In this document: piece after piece, positions 1 to 64,000 of the stretch
Position numbering within the stretch: the first letter of the stretch is position 1
How the letters are laid out: each line of letters begins with the position of its first letter
Assembly (NCBI GenBank): GCA_029953675.1
Contig: JAMWBK010000005.1
Coordinates: forward strand, 2,666,001-2,730,000
Length of the DNA: 64,000 bases
DNA from: Rhodosorus marinus CCMP1338
Lineage: Eukaryota > Plantae > Rhodophyta
Direction of reading: 5' to 3'
Made by a program: the position numbers and the translations under genes
Notes under the pieces: generated by a model
Database searches by the model: none
What the model saw: only the letters and a program-made list of their open reading frames with translations
Told to the model about the DNA's origin: nothing

Positions 1-2601
1 GCGCTTCTCGCAGTGTCACCAGAGCAAGTACGCGGATCTCCGGGTTTTCTCCTTCAATGATATATTTTACACACAGCTCCACGGTTGGAATGACCATTGA
101 CTCGGCCGAAGTCTGGGCCATCTCGGAGAGCTCCGACTGCAGCAGTTCAAAAAACGCGGCCAGAACAGGGTCGAAGTTCTCGCCAGGGGAGGCCTCGGAT
201 ATCATCCTGAATACCTTCTCAATCATGTGCCTGGGAAGGTCCCCTACGAACTTGCGACCAAACGACAATCCCCTTGACAACATTCTCAAAATCATGCCAA
301 TCGCGAGTCCATTCGTACCGAGCAGCAGTCGCCCAACGAGCTCACAGGAGGCCTTCACAATCTCGTCGCATCCAGACCATACAGCGTCCCTAGTCTTTCC
401 GTACTCTTTTTCGGCGTTCTCAAAAACCAGCTGCAGACTTTGCACGCCCCGGCTCACAATGATCGTAAGCCTGTCGCTGTCTGGCAGCACACCTGGTTGA
501 AAGCTCAAGGCAGAATACTCGGGCAAGGAGCACAGCAGAAAATTCTTAAAGGCAAGGCCACGCTGCTCCCATTCGGAATCCGAGATTTGGTTTGTGGTCA
601 CGCTCTTTCCGCGATTCGGTATGAGGTACACTTGCATCGCGCAGTTGTTCAGCAAAGCCACTGCCCGATCCGAGTCTATTTGGGCCACACTCCCGGCATC
701 GAGCGGTGGTGACTGGAACAGCAGAGGCCGTATCCTCGTGGTCAGCTGGCTGAGAAACTCTGCAGCGGCAACGGAAGCTGGGCGTTCGGACAGCACATTA
801 CTTCTGCAGTCTTTCAAAGCAAACTCCGCAACGGACTTGGCCATGTCTGAATCGTTCTCCAGGGCACTGATCATGGACGAGATCGTTCGGTACGCTGCAG
901 CACGCAGAGCCGGAGCCTCCCTCAAGCAGTAGACCGCTACCTGCTCGGTAAGAGGTCTAGAGCCCTCCTGAGCCGAGTCACCGAGCAACTGCAGCGCAAC
1001 CTTCCTGTCACGGACGTCGATACTTGAGTTCTTCAAAGCACTGAGCGAAAAATTCAAAGCCGCAGGCCTGATTTCCTCTGGATACAATCGTATCAACTCT
1101 GAAAGCACTTCCAGGCATTTCGAAATGTAGTCTGAACGTTCTGAGGCGATTCTACCACCCTCACCGTCTCCCTGAACAGTCGCCGCGTAGTTGAAGTTCT
1201 TGGGACTGTCTACTGTTTCGTCTTCGTCATCAGACCAGTACTCTAGAGTCTCGAGGACGTTCCCATTGCTCACAAAAAGCGCTTTTTGCAAGCACTCGTT
1301 GGCTAGCTCCATAAGCTGGCTTTTAAGGTGCTGCGCAGCAGTCGTTGCAGCCGTCACCACCTGCTCCGTCCCGGACTCAACAGTTTCTGCCAGTCTGTCA
1401 GCCACGACAATCCAGCATCGCTGTCCGGCTATGAAGATATCGGCACTCTGTGCGGATCTGGTTATCCTGAGAAGCTCGAAAAGACACTGCCCCAGTCTAG
1501 CTTCAAGAGCTGGATCGGTAGCCAACCGAATGATGAGCTTCTCAAGGAGAATCTCCGTCAGACTCAGTGTCAAGAGTTTACTCTTGGTCGATTCTCCAGA
1601 TACTGAGTTCAAAAGCTCTGTCAAATGAGTCAGAGCAGTAGCAGCATCTCCTGTAGTTAGGCTTCTCGTGCTGTAGGATTCCATCAGAGCTGTCAAGCAC
1701 GTGCATGAGGCATCATCCCCATACCTTCTGACGCTCGCAACCTGCGCAATTTTCGAGTATTTCCTTGTTAGCTTTGGGATTGAAAGACACTACCCGCCGA
1801 TACGTTTCTCATCTGTTGAAGCTTGTGACTGTGATGTGAAGTTACCTGTAGAGACCCGACGAATTTTTGGTTGTGGCGATGGGACTTAAGGAACCCGGCT
1901 ATCCCCTCTGCGCACAAGGCGGCAACCCGCACGTCTGTTATTCCGGAACGGTGCAGAGAATGAGCATTCAGTTTCAGGTCAGTCCTAGTCAGATTGGGCT
2001 CTATTGCAGGCTCACCGTTATGGAAAAGTCCAAAGGTAAGTCTGTCAGAAATTTCGGATATTCTGGAGTTCAGAAGCTGCTGGTACAGCGTACGATGCCT
2101 GGACAGTAAATCGCAACTGAGCGGGTTGACAGAATCGTCTACGGCGATGGCAAGTATTTCTGTACCAATTCGTTGATACTTATCATCACCAGAATTGGCC
2201 ATAGAAAGTGTGGACTCAAGAAAATTCATTCCAGATTCGGGGTTGATCGCTAGCTCTGCTTTGCCACATTGAACAATAATGTTACAGAACTTTACGTTCA
2301 CGAATGACGGATACTTCTGCGATACGAGTACGCTGAGCGCGATCCTCCCAATCTGATCCCGTACGGCACCAGGCAAAAGGCGGTATCGCTTTCTAGCGAC
2401 GTCTTCGATCAAGACAGCGCAAAAGAAGCCAAGCTGCGGATCCCCGTCATCGGAGTCGTTGCTGACCACGGACAGCGCAAGACTTATCCCATGGGAGCTG
2501 TTGAGCAGCTCGGAGATATGTCGGTTGAGCTCAGAACGCCTTTGATCATCCAGAACAGACGAGTAGAACTCCCTCAGAACCGCCCGTAGCTCTTCGGCCA
2601 T
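1..2601 (-). CDS. XPO6: Exportin-6-like importin-beta family karyopherin (3' end runs off window; at least 2 introns, near 1936-2011 and 1742-1848)
   Basis: ATG at 2601 (MAEELRAVLREFYSS...). The N-terminus (EFY...RRSELN; KYPSFVNVKFCNIIVQCGK; DLLSRHRTLYQQLL) and a downstream exon (SERSDYISKCLEVLSELIRLYP) resemble exportin-6 as I recall it. The sequence is helical and HEAT-like, with GT-AG introns on the minus strand. Confidence 0.6.
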
Positions 2602-3580
2602 TATCAAAACAACTTAACAACAAATCGCCCAGGAAAAAGAGGCAAACGTTCACATATGTTTATATAACGCGCCTGTTTCACCTGCATGATCGAGAACCAG
2701 GCGCCATGAAAAAGCAAGCATCTATAAAAAAAAGCGCGTCCGTCTCAATCAATCTGTCACATCCCTACATCACGCCTTGTCAATCCATCCTTTCATTCCA
2801 TCTCCAAAAACTAAAAACCAAACGGCAAGGCGCGTCGAACATACACCCTTTTGTTCAGTCCGCAGATTTTCACTTCTCTAAACAAGGAGGATAGATTCTA
2901 GCTCCTTCCAAACCCACCTGCCTTCGTCCAAAAAAAATGGAAAAAAGCCAGCATTAAGCCATCACCACCCAGCCCCCCTTTCCCGAACTCCCTCAAAACC
3001 CTCGAACGACTATCATCGAAACACAAATCAATTCCTGGATAGTCGAAAATTCGCCATCGATTCAGTGTAAGGGACCGTCTAAATTACATCCATAAAACAA
3101 ACCAAAAAATCTAAGACAGTCGAATATTTTTCCAATTGTTTATGAGAAGAGAATGCAATATACCAATCAAGATTCTTATTCTCCTATCACCAAGTATGCT
3201 AACAAACAAAAACTCTTAATGTAAATTAAGTATTTCTATTGGATATTAGTAAGATCTTAAGCTATATAATTGGAGATTGGGTTTTGATTCAAAGGAAAAA
3301 AAAGGGTTATCGGTGGATCGTGACAACTTCTGTCTTTTGGGAGAAAAAATTGACCAGAGTTTGACGTCCTGATGTGAAACGCTTTCTGTGTTTTTAAGCG
3401 AAAAAAGATAAATTTGAATATAGAAGTTGAAAAATGAATGATTTAATTGCGGTTTTAGTGGAAATTCTTCTTCCAGGTTTGATGTGGGACTCTTTCCGAA
3501 GTAATTGAAAGGAAACGCTGAGGTGATGGGTGACCTTCATCGACTTCGAAAGGGCTAAAAAGATAACCGCTGCTTACTCA

Positions 3581-3607
3581 GATAGATAGAGATACAGGGA
3601 GATAGAT

Positions 3608-3641
<34 letters not shown>

Positions 3642-3647
3642 ATAAAA
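3581..3647 (+). promoter_or_regulatory. (GA)n microsatellite immediately followed by a TATA box (TATAAAA at 3641-3647)
   Basis: gatagataga...gagagagagagg tataaaagggg lies about 320 bp upstream of the ATG at 3967, next to an AT-rich island shared with the divergent exportin gene. Confidence 0.55.
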
Positions 3648-3966
3648 GGGGAGGACTTGAGGAGGTTCCTTAGTAGGGAGCAGATTTCCCTAGCTAGGGA
3701 GAGGGAGGAGATTTCGGGTTTAGGCATTAGCTAGACTACCTGGAAATGGATTAGAATTTTTGAATTGTTCTTGGGGAGATCAGGAGTTGGCTTAGGAAGT
3801 ATTTATTTTAGGGTCTTGGTTTTAGGAAGGACATTCTTTTTGTTGGGAGAGGTGATTTTTTCGAAAGGACAGGAGAAATGGAGCTGGTCTTTTCTGGGCG
3901 AACTTGAGAGCCTGTATTTTTGGATTTCGGGGAAGTTTTTTTTTTAGCTTTAACTGAGTTGTAAGG

Positions 3967-6900
3967 ATGTCCGGTAGGAACGTAACGGCCGGGAGCTCCG
4001 AGTCCGGCTCCCGGAAGGGGCTGTTTTTGGGTGCATCTGGGGCAGACTTGGAGGGTCAGCAGCAGACGAGGGGTAGATTCGGATTGGGTAGGAAGAGCGA
4101 TTCAAGAGAGGCGCTCACCGAGCAGCTGAGGGCGGCATTGGTAGAGAATAAGGACTTGAAAGTCCGGCTGAGAACAGACGCGTTGGAGAGAGATCAATTG
4201 GAGGTGAACAAGAAACAGGTTGCCTCAGAAAATGCTAGAATGCGGCAGGAACGGGAGAGGCTTTCCAGGAGCCTGGCCGACTTCCGTAAAAGGTTTGACA
4301 CGATCTCTGACGAAAATTTTGCCCTGCGCAGAAAGGTGCAGGCAGAAACTCAGGTACGATTGCAACCAAATGAACTTTTTGTGCGCCGTCGAGCGGTTTG
4401 CGCAGGTGCCGTCTTCTGCGCACGTATGCCTCAAAATCATGCTCTCTTCTGCATTCTCTATTCTTGGTTGCGCTTTTGAACGCGGTACCTTCAGCATCGA
4501 GCTCGGTTGCAAGAAGACTTGGAGGACCTCCAGAAGAAGCAAGGGCGGCAAGCTGGGTCGAGACCGCAGTCTGAAGAACAAGCCCAGAAAGCCAACCATC
4601 TCTCGAGGCATAAGCTCGATACCTATGAGGTTAAATCCAAGGCTCTGGAGGATCGGTTATCACGAACAGAGAAGACAGTAGATCAATACAAAGCAGAAAT
4701 CGTGACGCTGAAGCAGAAGGTGCTCCTTCAGCAAAAGAGCTCCGCGAAAGAGATCTTGGAGCTTCAGGAGGCTCTTTCCAAGACTGAGGAGGAGAACCAA
4801 AATTTCCAGAACCTAACTAAGCAGGAGGTCGGAAAAGCTGTTACTTTGCAAGCAGAATTGGCAAAGATTTCGAAACGCTCAGATCTATTTGAGGCGAAGT
4901 GCAGAGAGCAAAGTGCTATGCTTGTGAACTCTTCGCAAAAGTACTCTGAACTGTCCGAGAAATACAATGATCTCGATCGGACGAACGCCAAGCTATATGA
5001 AGAGCACAAACTCTTGAAGGCGAGGACGACGGCTGAGATGAGGGAAATAGACACCAAGGCGCAGACCAACTTAGAGACGTCGAGGAGAGAAGTAGAAGAG
5101 CGTCTGGCAGAGGTCGAAAAGATTAAGGCTAAGCGGCAGGAGGGATACGTTCTTCTTCAGAACGAGTACAAGACTCTTGAGAACGAATTGAACGAGTCAA
5201 ATCGGAAAAATGCAGAAACAATTGAGTCTCTACAACGCGAACGGGACGAATACAAACGCAAATACGAAGGAGCAGATATATCCTTCAGTAGTGCGTCCGA
5301 ACTCGAATCAACTCCCTCAACGAAAAGGTCGACTGTGGCTACTACTACAAGCACACCGAACCTTACCTCTGATGGAGATTCCCAGCAACTAGCAGCGATG
5401 GCGGCAGCGTCGAGCAGAGATGTTAAGGCCGCGAAGGCTAAGTTCCACAAAATTTTGAAGAAAATGGAAAAGGAGAAGAATGACGCTCTCGAAGAGTCGA
5501 GCGTTCTCAGGACCGAGATTTCCCTGACCAAGTCAGAATTGCTGAGTAAGGAGACTCAGAGCACATCTCATGCGAAGCAAATAGACAACCTGAGTTCACA
5601 GCTCGAGCAAGCTGAAGAAGAGAGAAGACGCCTAGTGAGACAACTGGAAACTGTCAAAGACAACCTCAGGGCCTTTAAAGTAGAGAAGGCTGCGGCTAGA
5701 GCAGCTTTGGACGCAAAGGAGAGGGACTTAGTCTACACTGTGGCAGAAAGAGATCGGCTGATGAAAGACTATGACGCAATGGCAAAGCAGTGGAAGTCCA
5801 AAAGCGATCTAGAACACTCGCTGGAGAAGGAAGCGGCAGAGTGGAGAATGGTGATATTCCTTTTACATCCAGGCCACAACTGCAAAATGTGGAAGACTCT
5901 TGCTGACTTTTGTGTTTGAAATCTTTCTGTTTCTGCCATGCAATCGATTGTCTGCACACCTGTACCTGGTTTTGCTGCACAGGAGCACGAGAAAGCTGCC
6001 GCTGATCGGGACAACCTGAGTGAAAAGGTTTCTGACTTGGAAGAAACGCTCCTGTCCATGCAGGAGACCAATGAAACGAGCCTTCAACAACTTAGGGAAA
6101 TGGAGCAGGCGTACTCAATGGTTATGGTCAAACACGATGATATGGCTTCAGAGCTTCGCTTGCGAGGGGAGAACTTGGTGGAGCTTCAGGAGGAAGTGAG
6201 AATCGTGCGGGAGGAGTGCAACGCTGAGAAAGAAAAGGGACGGACCTATCGCGAAGAGCTTGACTCGGCCACCCTAGATAGGGATGGGAAGATCGAGGAA
6301 AATGAACGCTTGGGCGACGAGATCGCAAGACTATCGGAAGACGTAGCGAGGGAGACGGGTGTTTCTGGGTCCCTGGCTGAGGAGAAGGAGGCGCTCCTGA
6401 TCCAGTTTGACACGATGAGGCACTCTCTGGAGAGCAAAGTTGAGGAGTTATCTGGTAGCCTCGATGAAGCGAAGAAAGCTCTAGCTGAGCAAAGGATGGT
6501 CGCAGTAGATCTGAATGCGCGGGGGCGCGAACTCGAAGAAGAAAAGCTAGCTCTTTCACAGGAATTCAAGGTGATCTCCGATCAACACGAGGAGCAAAAG
6601 ACCGTGCTGGTTGCCAAGCTTGATGATCTTACTGCTGATTCAGAGCTGAAGATGACAGAGATAAGGAAAGAGCGGGACAGTGCAGCAGTTCAGCTGGAAC
6701 AAAGCAAATCCGAATCATCGCAGAAACTGCAGATTGTTAGCAAGGAACTAGAAGGCCTGAGGGGTCAACTAGCAGGGCTAGCATTGTCTTTGAAACAGCA
6801 GAAGGAAAGTCACGGTGAGGAAATTCAAAACTTGAAATCAAAGCACGAGGAGGAGAAGGCTCAAATGAAGAAAGAACTGGAAGCTTCCACAAGGACGTTC

Positions 6901-9900
6901 GATGAAGAAAAAGTTGCGGTTCTTGGTCAGCTGCGGATGGCGAGCACGGACTTTGAGAGCGAGAAGTCGCAACTCAAAGAGCAGTTACTGCTAGTGACTG
7001 CCGATTTCGAGAAGTCCAAATCGGAATGGAGCTCGTTGGAGATGAACTATGAGCGGCAAACGACACAGCTCAAAGATGCACTGGCAAAGGAGAGCGGCGA
7101 TCACGAGCGTGAGAGAGCGGAGTTTGCAGATAATCTTCATGCGAGTTCTGAACTGGTTGAGAAGGAGAGGGGCGAGTTTGCTGAACAGCTTGCTCAACTT
7201 AAGCAACACCATGAGCACGAGAAGTCGGACCTCAGTCGGCGGCTCCAGGATGTCACCAACCTTTACGAGCAGGAAAAGGAACAGACAGCGAGAAGGATTG
7301 ATGAAGTTACCTTGGACTTAACGGCGAAAACGGTTGAGGCAGAAGAACTGGTGAGAGCAACCGAGGATTTGGGGAGCCAGAACAAGGCGTTGACGGACTC
7401 TTTGGAGCAGACGAGCGCTGAACTGAACCTTGAAATCAACGAGCTTAGAACTGAAGTAGAACGAGTGTCCAAAGAGCGTGAAATGCTTGAGGCTAAGTTG
7501 GAGGAACATAGGCAAGCCATGGAGGTCGCTTCAGAGAAGGTTATTGTGACAACAGCAGGATTAGAAGCACTTAGGACTCAAGCGCAAGACAAGGAGGAAT
7601 CCCTTCTTCTTTCTAATCAAAATCTGGAAAAAGAAAACCGCGGCCTGGTTCAGGATATCGAGGCTTCCAGAGAACGAGAAATTCAGCTGCAGAAATCCCT
7701 GGAGCAAGTTAGCGGAGACCTTGACGTAACCAAGGACAACCTGAAGCAGCAGACCACCGCTTTAACTCTTGAATGTGAGGCGCTTGCAGGTGATAAGATC
7801 GCATTGCAATCCGACCTCGTGAGTCTTGACAATCAAGTCCGTGAACTCGAGGCTGTGTCAGTAGCTCAGCTGAAATCTTCAGAGCTTGAAGCGGATAAAC
7901 TGAACACAGCACTAGCGTCCGCCGAGACAGAGAACACTTCCTTGAAGGAGAAGTTAGTGGAACTTGAGGGGCGCCTCGGCGTGCTCGATAGAGACCTTGT
8001 CCAGGAACGAGAAATTCTCAGGTCTTCCGCCGAAACACATGCATCGTCAATTCGTGAAAAGGAGCAATCTCATCGCGTTGCATCAGAAGAACACGCTACA
8101 GCGCTGGCACTAGTAACGGCGCAAGTCCATGAATACGAGAAAGAACTTCATGACGAAAAAGAGTCTACGAAGTACTTGCAAGAGCAGTTGGGTGTGACGG
8201 AAAAGTCGCTCACTCAGGCGAAAGATGAAGTGTCTATTTTAACAGAAAACTTGAAGCAAGCGGAGCGCAGATCCGCGGAGGAGTTCGAGAAGATGGAAGA
8301 CGCGGCAGCGAAAGGGCAGGCGTTAGAGACCAAACTCCAACAATCACGCGAAGCGAACGCCGAGAAGCAAGCCGAGAATGACAAGCTGAGATCAGAGTTG
8401 CTGCTAATCAGCACAAAATCAACAGAAGGAGATGAGGTGAGAAATTAGTCAGCGAAACGTCTGATTGACTGGGCTGAGAACTAATTGGGGCCTATATCTA
8501 TGCATCTCAGCTTCTGGAGCAGTTGAATCATCGTGTTGCCCAGTCAGAGGAACAGAACGTTAGGTTGAAAGCAAAGATCGACCAACTGGCTATTGAGAGG
8601 GAATCCTCAGAGGAGGAGCAGCGGATGACTGCAATTGAGCGTGATAGGGCCAAAACGCTTGCGGATAAGAAGGATCAGGATATAAAGGAATTGGAACGGC
8701 AAATCGTTGCTCTATCCACTGCAAATCTTTCTCTGGAGGGCGAAGAGGAGAAGATTCGCCTAGAACTGTCCAGTGCGATGGAGAAGATCGCGGCACTCGA
8801 AAAGGAGAGGACTTCAGAAATCTCCGAGAGAGAAGCAATCGAGAAGGGGGCTGAGGTCGACAGAAATGCCCACGCTGACGAGGTTGCAATCTTAAAGGGG
8901 CAGATTGACGAGCTCAATGAGGAACGGAACAGCCTCACACGGGCCGCTGCAGCACGGGATGAGCAAGTTCAGTCTTTGCTACTAGAGAAACAGACTCTGG
9001 AACAGAGGATTGCGAGCCTCAGCTCCGAAATCGAGGATCAGCAGCAATCCGCGGAAGCAGCGTTCAAGAACCTAGAGGCAGCCTCGCAAGCTGCCGCCAA
9101 AACTGCTAATGAGGAGCTTGAGAAGGAGAGGAAGGAGCTGCAGGTGCTTTCTGCACAGCTAGCGGTTTCCGAGGAAGGCGCGGCGAGTGTGGGGGATCAG
9201 CTAGCCAGGGTGCAGGCTGAAGTGAAATCCTCCGCGTTAAGCGTCAAGAAGTTGGAAGATGAGCTATCAGCAGCTCGAGACGAACGGGAAGACGTGCAAG
9301 AAACCCTTAGCCGAGACCTAGCAGAAGCGTCTGAGGAACTCGTCAAAGCGAAAGATCAACTTCGCATGAACATTGAGGACTTGAACAGCGCCAACCAAGC
9401 TGCTACTATAATGCAGACAGAATTGGAAGAGGAGAAGTCTCGGTTCAGGGCAGTATCGGAAGAATTGTCAATCAATAAGCAAAAACTCAGCGAAGTTTCT
9501 CAGCTGCTTCTGATCGCCAAGCAGCAGGGTGAGGGCGACCATGAGGCGTTGACGGAGTTAGAAAACCAACTGAAGAACGTGAGAGAGCAAGTTGCGGTCT
9601 CCAGAAAAGAACTAGAAGAATCTTCGCAGGAGCTTGCACAGTCTCAAGCTCTCTACAATGAGTCTAGTCAGCAGCTATCGGCGTGCAGGGTGGAATTGAA
9701 GACTACTTTGGATGATTTGACGCAGGACAGATCTCAGCTACAGACAGCGGTTATGGAGCTCGAGCAATCGAGAGGAACAGCTGCGGGCCTGTCCGATGAA
9801 CTTGAGCTTTCACAGAAGCAGGTAGAGGACCTTCGAGAAGAGCTGGGAACCTCGGCGGAGCTGCTTAACAAAACAAATGCCGAGATGTCCTCCAGAACAC

Positions 9901-11717
9901 TTCAAGCGACCCAGCTTGCGGAACTTCTAAACGACTCTGAAAAGCAGCTTTCATACGTCTCCGAGGAGCTTGCGGCGACTAAGCTGAAGCTCAGCGAGTT
10001 AGGCGGGGACCTAGAAGAGTCGAGGAAGGAGTCGGAAACTAAGTCAGCAGAGGTAGCAGCTGCGAAACGTGAAACTGGTGACATTGCAGAGGAACTCGCT
10101 GAGAAGGAGACTCAATATACCGCTGCGTTTGAGGAATTGACACTTCTCAAAACCCAACTAGAGAATACGCTCTGTGAATTGCAGAGCGAGAAGCTAGAGC
10201 TTAGTACAACTGCTGAGGAATTGAGCCTGTCGAGGAAGGAAGTGGAGACATTGTCTATCCACTTAGTAGCCTCGAGGAATACAGCAGAAGGGTTGTCTGT
10301 ACAACTTAGTGGGGCTCAGGAAGAGCTGGAAGGTGCTCGAAAGATGCTGGCTGTGAAGGAGGAGGAGTTGGGACTGATGGGATCGGATCTGGAATCCACC
10401 AGGCAGAAAGCGCTCGAAGCAGATCGTGGAGCTTCAGGGCAGCTGAAGAATCTTCAATCTGAGTTGGAGGAATCTCAGACGGAGATCATGCTCCTTACGA
10501 AGGAGCGGGATACGGCCAAACTGAACGCAAGTATTGAGCAGGATACACTGAATGAAGAAATTAAGGAGCTCATGGAAAAGAACGAGGGTATTGAGAAGGT
10601 TGCGGCGGAGCTGAGGACTCAGGTTTCCACTGGAGCGGCGGAGGTACTCACTGTTAAGACCGCTTTGGAAGACATCGAGATGGACAGTAGGCGAAGAATT
10701 GACGAGCTAACCTCCAAGAATAACATCTTAGAAGGGCAGCTCACCGAGGCCAAGAAGACAAGCGAACTTTTGCAGGATACGATGCAGAAAGACTTCAACG
10801 ACCTGGAGGCTAAGTTCGTAGCCCTTGGTGCTGACCTCGAAAATGAAAAGGGGAAAGCACAAGCTCTAGAGCGCGAAAGAGACGTCGAGAAGGAATCCAG
10901 GAGCGTGGAAGCCACTGACTATCAGAAACTCGTGGCTTCTTTGGAGGCACAGATGGCTGATGCCAAGGTCAGCGCGGAGGATGAAAGAATGGAGTTTTTG
11001 CGCACTCGCCAAGATCTGGAAAGCAAATTGAAGGCCTTAGAGGAGAAGGAGAACAATCTAACCGCGGCAAACATGGAGATGCGCGAATCGTTTGAGGCGA
11101 AGGAGAAGGTTCGTGCAGAGCAACGGAGCGCGCTTGAGACGCGATTGAATGAAACGGAGGCTGAAACAGTTTCCCTCCGGACCGAGCTTGACGAGGCGAA
11201 TACAACGATCCGAAACCTGAAACTCGAAACGGAGACTGAAACAGACAAACAGCATAGGGCGTTGGCGAAATCCGAGAAGGAGGTTGCGAGACTTACAAGT
11301 GAGACCGAGGAGTTCCGAAGGGCTGCTGGAAATATGGTTCCGGTGACTGAGATTGAGGTCCTGCAAACCCAGCTTTCGGAATCACAAGCTACCGAGGAAG
11401 TCGTCCGGTCTCAAGTGGCATCTCAGAAACGGGAGATTGAGCGACTTGCTTCCGAAAAGAACTTGCTATCACAGCGGCTGGGCCTAAGCGTGCCTGTAGC
11501 GGAACTCGAGGCTATGAAGCGAACGGCGGAAGCTGCGCTTGCTGAGAAGGAGGAGCTGCTGGAACAAAAGCGCAATCTGTCGCAGGAGATGGATGAAATT
11601 CAGACGGAGCGAAACGAGCTCATCAACGAACTCATTACGACGAAGGTCGACCTTGCCAAGGTTCACGACGACTTTTTGAAACACAAAGGCGAGAAGAAGA
11701 AAAAGAGCAAGAAGTAA
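3967..11717 (+). CDS. Giant coiled-coil protein (~2,467 aa; exons 3967-4353, 4495-5850, 5983-8436, 8511-11717)
   Basis: Four ORFs join in frame through GT...AG introns 4354-4494, 5851-5982 and 8437-8510. Composition is E/K/L/Q-rich heptad throughout, with an S/T-rich break (STPSTKRSTVATTTSTPN) and the C-terminus ELITTKVDLAK...KHKGEKKKKSKK. Confidence 0.85.
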
Positions 11718-12321
11718 GTAGCTTGAGAGCTCTCGAGAACCCCCAAGGTAAATGGCCTCAAAGAACAATGAACGAGAGGCACGAACCTACACGCACTCCG
11801 ACTATGAACATGACGTATTTATTAAAAAGCAGAGCGCAGATCAAAGACAAGCAACCATGTTTTCATTAGGGCCCAAGCACCGATCTCAAAAGCTGAGCCT
11901 ACTTTCTGTCCTTTGTCAAGCTTGCACCTATGCCGTGACAGCTGCTGACCTTCCGACCAGCCGACGACATATCTCCATATGGAAGAAGCCCTTATCCGCT
12001 GAGAACGGTATGCAGGAAACATGGCGGAGATTCTGCGCTTGAAAACAAATGGCGAAGCCGAAAACTTCCGAGTATTCCCTTAGGTCACAACCGATTCGAC
12101 CATTGCTGGTCCGACTCCAGTCAGCGTCCATAGTGCATGTTAAGCTCACCAGTCCTTAGTGACAGAAGAGGGTCTTAGATACGCCTTCGAGACCCAGAAA
12201 GAGCCTTCCTAATCGGTAGAGATGATCTATGGAGCGGAGCTGACACATACGACGAGCTAGCAAGCGGAGTCGAAGATCTAAGGCAGGTTGTCCTTATTTC
12301 AAGAACGGTGCCGGGTCGACT

Positions 12322-14432
12322 ATGATCAGGACGGCGCGCTTTCTGCGTCCGCGGAGTAGGCTTCCGGTTCTTGCTCTGCAACGGTGGCTGAGCGAAGATT
12401 CATCAGCAAAAATAGTACGGCGCAACTTCGTGAAGGCAATTCCCATCAGAAAAGCGGGGCGTCCGTGGACAACGCGATGTCGCGGATGTGGAGGAGCTCT
12501 ATTGCCCCAGAATGTTTCCATCAATGTCGAGGGTGAAAGTTGGGATGGTCTTCATCGATCTTGTAACTCGCAAGGCTTCGCGAGAGCTGACATATGCGCA
12601 CGATGCCAGCTCCTCAGGGGAGGACATTTGCTTAAGGCACTCGAAGCGAGCAATGAATTGGACCCAACGACTTTTATCAACATGTTACGACCCCTCCATG
12701 ACATGACTGTAGGAGCAGTAATGGTCCTTAGCGCAATCGATTTTGAGGGGACGTATATTGATTCAATACGAGAGCTGATAGGCAAGAATCCTCTCATCCT
12801 TGCCGTCACAAAGATTGATCTAATCTGTAACACCCGTAATCTAAACAACGTTGAGATGCTCCGCCGATATTTTCGGAGCAGAGCGGCAGCGATGAAATTG
12901 TCGGTTATAGACGTTGTGCCAGTTAGCGGTGAGCGTCCCATCATTCCACTACATGCAGGTGGAATACCGAGGATCATGAACTACTCAGAGCTGAAGCTGC
13001 GGTTTACGTGCTCGCGCAGGTGTAAATGGTGTCGGTGTAGATAACCTCAAGTCGCTTCTCGAAAATACTGGAATCTTTCGAACTGCGGACGTGTACATAG
13101 TCGGCGTTGCGAACGTTGGGAAGTCTACTTTGGTAAACTGCTTGAAGCAACGGTTCCTGGGAAATCAACCCCGCAAAAGGGCCACTTTCGATGCTGAGAA
13201 GGACCTGGAAAGTGTGAACATGACCACGTCATCGTTGCCGGGTACTTAGAACAGAAGAAAAGCAATCGTAGGATCGATGCGATATCTAAGATTCAGGGTT
13301 CCAATGCTCCTCAGGAACTACGTTGGCTCTTACAAAAGTGGGTCGCCTAGCAACGCGGAATACTCTCTACGATACGCCTGGAATCCTCAAGAACATGTAT
13401 AGACACCCGAGCACGAAGGAAAACCTTCACCAAGTCGAGCGCTTGACATCGGTGGCCCTCAGTGTCCCGCTGAACAAGACCATAGTCATCGGGGATGATG
13501 TTCTTCACGTTGACTTGGTATCGGTACAGCGTAGTTTAGACGCCATGAGTACTTCGACTAGGATAGTATGGCGCAGCGTAGCGCCACAGATAGTTAAGGT
13601 AGGACGCCACTCATTCGCTGTTCGGAAATGGTGCTCATCCAAGCTTAGGCAAGGCTGTCGATTGGTTTTCTGTGACGAATTCTGTTCATGTGAACCGGTC
13701 TCTTCCGAACGTCAGGTTGTGGAGCATCGAGACTCTCGTCGGCGACAGCTAGAAATGTCAAATCGCGTGCACGCGGAAAGGAAGGCCGCTACTAAACGTT
13801 CGGAAGAGCTGTGGTGAGCCGAATTTTAGTGGGTAGAGGACGCAGTTCTATCCTCAGTCCCTGAAGTGGTTCCCGTTTGTACCTCATTTGCGTTGGGAAC
13901 TGTATCGCGTCGCTCGTTTGTCCAGGTCCACGTTTTATAGCAACGAAGGAGAGGATGCAAGGATGGAAACTGAGGACACCCTTGAACTTACGTCTGACGA
14001 TTTGGAGAGCTGGGACCACCTAAGCGTCCCTCATACAAATATATCTTGGATGGGTGTGGACGGGAATAGTCATGATATTTTTGCAGAGATTGCTTCAGAG
14101 ACGAATGTACAAATTTCGCATGAGCTTCTACGAACTGCAATAGTACCTCGACTGGACGAAGACGGTTACAAAGCTTATTGCTGCGACGTCGCTGCCCCAG
14201 GCCTTGGTTTCCTAGCGATACGGTCCCCGTTGCCACTATACGTACGAATTTTTGGCCCAGCGCAGATGCGCTGCATGGTAAGAGCTTTCCTGACTCCTAA
14301 TTTAATATGCTGAAACCTTCTGGACGCTCAGAACTGCCTTTCATTTCTGCTCGACAGATTCGACCGCAGCTTCCCGTCGACAACGTCCCAGAGGACGCCT
14401 CGACCAGCCGCAACTGGAAACTACACTTCTAA
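12322..14432 (+). CDS. YqeH/NOA1-family circularly permuted GTPase, probably mitochondrial (multi-exon)
   Basis: Zn-finger CRGC...CARC is followed by G4 TKID, G1 GVANVGKST (about 13100-13130), G2 TTSSLPGT and G3 YDTPG, which is the permuted G4-G5-G1-G2-G3 order. The Arg-rich N-terminus MIRTARFLRPRSRL looks like a presequence. Confidence 0.85.
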
Positions 14433-16705
14433 ATCTCTTAGAAACCCCTTTCCTTGGATGAAAACTTGCCAATTCCACGCGACACCACGCGCGGGTGGCT
14501 CAGCACTCGATGCGCCTTGCTGTGCTTCAACTGAAGCAACGACGCGTTCGACCGTTGCATGTTAATTGCCCTGCAGATTTCATTAGATGTACTAACCGCT
14601 CCAATACCAAATTGAGAGCTTATATTCAGTATTTTATTAAAAATAAAAATAATCATGCTAAATAAACCGTTTTCACAAACTAAGAAATACCACGCGTCCT
14701 TTAGATAATGAATAATAAAATATTTATAGAGGATATTATCAAAACAACGATTTAATTCTTTATTTTATAGGTTTTCACTCGCAAGATCAGTACATATACC
14801 ATTTATAATATCCCACGTGTCTCCCCAAGAGCTGCAGGCATTTAATAAAAATTATTTTATTGATATTGGAAATATCCTCAATATAATATTCCATAATACA
14901 TATTGCAAAAATAAACAACTGAAAGAAATCTTCCAATAGAATTCCAGGTGGCCGGAATTTGTTTTGCTTTTCTACAATATCCGTTTGCTAAGTAAAAGAG
15001 AGAAATTCTCGTAGTGATCACTGATAGGCTCTGAGCAATGTTGAGCTTAGAGCGTCCGCCTTGGAACACATCGGCATTGCCCTCCTGTCTCGCCTTTGTG
15101 TATATTCAGGTATACAAATGTTTTTCTGAATACGCCGAGCCGGAAACCCGTAGTCTCACCCAGTTTGGTTTCACAGCCCCGCCGTTTGTTTGCTCTTATG
15201 CTGCATGTGGCTCCATTGTTCCGTAAAAGGACGTTTTTGCAGTTTACAAGTTCGTCTCGGACTCTCCAAAGTACAGTTCGGTCCCGATTGTTTTTGTCTG
15301 ATTTGTTTTGTAGAAAAAAAAGCTTATTGGTTTAAAAATATTGGACCAGCTTAGTGAAAAAGTCGGCGGTTACGTTAGTCGCTCCCACGACTGTACCATC
15401 AGGGCGGGCGTTTCAGGACGAAAAAAACTGCGTAGGAGCAGTTAAAATTCGCCATCAACTGTCTCCTACGGAACAGTGACGGCTCATTCTCGAGTGGTAT
15501 TGAGTTGACGCCAATTCAGCTGACTGACTGACTTTAGTCGGAGGATAGCAACCCCGCTAAACTAACCGAGAAACTAAAGAGGACATAAGGACTTCCACTC
15601 ACATGGCATAACTCAGTCGGCTAGAGCGCCAGCGAGATGCTCCGTGAGCGCCCCGACGGGCTCTCCTCGTTGTCAACCCGGTTGAGCTTCTTGTTGTGTG
15701 CGTATGAGCGCTGCTTTGACGTCGAAGGCGGGTGCTCTTCGCCTTCCCGTAGTCCGCTTTTTTTTCCTCTGATTTTTTTTTGTCAGTTTCCAAATCAACG
15801 TCTTCTTCATTTTTCTCCAGGTTAGCAAAACACAAGCAACACACGATGGATATGAAGCATCTTTAATGAAAGATTTGGAAGGGTTTTCCTTGTGTAAATC
15901 TTTTGTGTGTGACTTTTGGTTAACTGGAAAACTAACGACTCCAGGTGGGCGTCCTCCGAAAGGGAAAGGAGAGTCAATTTATGGCGCTTCAACGCCTCCT
16001 TGGTTCTAGAGGTGCCATGTCTGCGCAATTCAAGCGAAAAATTGCAGTATGCACGCAACGGCATTGGCAAACAGTAGACACGAGAGAGTTTCGAAGAAGC
16101 TTGTCAGTTCAGTTTAATTGGAGGCTAAGGTCCCGAGGAGTTTAGAAACGTAAGGATGACTACTGAATGCGACTCGAATATTCTGTCCGGAAGGAAGTGG
16201 GAGCAGTACAAATTTTCGGAGGGTTGAAAAACTGAGAACTGATGATGTGGCAGAAGAATTGAAGCATTCGAAACTGCTGCTACACTCTTGAAATCTGCTG
16301 TTTTTTGCCAATGCACTTCAAGGCGTTGCTCTGAAAATTACTTGTCCTCTCGTCCTATCGATACCCTCTTTTTCCTTGCAAATGTCTCCTGTGAGCGAAG
16401 CGGAGAATTTCCGAAGTGGCATATTTGTACTTCATCTCAACCACCAACGTCCGGCATCTAGCGAGTCGTCCTTACTGCCACGGAACTTGGGCGAACCTCT
16501 GACGTCAACCCCTATCCCTACTTCCAACAGTAATCTATTGTCGAGATGAAATCGGCGATGGCTGTGTAGCATTCCGCCTTCGGATGAGACAGACTGTCGA
16601 ACAAATGCTTCCATTTTAGTCCAGTTTTGGATGTGAATCCTTTGAGACAGGCTGTCCCATTGAGTTGCTCTTTTTCTGGTTCAGCTTTTTTTGGCTTTTT
16701 CGGTT

Positions 16706-16967
16706 TTCGCTCTGAAAGCCATTCAGTAAGAGACAGAGACAGAGACTGAGGGAAAGAGAGCGAGAGAGAGAGAGCGAGACAGACAGACAGAACAGACAGA
16801 GAGGGACTGGATAAGTATTAAACGCTAATGAAGAATTTCGCGGAGCAAATTTTTCTTTTGTTCGCTCTGAAGTCCATTCAGTAAGGTTGGGCTGGGCACC
16901 CGGCTTGATGGGAGGGAGAGAGAGAGAGAGAGGGAGAGGGAATGTGAGTCTTAAAACGCTAATGAAG
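16706..16967. repeat. Imperfect ~150-bp tandem duplication with GA-microsatellite cores
   Basis: ttcgctctgaa(ag/gt)ccattcagtaag occurs at 16706 and 16861. gagaggga...taaa(a)cgctaatgaag ends at 16833 and 16967. A GA-rich tract lies between the two motifs in each unit. Confidence 0.8.
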
Positions 16968-17682
16968 GTATTCACTGGTTCTGGGTGCTACTTACTCCGA
17001 CGCGGTCTTGACTAGCAAAGCTAGCACCACTGAGGGAGAGGGAGGGGAGGGCAGAGAGAGCTTCGAAGGAGGTGGAAAAGGAGGAAAAGTTTATGCCAGC
17101 TAATTTTTTTAGTTTTTCGGTGGAAAGGTTTTGCGCTGAAAAAGCTGAGTGGAGTGGAAGAAGGGGTTTGGGAAGGTGTGCGCGCGTGTGTGTGTGTGTG
17201 TGTGTACGTGTGTGGGACAGTAGGGAGTAGGAGTTTGAATAGCTGAGGAAGAGGTGGTGCTGTATTTCTTAGCACGAAAAATTTTCGTTGGCGGGAAGTG
17301 CGGTGTGGCGTGGAAGAGAGAGGTGAGTTGGTAAGGTAGGAAGCTGGCAGGACAGCAAACTGCCTTTTCCTTTCTGAGAGAACCCGTATAGACTGTTTGC
17401 ACTTTTTACCGCTGGCTTATTTTTGGAGGGGAGAGAAGGGGGGGTTTGGGTGGAAGGGTTTGGAAGGTTAGCTGGTGGTTGGGGGAGTGGCCCAACAATT
17501 TGGTTTCTCTACCCGGGGGGGGGGGTTTGAAGCTCGGTCTTTGGTACCCACAAATACTCTGAGAGGTAGGTGACAGCGTGTCCTTTTTGAATGGGACTAG
17601 AAAAGAGGGGGAAGCTGAAGAGGAGTCCCCGATGAGAAACTCCGATGAAGAGGAAAATGGTTTACTGAGCAAGGAAGAGGAG

Positions 17683-19027
17683 ATGTACCAGGTTTGGAGA
17701 AGACCGTGTGAGTGGACAGCCTGTCTTCAGGTTCGACGTTGTTTTAGCAGCCTTGTAAATATCGAGAAGGTTCGGGTTGTTGAAGTTGGGCCTCGTGATG
17801 GGCTACAGAATGAGAGCAAGTTCGTTCCTACGGAGAGGAAAGTGAAGCTCGTTGAGGACCTCGTTGATGCTGGAATTGGGAACGTTGAGGTGTGTGTCGT
17901 CCGAAGCCGTTCTTTTTGTTTTCCTTTTTTGCATGTGCTTAGAAGGCTTAAAGCAGTCTCCTGATTTTCCCATCTGTCCCAGGTAACTAGCTTTGTATCC
18001 CCGCAATGGGTACCGCAACTTTCTGATTCGGCGGAAGTATTCTCATCGGTGAAGAAAAAGCCAGGTGTCAACTACACCGTTCTGGTTCCGAATGCTCGCG
18101 GCTTTGAAACCGCAAAGGAAGTCAGCGCTCGACAGATAGCCGTTTTCGCGGCTGCCAGCGAAACTTTTTCCAAAAAGAACCTCAACCTGAGCGTCTCCGA
18201 AAGCTTGGAAAAGTATAAGTCAATATGCGCCGATGCCTTGGAGAACGGTATGAAGATCCGTGGGTACGTATCGACGGTGGTACGATGTCCCTACGAAGGC
18301 GAAATTAAGCCCGAGAGAGTCGCAGACGTCGCAGTAAGCCTTCTTGAAATGGGCTGTTTTGAAGTTTCCTTGGGAGACACGATTGGAGCTGCCACTCCGG
18401 GAGAAGTGGAGAACTTGCTGAAAGTCGTTTCTGAAAGGGTGCCAATCTCGAAGCTTGCGGTGCGCAAGGTTTACTGGAGAAGCTTCAGCCCGCGCTTCGT
18501 TCATCTCGATCTGAATAACATGCTTCGCCTTCCACCAGGTTCACTTCCATGATACTTGCGGTACTGCTCTCGCAAACGTCCTGGTGGCTCTTCAAGCTGG
18601 CGTGCATGCTGTCGATTCTTCAGTTGGAGGTGAGCAAATTCTGATCCTTGGAAACTACGTCAAAAACCTGCATTCGCACCAAGGATATCCATGAGGCAGG
18701 ATGCCCGCCAGCCGCAGAAAAGCTGTCTCCGTTAGTGAACTCTCCTGGTCCGTACGACCGGCCAGTCGAATCTTGTCATCTCATTCCGAATGCTCCTAAT
18801 TGAACGGAACAGGTCTAGGTGGATGCCCGTACGCGCCAGGTGCGGCCGGAAACCTGGCAACTGAAGACTTGGTGTACATGTTACAAGGCATGGGTATTGA
18901 CATTGGAGGCATTGACCTGAATCGCGTTGCGAAATTGGGCCACGAAATGTGCAAGTTTCTAGAGAGGCCCAATGGAAGCAAATGCGGACAAGCTATCTAC
19001 TCGAGTTCAAAGAACAGCCAGACGTAG
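17683..19027 (+). CDS. HMGCL: Hydroxymethylglutaryl-CoA lyase (multi-exon; start approximate)
   Basis: Motifs [43 protein letters not shown]...CPYEG, SLGDTIG, HFHDT and [24 protein letters not shown]. Confidence 0.95.
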
Positions 19028-19622
19028 CACTGGGCTTCAAAGGGTTGCAGGGCATGCCGTTGAACCCAGCCGTGAGCTGGCGGAAAGCTTTCCATGAGGC
19101 TCCGACGGAGAAGGCGCTCAACAAAAGCGATTCTGGAGGGCTTCAGCCTTTCTTCAACTACGACGATATTTTTCAACTTGGACCGGTTATTGCTGTTCTT
19201 GGCTCACGCTAGTTCCGCTCTGCCCGTAACTAGTTCACCCGACGTCGTCGGACGATGGAATTCATCGAAATAAGAATTCCCTGGCTTGCATTGGTTTCAA
19301 CGTTCCACGTAGAGTTGGAGCGTAGGAAACAAGGATGAAGATGCTCTGCACACAGTCTCCTGCTCAAGCGGATGTCCAACTGGCAGCGCTTGTGCAGTAC
19401 CAAAATCAACCTCCGGAGGAAGATTTGATTTATTTTCACATTGTGCAGATTTAGTTTTCTGAATTTTGGGGTATTCATAATTTACATACTTCGCGTTTTC
19501 GCCCCGTGCAAGCAGACTCGTCAAGCACGAATCGACCAAGGCTCCGCCAGCTCCTCTCATCGACCAACGCTCGCACAGAACGGCCTTGTGGCGGCGAAAA
19601 TCATCACTCGATCGAATTGCAT

Positions 19623-21180
19623 TCACAGTCGAATCTCGCCCAAGAAGATCGTCTTATCACTGCTGGCACTTCCAATGATCGGCTCCGTCGGATGGAACGC
19701 TACGTCATTCACGCTTCCTCTATGACCAGGAAGTTTGTAGAGAACCTCTCCAGATACACCGTTCCATACCCATACCTGACCAAAACCATTGCCGAAAAGG
19801 TGCAAAAGCAGCACAAAGTTTTGGATAGAAGTAAGGTCAACTGAAACCGCTAACTTCACTTTTTCATACCTTATCATCTTACCATTCTATCGCCGGATCC
19901 GCATGCAACTGTTGTACCATCCGGTGCCCACGCACATCGCACCAAATTCTTTTCCACTTGGATCTGATGTCCAGTTAAGTTCATCGTGAGGCGGTTGCCA
20001 TCTCCTCCTTCGACATACGGCCGAATATCCCAAACCTTACATACATTGTCCATCTGCTTCAAAAACGAAATCCGATGAAACGTTCAGAACCGAGGTGAGC
20101 ATGGCTGGGCAAAACAGCACCAACGGGAGGTCAATCCGTTGGCGATGCCTCGTTCTTCTTCCCAATTAGCAAAAAGGAGAAAAAGGAACATGGCAGACAC
20201 ACATAATTAAGAGGGACATTTGTGCAGCGCTCTATTTGAAGGAGAGCGTCGAAGGCTCTCCAAAGGAACGCTGAAGTCCTTCACTCTTGCGGTTTGCAAG
20301 AGAAACGATGAGCACTCACCGCGTTAGTAACCAAATGAGTGCCAGTTCTGTTAACAGAAAGTCCAGTAATTGTGTTCGTGTGTCCTGCCAAGCGCATAAC
20401 TTCTTTTTCAGGTTTTCGTAAATCCCAAGCGTAAACATTATTGTCAATTCCGCCTGGATTTGGATTCAGTGCGAGTTGGTAGAAGATGACAAGGACCTCT
20501 GTTAGTACTTTGGACGTTCTATGTTCGTTTACCAGCGATTTGGGGGGGTTCGCACCTGTATACAGTTGATTTTCGTTGGATCCAAAGTCAAGCGCCAGGA
20601 GCTGATAAGCGTGTTCCAGCGTATGTGTCGATTTCCTTCCCTTGACCCGTTTATCCCATACTCTAGCGGTTCGATCGTCAGATGCAGTAGCTATTTTCCA
20701 CGGCTCAGATATTTCGCGCCTTGAAACAGCGACGGCGTTGACGTAGCTTGAATGTCCCTTGAACTGCTTGATGCGCTGGGTGGTGACCGCATCCCAAAGA
20801 GCTGCGGTCTTATCTGCTGAGGCTGTTACCACGTATTCTCCAGCTTGAAGCCACTTGATATCCGATATTGAGCTCTTATGTCCCCGCATGATGGCGGTGG
20901 CGGCGCACTCCTCATCGCGAACATTCCACAGGACAATCGTCCTATCAAACGAACACGACGCCAAAGTGTTTCCGTCAGGACTAAAATCAAGCCCATGGAC
21001 CTCACTCTCGTGCCCAATAAGCTGCATAGTCGGGGCCGTCAAACTCGATAACCTCCCATCCTTCACATCCCCAGCCTGAAACTCAATAATCGCCCCTGCA
21101 TCCTCCTTCCTCGCCTTCTTCGATACGACAAGAGATCCAGATCCTTCATCTTCAATCTTTCTCTTGCTTAAAACGTCCAT
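19623..21180 (-). CDS. SNRNP40: U5 snRNP 40-kDa WD40 protein (multi-exon)
   Basis: SSLTAPTMQLIGHESEV, FSPDGNTLASCSFDR, GGIDNNVYAWDLRK, MDNVCKVWDIRPY, EKNLVRCAWAPDG and YKLPGHRGSVNDVAFHPTEPIIGSASSDKTIFLGEI are the characteristic U5-40K/Spf38 segments. Confidence 0.9.
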
Positions 21181-22271
21181 AATACCTCAAAAACCCCTTC
21201 ACAACATCTACAAAATTTACTCAAAAACTGAGCTAGAAAAGCTCGCTCTCGTCCACCCGCTCCAAAGTGTTCCTTCCTCTCAACTCAACAGCTCCCCATC
21301 CAAACCCTAAACTAACCAAATATTCTTTAACTAGTCCTTTTTATCTAAATTGACCACCATTTAAATATATTTAGACATGGATTTCTCTATATTACGATTC
21401 TTTGTCTAAATAAACGTCGACGGAGGCCATCTTAGAAATAGAATCCTACATTGTTAAAATAGATATATGGTTCTAAACGATTTTATATTTATTATATTTT
21501 GGCCGAATATTCTCTAGTTTGATTATATAGAAACTTCTTGGTCTAAATATTGGGCAAGAACTTTGGTGGGGCAATCGAGGCAGGAGGAAGAGTACGTTGG
21601 TGGTTCCTGTTGGCGATGAAAAGGGTGAAAACCTGTGACAGAATGATGAGATACACTGAGAAAAGAAGTGCAAGAACAACTATCTGTTAAAAAAGTCGTT
21701 TCCGTAAAAAAGTCGTTTTCGAACCAGTTTCTATGCATACCTTGACTCGTATTGATCGACAATCATCGGCTTTTTACAACAAGACTACCCTTGGAACTGC
21801 TTGGAGTAGTTAGCATCCCTCCAACGGTGCTTTGGAAGTTCTCCACCTGCATCGGTCTCAAACTGGACATCGACGGTGAAGGCTTTCTACGCTCGAAGCA
21901 TCGAACAAGTGTGGTTTGCCGGTTGGTGCCGGTCGGAGGTTTCATGATCGACAGGCAGGTTTCGAAAGGGTGAACAGTCCTTGCTATTGATACGCAACCC
22001 ACTGCTAAGGAACTGAAGCATAAACTCAGGCAGGCCTAGAGGTTCGGGCCGAGTAGCTGAGAAGCGATCCGCCACTAGAACAAGATGAACATGCAAATAT
22101 ACCACTGCTCCGTGGGCATGACCTGACTGACGATACTAGGAGGTCTTCGTTAAGCTTTAGTTGTGAAGCCAACCGCGGAACTCGGAATTCGAACCTGACT
22201 GGCTTCACGGGTCGGGTTCAGTCTGCTTTCCTCGAACGGATTAGTTCGTTGTACACGTAAGGGTCGTGCCG

Positions 22272-23426
22272 ATGAAACTCGATCCCGCCGCCAAGAAGCG
22301 AGAGGAGAAGTGGAGGCATAGAGCTTCAGCGTCATCTAATGATCGTGGCAGGAAGGTTACCAGCAGTGATGTAGCTGCTGATGGGAAGAGGTCGAGGAGA
22401 CTATCCCGCGGATCTTTGGACGAGCCGTCGACTGAGAATCTGACAGGAAGCTTGTCGAAAAAGCGGATCTCAAGCGTTGATGAGCAGGCTGCTTACTTTC
22501 GGAGGCTCCTTTCAAAGGCAAACGTGTGTCCAACCAGTGATTTTTCGTCTAATTCTTGGCCTGGCGGATCGATTACTAAAACGCTTGCTGTCCTGTTCCT
22601 TCCGAAGGGTGAGGAGCTGGAGCGCTGGAGCCAGTTCGACGTCTCCAATGCCCTAAAATGGGCAAGCATCATTGAGAAAAGAAAGAAATCTGGTCGTGAC
22701 GGGGCTGATAATGATGTGAAGGAGCCTATCCGATCCATGGTGGATGCTATCGTCAGCAATCCGCGCAAGCACGAACATCATTTGAGAGCCTTGCTGTCTG
22801 CGGGAGATCTGTGTCGTGACGAGATTGTGGATTCCATGTCGCTGATCCTTCAACGCCGAGCCTCGGCGAGCTCTGTCCAATGGGCGTTGGTTCCTTTCGA
22901 TGAATGCTCAGTTCCTTTCGCAAACCGTGTCCAAGGGAGACTTTTGAGAAAGCGTCTTCTTATCGGTCTTAACGCAGATGATGAAGTCGAGACACGACAA
23001 TCAATCCGTCAAAGGCTAATGAATTTGGAACCTGCGCACGTAGACCTGGCCGCGCTCGCGGTAACCTGCGACGATGGTGAGCAGATCTGCAACAGACCAC
23101 GTTCTCGACTATTTCTCGCCAATACATCTCTCACTCTTTTCTTTTTGCGGCCGAAATGCAAAGATCAAACGCTCCAAACATGGCTCGAAGAGGAAGTATT
23201 CCGGGTACTGGACAAACCAGCCTCTGAACACGACAGCTCGGGAAAAGCTCTTTGGTTTGTACTGGACAATGACGTATTGCAGTACTGCTCAATTCACAAC
23301 CTCCAGTTTTTTAAAGCCTACCTGCGAGCGGTCGGGGACCATCCAGAGCATTCTTCCGAGAAGGAGAAAGTTCGGACGATCCTAGCTCAAAGCCCTATCA
23401 ACCAGTGTACGAATTCTACCAGCTGA
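22272..23426 (+). CDS. Hypothetical protein with basic N-terminus; 3' exon structure uncertain
   Basis: A ~385-aa open frame from the ATG at 22272 with coding-like composition and K/R clusters (KKREEK, KRKK). No recognisable domain. Confidence 0.6.
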   Translation: MKLDPAAKKREEKWRHRASASSNDRGRKVTSSDVAADGKRSRRLSRGSLDEPSTENLTGSLSKKRISSVDEQAAYFRRLLSKANVCPTSDFSSNSWPGGSITKTLAVLFLPKGEELERWSQFDVSNALKWASIIEKRKKSGRDGADNDVKEPIRSMVDAIVSNPRKHEHHLRALLSAGDLCRDEIVDSMSLILQRRASASSVQWALVPFDECSVPFANRVQGRLLRKRLLIGLNADDEVETRQSIRQRLMNLEPAHVDLAALAVTCDDGEQICNRPRSRLFLANTSLTLFFLRPKCKDQTLQTWLEEEVFRVLDKPASEHDSSGKALWFVLDNDVLQYCSIHNLQFFKAYLRAVGDHPEHSSEKEKVRTILAQSPINQCTNSTS

Positions 23427-23548
23427 ATACCAAGGCAGATCGGCGATGGGCAAGAACGAGGAAGTGGGAAGAGATCCAAGTTCAGAGCGCTCATCGAGTT
23501 ACCACGAACCAGGGAACTAACAGATCGAGGACGGATGGTGCCATCATC

Positions 23549-23802
23549 TGTCGGAAATACTTGACCTCTGTTGTATTTCTCCAAACTTCGGTGCCTTCTT
23601 TACTGTTTCCTTGTCCCGGAAGCCCACAACTTGGGCCTAAGTAATCAATGCCTGCCCATGCATGGGGGCCTATTGTGAGCCTCTCAATGATTCTACTTCG
23701 GGTCTACAGTATGTTATGTAAACACCGAATATACTATCCTAGCTAAGCTATTTGGTCTGACCTTCCAACAATGCAAGGGCGCAAGGTCATTACCGTCCAA
23801 CA
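23549..23802 (-). repeat. Putative 3' LTR of the Copia element
   Basis: On the minus strand the polypurine tract GAGCGAGGGGAG is directly followed by TGTTGG (from 23802). A complementary end CCGACA lies at 23549, with an alternative CAACA end at 23569. No second LTR is present to confirm the boundary. Confidence 0.55.
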
Positions 23803-24932
23803 CTCCCCTCGCTCTTGTGCCATAGGGGAAGTTCTCTCTATGAAGCTAAGACCGGACATCAATGTAACTGTCCGATCCTTGGTGAGTGCCTTTATGAAAA
23901 TGTCCGCGATCATCTCGTTCGTACAGATCGGCATTACGGTACGCTGGTGACACCGCTTGCTCTACCTCCAGGTCCTCCCTTGCCGCTATAGTCAGTAGTA
24001 TTCGGACACTGGAGAAGCAACAATTGGGGCGAACACGTCCTCGCAGTCTACTCCTTTGCTTCTGCGCGAATCCTCGAGCACGAGTCGCGCTGTAAAACGC
24101 TGTAATGACCCGTCGCGGTTTTTTCTTAACTTTCAGGATTAGCCGAGAGCCCAGGATCTTCGCAGATCGAGGTACTCTATCCCTGTGAACCAGTTCCCAC
24201 GCCTGGTTCGCCCGCAGGGATCCGATTTCTTCCGCTGCCGCACACCTCCAGTCGTCTGCGTACTCGCTCTCGATCGCCTCACTCCAGGACTCCAGATCCG
24301 GTACGTCATAAAGCGAATTTCCCTTCCGCACAAGATTGATCGGTATCTCCTTCACGCCAATTTGCTGATTAATCGCTCTTCTCAGACCCATTTTCTTCGC
24401 AGTAAAGACATCCTCGGACACGCGCCCAGTGTCGGGATTGTCGAAATTCGTTTGACTGCGGGTCGTAGATTCTAGCAACATGGGAATCTCTGACCGTCAT
24501 GAGAATCCCGGTGCCTCTCCTGCTTTGCAAATTGCCCATCTTCCCGGGTACCGTGAGTTTGTAAGTAATCTGACTGCCGAATGGGTACATGTTGCTAACG
24601 TTAGCTGCACGCATCTAACACATTCCTCCGGGCTCTTTCTACCCAGGAACTTCCGGATGTTGATGCCGTTGACAACCGTGTGCAATGCTTCCGGCCAGAA
24701 GTCGTCTGGCAGCCCACTGTCGAACATCGTGCCGCGCAACCTTTCAGTCACCGTCCTCACTAGCCGCTCCGCCATCCCAATGCCGGGAAAAATATGTCTG
24801 TCGCACAGGGGGTCCCATGTCAACCCCAAATCTCGCAGGAGGGGTTTCATGCCCTTGTATTCGAGTGCGTTTTCACTCTTAGTTTCTTCACCTCCGCCTT
24901 ATGGATCGCTCCGGAAGTCGGAGAGCTTCGGC

Positions 24933-25430
24933 TAGTGTCTGTGCAGTGACATCGCTGTACCACTGCCGGACGGGAGAGGTGGCGTCAAATACATTGGTTT
25001 ATTTGTGGATGAAGCTACCTGATGGTTCGGGGCATACGCCCTGGAGCACAAGAGTTTGGTCGACGAAGCTTTCCGCAAACATGTTATGCTACTACGAACG
25101 CAGCTACTACGCAGAGAAACCCGCGAAGCGGAGAAAGTGGACCAACTCAGCATCAAGTGACATCAATGCAGGAGAATAGAAGAAAAGGAGCGGTAGAAGT
25201 GTCACGTGCTACGGATGCGGTAAATATGGACACATCCGCGTGGATGTCGTGAAGAGCAGGGCAAGGGCAAGACTGAGGAGGAAACGCCAACGAGGAAGTT
25301 TCACGGGGGCCATGTTGCTCTCGAATCAAGGGAACATCAACTGGACCAGTCTATGTATGGACCTGGAAGGATTGTACAAAACAAGGCAATCCAGAAGCGT
25401 GAAGTCCGAGAAGCTTGAGAAACCCGATAA
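24933..25430 (+). mobile_element. Plus-strand (inverted) Copia fragments: integrase N-half, Gag zinc-knuckle, Gag segment
   Basis: The plus strand reads CLCSDIAVPLPDGRGGVKYIGLFVDEAT*WFGAYALEHKSLVDEAFRK (rve core, from 24936), then CYGCGKYGHIRVD (knuckle, from 25207), then 25330-25428, a diverged copy of minus-strand 25583-25690. Confidence 0.85.
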
Positions 25431-26427
25431 GGCAGAGAAAAGCGCCCTGCTTCTCCGGACATCCACGCGGATGTGTGTTTACGGCATCCGGAGCATATGA
25501 GCACCTCTACGAAACTTTTTCTTTTATTCTTCTCGCATCGTTGTCACGTGATGCTGAGTTGCGTCCACTTTCTCCTCCTTCTGGGGTTTCTCAAGCTTCT
25601 CGGACTTCACGCTTCTGCACGCTTCTGGATTGCCTCGTCTTGTACAATCCTTCCAGGCCCCTTCATAGGCTGGTCCAGTTGATGTTCCTGTCCTTGTACG
25701 AGCAGTAGTATTCCTCCTGCTCTTCCAACTCTTCCGAAGTACGGGTAGCACTGCCCAAACCTCGTGTGGGGCTCCCTCCTTAGATGAGGATAGCGTTATA
25801 TCCAATGCTGGTCCTTCCAGCACCTGCGAGAATACCGCTGAGACGATACGTGTCGGCGTCTTTGGCGTGTCCAGGTTGTCAATCACCTCCCTGAGACCTT
25901 TCAAATCGAGAAAAGTCTCGACCCGGAAGCGTCAGTGCCTAAGGGAAAGTTACAACTCCTTCTCTCCTCTGAACACAGAGGGCAGCTTGAAGACTATCAG
26001 TCGGCCGTCCGCGTCCGAGGAACTCCCCCACGTCCAAACAACCATATCGCCTTCCCGTCCATTGTCCCACACTCTGGACTTTTTATAAGTCAATTTATCT
26101 AATTTTTCCAGATATAAAACATATATAGTCTATAAATCATTAAATATGAATAAATATACTCCTAAATAAAAGATCATATCTTTTCCGAACCAAATTTGCA
26201 CTTTTTATGTCCATGGGTCGACTAATTTGTGACTTCCTATCTTTAATTTAAAATGAATTGATGCTAGAATATTCTTTAAATAGGAATGCAAAAGAGTTGT
26301 GTGGAGAGGCCGAACTGGATGGGAGGAAGAGGATGATCGACTATGACCGTTTGGGGTATTTTCTAAGGAGCGTTTACTTCATTATTCGAGAAACAAAAGG
26401 GGAAGTAGGGTACTAGAATCGTTTAAG

Positions 26428-28802
26428 ATGGATGAACCTCGACTTGGGACCGTTGAATCGATTCCGATCTTCAGGCCCGACGTTGGAGAAGGTGAAGACG
26501 ACCTGCTTGTATTTGTACAAGAGAATGAGCGGGAGTTGAACGAGTTTGGTGGGATAAGGATAGACCCTCCATCGTCTTGGAATCTTCCACAGGTAAATCT
26601 TCACGAGCCTCCTCGGGGTGACAACGTCAAGATCAATGCCAAGGGGTTCACGCCGTTCTCGCCGCGAGCTGAGGAAAACGGGACTCAGGATCAGGGCAAA
26701 AGAAATCGGACTGCTCAGAAACGATTAAGAATACCTGTGCGAGATTTTCGAATAATGGATGTGCTTAAAAGGAATGAGCTGCTTTCGAAGAGCCGAAGTT
26801 TGTCGTCGGTCTACCCTCCGCTTGCATCACACGCTGATCTGGAGGCACTATATTGGGAGCTTAACGCTCAAAATAATTCTGAAACTAACAACGCAATGAT
26901 GTGTACATACTACGCTAATGAACCAACGAAGAAACACTACGTGCAGAGCAACCCAGAAACCACTGCTCGAAACAACTGGCACTGCGGAACCATCTGGAAT
27001 CATCCGCTTTCCCCTCTGCGCTCCGTCACAAAACCCTCCCCAAAGCAGGAGATATCTTTTTCACAGTTTTCGAATAGAAAAAACTGGACAAAAAGTCCAT
27101 ATGATCGAAACACGCTCATATTCAACCACTTCGGCTGCAGAAAAGCCATCTACGTGCTTCCTCCTTCTGACTCTGATGCCTTCGAGAGGTAAGCTCTGAG
27201 AATATACTGAAAACGACGCCGGCCTGATCTTCTTTAATCCCAATTGCTGACCGTCGTTCCGGCTGTTGCATTGCGTCTGCGAAAAGGCTATGCGAGGACA
27301 AGGGCATTTCGCCATCAAGCGATCAAGCCGCAGCGATCTCTCCACCCGACCTGATCCGAAGATATGGGTTTAAAAACCTGCGAAAGTCACTCTTGAAGCC
27401 ACAAAGTTACTTGGTCGTCGCTGCTGGTAGCTACTGCCTCAACGTGGATTTGGGCTTCAATGTTCATGAAACTGCTACCTTTTCGATTCCGTCTTGGTAA
27501 GGCTCCAATAGCCTCCGCGTCGGTTTTGAGACAGGATCGGGTGTCTTCTAGTGGCTCACCTTTGCTGATGCTTTAAGAAATCAGTCTCAATGGTTTCAAA
27601 GCTCACTTCACCCTCAATTATGCCGCGTCCTGAGCGGGAAGAAGATCACTTAATCGGTGCTTGAACTCAACGTGGATGCTGACGATCTGAATTCTACTGT
27701 ATGTTTCTCCGCAGGTTGGTTGGAGTGGATGGATCTCTGAAGAAGAAACTTCCTTATGAATTCATGTTACATCAATCCATCCTTGAGCATGGAAAGAGGA
27801 ATAGAGGATACGAGTCAAAGATAAGTAAACCGCTAGTGGAGTCTGGAAGAAGAGTATTCAAACAACATGAGGTGAGTGCTTTCGTCTATCTCTTCCTTGA
27901 TGAGTCCTGCAGTGTTCACCGTCCCGGCCAGGATTATAGAAGACTGAGAGACGAGGAATTCCCCTCTGGTTGTATAGGAGCTCATCACATCGGCTAGGAA
28001 GCGAGGTGTTCCGTGTACGTCCTTGGAGGATGCGGGTCCGGACGTCAAGTCCGCGATCTCTGCGAGCCGAAAGTTATTCGAAGGCGTTGGAGAGGATCTG
28101 ACGGAACCCTTGGATCCTCGATGCTCGATTTGTGGATACTGGCCCCACTACTCGTTCTTAGCAAGACTAAGCGCCGGTTCTTCTAAAGTTTTCTGCAGCG
28201 AGCACGGTCTCGAGCAGCTCCTTGAGTCTGGCACAGATATCTCTGGGCTTGTAGTTATTTACGCGCATCCTGCGAGGGAGTTGATGAGAATTCTGAAAGA
28301 GGTTTGTACCATTCTGAGCTGGCAGGTCTCAACTCATGAACCCTACGGTCGAGTTTTGACTGTCTCGCATTTGCAGGCTTTAGGGCAGGACGCCGATGGG
28401 ATGATGACCAGCTCAATTCTAGAACCGACCGAGGACGGAGAAGTTGACAGCGGTACAGAATCGGTTCCGGCACCGAAAAAGCGGAAAATGCCATCTGTCG
28501 AGAGCACGAGCAAAGCAGCGCGTGCAAAGAAAGACGTTGAAGACCCGCTCTTAAGGGAAGATGGCGAGGTGCCCGCCGAGACGGAAAAGGTCGAGCCGGT
28601 CAAGAACGGAATTGTACAGAGCAGAAGCAAGCCGTTATCTGATGCGGCACGGAGAAGCTCGAAGGTGGAGAATAAGACTACATCTGCGTCGATGAATTCT
28701 GCGAAAAACGCAATGCAGAGGATGTGGCAAATGCGCCAGCAAAAGTCACGGACGAAACGGGCCAACCCTGATTCGCAACCTGTGCCGAAGGACGGCGATT
28801 AA
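26428..28802 (+). CDS. JmjN-JmjC-zf-C5HC2 (KDM5/JARID-family) protein, apparently catalytically dead (multi-exon)
   Basis: JmjN: IPIFRP...FGGIRIDPPSSW. JmjC: LEALYW, NHFGCRKAIYVLPP, AISPPDLIRRYG, LKPQSYLVVAAGSYCLNVDLGFNVHETATF. Zinc finger: CSICGYWPHYSF...VFCSEH. The C-terminal tail is basic and low-complexity. Confidence 0.85.
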
Positions 28803-29558
28803 AATACGGCGTTACAGACGAGGCACTATTTAGACAATAAGAGGGTAAGCTTGTTGCTACCACAAGATCATCTCGTGAAGCGGAGTACTTCCTCACTCCT
28901 AAACTAAGCGCGTGTCGTTAGTACCGGACAGATCTGGAACGATTAGGAATGTTTCCAGTGAGTTATTTAAAAAAAGTGGAGAATACTGTGAGTACGTTAA
29001 CTAGCACAATGGGGCGTATTCAGACAGTTTCAGCAGTGAGCATCTAGATACTTCAGAAAAGGCCGAATTTTATTCCCTGTGATTGTTACGCGGCTCGAAA
29101 ACGAGCGCAGCCAAGCAAAGAAACGAAGTTATGAGATGGCTAAGCTACTTGTCCCTAGGCCGATAATACAACACCAGCGCGAGAAGACATCCTCACGGCG
29201 GAATGCTCTTCGCGCACCTCCCCCAATCTCATGGTGAGAACTCGCGTACAGTGGAGCGACTTTAATCGGTGATCCACCCACGCTGCTTCGAGTTCCTAAG
29301 CCGGTATGGCGAAATGGCGTTTCCTGTGAAGCAAATTCCAGCTGCGGAGCGCCCGCCGGGGCAACTGCCTGCGCTACGCGAAGCCCAAGGATTTGATAGG
29401 GGCACCATTGAAAACTGGAAAAGACAAGCAGCAGGCGCAGCTGAGCTGCCTACAAAGAGTTGTGTCCGGATTCAGCACTTGATTAGCTGGCAAACGGGCG
29501 AATGCTTTTCGGCCGAAACGCCAGGAAATAGTTCATTATTTCGCACAATCCGATCGCC

Positions 29559-32500
29559 TCACACGTCGACGCCGTGTACTCGTATACGATAAAGACAAGT
29601 GAAATCGCCGCCGTGGTTGTCCATGATCTGCACTCGAATGGCCCTCGACGGCAGGAGTACCTTCAGTTCATCCGGAACCTCAAAATATTGCATATGGGAA
29701 TCCAATTCACTGATTGAATACTCTATTTCGCCGAAGAAGTACTCGATCGCATCCGTGGAATCGTTCAACCTCGCCCGATCAGCGGGATACCCATAGATTC
29801 GAATTGATCGCGGCGCAGACGCGAGGCTGAAGGCGACTGACCTGTGAGCATGCTCCACGGTGAAAGCGTCTACAATAGCTGGTCTGGCAAGGTGTATCGT
29901 GATGTTGCTCGCTTGTCCTTGAAATCCCCAACACTTTCCAAGAGCAATGTCCGGCTGAGGCAAGAAGCAGGTCGGGGTTATCAACTTGCCACGTGGGAGA
30001 GCTAGGAACTAAATCTAGGCGGAACCTTGTTTTTGCACTTACTGTTATCGCCATTGAAGGAGAGTTTGGGAGGCCCATAACAAAATCGGTTTTGTATCGT
30101 CCTAAAAGAGTCAAGGCTCTCTCCTTGAACGCGTTAACGTATTGGTAGGCGTATGATGGGCTGGTCCGGACGATGTAAGCGCCTGCTGATTGCAGCGCAA
30201 AGTCTGGACGTCCGCCCTTGTCGGCGATTACTCTCTCGAACACTTCTTGTCCCATTTCTTCGCGAGTAAGCTTTTGTCGAGGGCTAATCTTTGCATTAAT
30301 CTACGTAGTGCAAAGAAACTCCTGTTATTGGCTATCACACGTGTATCAGATCACTGCGAGTGTATTCGTCCTCGGAGCAAGAAGATACCTTCCTAATCTC
30401 GTCCTGAATAACTCGTATGACTTGATCCTCAATCTCGTCCAGAGAGAGGCTCTCCTTGAGCTCCTTGACAGCATTGTCCAACTCGCCTCGAGATACATAC
30501 CTAGGTCGAGACCGCGCTCTCCCCAGGGTTCTGACTAAGCCCTTCGATATGTCCTCCACACGCTTGATTTGCCTTTGCTGCCAGGAGCTGAGAATCCTCT
30601 GCACCGAGTACCTCACGCGCTTAAGTCCGTCTTCGGTACGCTGCTTCTTCGCAACATACTCCTCGACAACAGAATTCGAAGAAGCGCTGGTTTTTTTTCT
30701 GACTTTCGAGAGTTCTTCCTTAATCTAATACGTCAGGTACGAGCATGCGTTAGACATGATACAACTCTCCCCTTAGCGCGTAAAAGTGTTTGAGCAAAAA
30801 CCTAGCAGCCGAAGAAGATTCAATTTCGACTACAGTGACTAAAGCAATCACCCACCTCCTCCTCTTCTGCAGCGATGATTTCGGAGACTTTGTCACTGAT
30901 ACTCCTTATGGATTCAGAAACGTTCGCAGAAACTTTGTCCATCTCAGACACAATGAGCGCAGTAGCTTCTTGCACCTTATCCTTGGGCACGTCAAAAGCA
31001 GCAGTTACACCGCCCTTTAAATCTCTCAGAAACCCTAGTTGCTTTAGCTGTACATCTCCAGCGACCCTGAAGAATTCGCTCCGGACTCTGTCGATGGAGC
31101 TCGATGCTTTCTCGCTGCGCTCTCGCAAGTCCTGAAGGGCGGCTTCCTTCAACTGCGCCTGCTTTTCCCTGCCTTTCGTAATTGCGCTTTGAAGCTAGAA
31201 AAGCAAATCACATTGCTGTTAGTTTTTGTGAAGAAGCGTCACGTGAAGATCTTAAAAATACCTTCGCTTTTTCCTCCGAAATAAATTGCCGAATTTGTTC
31301 TTCTATATCTTGGTCACCTCTCAGGCTCTTCAAGTCTTCCAATGCGCGAGCAAACTCTTCCTTCGATACAAATCTGGATCGGTCCGTTACATGCCCAAAA
31401 ACTCTTGAGACCTTCTGACCAGCTCGTACTGTGTAGGTCGCGATAGATCCTCCTATGGCTCCGAAGTATTCGACAGGGTAGGACAGCACCTTCTGTTGCC
31501 ATCCCGTGAAAGCTTTCCCGTTGCTAGAGATCCATTCTCCCGCGCGGTTGATAGCTCCGGCCACAGTCTTGAACGCAGCAGATTCTGAGATCGAAGGCAG
31601 CTCCATCGGAATATATGGTAGTTTGAAGTTTAGGCTCCCCAGCACCTTTTTGAGAGGTTCGAGGACCTTCTGAGGAACACGTATACTGCGCAGAGCCGCC
31701 CCAGTCCGAGTCCAGGCTCTGAAGTCGACGGGAGTTTTAGTAATCGAAAGCGAGACCGGGAGGCCGTAGATACGAAAGCTGGGATGGCCTAGATCCTACC
31801 TGACTATTGGATCTTGGAATGACGACCTTGTCATTGATATTCGATCCCTGATGCTCATGGACTCTGCTGCCATGCGGGCGTGGGGAGCGAACAGAACGGC
31901 AATGAGCAGCGCACAGATAAGCATAATGCCCATAATGATTAGAGGGTGGTTTGATTCTGATGTTGCGAAGCTCTTCACACCAAGCCAAGACGATTCCAGC
32001 GGACCCTGCAAATAGAGGTTGATGCATGATCGTGAAAAGTATCAGGAATTGGTACGGGTAATTTTGGCAAAATCAAGACGGCAGGTTTCTAGTTTCACGT
32101 ACCCGCGATAGCCTTGGTCGTTGTGCGAGCTCGGAAATTGAGAGCCTTCTCCAATTCCTGATTTTCTGTGGTGTCTGTTTTAGCACTTCTCGGGAAGTCT
32201 CCAACGCAAATCGCACTGAAGTGCCAAGCGAGTTTCTTGCCTTTCGGACAATGGACACTGCAACCATTTCATCTCTTTCGTCGCCGAAGGCATCCTCATT
32301 TTCTTCGATTTCGTTTTCGACAACTTCAACCTCGTCCTCAATAAACTCTTCGTCATCTGCAATCACAAGAATAGGCGTGGCTAAGAGAGTGTTGTTCAAG
32401 TGATCACGGAGGTGATTATGGTTAAAGCTTACCTTCCGCGATCTTGATTGGGTTTGGAGGTTTTTCAGCAGCAGAACGCAAAACGAAATCAGCAATCAAC

Positions 32501-32870
32501 GAAGAAAACAGACGAAGAAATGCGCGGGGGGCGAAGATCTTCATCTTACCGGCTCTTCAGTTTGAGTACTTTCGTAGACATAAGCCCCTTTATACACAGA
32601 CAGATATTCGGCTTGATCTCCTCCAGAGGCTGCGGGTGCTCTTCCAGTTGACCCGGATCTGTTATGCAATCGGTGGAATTGCTCACTACGGTCAGTAAAA
32701 CAACCTCAGTCGAAAATCCAGACACCCAAATAAAAGCCGATTCAACAAAAGCAAATCATTCCCAACCCGAAAAAAAAGAAGAATCAGAAGCCCAGCAATA
32801 GGACGAACGCACAACCGCACACTTACCCACTTGTCGCAGGAGGTTTTCTTCCTGATCGCTTAGGACCCAT
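29559..32870 (-). CDS. SUN-domain (Sad1/UNC-84) inner nuclear membrane protein (multi-exon)
   Basis: C-terminal SUN domain PDFALQSAGA...GKCWGFQG...DAFTVEH...SAPR...DNHGGDFTCLYRIRVHG, preceded by coiled coils and a transmembrane segment (IIMGIMLICALLIAVLF). The basic N-terminus MGPKRSGRKPP starts at the ATG at 32870. Confidence 0.9.
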
Positions 32871-33561
32871 TGCAATCAAGCGAGCAAAGCCAGATCGCAG
32901 ACAAAGCAAACCTCGAAAACACCACGGAGCGGTTGGAAACCCCCCTCCCAACACACTCAAAAAAAATTCAGCGCAGAAACAGCCGCTTTCCCAACAATTT
33001 CCAAATCCAACCAAAATCTCACGCCCGTATCGGATGTACTCTTTCTTAACAATCCCAAACAGCTGCTCCCTCAAACAGGACCACCAACTTGCCCAAAAAG
33101 CAAAACGAAGTTTCCTCACTCTTTTCAAAACTCATTTTGCCCGGTACCTTCGAAAAACTGGTCGTCACATTGGGCAACAACATAAGGCCGATGATGATAC
33201 TTCAAACCCATCCGTGCAAAAAAAAAAATCGAAGATTTCTCTTAACTCTAATAAAACGCGTCTATTCATGAAGCAGTATCACCCCTAGGGTATTTCCGAA
33301 GAATTCGAGAAGACGTTTGTTAATAACCCCTGGATAAATAAATAAGAATTCCATAGTGTAGAATATATTTATATCATATGAAATAATTGAATCATTTATG
33401 TACCCCCTTTCTGGTTATGTTGTGCTGATGAGGAGATTGTACTGAATAGAGTACCCCCTTCAAATTTAGCATGAAACAAATCGTATCTGCTGGGTTTTTT
33501 TAACAGACTGTATTTTGTTTCTATAAAACAATATGTTTGCCTTGTTTGAGATGTCTAAAAT

Positions 33562-33574
33562 TTTTGCCGGGAAA
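33562..33574. promoter_or_regulatory. E2F-like element (TTTCCCGG on minus strand) within the 13-mer TTTTGCCGGGAAA
   Basis: The same 13-mer occurs at 39785-39797 upstream of RNR. It fits the plant E2F consensus WTTSSCSS. Confidence 0.3.
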
Positions 33575-34786
33575 ACGGTAAGTGTGAAAATCGATCAATT
33601 GTGGATGAGAGACCGGCGAGAAGAACGGCGAGCAGCAGGCTGCCAAGCGAGAGGGCTTGCAGTCCTGCGGATGTGACAGCCAGTGCCTGCTGAATGTACC
33701 CTCCATCATCTCTGTTAAGACGCAACCATGGTTGGGAGACTTTTTCTACCAAGTCGTCAACTTGTTGTTATTGCCCCGGGTCAACTTCAAACTGCGGTAC
33801 ATCGCGCTCCGGTTGCACGCTGGGCGATCTGTGGTTCTTCAGTGTTCCAGAGCTGAATGGAGGCAACGCAGTAGGCACGGCACGAGCGATGGGGGTGAAA
33901 ATTTAGGGGCTAGGTAGATGCGAGCAAGTTACGTCGACCAGCTCCTGAAGGGACTACTGGGCAAACCCTATCGGACGGCTGTTTCTCTGGAATTGATGAC
34001 CTCGGTGAAAATGTATCGACTGTTTGCTTGCCCGTCGAACCCTTCGTAGTTAATTTTCCCGGAACCAGGGCAGATTGTGCCGAGGAGGAATTTCAAAACC
34101 CAGTCACTTCTCACTGAAACAGTTCGACTGTCGAAGCAGCAAGTAGCCGACCTGCTGCGAAGCTTTGAGCGATGCAATCTGAATCTCAGCTTGAAAACAT
34201 GCCACCGTCGGTTGAACGGTGTTACAAAATCTGAATCAGTTGGCAATCACTTGACTATGGAGAGCACAAGATGGACAACGAACGTTGGAGATCGCCTTCC
34301 TCAGCTTCGAACTCGGTACTTCCTGCTGACCCTTGCCGAATGCCAAAATCCATCTAGCTTCTTCCATCCGACGTACGGCCCTGAATACAAAACACAATTC
34401 GCTCATTTCACTAGGAAAATCCTGGGTTGCCGACGCCACTTAAAAACGAATAAAATATGTTGGCCAAAATCCATTGACGAATGATACCCCGGATGAGTAC
34501 ATTGGCTAACACTATACGACGTGTCGAGCTGCGCGGATGACTTGCTGGGGAAGGGGGCGCTGAAGGGCGTCCTTCGCAGGATTACTTAGGCGATGGGATC
34601 GTTCTGTTTGAGACGCTGCTTTGGTTCATATTCTGAATACGTCCCTGCCTCTGATCTCGTCGCGTTTGCTTCTTAGTAGAAACACTACGTTGGGATGGGT
34701 TGCTGGCATACCTGAGATCAACAATCTGCTTTTCAACGTGGGTTTGGATGAAGGATGCCGTGAAAGGAGAAGGGTTTTTGTAACCA

Positions 34787-36775
34787 ATGGGAAGATCTAC
34801 TGAAAGCCTCAGTCGCTGGGAGGATGGAGAGGTTGAAGGCGAGCAATCTCTGGACGAACCCAGGAGTGCTCGCCCAAGGATTGCTATTATCGGCGCGGGA
34901 GTATCAGGGCTCGCAGCTGCGGAGGCTTTGGAGGAGACAGGAGTTTTCGATATCACACTGATAGAAGCGCGCAATCGTGTTGGGGGCAGAATCCAGACTG
35001 AAAGAGTGGGAAACGGATTTTACGATCTCGGTGGACAGGATTTTCTCGAAGAGGACGGAATAGACATCTCATTGTTGCAATATTGCGAGGATAAGGGTCT
35101 GAGTAGGTACGTATGAAAACGTATCTGTTTCCTTTGCATCCCCTGCTTGTGGATATCTGATTGCCATTCGAACGTGCCCCGCAGGGTTAAAAAGTCAGTG
35201 GTCGCGCAACTGTACAACAAGTACGGTCCTGTTCGCAGCGATTCCAAACGTGCTGGTCAGAGATGGTATCAGGAGCTGCATGCTGAGATACTGAGGAAAC
35301 AGATAGCGATCCAGGTTAGTGGCAGTCTACTTCGCGAGCAGCGTCGGATGCTAGTCGACAAGCACAGCTGATTGAATGGAGCACATGTGTAGAACTTTGA
35401 GGAACCTGACAAACCGCTAGACGCAGTGATAAACGAGTTTCTGGAGACTTCGTTATTGCCTTCCAGGGAAAGAAGAATGCTAGCCTGGTTCACAAAGATG
35501 ATGGAAACGCAGACACTGGGAGAAGCAAAGAACGTCTCCTCCAAGTATTGGGACTGGGCAATGATCCAGTCCGGCTTGAGCGAAAAATCTGGACTTCAGA
35601 ACTGTTTTGGAGATCTTGTCAACTGCTTGGCTATGAGGAAGAAGATCTTGATGGGTGTGAACGTGCAGGCAGTCACATATACAGGTGATGCAGGAGGTAG
35701 GCCAACTGGCCGAGAAATCGTTGTAGGTTGAAGATAGTCTAAAATCTGTTGCTCGGCTCTGCAGTGAAGATTGTTGCAGACGATAATATGGAGCTCTACG
35801 TGGATAGATGCATAGTTGCCGTTCCGGTCTCTGTTCTGGCAGCTGGAGATCTGAAGTTTTCGCCTCCACTCCCGGATCGGAAGATTTCTGCGATGAACGC
35901 GATTGGGACCTGCACTTTGAACAAGGTAATCGTTTCTTTGGGCGTTTGGCCTTTCTGCCATGATGCGTTTGACTCTCGGGAGGGGAGATGTAGATGTCAT
36001 TGGGGGCCGCTACCCGCTCTGCAAACCCCTTTCACCAGCATTTTTTTCTAAATTGTTGCATTCGACTTCCGTGTGAAGGTGTTTCTCGAGTTCTCCGAGA
36101 GATTTTGGTCAGAGGGAGACAGCCACTTCGCTTTCATCGACGGGGAGTTGATCAAAGGGATGGCCTCTACTTCACACCGCTTCTATTTGTTCGAGTCTCT
36201 CTGGGAGTCGACGCGGACCTCGTCTCTGTTGGCATACTCGTTTGGCGCTGACGCCGAAAGCCAGGAGCTGCTGTCGGATCAAGAGGTGCAAGTGATCGAG
36301 TAGACTTACTGCATGTGTGATGCCATTGAATAGTTCTTAACCAGACAAAGTCTTGTTTTCGTGTTATGAATATGGATGTTAGCTCGGAGACGCAGTTGTC
36401 AACGTACTGTCTAATATGTTCGCTAGGGAGCGAATCAAGGTCGTGAGGGTTAAAGCCTCTAAATGGAATTCCGACACTCTCGCCAGAGGCTCGTTTCCGT
36501 TCGTTCCCGTAAACGGGTCTCCAGAGGTAAGTTATTCCGGGCACCTTTAGATGGCTTAGCAGATAAGGTCGACCTCTAGGAGGGGGTTGACATTGTTTCT
36601 GTGCTTTTAATCGATTCTGTCTTACCAGGACTTCAATATCATGAGTGATCCGGTTGCAAAGAGAATCTTCTTCGCTGGAGACGGAACAACAACGCTATTT
36701 CCCGGTTCTGTTAGAGGCGCATTCGCTAGTGGGAAAAGGGAGGCCGAGAAAATCGTCGAATTGTACAATGGATAA
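34787..36775 (+). CDS. Flavin-containing amine oxidase (polyamine oxidase/LSD1-like fold, no SWIRM seen; multi-exon)
   Basis: Dinucleotide-binding RIAIIGAGVSGLAAA...EARNRVGGRI, FSPPLP, LNK|VFLEFSERFW, SKWNSD...RGSF and the terminal FFAGDGT...GSVRGAFASGKREA. Confidence 0.9.
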
Positions 36776-36905
36776 TTTTCCAAGCGTGGAGTTGGCTTAT
36801 AAATTTTCAAGCCTGGATTTCGCTGAGCAAAACGTACGGCAATAAATTTCTAATTTTTATTTTAACAAATTTTTCATACGGTTCACAGAGTATGACATAC
36901 TTTTC

Positions 36906-39281
36906 CTAGCCGCTGCACGAGGTACATGCCTCGGGATTGTCAATTGAGCAAGCAATCCCTTCCAGGTATGGGGAAGGCGTGGGCCGGGCTTTGACCGCTT
37001 CAGCTTCCAGCGTAAACTTGATTGCGTTTGCAGCCGGCTTCGTTCGCAAATAGTACATGCCCGTCTTCAAGCCAGATTTCCATCCGTGGAAGTGCATTGA
37101 GCTGAGCTTCGCAATGTTAGGTGCACTCATGTGAACGTTTAGGCTCTGGCTCTGATCAATGTACGCCCCGCGTTCAGCGCCCATGTCAAGAATTCTCTTC
37201 TGAGAAACCTCCCAAACTGTCTTATACAGCGCACGGAGGTCTTCGGGCAGCTCCTGAATTCCCTGAACAGATCCGTTGTTTGCGATAATTTTGTTCTTGA
37301 TCATTGGGTTCCACATTCCAAGGGCCTGCAGATCTCGGACCAAGTGCTGGTTTACAATCGTAAACTCTCCAGCGAGCACTCTCCTCGTGTATAGATTGGA
37401 TGTGTACGGCTCGAAGCATTCATTGTTACCCAGGATCTGAGACGTTGATGCAGTCGGCATCGGCGCAACGAGCAAGGAGTTTCTGAGACCGTGCTTCTTC
37501 ATCTTTTCTTTCAGTTCTTCCCAGTCCCATCTACCAGAGTCCGGCTCTACCCCCCAAAGGTCGAACTGCAACCGGCCCTGCGATGCAGGACTTCCTCCAT
37601 ACGTTGAGTATGGGCCTTCAATTTCCGCCAACTCCACAGACGTCTCAACAGCGGCAAAGTAAATGGTTTCAAAAATGTGACGATTCAAAGCCCGCGCTTC
37701 ATCACTTTCGAATGGATATCTCATCAAGATAAAGGTATCCGCAAGCCCTTGCACTCCAAGACCGATTGGGCGATGCCTCAGGTTTGAGTTTGCAGCCTCC
37801 GCCAGAGGATAGTAGTTACGGTCGATGATCTTATTCAGGTTCCTGGTAACTGTCTTCGTGACACTCCGAAGAAGCTTGTGGTTGAACTCCGGCTCCCCGC
37901 GATCATTCGTAGCAACAAATCGCGGAAGTGCCAGAGAAGCGAGGTTGCACACAGCTACTTCGTCAGGTGCTGTGTATTCTACGATCTCAGTACATAGGTT
38001 ACTGCACTTGATAGTCCCGAGGTTCTGTTGGTTGCTCTTGCTGTTGCACGCATCCTTGTACAGCATGTACGGGGTTCCAGTCTCTATCTGGGCATCTAAT
38101 ATTGAGAACCATAACTTGCGAGCCTCGACGGTCTTTCTGGCTCGTCCTTCAGCTTCATACTTCTCAAAAAGCTTCTTGAAATCCTCACCCCAGGTATCCG
38201 CAAGACCCGGGGCCTCGCTCGGACAGAAAAGCGACCAAGTTCCGTTCTGCTCCACTCGCTCCATGAACAGGTCAGGAATCCAGAGAGCGTAGAACAAGTC
38301 TCTAGCCCGGGACTCTTCCTTCCCATGGTTCTTCCTCAGGTCGATGAAATCGAAGATGTCGGCATGCCATGGTTCCAAGTACACCGCAAAAGCACCTTTC
38401 CTTTTACCACCTCCCTGGTCAACGTAGCGAGCAGTATTGTTGAAAACACGAAGCATCGGCACGATACCATTCGAGGTTCCGTTCGTCCCTCGAATATACG
38501 AATGAGAAGCCCTGACGTCGTGAATAGATAGTCCAATGCCCCCAGCGTTCTTCGAGATGACTGCACACCGCTTCAGAGTATCGTAGATACCTTCAATAGA
38601 GTCTTCCGTCATCGAGAGCAAGAAGCACGACGACATCTGCGGCCGGGGAGTTCCCGAGTTGAAAAGTGTAGGCGACGCATGGGTGAAGAACTTGTTGGAC
38701 AAGTAGTTATACGTCTCAATAGCAGATTCAACATCGGACATGTGGATACCGACAGAAACACGCATGAGCAAGTGCTGCGGTCTCTCGACAATCTTTCCGT
38801 TCACCTTGAGCAAGTAGGATCTTTCCAAAGTTTTGAACCCAAAGTAGTCATAAGAAAAGTCTCGATCGTATATGATTGCACCGTCGAGCACATCACAATT
38901 CTTCATGACGACCTGGTATACCTCTTCCGAAATGAGAGGAGCCTCCTGTCCGTTTGCAGGGTTCACATAGTCACGCAGTATCTGTATCGTCTTTGAGAAC
39001 GCTTTGGTGGTGTTCTTGTGCAGATTAGAAACAGCAATCCGTGACGCCAGCTGGGAGTAGTCATGGTGCTTCGTGGACATGTACGCAGCCGTCTCTGCCG
39101 CAAGGTCGTCCAACTCTGTCGTCGTTACACCATCGTAAACACCGGATGTCACCTTCTGGGCGACCTCAGTGACGTCCACAATAGGATCCAGCCCGTACGA
39201 GAGCTGCCGAATTCTCGCAGTGATCTTGTCGAACTGCACAGGCTGCCGCCTTCCATCTCGCTTTACCACACACCGCTCCAT
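36906..39281 (-). CDS. RRM1: Ribonucleoside-diphosphate reductase large subunit (class Ia), 791 aa, intronless
   Basis: ATP-cone [53 protein letters not shown] and the C-terminal CxxC (ACTSCSG). Confidence 0.98.
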
Positions 39282-39784
39282 GTCTGAGCTAACTCGCCCC
39301 GAAAGAAAAACAGAAAAGAGCTAGTTCAAGATGGTTCGAAAATGGGTCAATCCATAACCAAGTCTCCAAACTCCTTTCTCCTAACCTCCTCGCTCCAACC
39401 ACCCCAGCTGATAGAACCCTACTCTTCCACTTAAAAGCACTTACCGAAATCCTCCGTTGCCAGCCAGCAGTCCAAGAAAGATTACGACAAAAACAAAACC
39501 TGTCCAATTCCCTTGTGGAAAACCGGACATCACGTGCAGCCGGTCTCCCAATCCGATCACCCCGTGCAGTTGTCCTCTAATTCCCGGTAAAGCTTCTTAA
39601 TTAATTTAAAAAACATTTTCATACTTTCAACTAAGATTTCTTTCCCCCCCGTTCTTTTCTTGATAATCTTAGATCCACATTTTGAATCTCAAGAGAGGAC
39701 ATTTCAATTTTTGGGATGTACTCATATTCCGCTTGCACTGCACTTTCGTTTTTCATAGCCAATGGTTATATTTACCGGTAAATA

Positions 39785-39797
39785 TTTTGCCGGGAAA
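39785..39797. promoter_or_regulatory. E2F-like element upstream of RNR large subunit
   Basis: TTTTGCCGGGAAA lies about 500 bp upstream of the RNR ATG in the divergent promoter. E2F control of RNR genes is established in plants and animals. Confidence 0.4.
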
Positions 39798-40144
39798 TAG
39801 TGCTCTCGTGGGATGATTTGGGTTCCGGAAATCTCGTCCCAATCGTGCTGGTGACTAGTTTTCTAGATGGAACGAGTGGCGTTTTCAGGCACGGTTTTCC
39901 CAGTGCGGTTCTTGCCCGTTCAACGTTGTTTTATGCTTCGTGATCTGCTTCCGGAGATGTCTACATTGCGAACAAGAATGCCCTGAAGCATACCCTCATG
40001 CATAAGGACAGTCTGTCCGGAATCCCTGCGTGGATTCGATCCCGGTGAGAAGGACCAATTGATCACTACCATGCTGACATGAGGAATAAGCTCAGTAGGA
40101 ATCTGTCGTCCGCGATGGGGACTGCTGGGCACTAACATTCTGAC

Positions 40145-40760
40145 ATGGGTACGACGAGCTTACTCGCTTTTCAAGGACGGACTTGTTTCGTCGGTCCGGG
40201 TGCGAATCAAAAAGGCTGCCCTTATGCGCTAGTGCAAACCCTGGCTTGCTCGAGGTCCCGTAGCTCCCGGAGGTACGTGTTGATGAGCTCTGTGGCGATA
40301 TCGACTAAAACGTGTATTAGATGTGGGTCGCAATTTTCCGAAGGAGATAACCATGCTCGTGCTGTAAGTGTCTGATCGAAAGAAAATGGACTGCTCCATA
40401 TAGCCAAGCCAGAGTCTTGCCTTAAGTCGGAAACCTTTCGATGCTTTCTAGTGCCTGTTCCACGGCGATATATGCGGAAATGAATTGAACTACAACCTTT
40501 ACGAAGATCATCACTTCGATGACCCAAGCTTGGACGACAAGCCTGGTCCTCGATTCGCTGGCCGATGGGCCTGCTGCCAGGACACAGACTCTGATGCTCA
40601 ACCGTGCAAGTACGGATGGCACGTAACCTATGATTCGGACCCTACGGTAAGAACCAGACGACTAACCACCTGTGGCGAGCTTGCGCCCTAGACTGATGCT
40701 CGTTGCTGCTCTTCTCTTCTCCAGATACGGCAACAGGACATCAGCTTCGCAGTGAAGTAG
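40145..40760 (+). CDS. Small CHORD-like Cys/His zinc-binding protein with probable plastid transit peptide (exons 40145-40363, 40452-40646, 40725-40760)
   Basis: The spliced product reads CIRCGSQFSEGDNHARA|CLFHG...RWACCQDTDSDAQPCKYGWHVTYD. Both introns are GT-AG and phase 0. The N-terminus is S/R-rich and acid-free. Confidence 0.75.
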
Positions 40761-40992
40761 ACGCTGATGATGCGTATGCTTTTCAAGTCCTAGCAAAGTC
40801 TGCGAACCACAGCTGTTCACTTTGTTGGTTTGCTAAATTTTCGCCGTTAGCGCGCTCGATAAGATTTTGCTTAGACTTGTTCCCACAAAGTTTTCTAGAC
40901 ATATGTCCAAGACTTGGAACTGTGAGCTTCGACCTCGTTCAAGTTTCATGCTTGCTGAAAGTTCACGCTCATAGGAAAGGGCTTGATCAAGT

Positions 40993-42035
40993 CTAAGAGA
41001 TGCCTATAATCGACCTGCAGTCAGATTCCTCCCCTAAGGCGATGAAGCATTCCAAGCGCATTCTGCGAGTTTCTTGTCTTCTCCTTACAGCCTCGGAAGC
41101 AGATGTGGAGGCTTTACTGCACTGGGAGGAAATCTCCGAGTCCGTTTCTGCCGCCATCTGCAATCGGGAGTGCTTCGGGGAAGTTCGAGCTGCTTGCCTG
41201 CCAGCATCATGCTTACTTGACTTTTGCTTGCTACCTAAACTGCTCTTCATTTGTGAGGTGCCTACACGTGAGGGGAGGTGTGGCCGTTTTTGGCGTGCAA
41301 TGTCCTTGCGCTCCTTGAGGGCACTTTTGAGGGTCTCAAACACCTCTGTAACTTGTGAGTCAGCTCCTGCCCAGCCGGGCGTCTTTCTCGATCCTCGAGG
41401 AATGTGGGAGGAGTGTCCGGACCTTCGTGCGATCCTCGCATGAGGTTCGTGCGATTGCTGAATGTCAGAACCCCCATCTCTGACAATTTTAGGAACTTTG
41501 TCGATACGAGGCTTGGGGATGTCTCGACTATCGGGAACTCGAGGTTTCATACATCCTCGACGTGTCTCGAATGCTGACATATCGTTTAAGCCGATGTTCA
41601 GCCGTGGTTCTTCAGCTTTGTATCCTTCTCCTTCTTGACCGCCTTGAAGTATGTGGGGCTCGTCCTTTCTACTGGACTGGAAACCGATTTCGGTCTCGGT
41701 TTCACTGCAATCCTCGTTTTCCCATAAGCTCATTGAGAAAATTTCTGCGGGCAAAAACGAATCAGGTCTGAGCAAGTGAGCCCGAGAACATCCAGAGGAG
41801 GCCGAAACGAACGGCCGGAGAAATCTTTCCCGAGCAAGCTAGGGTCGTAAAAACAAAAACTACCGAGGTCACTTGCTCGTCCTGAAACTGAGCCTACTTC
41901 GGGCGGTAGCTCATCAGTCTCCGTAGATTGCTCGTCAGTCTCTGCTCTTGCCCAATTAGGAACTATTTCTACCTCCAGTCGGGGAGTAAAAGATCTCCGA
42001 CCAGAACAACGCTGAGCAGTATTCATTCCGTCCAT
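40993..42035 (-). CDS. Hypothetical low-complexity S/R/K-rich protein (probably 2 exons)
   Basis: Consecutive minus ORFs 41730-42047 and 40993-41775 with coding-like composition. No recognisable domain. Confidence 0.55.
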
Positions 42036-42260
42036 AAACCAAGACAAGCCAACCCGCCTCTTGCTACCCTGTTCCGACCTCGCACACTACAAACGACCTC
42101 CTACAGATTCAAATCAGCCCAATCTCCTTGCAGCTAATCATCCTTATGACAAGATGAACACTCTACCTCAAGCCCTGCAGAGTTCTCAGCCTTACCCACG
42201 TCGTCCAGGAACGCCGAAGCGTGCACTAAACGAAAGCGTTTTCCTCAACGACTGTTCTGG

Positions 42261-42540
42261 CAACATCGGTCAATAATCATTGCCCCAGGGCCAAGCCACC
42301 TGCGAACGTAACAATGGCCTCCTATGGCCCTTGCAGGGTAACATTGGTCAACCATGGCCCAAGGGGTTAACTTTTCTCAGAAGGTAACATTGGTATGCAA
42401 GGGCTCTGTTGGTCAACCCTTCTCGAAAGCTAGCATTCGTCAGCAACGGTCCCAGGTCAACTCCTGAGCTTAACGTCGGTCAGCGATGGGCCCCAGGGTC
42501 AACGTACCTCCGAAGGCAAAGTTGATCCACAATCAACCTA
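42261..42540. repeat. Degenerate ~40-46-bp tandem repeat array (about 6 units)
   Basis: Units resemble taacattggtcaaccatggccc.agggtcaac...cgaagg. GGTCAA recurs at 42268, 42346, 42411, 42455 and 42497. Confidence 0.7.
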
Positions 42541-42563
42541 GAACGTAACCCTATTCTACCTGT

Positions 42564-42633
42564 GTGATTTCGCTCTCCATCGCTTTACTAGCCAGAAAAC
42601 TCATCAGGGCTAATGTGATACGTACCCCATCAC
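42564..42633 (-). ncRNA. Possible degenerate type III hammerhead ribozyme
   Basis: The minus strand reads GUGAU-G-GGGUA-loop-UAGCC-CUGAUGA-GUUUUC-loop-GAGAGC-GAAA-UCAC. The core is intact, stem II has 6 bp (2 G-U), stem III has 5 bp, and stem I has 4 of 5 bp. N17 is G, which is non-canonical. Confidence 0.25.
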
Positions 42634-43024
42634 GGGACGGGACTCTCCTCATGCCGTGCACCGGAGCTGGACAAGCAAGGTCGAGCGGGTTTAGTCCTCA
42701 CAAAATACATATTTCCCGATTCTTCTTCATGACAATGAGGCTTCTTCCATAAGAAATACGGAGGACTCTGGAGCTGAATCTACTGTCCCGCTTAACATCA
42801 GGAGGAGACCCGCACCTCAGAACCCGCCCCGATCCCTCATAACCAAATGAATTTTGTTCAATTATTCAATACTACGCTCGTCGCACAGTGTGAGCAATAA
42901 ATACCCAGACGACTGAATGAGAAACCCTAAGTTTCTATATAAAGACGAGCGAAATCACCGATTTGGATCTAGAAAACGAGAAACAATCTTCGTTCCGGTC
43001 TAATAGTAACTATTATTTAATAGG

Positions 43025-43064
43025 CCAATCTTGGACTCTCAAATAACCAATCAGTTCCCGCGCC
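43025..43064 (+). promoter_or_regulatory. Two CCAAT boxes plus an E2F-like TTCCCGCG element
   Basis: ccaat at 43025 and 43047, then ttcccgcgcc at 43055-43064, about 480 bp upstream of the ATG at 43548. Confidence 0.35.
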
Positions 43065-43547
43065 GGGTGTCGCGCTTGTTCAGGTGCCTTCTGACTAGAA
43101 GGCTCTAGAACAGTGCGTTCAACGATTTAACCGTGGACAACACCATCCATACAAGTTTTTATTTAATCGTCACTCTAATAAATTTACTATTAATGTGTAT
43201 GTTTCACAAAACTATTTTTCTAATATGTAATAATTAAGGATATGGATTGTGACATATATATTTTCTTTCCGATGCAAAAAGTTCGATGAATTTCAGGTTT
43301 TTGTAGGGTGTTAACAATATATATATGGTTTAATTGTTGAATGGTAGCATATATCACTAGGGAGTTATTGGTTTTCTCTGGAATGTCATGGAAAGGAAGC
43401 GGAAAAGTACATTTTTTCATGGGGGAGGTGAGGAGGGGTAGATAGCGTGGCTGGATGAACTGCTCCGGCGATTAGGGTAGAATGTATATGATGGTACTAC
43501 ACTTTCAGCCAGCTTAACCGGCTTCTCGAGAGGAGAATGAGACTGCT

Positions 43548-44150
43548 ATGTCTGAGGGAGAGAATGAGAACTTGGAGATGGAAACTATGATAGGAACTGC
43601 TACACCCGATCTCGGGGGGGGATTCGGGACGGATGGGATGTCTCTTGTGGGGGATGATGGAATTGTTGGGTTCAAACGCCGGTGCACGGATACAGAGCAG
43701 TATGCAGAAGATGAAATTTTGAATGACACCTGCAGGGCCTCGAAGAGATACTTGTCCAGCTCGCTGGCTACCCAGCTTCGATCTTTGCGACTTGGTGAGA
43801 AATCCGCCGGCTCTTCTTCGCAAAATGCCCCGGGATATGGCACGGAAAACGTACATGATATGGACTACTTTGAACCAGGGATGGGTGGATCACAACCGAC
43901 AACTTCTGAAGTGCCGAAGAGAGCTAGTCACGGTCAAGAGACAGCTATTATTGTTTACCAGCCTGTTGGGATGAGGCTCGAGGCTACTAGCCTGCTAGAT
44001 GTGGTGCAGAAGCGAATACTGGAACAGGGCATGGCGTGTCAGGATAATTCCAGTATGGCAATAATCCCGTATGAAAGGGCACTGACATTAGAGGAAATGC
44101 ACGAAAAACGAAATCGCGATACAACCGATAAGGAGTCCATGATGATGTAA
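43548..44150 (+). CDS. Hypothetical 200-aa acidic protein with short motifs reminiscent of CCDC117/HCFC1R1
   Basis: Single ORF from ATG to stop. Motifs ASKRYLSSSLATQLRSLRL, TAIIVYQP and MAIIPY sit in an otherwise disordered sequence. Confidence 0.65.
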   Translation: MSEGENENLEMETMIGTATPDLGGGFGTDGMSLVGDDGIVGFKRRCTDTEQYAEDEILNDTCRASKRYLSSSLATQLRSLRLGEKSAGSSSQNAPGYGTENVHDMDYFEPGMGGSQPTTSEVPKRASHGQETAIIVYQPVGMRLEATSLLDVVQKRILEQGMACQDNSSMAIIPYERALTLEEMHEKRNRDTTDKESMMM

Positions 44151-44647
44151 CCTTTACCGAACAGCCAACTACTGTGGCATTGACTGGGCTCGAAAGTTGT
44201 TTCATAGCGAAGTAACTACGCTTGTAACTTGTAAAATCATTTATTCACTTATCAGTTCGTTCATTATTAATCAAGACCGTTGAAAGCTTCTAGTTCGGTA
44301 TAGTTCAAACTAAGCATTAGAAGTCACCAACGCGTGAAAGGCGAACATTGTTCTGCTGCCTGATTATTTTGCCTTGCTCAACCAGTTCTCAGCAAGGTTG
44401 ATTGGAGATGCACGCAACGCAGCAAAAGCAAATTCAGAAGCCATAGCCAGGCATGCAATTGCGTGGACAACCGACCGATGATACTACCCCTAACCTTCCC
44501 TGTGTGTTGACGGTTTACAATCAAAGTTCATGACTCGAGTAATTCAGGAAAACCACAACCGCTGCTACAACAGCCTCAAAAAGAAAATCGTGTTCAGTAC
44601 CCCTTCGCTAACCTACAGGTTACAACAGGTGTCCAAAAGTACCTGCG

Positions 44648-44869
44648 ACTACAATCCAAACCAAAAAAAAGAAAAAAGCAAACCTACAAACTGTCCTTAC
44701 ATTAGTACCTAGTACAGTCTCGTACGGAGTAAGAAACATAAAAATACGTTAATCCATCAAACTACAATCCAAACTCTAAAAAAAAGAAAACCGACAAACT
44801 GTCCTTCCAATTGTACCTAGTACAATTTCGTACGCGAGGAAAAAAGTAAGAATACGTTAATCAATCAAA
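44648..44869. repeat. Direct tandem duplication, 113-bp period, two diverged copies
   Basis: actacaatccaaac...caaactgtcctt...gtacctagtaca...tcgtacg...aatacgttaatc.atcaaa begins at 44648 and again at 44761. Confidence 0.85.
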
Positions 44870-45031
44870 AATCCTAATTGATTGAATATCTGATCGAAAC
44901 GAATCTAAACGTCGGAAAAACGCCCTTTGGAGGTGGATAGCTGATTATTCTTTGAATATTTTATTATTTGCTTTCTTGGTGTATAAAGCAAGTTGCCAGT
45001 GGGCATATCTGGTTGGTGTGTACGACGAGGG

Positions 45032-45099
45032 TATATATAAGGGACGAATCGATCGGTTTTTGTTGTTGGGGCGGGTGGGAAGAATGGGGGGGGGAGGGG
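45032..45099 (+). promoter_or_regulatory. TATA box (45032-45040) followed by a G-quadruplex-forming motif (45068-45099) in the HIP leader
   Basis: tatatataa, then GGGG-C-GGG-T-GGG-AAGAAT-G9-A-GGGG upstream of the ATG at 45239. Confidence 0.45.
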
Positions 45100-45238
45100 C
45101 GGAGTATTGTCTTTGAAAGGTGGAGAGAAGAGGAATCTGTAACCGGGAGGATTAGTCGCGTTTTTTTGTCTTCTTGGGGGGGTTTTTATCTCCTGATCGG
45201 GCTGCGAGGTTTTTTTTTCGGTGATTGCGTTGGAAGAG

Positions 45239-46747
45239 ATGGATCATGCGGCGGTTGCGGATCTGCAGAAGTTTGTAATGCTTCTGAAGAGCGATGCATC
45301 GATTTGGTATTTACCGGAGCTGAGTTTTTTCAAGGAGTTTGTGGAATCGCTGGGGGGTAAGGTCCCAGCCATGCCTGAGAAGCCGGCAGAGGCTGCTCCA
45401 AAGGTGCCTGCGAGTGGTGAACAACCGAAGGAGGCGGAGCCTGTTGAGCCGGAGTCTGTTGAGCCCGAGCCTGTTGAAGAGGAGGAGGAGGAGGTCGATG
45501 AAATGGAGGGTATTGATGATCCCGAAGTGCTCGCAACTCCCGATGATGACCCTCCTCCACCGATGGGAGATCCAACTCGTGAGCCGTCCGAAAGCGAGAT
45601 GGAGAACATGGTATGAAGCACAAATAGATTCTGTACTTGAGCGTTTGAAATATCTTAGGAAGTTGTTCTCGTTGATCTTACCGGACAGAGCGAGCTCAGG
45701 CAGCAGGCACAGGAACTGGCAGGCTCAGGTGACTTGGAAGGATCGTTGGCTGCATGGAACAAGGTTGTTGAGATCAAACCATCGGCTCTTATTTACGCCA
45801 GACGAGCAGATGTCTTCCTCAAGATGAAGAAGCCGAACGCCGCAATCAGAGACTGTACCGCAGCTCTAGAAATCAACCCGGATTCTGCCAAGGCCCTCAA
45901 AATCCGTGGCAAAGCTCATCGGTACCTAGGAAACTGGGAGGAGTCTGCTCATGACCTTAGCGAGGGTCAGCGAATTGATTTCGACGAGGACACGCTTGAG
46001 GTTCAGAAAGTGGTACGTAGTCAATGAACGGACAGGCGCTCTTGATTGCGCCCAAGGGCAGATTTCTGATCCTTTTTTCGTCTGCGAATCGGTGCTCGAA
46101 AGGTCGATGAAATATGGCACAAGATTCGTGAGAGGCGACTTCACAATGGGGCGATCAGACGAGACAGGGCGGATCGACTCGAGGCAAAAGCGCGGGAAGA
46201 GAAGCTGGCTGCTCGCAGAAAAGCGGCAGCGGAGGCAGTCGCAAGAGAGGCAGAAGAAGAAGCCGCCAAAGCTAGTGCCGGTCCGGGGGCAGAAAACTTT
46301 GCTAACGGGGCGAATTTCCCACCTGAGGTTGCCGAGAAGCTCAAGGTAAGTTAAGCGTAGAATTTGGAGACAGGGGGCCTTGATTTGTCTAAGCGCACAA
46401 GTCCACATCGTTCTTAATCGACTCTTTGGACAATCCAGGATCCCGCGGTCAAGGCTAAGCTCGCAACTATGATGAGCGAAATGCAAAACAACCCGATGGC
46501 CGCAATGCAGTATTTGAATGATCCCGAGCTCGGGCCGATACTTAAGAGCTTTGTTGGCATGGGCGGTATGGGAGGGATGGGTGGCATGGGTGGCATGGGT
46601 GGTATGGGTGGTATGGGTGGTATGGGTGGTATGGGTGGCATGGGTGACATGGGTGGTACGGGCGATGAAGGCGGTGCAGGTGGTGAACAAGCAGCACCTC
46701 CCTCGGGCGTTCCTCCACCGAGGGCGTCCGTGGAAGAAGTGGATTGA
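45239..46747 (+). CDS. ST13: Hsp70-interacting protein HIP/ST13 homolog (TPR co-chaperone; multi-exon)
   Basis: N-terminal dimerisation domain MDHAAVADLQKFV...FFKEFVESLGGKVP, acidic linker, TPRs (YARRADVFLKMKKPNAAIRDCTAALEINPDSAKALKIRGKAHRYLGNWEE), charged region, STI1/DP domain, (GGM)n repeat at about 46558-46657, and the C-terminus SVEEVD. Confidence 0.9.
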
Positions 46748-46887
46748 TGTTGATGGGCTGTTATCTTTTGGTTTTTTGTGAAGTGGCTCAGTCGTGCATT
46801 TCCCAGTGAGAAGCTCGAGAGACAAGATCCAGCAAGAAAGTTACAGCATGATTGTTAAATAGAAGAGAGCCTGAGGAGTTCTTGCTT

Positions 46888-47915
46888 TCACGTCTGTCCC
46901 ATCCGCCGGAGCGCTGCAAGCGCCACGGGATTCGACCTTGTCTTTACATTCACCGGTTCACGCTTGGCCATCGGAGTTTCCTCCTCATGATCCTTCGAAT
47001 CGAGGATCACCTCTGGTTCGCTGTCACTGTCGATCATGATGACCTCCGTTGTTGCCTTCGAGCCAGCAGCCAGACCAGCTGTGGACGCTCCAAAATCCGG
47101 TTCCAGCTCTTGCCCAGTGTTTCTAGATGAGTCAACCTGTGTGGCACAGCAAACGTAATCTTTTCGACGCCTCATTGCAGCATTGTAGGCCATCTCATGG
47201 GGATCCACAACCTGCACGAGCCCTGCCGGTTAGGGATTGAATTCTAATCGTTCTGTGGAATGGAGGATAGTCCTTACCCTATGAAGTTGATCTTGACCTC
47301 CTCCAAGTCGTACTGGTTTAGTGAACAGTTGCTGGCGTTGAACACGTTTCTCCGCGGCGACGGCGGAGAGTCTCCTCTTGTCGATAATATCGGGGTTTCT
47401 CCTCTCATTAGACAGCTTCTTCCCGCCTGAAGTTGTTGAGAAGCCTTTACTTATGATCAAATTCTCTGCCTTGGCAGTGATCTCATCCAGCAGCTTGTAA
47501 AACTGTGAGTTATGAGGCCCAACCTCGTTGTGGCAAAGTTCATGAAGAAGTGTTTGCAGAACTGACTCCTCGGACAGAAACTGGCTTTCATCACGCGGAT
47601 TTCTCAATCTTATCTGAATCTTCTTTCCGTGGTCGTGGTTCAAGCCTAGGAGGGAAGAGCTCTTCACTAAATTAGCATCCACCGTCTACATTCATGCAAT
47701 CTCAAGTACTTCTGTTGCTCACCCAAAAGGTTCGCCTGGGGAGGGTAAAACTCCGCCAAAACTCTAACCCTCCACTTCTTCTCGGCCATTATAGGTTTCA
47801 CCACTTCAGCAGCCTGGTTCAGGATCTCTTTCGCGTATTTGTCGCCCGGCAAACCCAGTGTCACCACCTCATCGCAAACACAGAAAATCTCACTGTCCAG
47901 CGTGTTTATCACCAT
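46888..47915 (-). CDS. WSS1: Wss1/WLM-family metalloprotease (DNA-protein crosslink repair; 3 exons)
   Basis: VKPIM..KKWRV..LAEFYP..ANLLGLN, KIQIRLR, TLLHELCHNEVGPHNSQFY (HExxH), VIM-type RRLSAVAAEKR, SHP-like VRLGG and SIM-like EVIMIDSDSE. Confidence 0.9.
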
Positions 47916-49556
47916 TTTTGAGTTCAAGAGGAGCAAAAAAAACAAAACACAGCCACTAGGCCTACTCAATTCCAAAAATAAGTCAGGAAGAAACGAACAA
48001 ATGCCTCCAACTCAATCCATTGCTTCAACTTATCATGTCCAGACCTTTTCCCCTCATAAACCTCTCCATGTCACCCACTTCGAAAAACCCCGAAAGCAAC
48101 TTCCGAACACTTCCGAACACTCGATACAGATCAACTCATAAAACAATTAAAAATCCATACATTTGAACACTATTTAAAAACAATTATTATTCATCCCAAT
48201 GTAAAATAAGTTTTCGTATAATTTCAAGGGCAGAAACTTCTTCAATCTAAATTCATTTATTACTCAGTATATATTGTACTAATGAATTTTATTTCAAAAA
48301 ATGGGACTGCACGTTGGTTGAGGATGGAGGGATTGGTTTGTGCAGGGAGTGTAGAAGAGGGAGAAAGAATTATGAGCTTCGTGGTGTCCAGACCTGTTAC
48401 CGTGAGAGCAAATCTACTACTGAATGCGCTTGCCTGTATCTGAAATATTGGTCTCCTCAACTAGAAAGACCAGAGATTCAGTGACTAAGTTCCTCAGCCG
48501 AAAGTTACGAAACGCTTGGTTGACAGGAGGGCGACAAGATTTGAGACGGGGTAATCGATTTGCTATCTGGGTGTTAGCATCTGCGAGTCGAGGAAAACAA
48601 TAGATTTAAGGTTTTCAGATGTCAATATCCAGATCGCAAGTCAACTACTCAGCATTGTCGTGAATCAACCTAGCCGCACACGACGCGACCACTTGGCTGT
48701 GTGTTTTTCTTCTATTCGTTCTTGGAAAGTATGGGGCCTGACAAGGACGTGCCGAGGAGATGTTTTCATCCCATGTCTTAACTCCCAAGCAAGCAAGGTG
48801 CTATGTTGCGTTGTTGTACTGATGGAGAAGCCGGAAAGTCCATGGAGGAAGGTTCCTTGATCGGAATTCCGAATGTCTCGTCTTCTATTTGACCCAGCTG
48901 ATCCTTGACCCATAGACGATTGCATTCAGTCATGCGTTTACCTTGGTACTTATCGTGCTATTCAGGGAGCTTCACGATCTGCTGAGCCCATGATGGGCGC
49001 AGCAAATCTTTGCTTCGCATAGCATCGCTCTCAGGTCGCTTTCGCACTGATGATTAAGACGGAATCTCCGTCGAGGAGCGTAATCTGATTCTCTGGTCCT
49101 CTGATTGACTATGTCGATCTCTGAAATAGATAATTGTAGATAATTGCATTCGGTTGCATTTGTGCCTCAGCGCCTATCCTCTTTTGAGCACACTACCAAA
49201 CCTGATAAGGCAAAAGATAGGCTCCTAACATCTTTACCTCAGATCTCATCCATTTCAAATCACCGTCAGCCACATTGCTTTTGGATAGAGGAAGAAGACG
49301 GATTGCCGTTCACGGCTTAACGTTTGGTCTTCTGGTTGATTCACATGAAGAGTTGAATCGATGAGCTGTATCTCAGCAAAGATGTGAATCTGCGTCTTTA
49401 GCTCACTGGTTTAGAGGGGCAGAAAGAGAAGAGTTGGGCGTGCGTTTGCGTGCTTTTGTTTTGGTTTTCGAAGGGCTTTTCTTTGCTCTCTTTGATATCT
49501 GAGAGAGACTTTTTGAAGAGCCCAGTTAGCAGTTTTCGTTTTCTGTTGTACGAGGA

Positions 49557-50328
49557 ATGTTTCCTTCAGCGCTCAATGAGCCGGAAGAATCCTTCGACGA
49601 CGATGTGGACATCGATGAGGGCCGGGTGCTGATCAAGGGCTTGCATTTCAAGAATGTTCAGCCTCATGGTGGCGCTGGTATCGCCGTAGGATGTTTCGCG
49701 GGCAGTGGAATGGGATTTTCAATTGGATTTGGGGTGGTTTCGCGCATGGGTAGAATCTCCGTCGTTAGGCCTTCTGGAGAGTAAGTCGTCCTCCCGTTCT
49801 ACCCGCCCTCCCAACCTCGCTGTTTCTTCGATCCGAGTGCTAAAGTTAAAGTATCGTGTCGCATTTCTTTACTTTCCTGTTCTCCAGGCCATTCGCTCAC
49901 GACGGGATGCTATCTGGCGGTTTTTGCGGTGTTAACTTTGGGGCTGGATTTGGTGTGGGTAAGTGGCATGCGTGCGGCCACGGGATCTTTTCTCGTCCAT
50001 TCCAAATGGTATTCTGAATAGACAATGCTCTCCTCATTTGCGGTTTTCAGGCCTTGCACGAGGTCTCGGATACGCATGGAGTGTTGATCAGCTCCTGCCC
50101 TTTCAGATGCTGAAGAAGGACGAGATTGAACCAACTAAGCGAAAGGCTGCTTCCAACGGCTGGATTACTCCGTTCAGGCAAGATGAACCTCAACAACTTC
50201 TCACGAGCTTTAACAAGAGCTTGGCGAGCCTCGCTCAACTAATATCTTCGCCAAGGAAGGTCGCCTTCTTTCCAGACCGCGGTAGCGATTCCCACCCAAA
50301 GCGCTCCCTGACAAAGTCAGATTGCTAA
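49557..50328 (+). CDS. Glycine-rich small membrane protein, TGD5/AS8-like (probably 3 exons)
   Basis: Exon segments GGAGIAVGCFAGSGMGFSIGFG, SGGFCGVNFGAGFGVG and GLARGLGYAW carry the GxGxGCxxGxG pattern, separated by GT-AG introns. Confidence 0.5.
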
Positions 50329-50398
50329 ATCACTCAAGATGTGCTGACAGTCGACAGCTCTTCTGTTCACCGTTTAGATTTGGAACTGACTTCTCACT

Positions 50399-51896
50399 TC
50401 ACCATCGTAAGTAAGGCAGCGCGTACGTCGGCATTTCACACTCAGGCGCATGCTTGGAGACCAAGCTCTTAAGTACATCTTCATCGAGGGGCTTGGATGC
50501 CTAGAAACGCAACCGGAAAGATTTTTTTTCAATTTATGTGAGTAAAAGCAAAGGGCAGAGAGGAAACGAAACTGCAGGGACGTCGGCAAAGAACATGGTC
50601 TTTTCTCCAAACTCGTACTCACCTGATCGGGAGAAATGGACAACTCCGTTGCAAAGATCCCACCGCCTATCATGAGCGCGTCTACGCCGGCTCTTTGCGC
50701 GCCGAGAATATCATGCTCGAGCGAATCACCGATCTGACGCGTACGTCGACATGAGCATCTCCAAGTCAGTTGCTTCAGGGGGACAGGTTCGGCGACCGCA
50801 CCGGGTTCAAGTCGGCTCACAAGTTCTCAGGATTTATATTTGGATTAAGATCGGTTGTGGAAGCTTACGGCCAGTAATCTTCTTCGGTCCTGGATGCCTA
50901 GCAGAGCGCATGCTTTCTCGTACACAATCTCCTCTAATTTCCCCAAGTTTACGACTGGCCCTCCAAAGTCCCTGTAACTTTTTGACAAAAAGCCTATCTT
51001 GGGGGTGTCAGATGAGCTAAGCTCCGGGGATGCTGTTTTGTTCAGGGAATTTTGAATAAGTTTCCTTACCTGGCATGGTTATGAGGTTGTCGCCGTCGAC
51101 AGTTACAATGTCTGGGTTGGCGCACACTAGGGGCAGTTTTCTCGCACTGCACTTCTTAAGAAACTGCAGAGAGAGGGCAGAAACGGTTTGTCAACCAGGC
51201 TAGAGTGGTGGTGGTGGTGGTGGTGGTGGTGGTGGTGGTCTCTCACAGGCTTACGTCGACGAGGTAATCCAGAGAGGCTGGTTTCACAGTTCCGTCTGCG
51301 AGTGAGATACCTTCTGTTCCGTGGCATAGGATGAAATCAGCAGAATCAATGTCCTCTCCAACAGGTAGTACGCCAAGACGTGGATCATCCACTGAGATCG
51401 TTCCCCGTTCGATCCAGTTTGTGTGGATGATTTTCGATGGGGAATCAGGCAGGCCAAACTCCTGTCGCCTAGACGACAGGACTTCAAAGGCGAGCTCTCC
51501 AGAAGTCACTGCTGCATCGAACCACGACTCATCGTAGCCGTAGTTTTCCAGCTTGGCCGCACATCCGGCTGATCTTCTCGAAGTATTGGACACAATCGCA
51601 ACCTTGGCCCCTGCCTCTTGTGCAAGCCTCACGCACTCGATCGCCTCCACATAGGCAGTACGACCATCGTGAAGCACACCAAATTGGTCGAGAAGAATAC
51701 CTTCGTACTTGCCCGAGCTTAGGACCTCTTCCAGACCCTGTCGCGTGGACGACGCCATGCAAACCGATCGCCGCGATCGAATCGACGTCAGCCCGCCCTT
51801 AGCCCCGGACAAAACAAAGCCAGGAAGTCCTTTCTCAACCAATCTCATCTGATCCACTGGAACACAGACATCAAGACTGTTTCTTGTCAGAGACAT
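50399..51896 (-). CDS. HAD-superfamily subfamily IIA hydrolase, probably organelle-targeted (multi-exon)
   Basis: Motif I ILLDQFGVLHDG, motif II VSNTSR, VTSGE, cap CANPD, motif IV IGDSLEHDILGA, and the terminal PTYALPYLRW stop at 50399. Confidence 0.9.
51207..51239. repeat. (GGT)11 / (CAC)11 trinucleotide microsatellite inside a HAD-gene intron
   Basis: A perfect run lying between the minus-strand donor GAC|GTAAGC and acceptor CTGCAG|TTT. Confidence 0.9.
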
Positions 51897-53260
51897 CCAA
51901 AAAGATCCTAGATCAACTCTCGCGATCGCTTCCAGGTCAGGCTTCGCTGTCGCGAACTCCCAGTCCAATACCGACGCCTAAATTTCTCACTGTCCCATTC
52001 TCCATCCAATTCTGCAGGACAGATAGCTATCAGGAGTGGTAAGATATTTCTAACCAAGATTGAAGCTCGGGCGACGAAGTTAAGGACGCTCAGGACTATC
52101 ACGAGCCTTGTTTTGTATCCTCTTGAAGGAGGCTCTTCCATTCTGAGTGGGTCGCTACCTAATGCGGCAACTGTCTCTTAACCGTAGCCCGAAGCGGCCT
52201 CAGCGGCATTGGCTCCTTCGACTCGATCAGATCAATCGATCAAGTGAAAACAGAAAAATAAAGGAGCTCATAATAATATGAAACCTCGCCGCTGCTGCTG
52301 CGACGCGAAATGTTTAACAACCCGTGCCCCTAACGCAAAAGCCGAGATGACATCTGTGCGGGAACTGGACACGACTTATGCCGGTCCGGCTCACCCGAGT
52401 CGATCAATCGATCAAGGAGATAATCACAGAAGCACATTTACAAGAAAATGGAAGACCAGGCACGAGCAATGGGCTCAAGCGAATACGAAGAAAGCCGCTG
52501 CTTCGATTATGAACGCAAACCAACATTTTGTCCTGAGAGTGATATCCGTTGGAGTCCCTGGCTATCAACGCCTTCCAACATCCTTGCCAGCATTGCAATT
52601 CCAACCTCCACCATGTCCCTTTCCCTGCGAAATCCTAAACTACTCAAGAATCGAGCATAAATATGTTCAATAAATTTTTCAAATCTAAAACCAAAAATCT
52701 AATCTAGAGCTTATCTCCTCTCAAGAAGGAAAAATAGATATATTTAGCAGACATATATCTTAATTAATGAAATATTCAAAATTATGATACGTTTTATCTA
52801 ACCAACCCTTAAACAGATCATATTATCGTAAAATATCCCAGAATATTCAAGATGTTTCTTCTAAATAGACCTAATCTAGACAAAATCTATATTATCATAA
52901 ATATTAATTGAAATAATATATAATTTTGTGAATTTGGGAATATCGTTTCAAATTATGATATGCTTTATCTGGAATAGTCTCCGTTAATTTTCGCCGAACA
53001 TGGTCACCGGGTTTGTGTGGAGAGCTCGAGGGTGTTCCTTTCTTCTGGTGAGGAAGACGGAGATTAGTAGGTTGGGAAAGGAGGGCCGGTCGCACTTGGG
53101 TTAGTCTTGTAAGAGAGAAAGCGAAGAAAAGGAACTGTTTTTCCTTCTTGGTTGTTCGGTGTTTTCAAGGCTATCGGGTAATTGGCTTTGATTTATATTT
53201 TTGTCTCGTTGGAGGTTGTGGTTGCCTTTTGTGTTTTTTGAGGGTTTTTTTGTGGCAACG

Positions 53261-54042
53261 ATGTCGTTGGGCAAGTTGAGAGGAGTTGGGTTGGGTTTGA
53301 ATGGGGTAATTGGCAGGGATCAGGTGAGTGAAGAAGGAAGAAAGTATTACTTCGCGTTGGGTCTTAATATGTGGTTCTTTTTTGCTTTGAAGTTTTGAGT
53401 CCTCAACGAACATTCTTTTTTGGTCGTTTATTTGTGTTCGGGAAGGCGGGGGTTATTGTCAGGAGTTTGGCATCGGGTGCAGTGTCGACTGGCAAGCCTG
53501 AGCCGATGGGGGCTCCGCCTCCGTCGACTGGTATTGTGGATCCGACGTTGTCAAAGTTTATGCAGCCGAGTAATACCGTAGAATATGCGGTGTCAAAATT
53601 TGATGAGATTCTCAACTGGGCTCGGGCGGGGTCCATCTGGCCAATGACTTTTGGACTGGCTTGCTGTGCGGTGGAGATGATGCACGCTGGAGCCTCTCGC
53701 TACGATTTAGATCGATTTGGGATTATCTTTCGTCCCTCACCCAGGCAGAGTGATGTTATGATCGTTGCTGGTACTTTGACGAACAAGATGGCATCCCCGC
53801 TGAGGAGAGTCTACGATCAGATGCCAAATCCGAAATGGGTGGTTTCAATGGGCAGCTGCGCAAATGGTGGTGGATATTACCACTATTCGTACTCCGTCGT
53901 AAGGGGATGTGACAGAATTGTTCCTGTGGATATATACGTGCCGGGCTGTCCCCCAACCGCAGAGGCGCTCCTGTACGGACTGCTCCAGCTCCAGAAGAAG
54001 ATCAAGCGAGGCAGGGACAAGCTCCTGTACTTCAAGAAGTAA
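53261..54042 (+). CDS. NDUFS7: NADH:ubiquinone oxidoreductase subunit PSST/NuoB, nucleus-encoded (probable intron 53324-53445)
   Basis: [60 protein letters not shown] and [17 protein letters not shown]. The inferred presequence is MSLGKLRG...VRSLAS. Confidence 0.97.
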
Positions 54043-54506
54043 TGCCTTCTTTTGCTCTTGCTTTCATTTCATATTTAGTCTCAGTCTTAATGTTCGTATC
54101 TGGTAAACCCTTTCTAGATTGCTGAAACCACATTTCGGGACACGTTCATTCACCGTCTCAACAACTAGCGAAACAGTCTTTCTATTCATATCTCCCTCAG
54201 ACCTGCTCCCCGAGTTCTATTACTGAAGCGCAACAGCGAGCTGCCAAGGAATCTAGCTTAAAAATGTTCAGTCCACGCACAACCCCACAATCAGAAGTTC
54301 AGCAGGCTCCTCCCGATGAGACAGGAGATGAATCCGACCCAAGTTCCGCATGTAAGCTGGCAGCTTCGCGGTTCATATCGCCTATCCTGGTAAAGTAATG
54401 CTCATCTAGGGCTCAACCGTGCGCACTCGAAGAAACACCATTTCTGACGCAGCAAGCTGGACAGTGTCTCCTTCGCAGTTCAGGTGCACTAGAGAGATCA
54501 GCAAAC

Positions 54507-57177
54507 TCACGCCGACAGTTTCCTGAACACATCCGACGATTTTCTTTGTTCCTCAGTAGCAGCCGCCCTCTGTCGTCGAGGGATATTGACACTCGCACGC
54601 TTCGATATTATAGTTCCGCTGGGGCGCCTCAAGGATCGAGCCTCCGGCAACTTCCTGTAGACATGAACGTCCACAGGATGATCTCGTCTAGATCTTTGAG
54701 TGGCCTTCACCCCAAAAAGAGTTACCCAAGTGCTTGCGTTCAGAACACGACAAATTACAACGCCCTGCGACGCGCTAGACCAAACAGACGTGGCTGCTAC
54801 TAAGCTTACCATGAGCCGCTGAATGGAAGTATACGCGGCTACTGCACAAGCAGTTAGGACGAACAAGACCAATCCAGTTACGTAACGGTTCGTCCACAGG
54901 GGCATACGAGCTGTTCGTTCAATAGCCAATGAGTATCGCAAGGGTGAGGCGTTGCTATCGCAACGGGTTCTAGTATCAGCTGCTTTGGAGATATCTGACG
55001 CGACAGTAAGAGCATTTCCTGCTACCTTTCGACGCAAGAGAGTGAGGCACAATTTCCATATGCTGAGCACGGAGCCTAACCTCAGAGCCTTCGTCAGGAA
55101 AGGTTTCAAAAGCTTACTTCCTTCAGCTTGAGGCTTTGAGAGTACAAGCCATTCGGCGTCGATTCGCTCAGCAGTGCTTTGTTTTGGTCGTTGAGCTCTC
55201 GAATTAGGTCATCGATTCGCTTTTGATCGCTTGAAAGTCCGATGAAGTCTTCTCTCAAGATGTTCAGATTTTCAGAGATCCTCGCTGCGACCTCGAGCTC
55301 TTTGACCACCCATGCTCTGCTTTTTCAAGACAAGGATTGCAGTGAGCGTTCCCGGATCTGATTGAGCCGCCGAGGAAGCTTTGAAATCCATAGTTTGTGC
55401 TTGCTATTCAACCTCCGTGCTTGGATGAACTGGGATAGCTTACCTCCTTGACGCTAGCACTGAATTTATCGTGTGAAACAGGTCGGTATCCGTGCGCTTT
55501 GTTGGGTTCGCCTGCAAACGGCGGAACCCGCTCCGTTCCTCGAAGTCCGGAGCAATGCTTCCACCGAGCATCAGTACAGCTCTGATCAAGAGCTCTGATT
55601 TTCGTGCTCGTGTGCTCGAGCTGAAGCCAGAGCCAAGAGCGGCTGCGCCATCCAAAATGATCGCACCGCGGGGGAAAGCAGCAACGGCCCGTCCTCCATC
55701 CAAGAGTATCCGCGAGGAGAGAGAATTTTTTAACGACAGGATGAAGACGTGAAACCTCGTTGTCTGTGTGGAGGCCTCAGTCTCGTCTTCTCGGACCAGC
55801 ACTCTCATCAGTTCATCAAACGCCTTGGACGAAGTGAGCACAGTCTCCGACTCCAAAGACGCAACGAGTCCAGTCAACAGCTCGGGACTTGTTTCCCAAG
55901 ATGCTCGTGGAACGTTTATCCTTTGAACGGATGAATCAACTTCGTCGGGAACGATGCGTTCCAGGAGGGTTGCGGCCTTGTGGATTGCCTCGGGCCTAAT
56001 CTCATCCCGAAAAGAAGAAAGCATGAGATTCGCATTAGATCCTGAAGTGGGCTTTGGCGCCAACATTTGGCAATGGCAGGGCTCACAAAATGGGATCATC
56101 ACCGTGGTCTCGAAACTCGTACACGTTCAACAGCACTCGCTCCTGTGTAGTGTGCTCTTGAGGAAACTCGCAAGTTCTTAGTTCAGGTATCAAAAGTCCT
56201 TTCAATGCTGTCAAAGCCCTGAAGAAAAGAAGGAACAAGTCAATCCTCAAAAGAAAAGAGCCCCGAGGACGCTGCTCTGGTTGTGAAAGCATCGGTACCA
56301 TGCAGCTATTATCGCAGGTCGATGCTCCAGACCGAGTGCATAGTTGGGAGCAACTGCCTGAGGATGTTGCTCCAGATAGTCTGCTCTGCAGCCTTTTGCG
56401 CGGAGGTCGACTAGAGCAGCCCATGAGGTCCTCGAGAGGAAGGTGATTGACGGATCTGTGAATTCTGTTCCAAGACTGTACATGAACACATGAATAGAAG
56501 CACTGGTGAAATTTCACATTTTGGGCTGTGTTTGTGGAGTAGAAAAACAAAAAAAAGCATTGAAGTCCGTTGGTACCTGTAGCAATAGTCAGTTCTGGCC
56601 TCTCCTGTATCCTTTCTCACGATTGGGTAGTCTGCGATAATCAGCGTGAAATCCTCGCTTGGGAACGCTGCTTTTGTGATGAGTGAATTCAAGACGTCCG
56701 CGTCCACTTGGACTCTGCCATTCACGTCCACTGCGGTCTGTGCTCTGCCTTGCAAGTATTCAACAATCTTGAACCATTTTTCCGATGAATCGTCTCCTGG
56801 ATTGATCTCCTCGATTTCGTACTCTGCCCGACAGGTCAGAATCAGACTCTGTCCCTCACATCTAAGCGTCTTCTCCTGACCTAGAGTGGCCTCCATAGCT
56901 GCTCTGATATGATCGTCCCGTTGACCAGCGCTAGATTCCGAACGACTGAGCTTTGTATAAAGACCGCTCAGCTCCCCGGTCTCGTGAAGAATGGTGACCC
57001 TCATCCTCAGCGGCATGGGGCCAATCCTAGCATGCTGAACCACGCCATCCGACTCTGAATGTGCGAGAACAGCAATGCTTATGACGACCAGAGCCAGGAA
57101 ACAATTCAACAGTCTGCAATCTCTCTGAGGCATCGCTCTTCAGAAACCAAGAGCTACCTAGGATCCCGGACAGACAT
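54507..57177 (-). CDS. Secretory-pathway type I membrane protein of unknown function (multi-exon)
   Basis: Signal peptide MSVRDPR|LLNCFLALVVISIAVLAHS, a long lumenal region (FHVFILSL...ILLDGGRAVAAFPRGAIIL...LMLGGSIAP), a coiled coil, a C-terminal TM segment (VTGLVLFVLTACAVAAY) and a basic tail. Confidence 0.75.
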
Positions 57178-57408
57178 TCGCTGGCCGACATTGCAGATCT
57201 CGCATGTCAAATATGATTCCGCTCAGTCCTCAGAGCTGACTCTCCTGGTTCATCTTCCTTCCAGTTTCACATCTCCTCTTGCAAGCAAGACCAGTGTTCT
57301 CTCGCCTACCGCAGGACGAAGCAGTCCAGAACTGAATCTCTGTCGTTTTAGCTAATGACAAGGATCCATTCCAAAAATTGTAGAGCAGCGGGAAGGTTCT
57401 TTTGTGCG

Positions 57409-58210
57409 CTACGACACTCTCGCCATCATCAGAAAAGAAGTATTGCAGTTCTCATTCTCCAACACCATGTGTAGCGCCTTCCGCATTGTATGGCTGACTC
57501 GAAACCGAAAACCCTTCACTTCGGGAGGGGATACACATCCGTGTGTTTTGACGTCTAGTACGAACGCCCTGAATCTACTCGCTCTGCCTCGTATTTAGGT
57601 CGTTCAGAATCTAACCCTTCAATTAGGGGAGCAGGCTCCTGGCGACCAGTCCACCTCCACCAGTACAAAGCCCTTGCTGGTCCTCGAGATAGTGAACAAG
57701 ATGACAGCCATTCCAGACACGGAAAGCCTGGGCGACAAGGACAGAATCGTTGCCTCAGGACAGTCTAAGAGGTCGACTGGCAGCATCTTAGTCTTCAGAA
57801 TGGAATGGATAGCCCAGAACGTAACCTGGAGGTGTAGCCAAGACTGATACGACTCAGCGACGAACTCCAAATGCGACGTTGAAAAATTCTTCTTTAGGTC
57901 CCGTGCTTGGACTTGGGACTTGAGGAAGAAAGACATTAAAGCTATGTTTGGATTGCCGCTCATTGGATGCTCCACAAAATGCTGACTGACGAGGATCGCG
58001 CAAGGTGGAGTGTGGTCTTGGTGTAGTACCGAAATAAACGCTTGATTGCAGTGGTTGCCCCCATTTTCGATACGGATCGTCTTCAGTTCAAGGGGCACCA
58101 GGAAGCTACACTCGCTCCTCGAACCGACTTTATCGTAGAGCAAATTCTTTCGCGGTGAGAGTGGAATTGATGGTAAAAATCTGGCGCATCCGTCGAAGAA
58201 AAGCTACGGT
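57409..58210 (-). CDS. Hypothetical protein (start codon unresolved)
   Basis: An open frame of about 190 codons (LFFDGCARF...MAVILFTISRTSK) plus a likely downstream exon. No domain recognised. Confidence 0.35.
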
Positions 58211-58349
58211 AGTGGCGCAAGTTAAAAATAAGAAAACACGTACTGTGCATGAAGAAGCCGCAGCTTCAAGCGAGAGATTCCCAAACGACCTCCAGTATCA
58301 TCCAGAAGCCGCCGTTGTTTACGCGATTGGTTTGCGCTCGATCACATTT

Positions 58350-59776
58350 TTAGATAATTCTCTTCAGTTTCGTGTTGTTTACCTCGATTCTTTCGGTTGT
58401 CATATCGGCGCTCTGCAGTAGGAAAGTTCATAGCCCTCGACAGTCAATGACAAGGCCCAGTCTTCACGATTAGCTCAAGCAGGATATAGAACAGTACCTG
58501 GTCAAGTCCGTCGATAAGAACTTCCTGTTTGTCGAGCTCTTGATTCATTCCACTGGCAATGCCCTTCAGATCTCGTAGCATGGAACCCATTTCCGACAAC
58601 TGGTTCTCCTGCTCTTCTTCCGCCTGCGTCAAGCGAAAACGAGGTTAGCATACCATTCGCACGACGTTCTAACCGACGTGCAGTATCCTACCTTGTCGAG
58701 TTCATCTAGGAGCTCAGCGTTCTGACCAGTACGTCGAGGTTTTGCCCTCGATCTAGGCGGTTTTTGCGCGGCGGCCCCTCCATCTGATGGCTTATCGCCC
58801 AAAAGGTCATCGCGCATGTCTTCATTGTTTTCCACCGGCTCGGTGAACTCACTCGTCGTGGGCTGCTCTTCTGGCTCCTCGTCAACGATCTCTTGAATAG
58901 AACCTTTCTGCTTACGGTTCTTCTTCGTCTTATCCTAGGATCGAGAGAGCCACGAGGGAACATGAGTATTGGGAAGGATTTCGTTCAGGTAGAAGATCTG
59001 CTTGGACAACGCAAAAAGGGTGAAGCAGCTCCCGTAGCTCCGAGGACAATGGGCGTATCGTAGAATAACTCACTTCCTTATCTTTCTTAGAAAGCTTCCC
59101 CCGGCCTGGAACTCTTGCGTACCATGGGCGAATCATTTTATCCACAGTTTTCTCGCTTCGCTCAACTAGGCCCTGAATATCATCCATGTCCTTGTCCATC
59201 TTTTCAAGCTGGCCTGAGAGTTTTCGAAACCCCAGTGGTACGTAAGAACGTTATGGGCGTAGGTTCAAGCGTTGGCGATTGGCGCTTGGATCGTGAAAAA
59301 AAACAACACACCAGTTTGTTTCTCTAGCTGCTCAGCTGTTGCTACAGCAACCTGTCTAGTCTCCTCGGTCATCTTCAGCATTCTTTGAGTGCGTGCGGAG
59401 CTGTCCTCAGCAGTCCTTTGGAACGAACAAGGGAAAAGCAAGTCGATTAGAACTGTTGTTCTGAACTCGGGCTCTCGTTACCCGCTTCTACTTCGCCAGG
59501 GCGGTGAAAGGGTTCAGCCAAAGCCGCCTTCCACTCCATCCCTAAAGCCTGCTTATCCGCACGTCCCAAAGACGATGAAGAAAGCCCCCAAACAACGCTG
59601 CGCAAATGTCCTTACTTTTTCGCAAGCTGTTGCAGTGAAGTAACATCGTCTCTATCTTCAATTACGTCTGCCTTAACCTCCGTCAAAGACCTCGTATCTC
59701 TCAACGGCAGCTCTTCAACCCCAAGCTGCTGCCGATTCCTCCTGTTTGCCGTCGCCCTAGACGTCCTCCTCTCCAT
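58350..59776 (-). CDS. SNAP-25/SNAP33-like Qbc SNARE (multi-exon)
   Basis: Two SNARE motifs: AEETRQVAVATAEQLREQ...MDKDMDDIQGLVERSEKTVDKM (Qb) and EQENQLSEMGSMLRDLKGIASGMNQELDKQEVLIDGLDQ|SADMTTERIEVNNTKLKRII* (Qc). No TM segment. Confidence 0.88.
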
Positions 59777-61011
59777 ATTCCGGTCCTCTATCAAACAAAC
59801 ACAATCAACAGATCTTCCTTCCTCTGCTGTCCAAAACAAGACGTTGCAAACCTTCTTGTCTGAAAATTCCAATCCATCTTCACCCGCCCCAATCCCTTCG
59901 AAACTCCAAAAACCGACTTTTCAAGGAAGACACACGAATTCATCCTAATGGGAAGTTGACTGGATGACTTAGTCAAGTAGAACCTATGAGGAAGGTAGTA
60001 GTTTGTCCAAGAGACGGAAGAGCCTGTGCGCTGACTAGGATGTATGAGCATGCAGAGTACGAATCTCTGTTTGAACAGCAGAGATTTGGGTATGTATGCC
60101 CTCGTGCTGGAGGCACGTGGTCATACTGTTGTTGTTTCCCCAAACGCTGTTTGGGCGGACTGGCAGCTGGTGAGGTCGAGATTGGACAGTTTCAGGTTGA
60201 GAGGTTGTGTAAGTATGGGAACGGTGTGATACGTAGAGAAAGAAACCATCGCGTAGAGGTGGTCATCTGTAGTCCGTCCTCTAACCTTGTGCTGCCTGCT
60301 TTGGTTGTCTTTAAACGTGATCTAGGATGTGGGGCAAATCAAAATAGGACGTGCATCTCTTGCTTTCGTCTGTGCTCACTGAAAGCTGGGGTACTTGGTC
60401 TCATCCAGAGCTGATAGGGTGGATCTGTAACATGTCCTGTGGTCTGAGTATGTTTGCCTCCCAACCGATCTAGCCAACGACTTCTATCCCAACATAGTTG
60501 ACAACAAAGCAAAAGGCAAAAAAAAAAATCTTAACGACACGTGGTACTATATTATTTGATATCTGGTAAATCTTCAGGCCCTTCTGAAAAGTGGGGTAGG
60601 GTAGTAGTTATACCAATATTTCGTTTTGTTGTCGTTCAACCCCTCCGATACGACACAACGAAAACTCAAATAATTTTATTATAGATAATTATGAGATGTA
60701 TAAGGTACATTCCGGGGGGTGAGAGGAAATATGGGCATGAAAAACTGCGTCATTCTAGGGGGGTAGGCGTTTGGAATGTTCAAATCTTGCCCTGATTAGC
60801 TTAGTGTCAGCAAATCATATTTGGATGAATCGCTTGACGTCTATGTGAGGGTTTTTGGTGAAGATTTTGATCGCCCGTAAGGGACTTCTTGTAGAATGAA
60901 TCCTTAGGTACAAAAGAATTGATCCTCAAACAAAAACTCTATAGTGAAGTTTGGTTTCTATCCCCCCTACAAGCACTTCCTGTGGTGGCTTCAAGATGCC
61001 AGTGCCCAGTC

Positions 61012-62482
61012 TCATTGCTGTTCAAGCGATTGACCAGGACGGGTGGGGCAACGGTTGAGCAAGGCAGTATGGGCACAATGGTGGCAGAGGGGATGAAACG
61101 GCTCCTGTGTGCAACGTGAGCAGCAGGTAGAGGCTCTGATACATGCTCTCCTAGCGAGTGAGAGAAGCCAAAAGCCAATACCCAATGAACTCCCCAGCTT
61201 CAGTGCCAAAGAGTGTACCTCTGGAAACCTTTGCAATCCTCTGCTAGCTCAGGAGCAAACTAAGTGTTTTCAGGTACAACGAAGAAATAAGTTCCCGCCC
61301 CTGAAGAATTCGTATCCGCATACTGCAGCGGAGAATAAGCCTGACGGCGTTCTCATCATCAACAACGGGTACGAAGACCTTCCAGTTTTCCTGCCGGTTC
61401 CACTGGGTTATATTTTTCAGCGCAGAGGCCAAGCCCTTGGCCTCTACCGAATCGACCTAAAGCCTTGGATACTTTTGCTGTTGGGTAGACATTGAGCGCA
61501 TCAGTGCACTTATAATATGAAGACCTACTGGGCCGGAGTTCAGAGTTCTGTTTACAGTCTATTTCAAAGAACTGGAGTAATGTCCCCGGGGGATAAGTTA
61601 ACGCAGGTTAGTCAAATACGATAGGACAGTTTCGAAAAATGGCTACTTGGGTCTAGAAGCACCTCAAGTGGAAGGCTTTTCTCTACAAGAGAAAGTGCTT
61701 GAGTCCGCCACTTCTCCGATTCAGCGTTCCGCGCGAAGGCTTTGGCCAACATTTTGCTAGGTAGCTCCTCGACGGTCTCTCTCTCCTCCTCTGCAGAGTT
61801 TCTATCCGAATGAAGTTCATCCTGTTCTGCTGCGTCCTGCACAACTGATTCTTGAACCCGACGCCGTCGACGACATGTGCGATCCTCAATTTCGACGTCT
61901 GAGGTCGATGCAGCCGCAGATGATATAGCGACCGACCTCAAGGACTCCTCTGTCCGCAAGCTAGACAACCCGCCCACCGAAAGCGAGCTACTCGAACCTC
62001 GTTTTCTTTTTGGCACATGGATCCCATACTCCTCCTTCTTTCTTTGGATGGAAGCCTCTGCAGCTTTTGCCTCAAGCCCACTGAAGCCGCTCACAATAGT
62101 CTGGAGCTCTGAAGCTGCATTCACAACCAATTCCAGCGCTTCCTGGAAGATTTTCCACTTCTCTATGTCCATCCCTCGCACGGCTTCCTCAACCCACTCA
62201 GTGGATTCTTCTGGTTCAGCTCTCTCCGTCGGCTGTTGCCGGTCCTCCAGCAGGTCGTCAGAGGACTCGAGAGGTCTATCCACAAGGAAAATCCCAGCAA
62301 AACGCAGAGACGGGAGAACAAGTCCCAAAAACGCCAAAATCAACATAAACGGAACAAGAGATATTAACGTTTCAGCGGTCCTATAAAGATAAACAGAACT
62401 TCATGAAGGTTAAAGAACCCACTCACCGGTCTTCTTCCATGACCCCAGCGCGTCTACTGGACCCTGCCCCACCTTCGCTCAT
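61012..62482 (-). CDS. Hypothetical nuclear protein (acidic and basic regions), weak hint of a C-terminal GNAT-like domain; 3' exons uncertain
   Basis: ATG at 62482 (MSEGGAGSSRRAGVMEEDR) splices into ORF 61612-62346 (KRKR, RRRRR clusters). A further acceptor near 61575 continues the frame (FFEIDCKQ...). The end coordinate is approximate. Confidence 0.5.
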
Positions 62483-63249
62483 TCTCGCACAGTTGCCAAG
62501 CACCAACGTCCCGTACCTCTCGTTTTTGTAACAATTTCAGACCTACTTTCCTCAGTACCAGTAGCTTCTCGTTATAAGGGTCCCAGGACCATCTCATAAG
62601 CAGTTTCAATCCTTCAGAAGCTCGTTATATTCCTAAAGCAGTGACAGGCTCGCGCCCATCGGCAATTTAGCCGTTACATCTCCCTACCCCAAAGCCAGAA
62701 CAAAAAATAATAATAAAATAATAACATCTATTTCGTATAATCCTATTTCATTGGCAACTAACAGAAATAGATAAGTGCTTGTATCCAATTAATATCAGTC
62801 AGAATAGATTATGAATTATTAATATTTTAATTGGATAATATACTAATTTATGAATTTTATTGGCTACTAAGGAATATAACGAAATACGGACGGATTTCCG
62901 TTCTTCCTACTCTGAAACAGTTCGGGGTTCTGACGTGCATAAGCGAAGTTCATCAGAGTGGCCGTGGTCAGGTTGACGGATGGTTGCCTGCTAGTCAGCG
63001 GGATCAAAGCTTTCAGCTACGGAGAATCCCTGGTTTCTGCTTGATAGAATTAAGGAGCCTACGCAATCTTATTTTTGTTTTGTTTCTGTGTTGTTCATGG
63101 TGCGTAGCTGAGAGCGGCACCTTTCCGTACAGTCTTCAATTTTGTTGTGGAGAGTTCTTTTCAATGAGGGTGGGCTTACGGTAAACTGCTTCAAAACATA
63201 TCCTGGATCGAAAGGAGCTTGTATTCCGCAAGGTACTGAGATTGGCAAG

Positions 63250-64000
63250 ATGAGTAGTCAAGAGGAAATTCTTGCCCGTCACAAGCAGGAGAAGAAAGAG
63301 TTGGAAAAGAGGGCCGAGAAGATGAGGTCCTTCGTTCCCAAGAAGGTAGAGCAGACCTCGACAGGCTCATTTTTGAAGTTTTCCGGTAGAAACTGGCTGG
63401 CCTGAAGCTGATGGTAGCTATGCGACTTTTATGGACAGGATAAGGTGGGGAGACAGCGGGTCGGGGAGGAAATTGATGCTCTGCGGAAAGAGCTTTTGGA
63501 GAGGCACAATGAAGAGCTGAAGGAGACAGGAATCGAATCTCAGATCGAGGAATCCAGAACAAATGTCGAGAACATGTCTCTTGGTGGCAACGCTATATAC
63601 AAAGAGAAGAAGTTGTCAAAGCAGCAGGAGAAGAGGTAGGAGCAGATTAAAACATATGCTGAGGGGCCCACAGCAACAAGGAGGGCCTCACAATAAGCAT
63701 CCGGCCAGAAGCCCATTCAAGTAAATCCAAGGTTTGAAAGGACTGACCCTAGTGACTTCCGCGCGCTTGCATACAGGTTAAGGAAACAGCAGGTTGAAGC
63801 GGAACGAGAGAAACAGAGAGCAGCCCAGAGAGCAGCGGCTGGGCCGAGTGAGGCCGAGAAAGAGACGAAGGCAATGCAAATCCTACTGGAATCTTCAGGT
63901 CTAACGGTTCATGAAATAGCTCCAGATGGGAATTGTTTGTTCAACGCTGTCGCCCACCAACTGAAAATCTTCGACCTGATGGAGACTGCCTCGAGTTTGA
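63250..64000 (+). CDS. OTU-domain deubiquitinase, OTUD6/Otu2-like (partial, multi-exon)
   Basis: N-terminus EEILARHKQEKKEL...LLERHNEEL, a charged coiled coil, and the catalytic Cys loop HEIAPDGNCLFNAVAHQL near the window end. Confidence 0.9.

Follow-up and report, generated by a model that had tools for sequence, protein, structure and literature searches.

Animals (JARID2) and fungi are known to possess JmjC-domain proteins that have lost catalysis and persist as regulators. The core of JARID2 consists of JmjN, JmjC and C5HC2-type domains with lost Fe(II) ligands, and the N-terminal half of the protein also binds H2AK119ub. PRC2-, nucleosome- and ubiquitin-binding elements have been assigned to this N-terminal region (PMC11241480), and PRC2 is also present in red algae (C. 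merolae; PMC8788455). The fungal 'Lid2 complex subunit' of the fission yeast Schizosaccharomyces octosporus (Lid2) has a degenerate JmjC motif (W-Q-Q-S-P), but retains the distal histidine and the full KDM5 architecture (ARID, PHD, C5HC2, PLU-1). KDM5 and JMJ14 proteins share a fold of four modules (JmjN, JmjC, helical domain and a complete C5HC2 finger with two zinc sites), with neither ARID nor PHD between JmjN and JmjC in JMJ14, whereas KDM4 (JMJD2) proteins are active enzymes without the KDM5-type helical domain and C5HC2 finger. Red algae possess, in addition, active-looking JmjN-JmjC-zinc-finger proteins, here labelled group X (Gracilariopsis chorda BWQ96_04654 and BWQ96_01086, a protein of Madagascaria MMETSP1450 and further relatives), which retain H-x-E-D...H, all pocket residues and the full set of finger cysteines.

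The window, i.e., the whole 64,000-nucleotide stretch of Rhodosorus marinus DNA analysed here, harbours on its plus strand a five-exon gene (26428-28802) which, according to the gene model, encodes a JmjC-type protein of 625 aa. The translation corresponds to NCBI NDN08_001791 of R. marinus (100 % identity over 625 aa), the product of which is currently annotated only as hypothetical or JmjC-domain protein. No second JmjC gene was found in the window by tblastn. The reading frame is intact through the five exons, all introns are of the GT-AG type, and an in-frame stop codon lies upstream of the ATG. Exon 1 (26428-27188, aa 1-254) contains the start codon, the JmjN domain, a conserved linker and the first half of the JmjC domain, the second half of which is encoded in exon 2 (27287-27496, aa 254-324). 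The intervening intron 1 (27189-27286; 98 nt, GT-AG) is removed in transcript L002. Intron 2 (27497-27714; 218 nt) carries an in-frame TAA directly at the 5' splice site. The helical domain begins in exon 3 (27715-27871, aa 324-376) and continues in exon 4 (27978-28301, aa 377-484), which also encodes the zinc finger, while exon 5 (28377-28802, aa 485-625) encodes a disordered K/E/S-rich tail followed by the stop codon.

Spliced MMETSP transcripts of a sister Rhodosorus strain use the same junctions, including that of exons 1 and 2, and at their 5' end they follow the genome colinearly, with the same start codon. One MMETSP isoform retains intron 2 and would yield a product of 324 aa with JmjN and JmjC only. 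The protein model, for which the earlier note had called for verification by cDNA, is thus matched by transcripts. Since both ligand-bearing motifs lie within exons and the junctions are confirmed by the sister-strain transcripts, no splice form restores H-x-E...H, and rescue of the triad by an alternative isoform is ruled out.

Besides the sister strain, one further orthologue was found (P0003, JGI sample 3300016877; E 1.1e-74, 37 % identity), which is full-length and likewise devoid of the ligands. In word-indexed searches, neither the full protein nor the clade alignment retrieved anything beyond the protein itself and the sister-strain fragment; P0003 required an exhaustive search, which revealed no close relatives outside these two transcriptomes. 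The convergent neighbour of the gene encodes a Sad1/UNC (SUN) domain protein (29559-32870, minus strand), and the same tail-to-tail neighbour is present in both related transcript contigs (sister strain and P0003), a shared context that supports orthology. Between the Rhodosorus strains, dS is 0.287 and dN 0.071, and the resulting dN/dS of 0.25 (0.20 for the JmjC part alone) indicates moderate rather than strong constraint on the coding sequence. The CDS shares 89 % nucleotide identity between strains, compared to 71-76 % for intron 2 and the 3'UTR. As judged from these comparisons, the gene has been kept under purifying selection since before the divergence of Rhodosorus and the P0003 lineage.

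A decaying pseudogene, or an artefact of annotation, is thereby an exceedingly improbable source of the degenerate domain, even though very few homologues are known and the Pfam JmjC score of the window protein (17 bits; 34 bits for P0003) falls below the curated cut-off of 24 bits. Against it stand the intact frame with canonical splice sites, the spliced transcripts of the sister strain, the dN/dS of 0.25 together with the higher conservation of the CDS relative to intron and UTR, and a full-length orthologue at 37 % identity with conserved synteny. The recent pseudogene which the earlier note had considered as a possible outcome is contradicted by the transcripts, the dN/dS value and the distant orthologue.

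All residues quoted in the earlier note were found in the gene model at the positions given here, and its central claim, replacement of all three Fe(II) ligands of the JmjC domain, is confirmed by HMMER and MAFFT alignments (H to T, E to S, H to C). Opposite the KDM4, KDM5 and JMJ14 sequences, the triad H-x-E...H reads T-x-S...C. The position of W-H-x-E-D is occupied by W-T-K-S-P (27085-27099, aa 220-224; T and S in place of the ligands H and E) and that of the distal Y-H by Y-C (27432-27437, aa 303-304), with the JmjC anchor motifs H-F-G (27127-27135) and G-F-N (27453-27461) nearby. In the HMMER alignment to KDM4C, WHTED lies opposite WTKSP and GYHAGFNHGFN opposite SYCLNVDLGFN; MAFFT alignments of 31 and 37 sequences repeat this pairing against KDM4, KDM5, JMJ14 and the red-algal enzymes. 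The three positions hold T, S and C in the window protein, T, S and F in the sister strain, and Q, H and Y in P0003, the latter having W-Q-K-H-E in place of W-H-x-E-D. The distal position is hence not conserved (C, F or Y among the three orthologues), which rules out the cysteine as a substitute metal ligand.

The replacements extend beyond the triad. Conservation in 85 % or more of the active JmjC enzymes sampled defined a set of 39 catalytic columns, about half of which are changed in all three orthologues. The F preceding W-H is replaced by S in P0003 and by K in the sister strain and the window protein, the W of K-x-W-Y by I in all three, the G-F-N following the distal H by T-L-D (P0003), D-V-D (sister strain) and N-V-D (window protein), and the N of N-F by Y (P0003) or T (both Rhodosorus proteins). 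These four elements are invariant across all sampled active enzymes. At the level of aligned residues, the window protein has thus lost the Fe(II) triad, and several residues of the 2-oxoglutarate pocket are changed as well.

Continued enzymatic activity with unconventional metal ligands or another cofactor could be envisaged from the fold, which is retained at high model confidence, from the purifying selection on the gene, and from the lysine of the H-x-G-x-x-K motif, which is kept in Rhodosorus (K239). However, this lysine is R in P0003, the variation of the ligand positions within the clade (T/T/Q, S/S/H and C/F/Y) cannot be reconciled with a fixed alternative metal site, and the replaced pocket residues (F, W, G-F-N and N) are invariant in the sampled active enzymes; an enzyme of this kind is scarcely credible. 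The protein is a maintained pseudoenzyme: its catalytic residues are lost, yet it is transcribed and under purifying selection across species, as follows from the spliced transcripts, the dN/dS of 0.25 and the syntenic orthologue at 37 % identity.

The JmjN domain (26452-26601, aa 9-58; AF2 pLDDT 88-94) carries the variant G-G-I-R-I-D-P-P instead of the usual G-I/M-C-K/R-I/V-x-P-P. It is followed by a linker of about 70 aa (26599-26775, aa 58-116), which occupies the place of the ARID domain in JARID2 and KDM5 and contains two clade-specific conserved motifs, L-H-E-P-P-x-x-D-N-V-K-x-N-A and R-x-R-x-x-V-R-D-F-R-x-M-D-x-L-x-R-N (invariant columns of the three orthologues). The linker is 90 % identical between the Rhodosorus strains; its AF2 confidence is low and it is predicted to be disordered. 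The JmjC domain (26815-27721, aa 130-326) is distributed over exons 1-3 and split by introns 1 and 2. AF2 pLDDT is 80-96 over JmjN and JmjC, and the pTM of the whole model is 0.66.

Pfam JmjN and zf-C5HC2 have no significant match in the window protein or its orthologues. The finger (28122-28205, aa 425-452; CSICGYWPHYSF...VFCSEH), considered degenerate in the earlier note, lacks the middle C-x-C and the last C-x-C, but only half of it is degenerate: none of the three orthologues deviates from the tetrad C425-x2-C428...C449-x2-H452, and H433 is conserved too. The tail encoded in exon 5 contains a basic P-K-K-R-K motif (28473-28487) and, close to its end, a conserved C-terminal helix predicted by AF2 (28680-28757, aa 586-611). 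The final 40 aa are 93 % identical between strains, compared to 76 % in the remaining tail. A mimic of H3K27 or JARID2-K116 in the tail (S-K-A-A-R-A-K-K) was dismissed: the arginine is located at -2 instead of -1, the sister strain has A-V-R at this place, and P0003 aligns poorly.

Foldseek searches with the AF2 model yielded the catalytic cores of KDM5C, KDM5B, JMJ14, JMJ13 and KDM5A as top matches (E about 1e-17, about 530 aligned columns), the best being KDM5C (5fwj, E 1.7e-17). According to the predicted structure, the four-module fold of the KDM5/JMJ14 type is retained, comprising JmjN, JmjC, the helical domain and a reduced zinc finger. As in JMJ14, neither ARID nor PHD intervenes between JmjN and JmjC. 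The red-algal protein differs from both KDM5 and JMJ14 in its replaced H-x-E...H triad and 2-oxoglutarate pocket residues, in a finger reduced to the single C-x2-C...C-x2-H tetrad, and in the very low sequence similarity of its clade to these enzymes.

Resemblance to KDM4 is found in the JmjC domain and its surroundings. Single-sequence searches of the PDB match KDM4C and KDM4D best, H-F-G and P-P-S-D-S-x-x-F-E-R resemble KDM4 motifs (P-P-x-x-x-x-x-F-E-R type), and the linker between JmjN and JmjC is short in both. On the JmjC core, KDM4 models reach 57.5/45.7/55.5 bits, and 54-65 bits when identical columns are used, and thereby equal the JARID2 models. A KDM4-type rather than a KDM5/group X-type parent, which would still imply a convergently dead enzyme, appears unlikely nevertheless: the predicted fold runs on into a KDM5/JMJ14-type helical domain and finger with conserved C-x2-C...C-x2-H tetrad, KDM4D ranks far below the KDM5/JMJ14 cores in Foldseek (1e-11), and the JmjN domain, the W-H-x-G motif and a colinear full-length profile alignment match group X (see below). 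The equal scores of KDM4 and JARID2 models on the JmjC core run contrary to an origin from group X, which is a candidate parent lineage.

In sequence searches, JARID2 is the best-scoring known protein, with lamprey JARID2 (E 2.8e-11) as best match outside red algae. A profile of the red-algal clade detects human JARID2 (E 1.3e-12, 50 bits) ahead of JMJ14 (30 bits), and KDM5 is not detected at E < 1. The Fe(II) triad and the middle C-x-C of the finger are missing from both proteins, which are presumably both non-catalytic, and P at the fifth position of W-H-x-E-D is common to JARID2 and, on the red-algal side, Rhodosorus only. The segments ETVHF and VFCLE, which the earlier note had given for JARID2, do occur in human JARID2 and were likened to E-T-A-T-F (27468-27482) and VFCSE of the window protein. 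Family-HMM scores point in the same direction, with JARID2 reaching 57 bits compared to 30 for group X on the JmjC core and 19 compared to 3 bits on the helical/finger region. The higher scores of JARID2 models on these two regions are contrary to a group X origin.

A true orthologue of JARID2, older than the divergence of animals from red algae and serving as PRC2 cofactor, would account for these likenesses and is compatible with the presence of PRC2 in red algae (PMC8788455); we nonetheless consider it very doubtful. Pfam ARID was found neither in the window protein nor in its two orthologues (the lamprey JARID2 control gave E 8.8e-11), and with JmjN starting at residue 9 there is no counterpart of the long N-terminal half of JARID2 (about 500-550 aa) that harbours the PRC2-binding region. 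JARID2 is much closer to JMJ14 (198 bits) and KDM5A (193 bits) than to the window protein (50-59 bits only), the JmjN domain prefers group X by 8-19 bits, and the JARID2-type matches, where named, are all from animals. Ancient orthology would also require loss in nearly all other eukaryotes.

Moreover, the preference for JARID2 is matched by a control, since dead Lid2 also scores best on JARID2 models. Family-HMM scoring favours JARID2 if all columns are used, but this discrimination is lost after masking, and the Lid2 control behaves alike. In distance trees, Lid2 is the sister of the dead red-algal clade in 167 of 200 bootstraps, a grouping that most plausibly reflects long-branch attraction among degenerate sequences. 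Once Lid2 and P0027 are removed, JARID2 becomes the sister in 86 of 200, and this grouping, which depends on the catalytic columns, drops to about 0 of 200 after masking of the 39 columns, an outcome that is not final given that all trees were built by distance methods. Long branches (Lid2, P0027 and a divergent KDM4-like sequence) attract each other in these trees, which give no stable answer and were rejected as a means of placing the clade. The phylogeny proposed in the earlier note, run as a distance analysis, revealed that the JARID2 grouping is not robust. As far as the sequence comparisons go, JARID2 orthology of the window protein is not supported, and independent inactivation accounts for the resemblance better than shared ancestry does. 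Of the two readings offered by the earlier note, the deep JARID2-like lineage is not supported in view of the missing ARID and N-terminal region and the vanishing tree grouping, while the evidence agrees with the other, an algal JmjC chromatin adaptor that lost activity convergently, the adaptor role being putative.

Several features point to the active group X family of the same phylum instead. The JmjN domain scores highest on the group X HMM (44.7 bits for the window protein, 26.8 for P0003 and 47.4 for the sister strain), compared to 29.1 (KDM4), 27.4 (JARID2) and 23.2 bits (KDM5) for the window JmjN on the other family HMMs. The variant JmjN motif G-G/A-I/V-R-I-D-P-P and a motif preceding JmjC, W-H-x-G-N/T-I/V, are present in all three orthologues and most group X members, and absent from the 27 other sequences sampled. 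In hhalign, the alignment with group X is colinear over 446 columns (residues 12-483; score 192, E 5.6e-25), whereas that with JARID2 (score 179) covers JmjC to finger only. Pfam JmjN and C5HC2 models fail to detect either the dead clade or group X. JmjN domain, W-H-x-G-N/T-I/V motif and full-length colinearity, all of them sequence features, thus point to group X as the candidate source. The JmjC-core HMM scores do not favour group X, and the grouping has no support in the distance trees, where masking leaves about 40 % of bootstraps that join the dead clade to the whole of group X or to some of its members, and the others scatter. The dead clade differs from group X in lacking the triad, several pocket residues and the full set of finger cysteines.

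Taken together, the protein is probably a red-algal pseudo-demethylase which derives, within red algae, from the active group X enzymes, became catalytically dead separately from animal JARID2 and fungal Lid2, and may have a non-catalytic role as nuclear chromatin adaptor, the latter being suggested by retention of the fold and by conservation. The folded core of JmjN, JmjC and finger could form a module that binds a histone tail or another protein, and additional contacts may come from the basic tail as well as from the conserved linker motifs and C-terminal helix. A functional counterpart of JARID2, i.e., a dead JmjC protein docking on or tuning PRC2 or another histone-methylation complex, whether descended from an ancient JARID2-like lineage or recruited independently, seems in our judgement quite improbable. 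JARID2 as top sequence match and the occurrence of PRC2 in red algae speak for such a counterpart; no JARID2-specific domain is present in the protein. A link of the red-algal protein to PRC2 is possible and finds no support here.

Because searches and distance trees alike draw degenerate JmjC domains together, a best match to JARID2 is no evidence of orthology. As it stands, the dead JmjC protein is lineage-restricted. If the group X-derived pseudo-demethylase is the correct reading, it would represent a separately arisen red-algal example of a dead JmjC regulator, and the KDM5-type scaffold would be seen to outlast catalysis repeatedly across eukaryotic supergroups. Should the protein bind PRC2 or another chromatin complex, Rhodosorus would offer a simple unicellular system for the control of histone methylation by a pseudo-demethylase.

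The window carries eukaryotic DNA whose introns are short and of the GT-AG type, and reading its three forward frames yielded a JmjC-like gene of five exons on the + strand (26428–27188, 27287–27496, 27715–27871, 27978–28301 and 28377–28802). Its 625-aa product is identical over the full length (100 %) to NCBI "hypothetical protein NDN08_001791 [Rhodosorus marinus]" of this unicellular red alga (contig JAMWBK010000005.1, assembly GCA_029953675.1), presently annotated as hypothetical only. The residues quoted for this gene in the earlier note were found exactly in place; a search of the whole window revealed no second JmjC gene.

HMMER alignment with KDM4C pairs W-H-T-E-D with W-T-K-S-P and G-Y-H-A-G-F-N-H-G-F-N with S-Y-C-L-N-V-D-L-G-F-N, and two multiple alignments (31 and 37 sequences from KDM4, KDM5, JMJ14, JARID2 and red-algal enzymes) show the same register. 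All three Fe(II) ligands are replaced (H to T, E to S, H to C), as the earlier note had claimed. Substitutions extend to other columns whose conservation in the active enzymes sampled is at least 85 %: F in front of W-H, W in K-x-W-Y, G-F-N following the distal His, and N in N-F. Pfam recognized JmjC weakly (17 bits versus a 24-bit cut-off) and detected no JmjN, ARID or zf-C5HC2 domain. Judged from these alignments, the active site is dead.

AlphaFold2 (pTM 0.66) models JmjN (residues 9–58) and residues 130–500 with confidence, shows 59–128 and 502–588 as disordered, and predicts a C-terminal helix at 586–611. The best Foldseek matches are the catalytic cores of KDM5C, KDM5B, JMJ14, JMJ13 and KDM5A (E around 1e-17 across some 530 aligned columns), with KDM4D ranking far lower. 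The fold is retained in this predicted structure; the catalytic pocket is lost in the alignments above. The zinc finger is degenerate, as also noted earlier: a C425-x2-C428…C449-x2-H452 tetrad, probably forming one zinc site, is invariant, while the other cysteine pairs are absent. Strong conservation occurs in unexpected parts of the protein. Between strains, the "disordered" linker shows 90 % identity, and it contains two motifs (L-H-E-P-P-x-x-D-N-V-K-x-N-A and R-x-R-x-x-V-R-D-F-R-x-M-D-x-L-x-R-N) invariant out to a 37 %-identical orthologue (P0003). At the C-terminus, identity between strains is 93 % over the final 40 residues, compared to 76 % for the remaining tail, and a basic P-K-K-R-K motif is present.

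An exhaustive search of 1.84 billion representatives returned just 30 matches at E ≤1e-3, two of them close: a pair of MMETSP transcript products from another Rhodosorus strain (P0002/P0033; 85 % amino-acid identity) and P0003, from a complete 673-aa MMETSP transcript of a second organism (37 % identity, E 1.1e-74). In the sister-strain transcript contig L002, introns 1, 3 and 4 are spliced out as in the genome model and intron 2 is retained; a fully spliced isoform (P0033) also exists. Since these transcripts share the junctions of the gene model, the latter is cDNA-verified in the sister strain, a check proposed in the earlier note. The retained intron 2 (window 27497–27714; L002 1049–1267, MMETSP Transcript_40933) carries, in both strains, an in-frame TAA right at its 5' splice site, which would give a 324-aa product limited to JmjN and JmjC; retention could be regulated or merely reflect unspliced RNA. 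Between strains, dS is 0.287 and dN 0.071 (Nei-Gojobori; dN/dS 0.25, JmjC part 0.20), with nucleotide identities of 89 % (CDS), 76 % (intron 2) and 71 % (3'UTR). The gene is maintained, expressed and under purifying selection. The ligand positions read Q, H and Y in P0003, and the third is F in the sister strain; the loss is therefore old, the replacement residues themselves not being conserved.

The JmjC gene has a Sad1/UNC (SUN) domain gene on the – strand as its tail-to-tail neighbour, in the genome (~29559–32870) as well as in both MMETSP transcript contigs (L002 2937–3623; L004 2527–5037), supporting orthology of the JmjC genes and indicating microsynteny conserved between 37 %-identical orthologues. 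In both transcript contigs the two genes were assembled together, and the convergent 3' ends possibly overlap. Other called genes flanking the locus (genome contig L001, 1205–6999 and 18360–22375) encode an HMGL-like enzyme, a WD40 protein, an amine oxidase-like flavoprotein and the large subunit of ribonucleotide reductase, an unremarkable housekeeping setting that includes no cluster of chromatin genes. Just upstream, several – strand ORFs (23846–25250), judged by eye to resemble Ty1/Copia-type polyprotein (integrase-, RT-like), look like a degraded retroelement; nested inverted repeats (25230–25688; arms of 74, 49 and 33 nt with 91, 92 and 88 % complementarity) separate this remnant from the JmjC gene's AT-rich promoter region. 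Three consecutive + strand ORFs (470, 836 and 1064 aa; 4507–11717) encoding E/K/L/Q-rich coiled coil are probably exons of one giant gene and account for the strong + strand purine skew at 4–12 kb (AT skew 0.22–0.27).

Orthology to JARID2, one of two readings in the earlier note, is not supported. The best match outside red algae is indeed lamprey JARID2 (E 2.8e-11), a profile of the three orthologues scores 50 bits with human JARID2 versus 30 with JMJ14 and 26 with KDM4D (no KDM5 at E <1), and the JARID2 segments ETVHF and VFCLE cited in the earlier note are real. However, the defining ARID domain is absent (Pfam), as is the N-terminal half bearing the PRC2-, nucleosome- and ubiquitin-binding elements of JARID2 (PMC11241480), JmjN beginning at residue 9 and an in-frame stop preceding the start codon. 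Moreover, JARID2 matches JMJ14 (198 bits) and KDM5A (193 bits) far better than NDN08_001791. Neighbour-joining trees place the three orthologues as sister to the degenerate JmjC of Schizosaccharomyces octosporus Lid2 (167/200 bootstraps), which has full KDM5 architecture; omitting Lid2 and a degenerate 502-aa protein (P0027), JARID2 is sister in just 86/200, and this grouping vanishes upon masking 39 columns conserved in active enzymes. Family HMMs on identical columns likewise favour JARID2 (65–70 bits) over KDM4 (54–65), a red-algal family termed group X (51–59) and KDM5 (40–50), but after masking the first three are indistinguishable, and the Lid2 control also scores highest on the JARID2 model. 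JARID2 models therefore attract degenerate JmjC domains in general. Lid2 reads W-Q-Q-S-P and P0027 W-H-V-Q-P and S-Y-T; P as the fifth residue of the W-H-x-E-D motif, shared with most JARID2 sequences and Rhodosorus, recurs in separate dead lineages.

Three active-looking matches (P0010, P0014, P0022) share with the dead orthologues a variant JmjN (G-G/A-I/V-R-I-D-P-P) and W-H-x-G-N/T-I/V, at the site where W-N-L-N-N-L stands in all other families. Searching with the alignment of these three retrieved Gracilariopsis chorda BWQ96_04654 and BWQ96_01086 and Madagascaria MMETSP1450, which shows this JmjN-JmjC-zinc-finger family (group X) to be red-algal. Like the dead orthologues it is missed by the Pfam JmjN and C5HC2 models; unlike them it looks active. 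The group X JmjN HMM yields 44.7, 26.8 and 47.4 bits on the three orthologues, those of JARID2, KDM4 and KDM5 at most 29, and hhalign is colinear over residues 12–483 (score 192, E 5.6e-25), as compared to JARID2 (score 179, JmjC to finger only). A red-algal origin, with group X as the better candidate parent, is proposed with moderate confidence; group X is not favoured by the scores of the JmjC core and the finger, and trees give no stable placement. A KDM4-like parent is possible, as KDM4 HMMs score high and H-F-G and P-P-S-D-S-x-x-F-E-R are present.

The other reading of the earlier note, a convergent dead adaptor, is supported. NDN08_001791 may be nuclear, given its basic motif, and non-catalytic; its JmjN/JmjC/finger core would serve for binding, and partners would contact the linker motifs and the C-terminal helix. 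Possible roles are the reading or shielding of a methylated histone tail, competition with active group X enzymes and the scaffolding of a complex. PRC2 is present in red algae (PMC8788455); nothing in this analysis supports a link to it. Dead JmjC proteins that are maintained have precedents (JARID2 and others), and NDN08_001791 is a new, lineage-restricted one.
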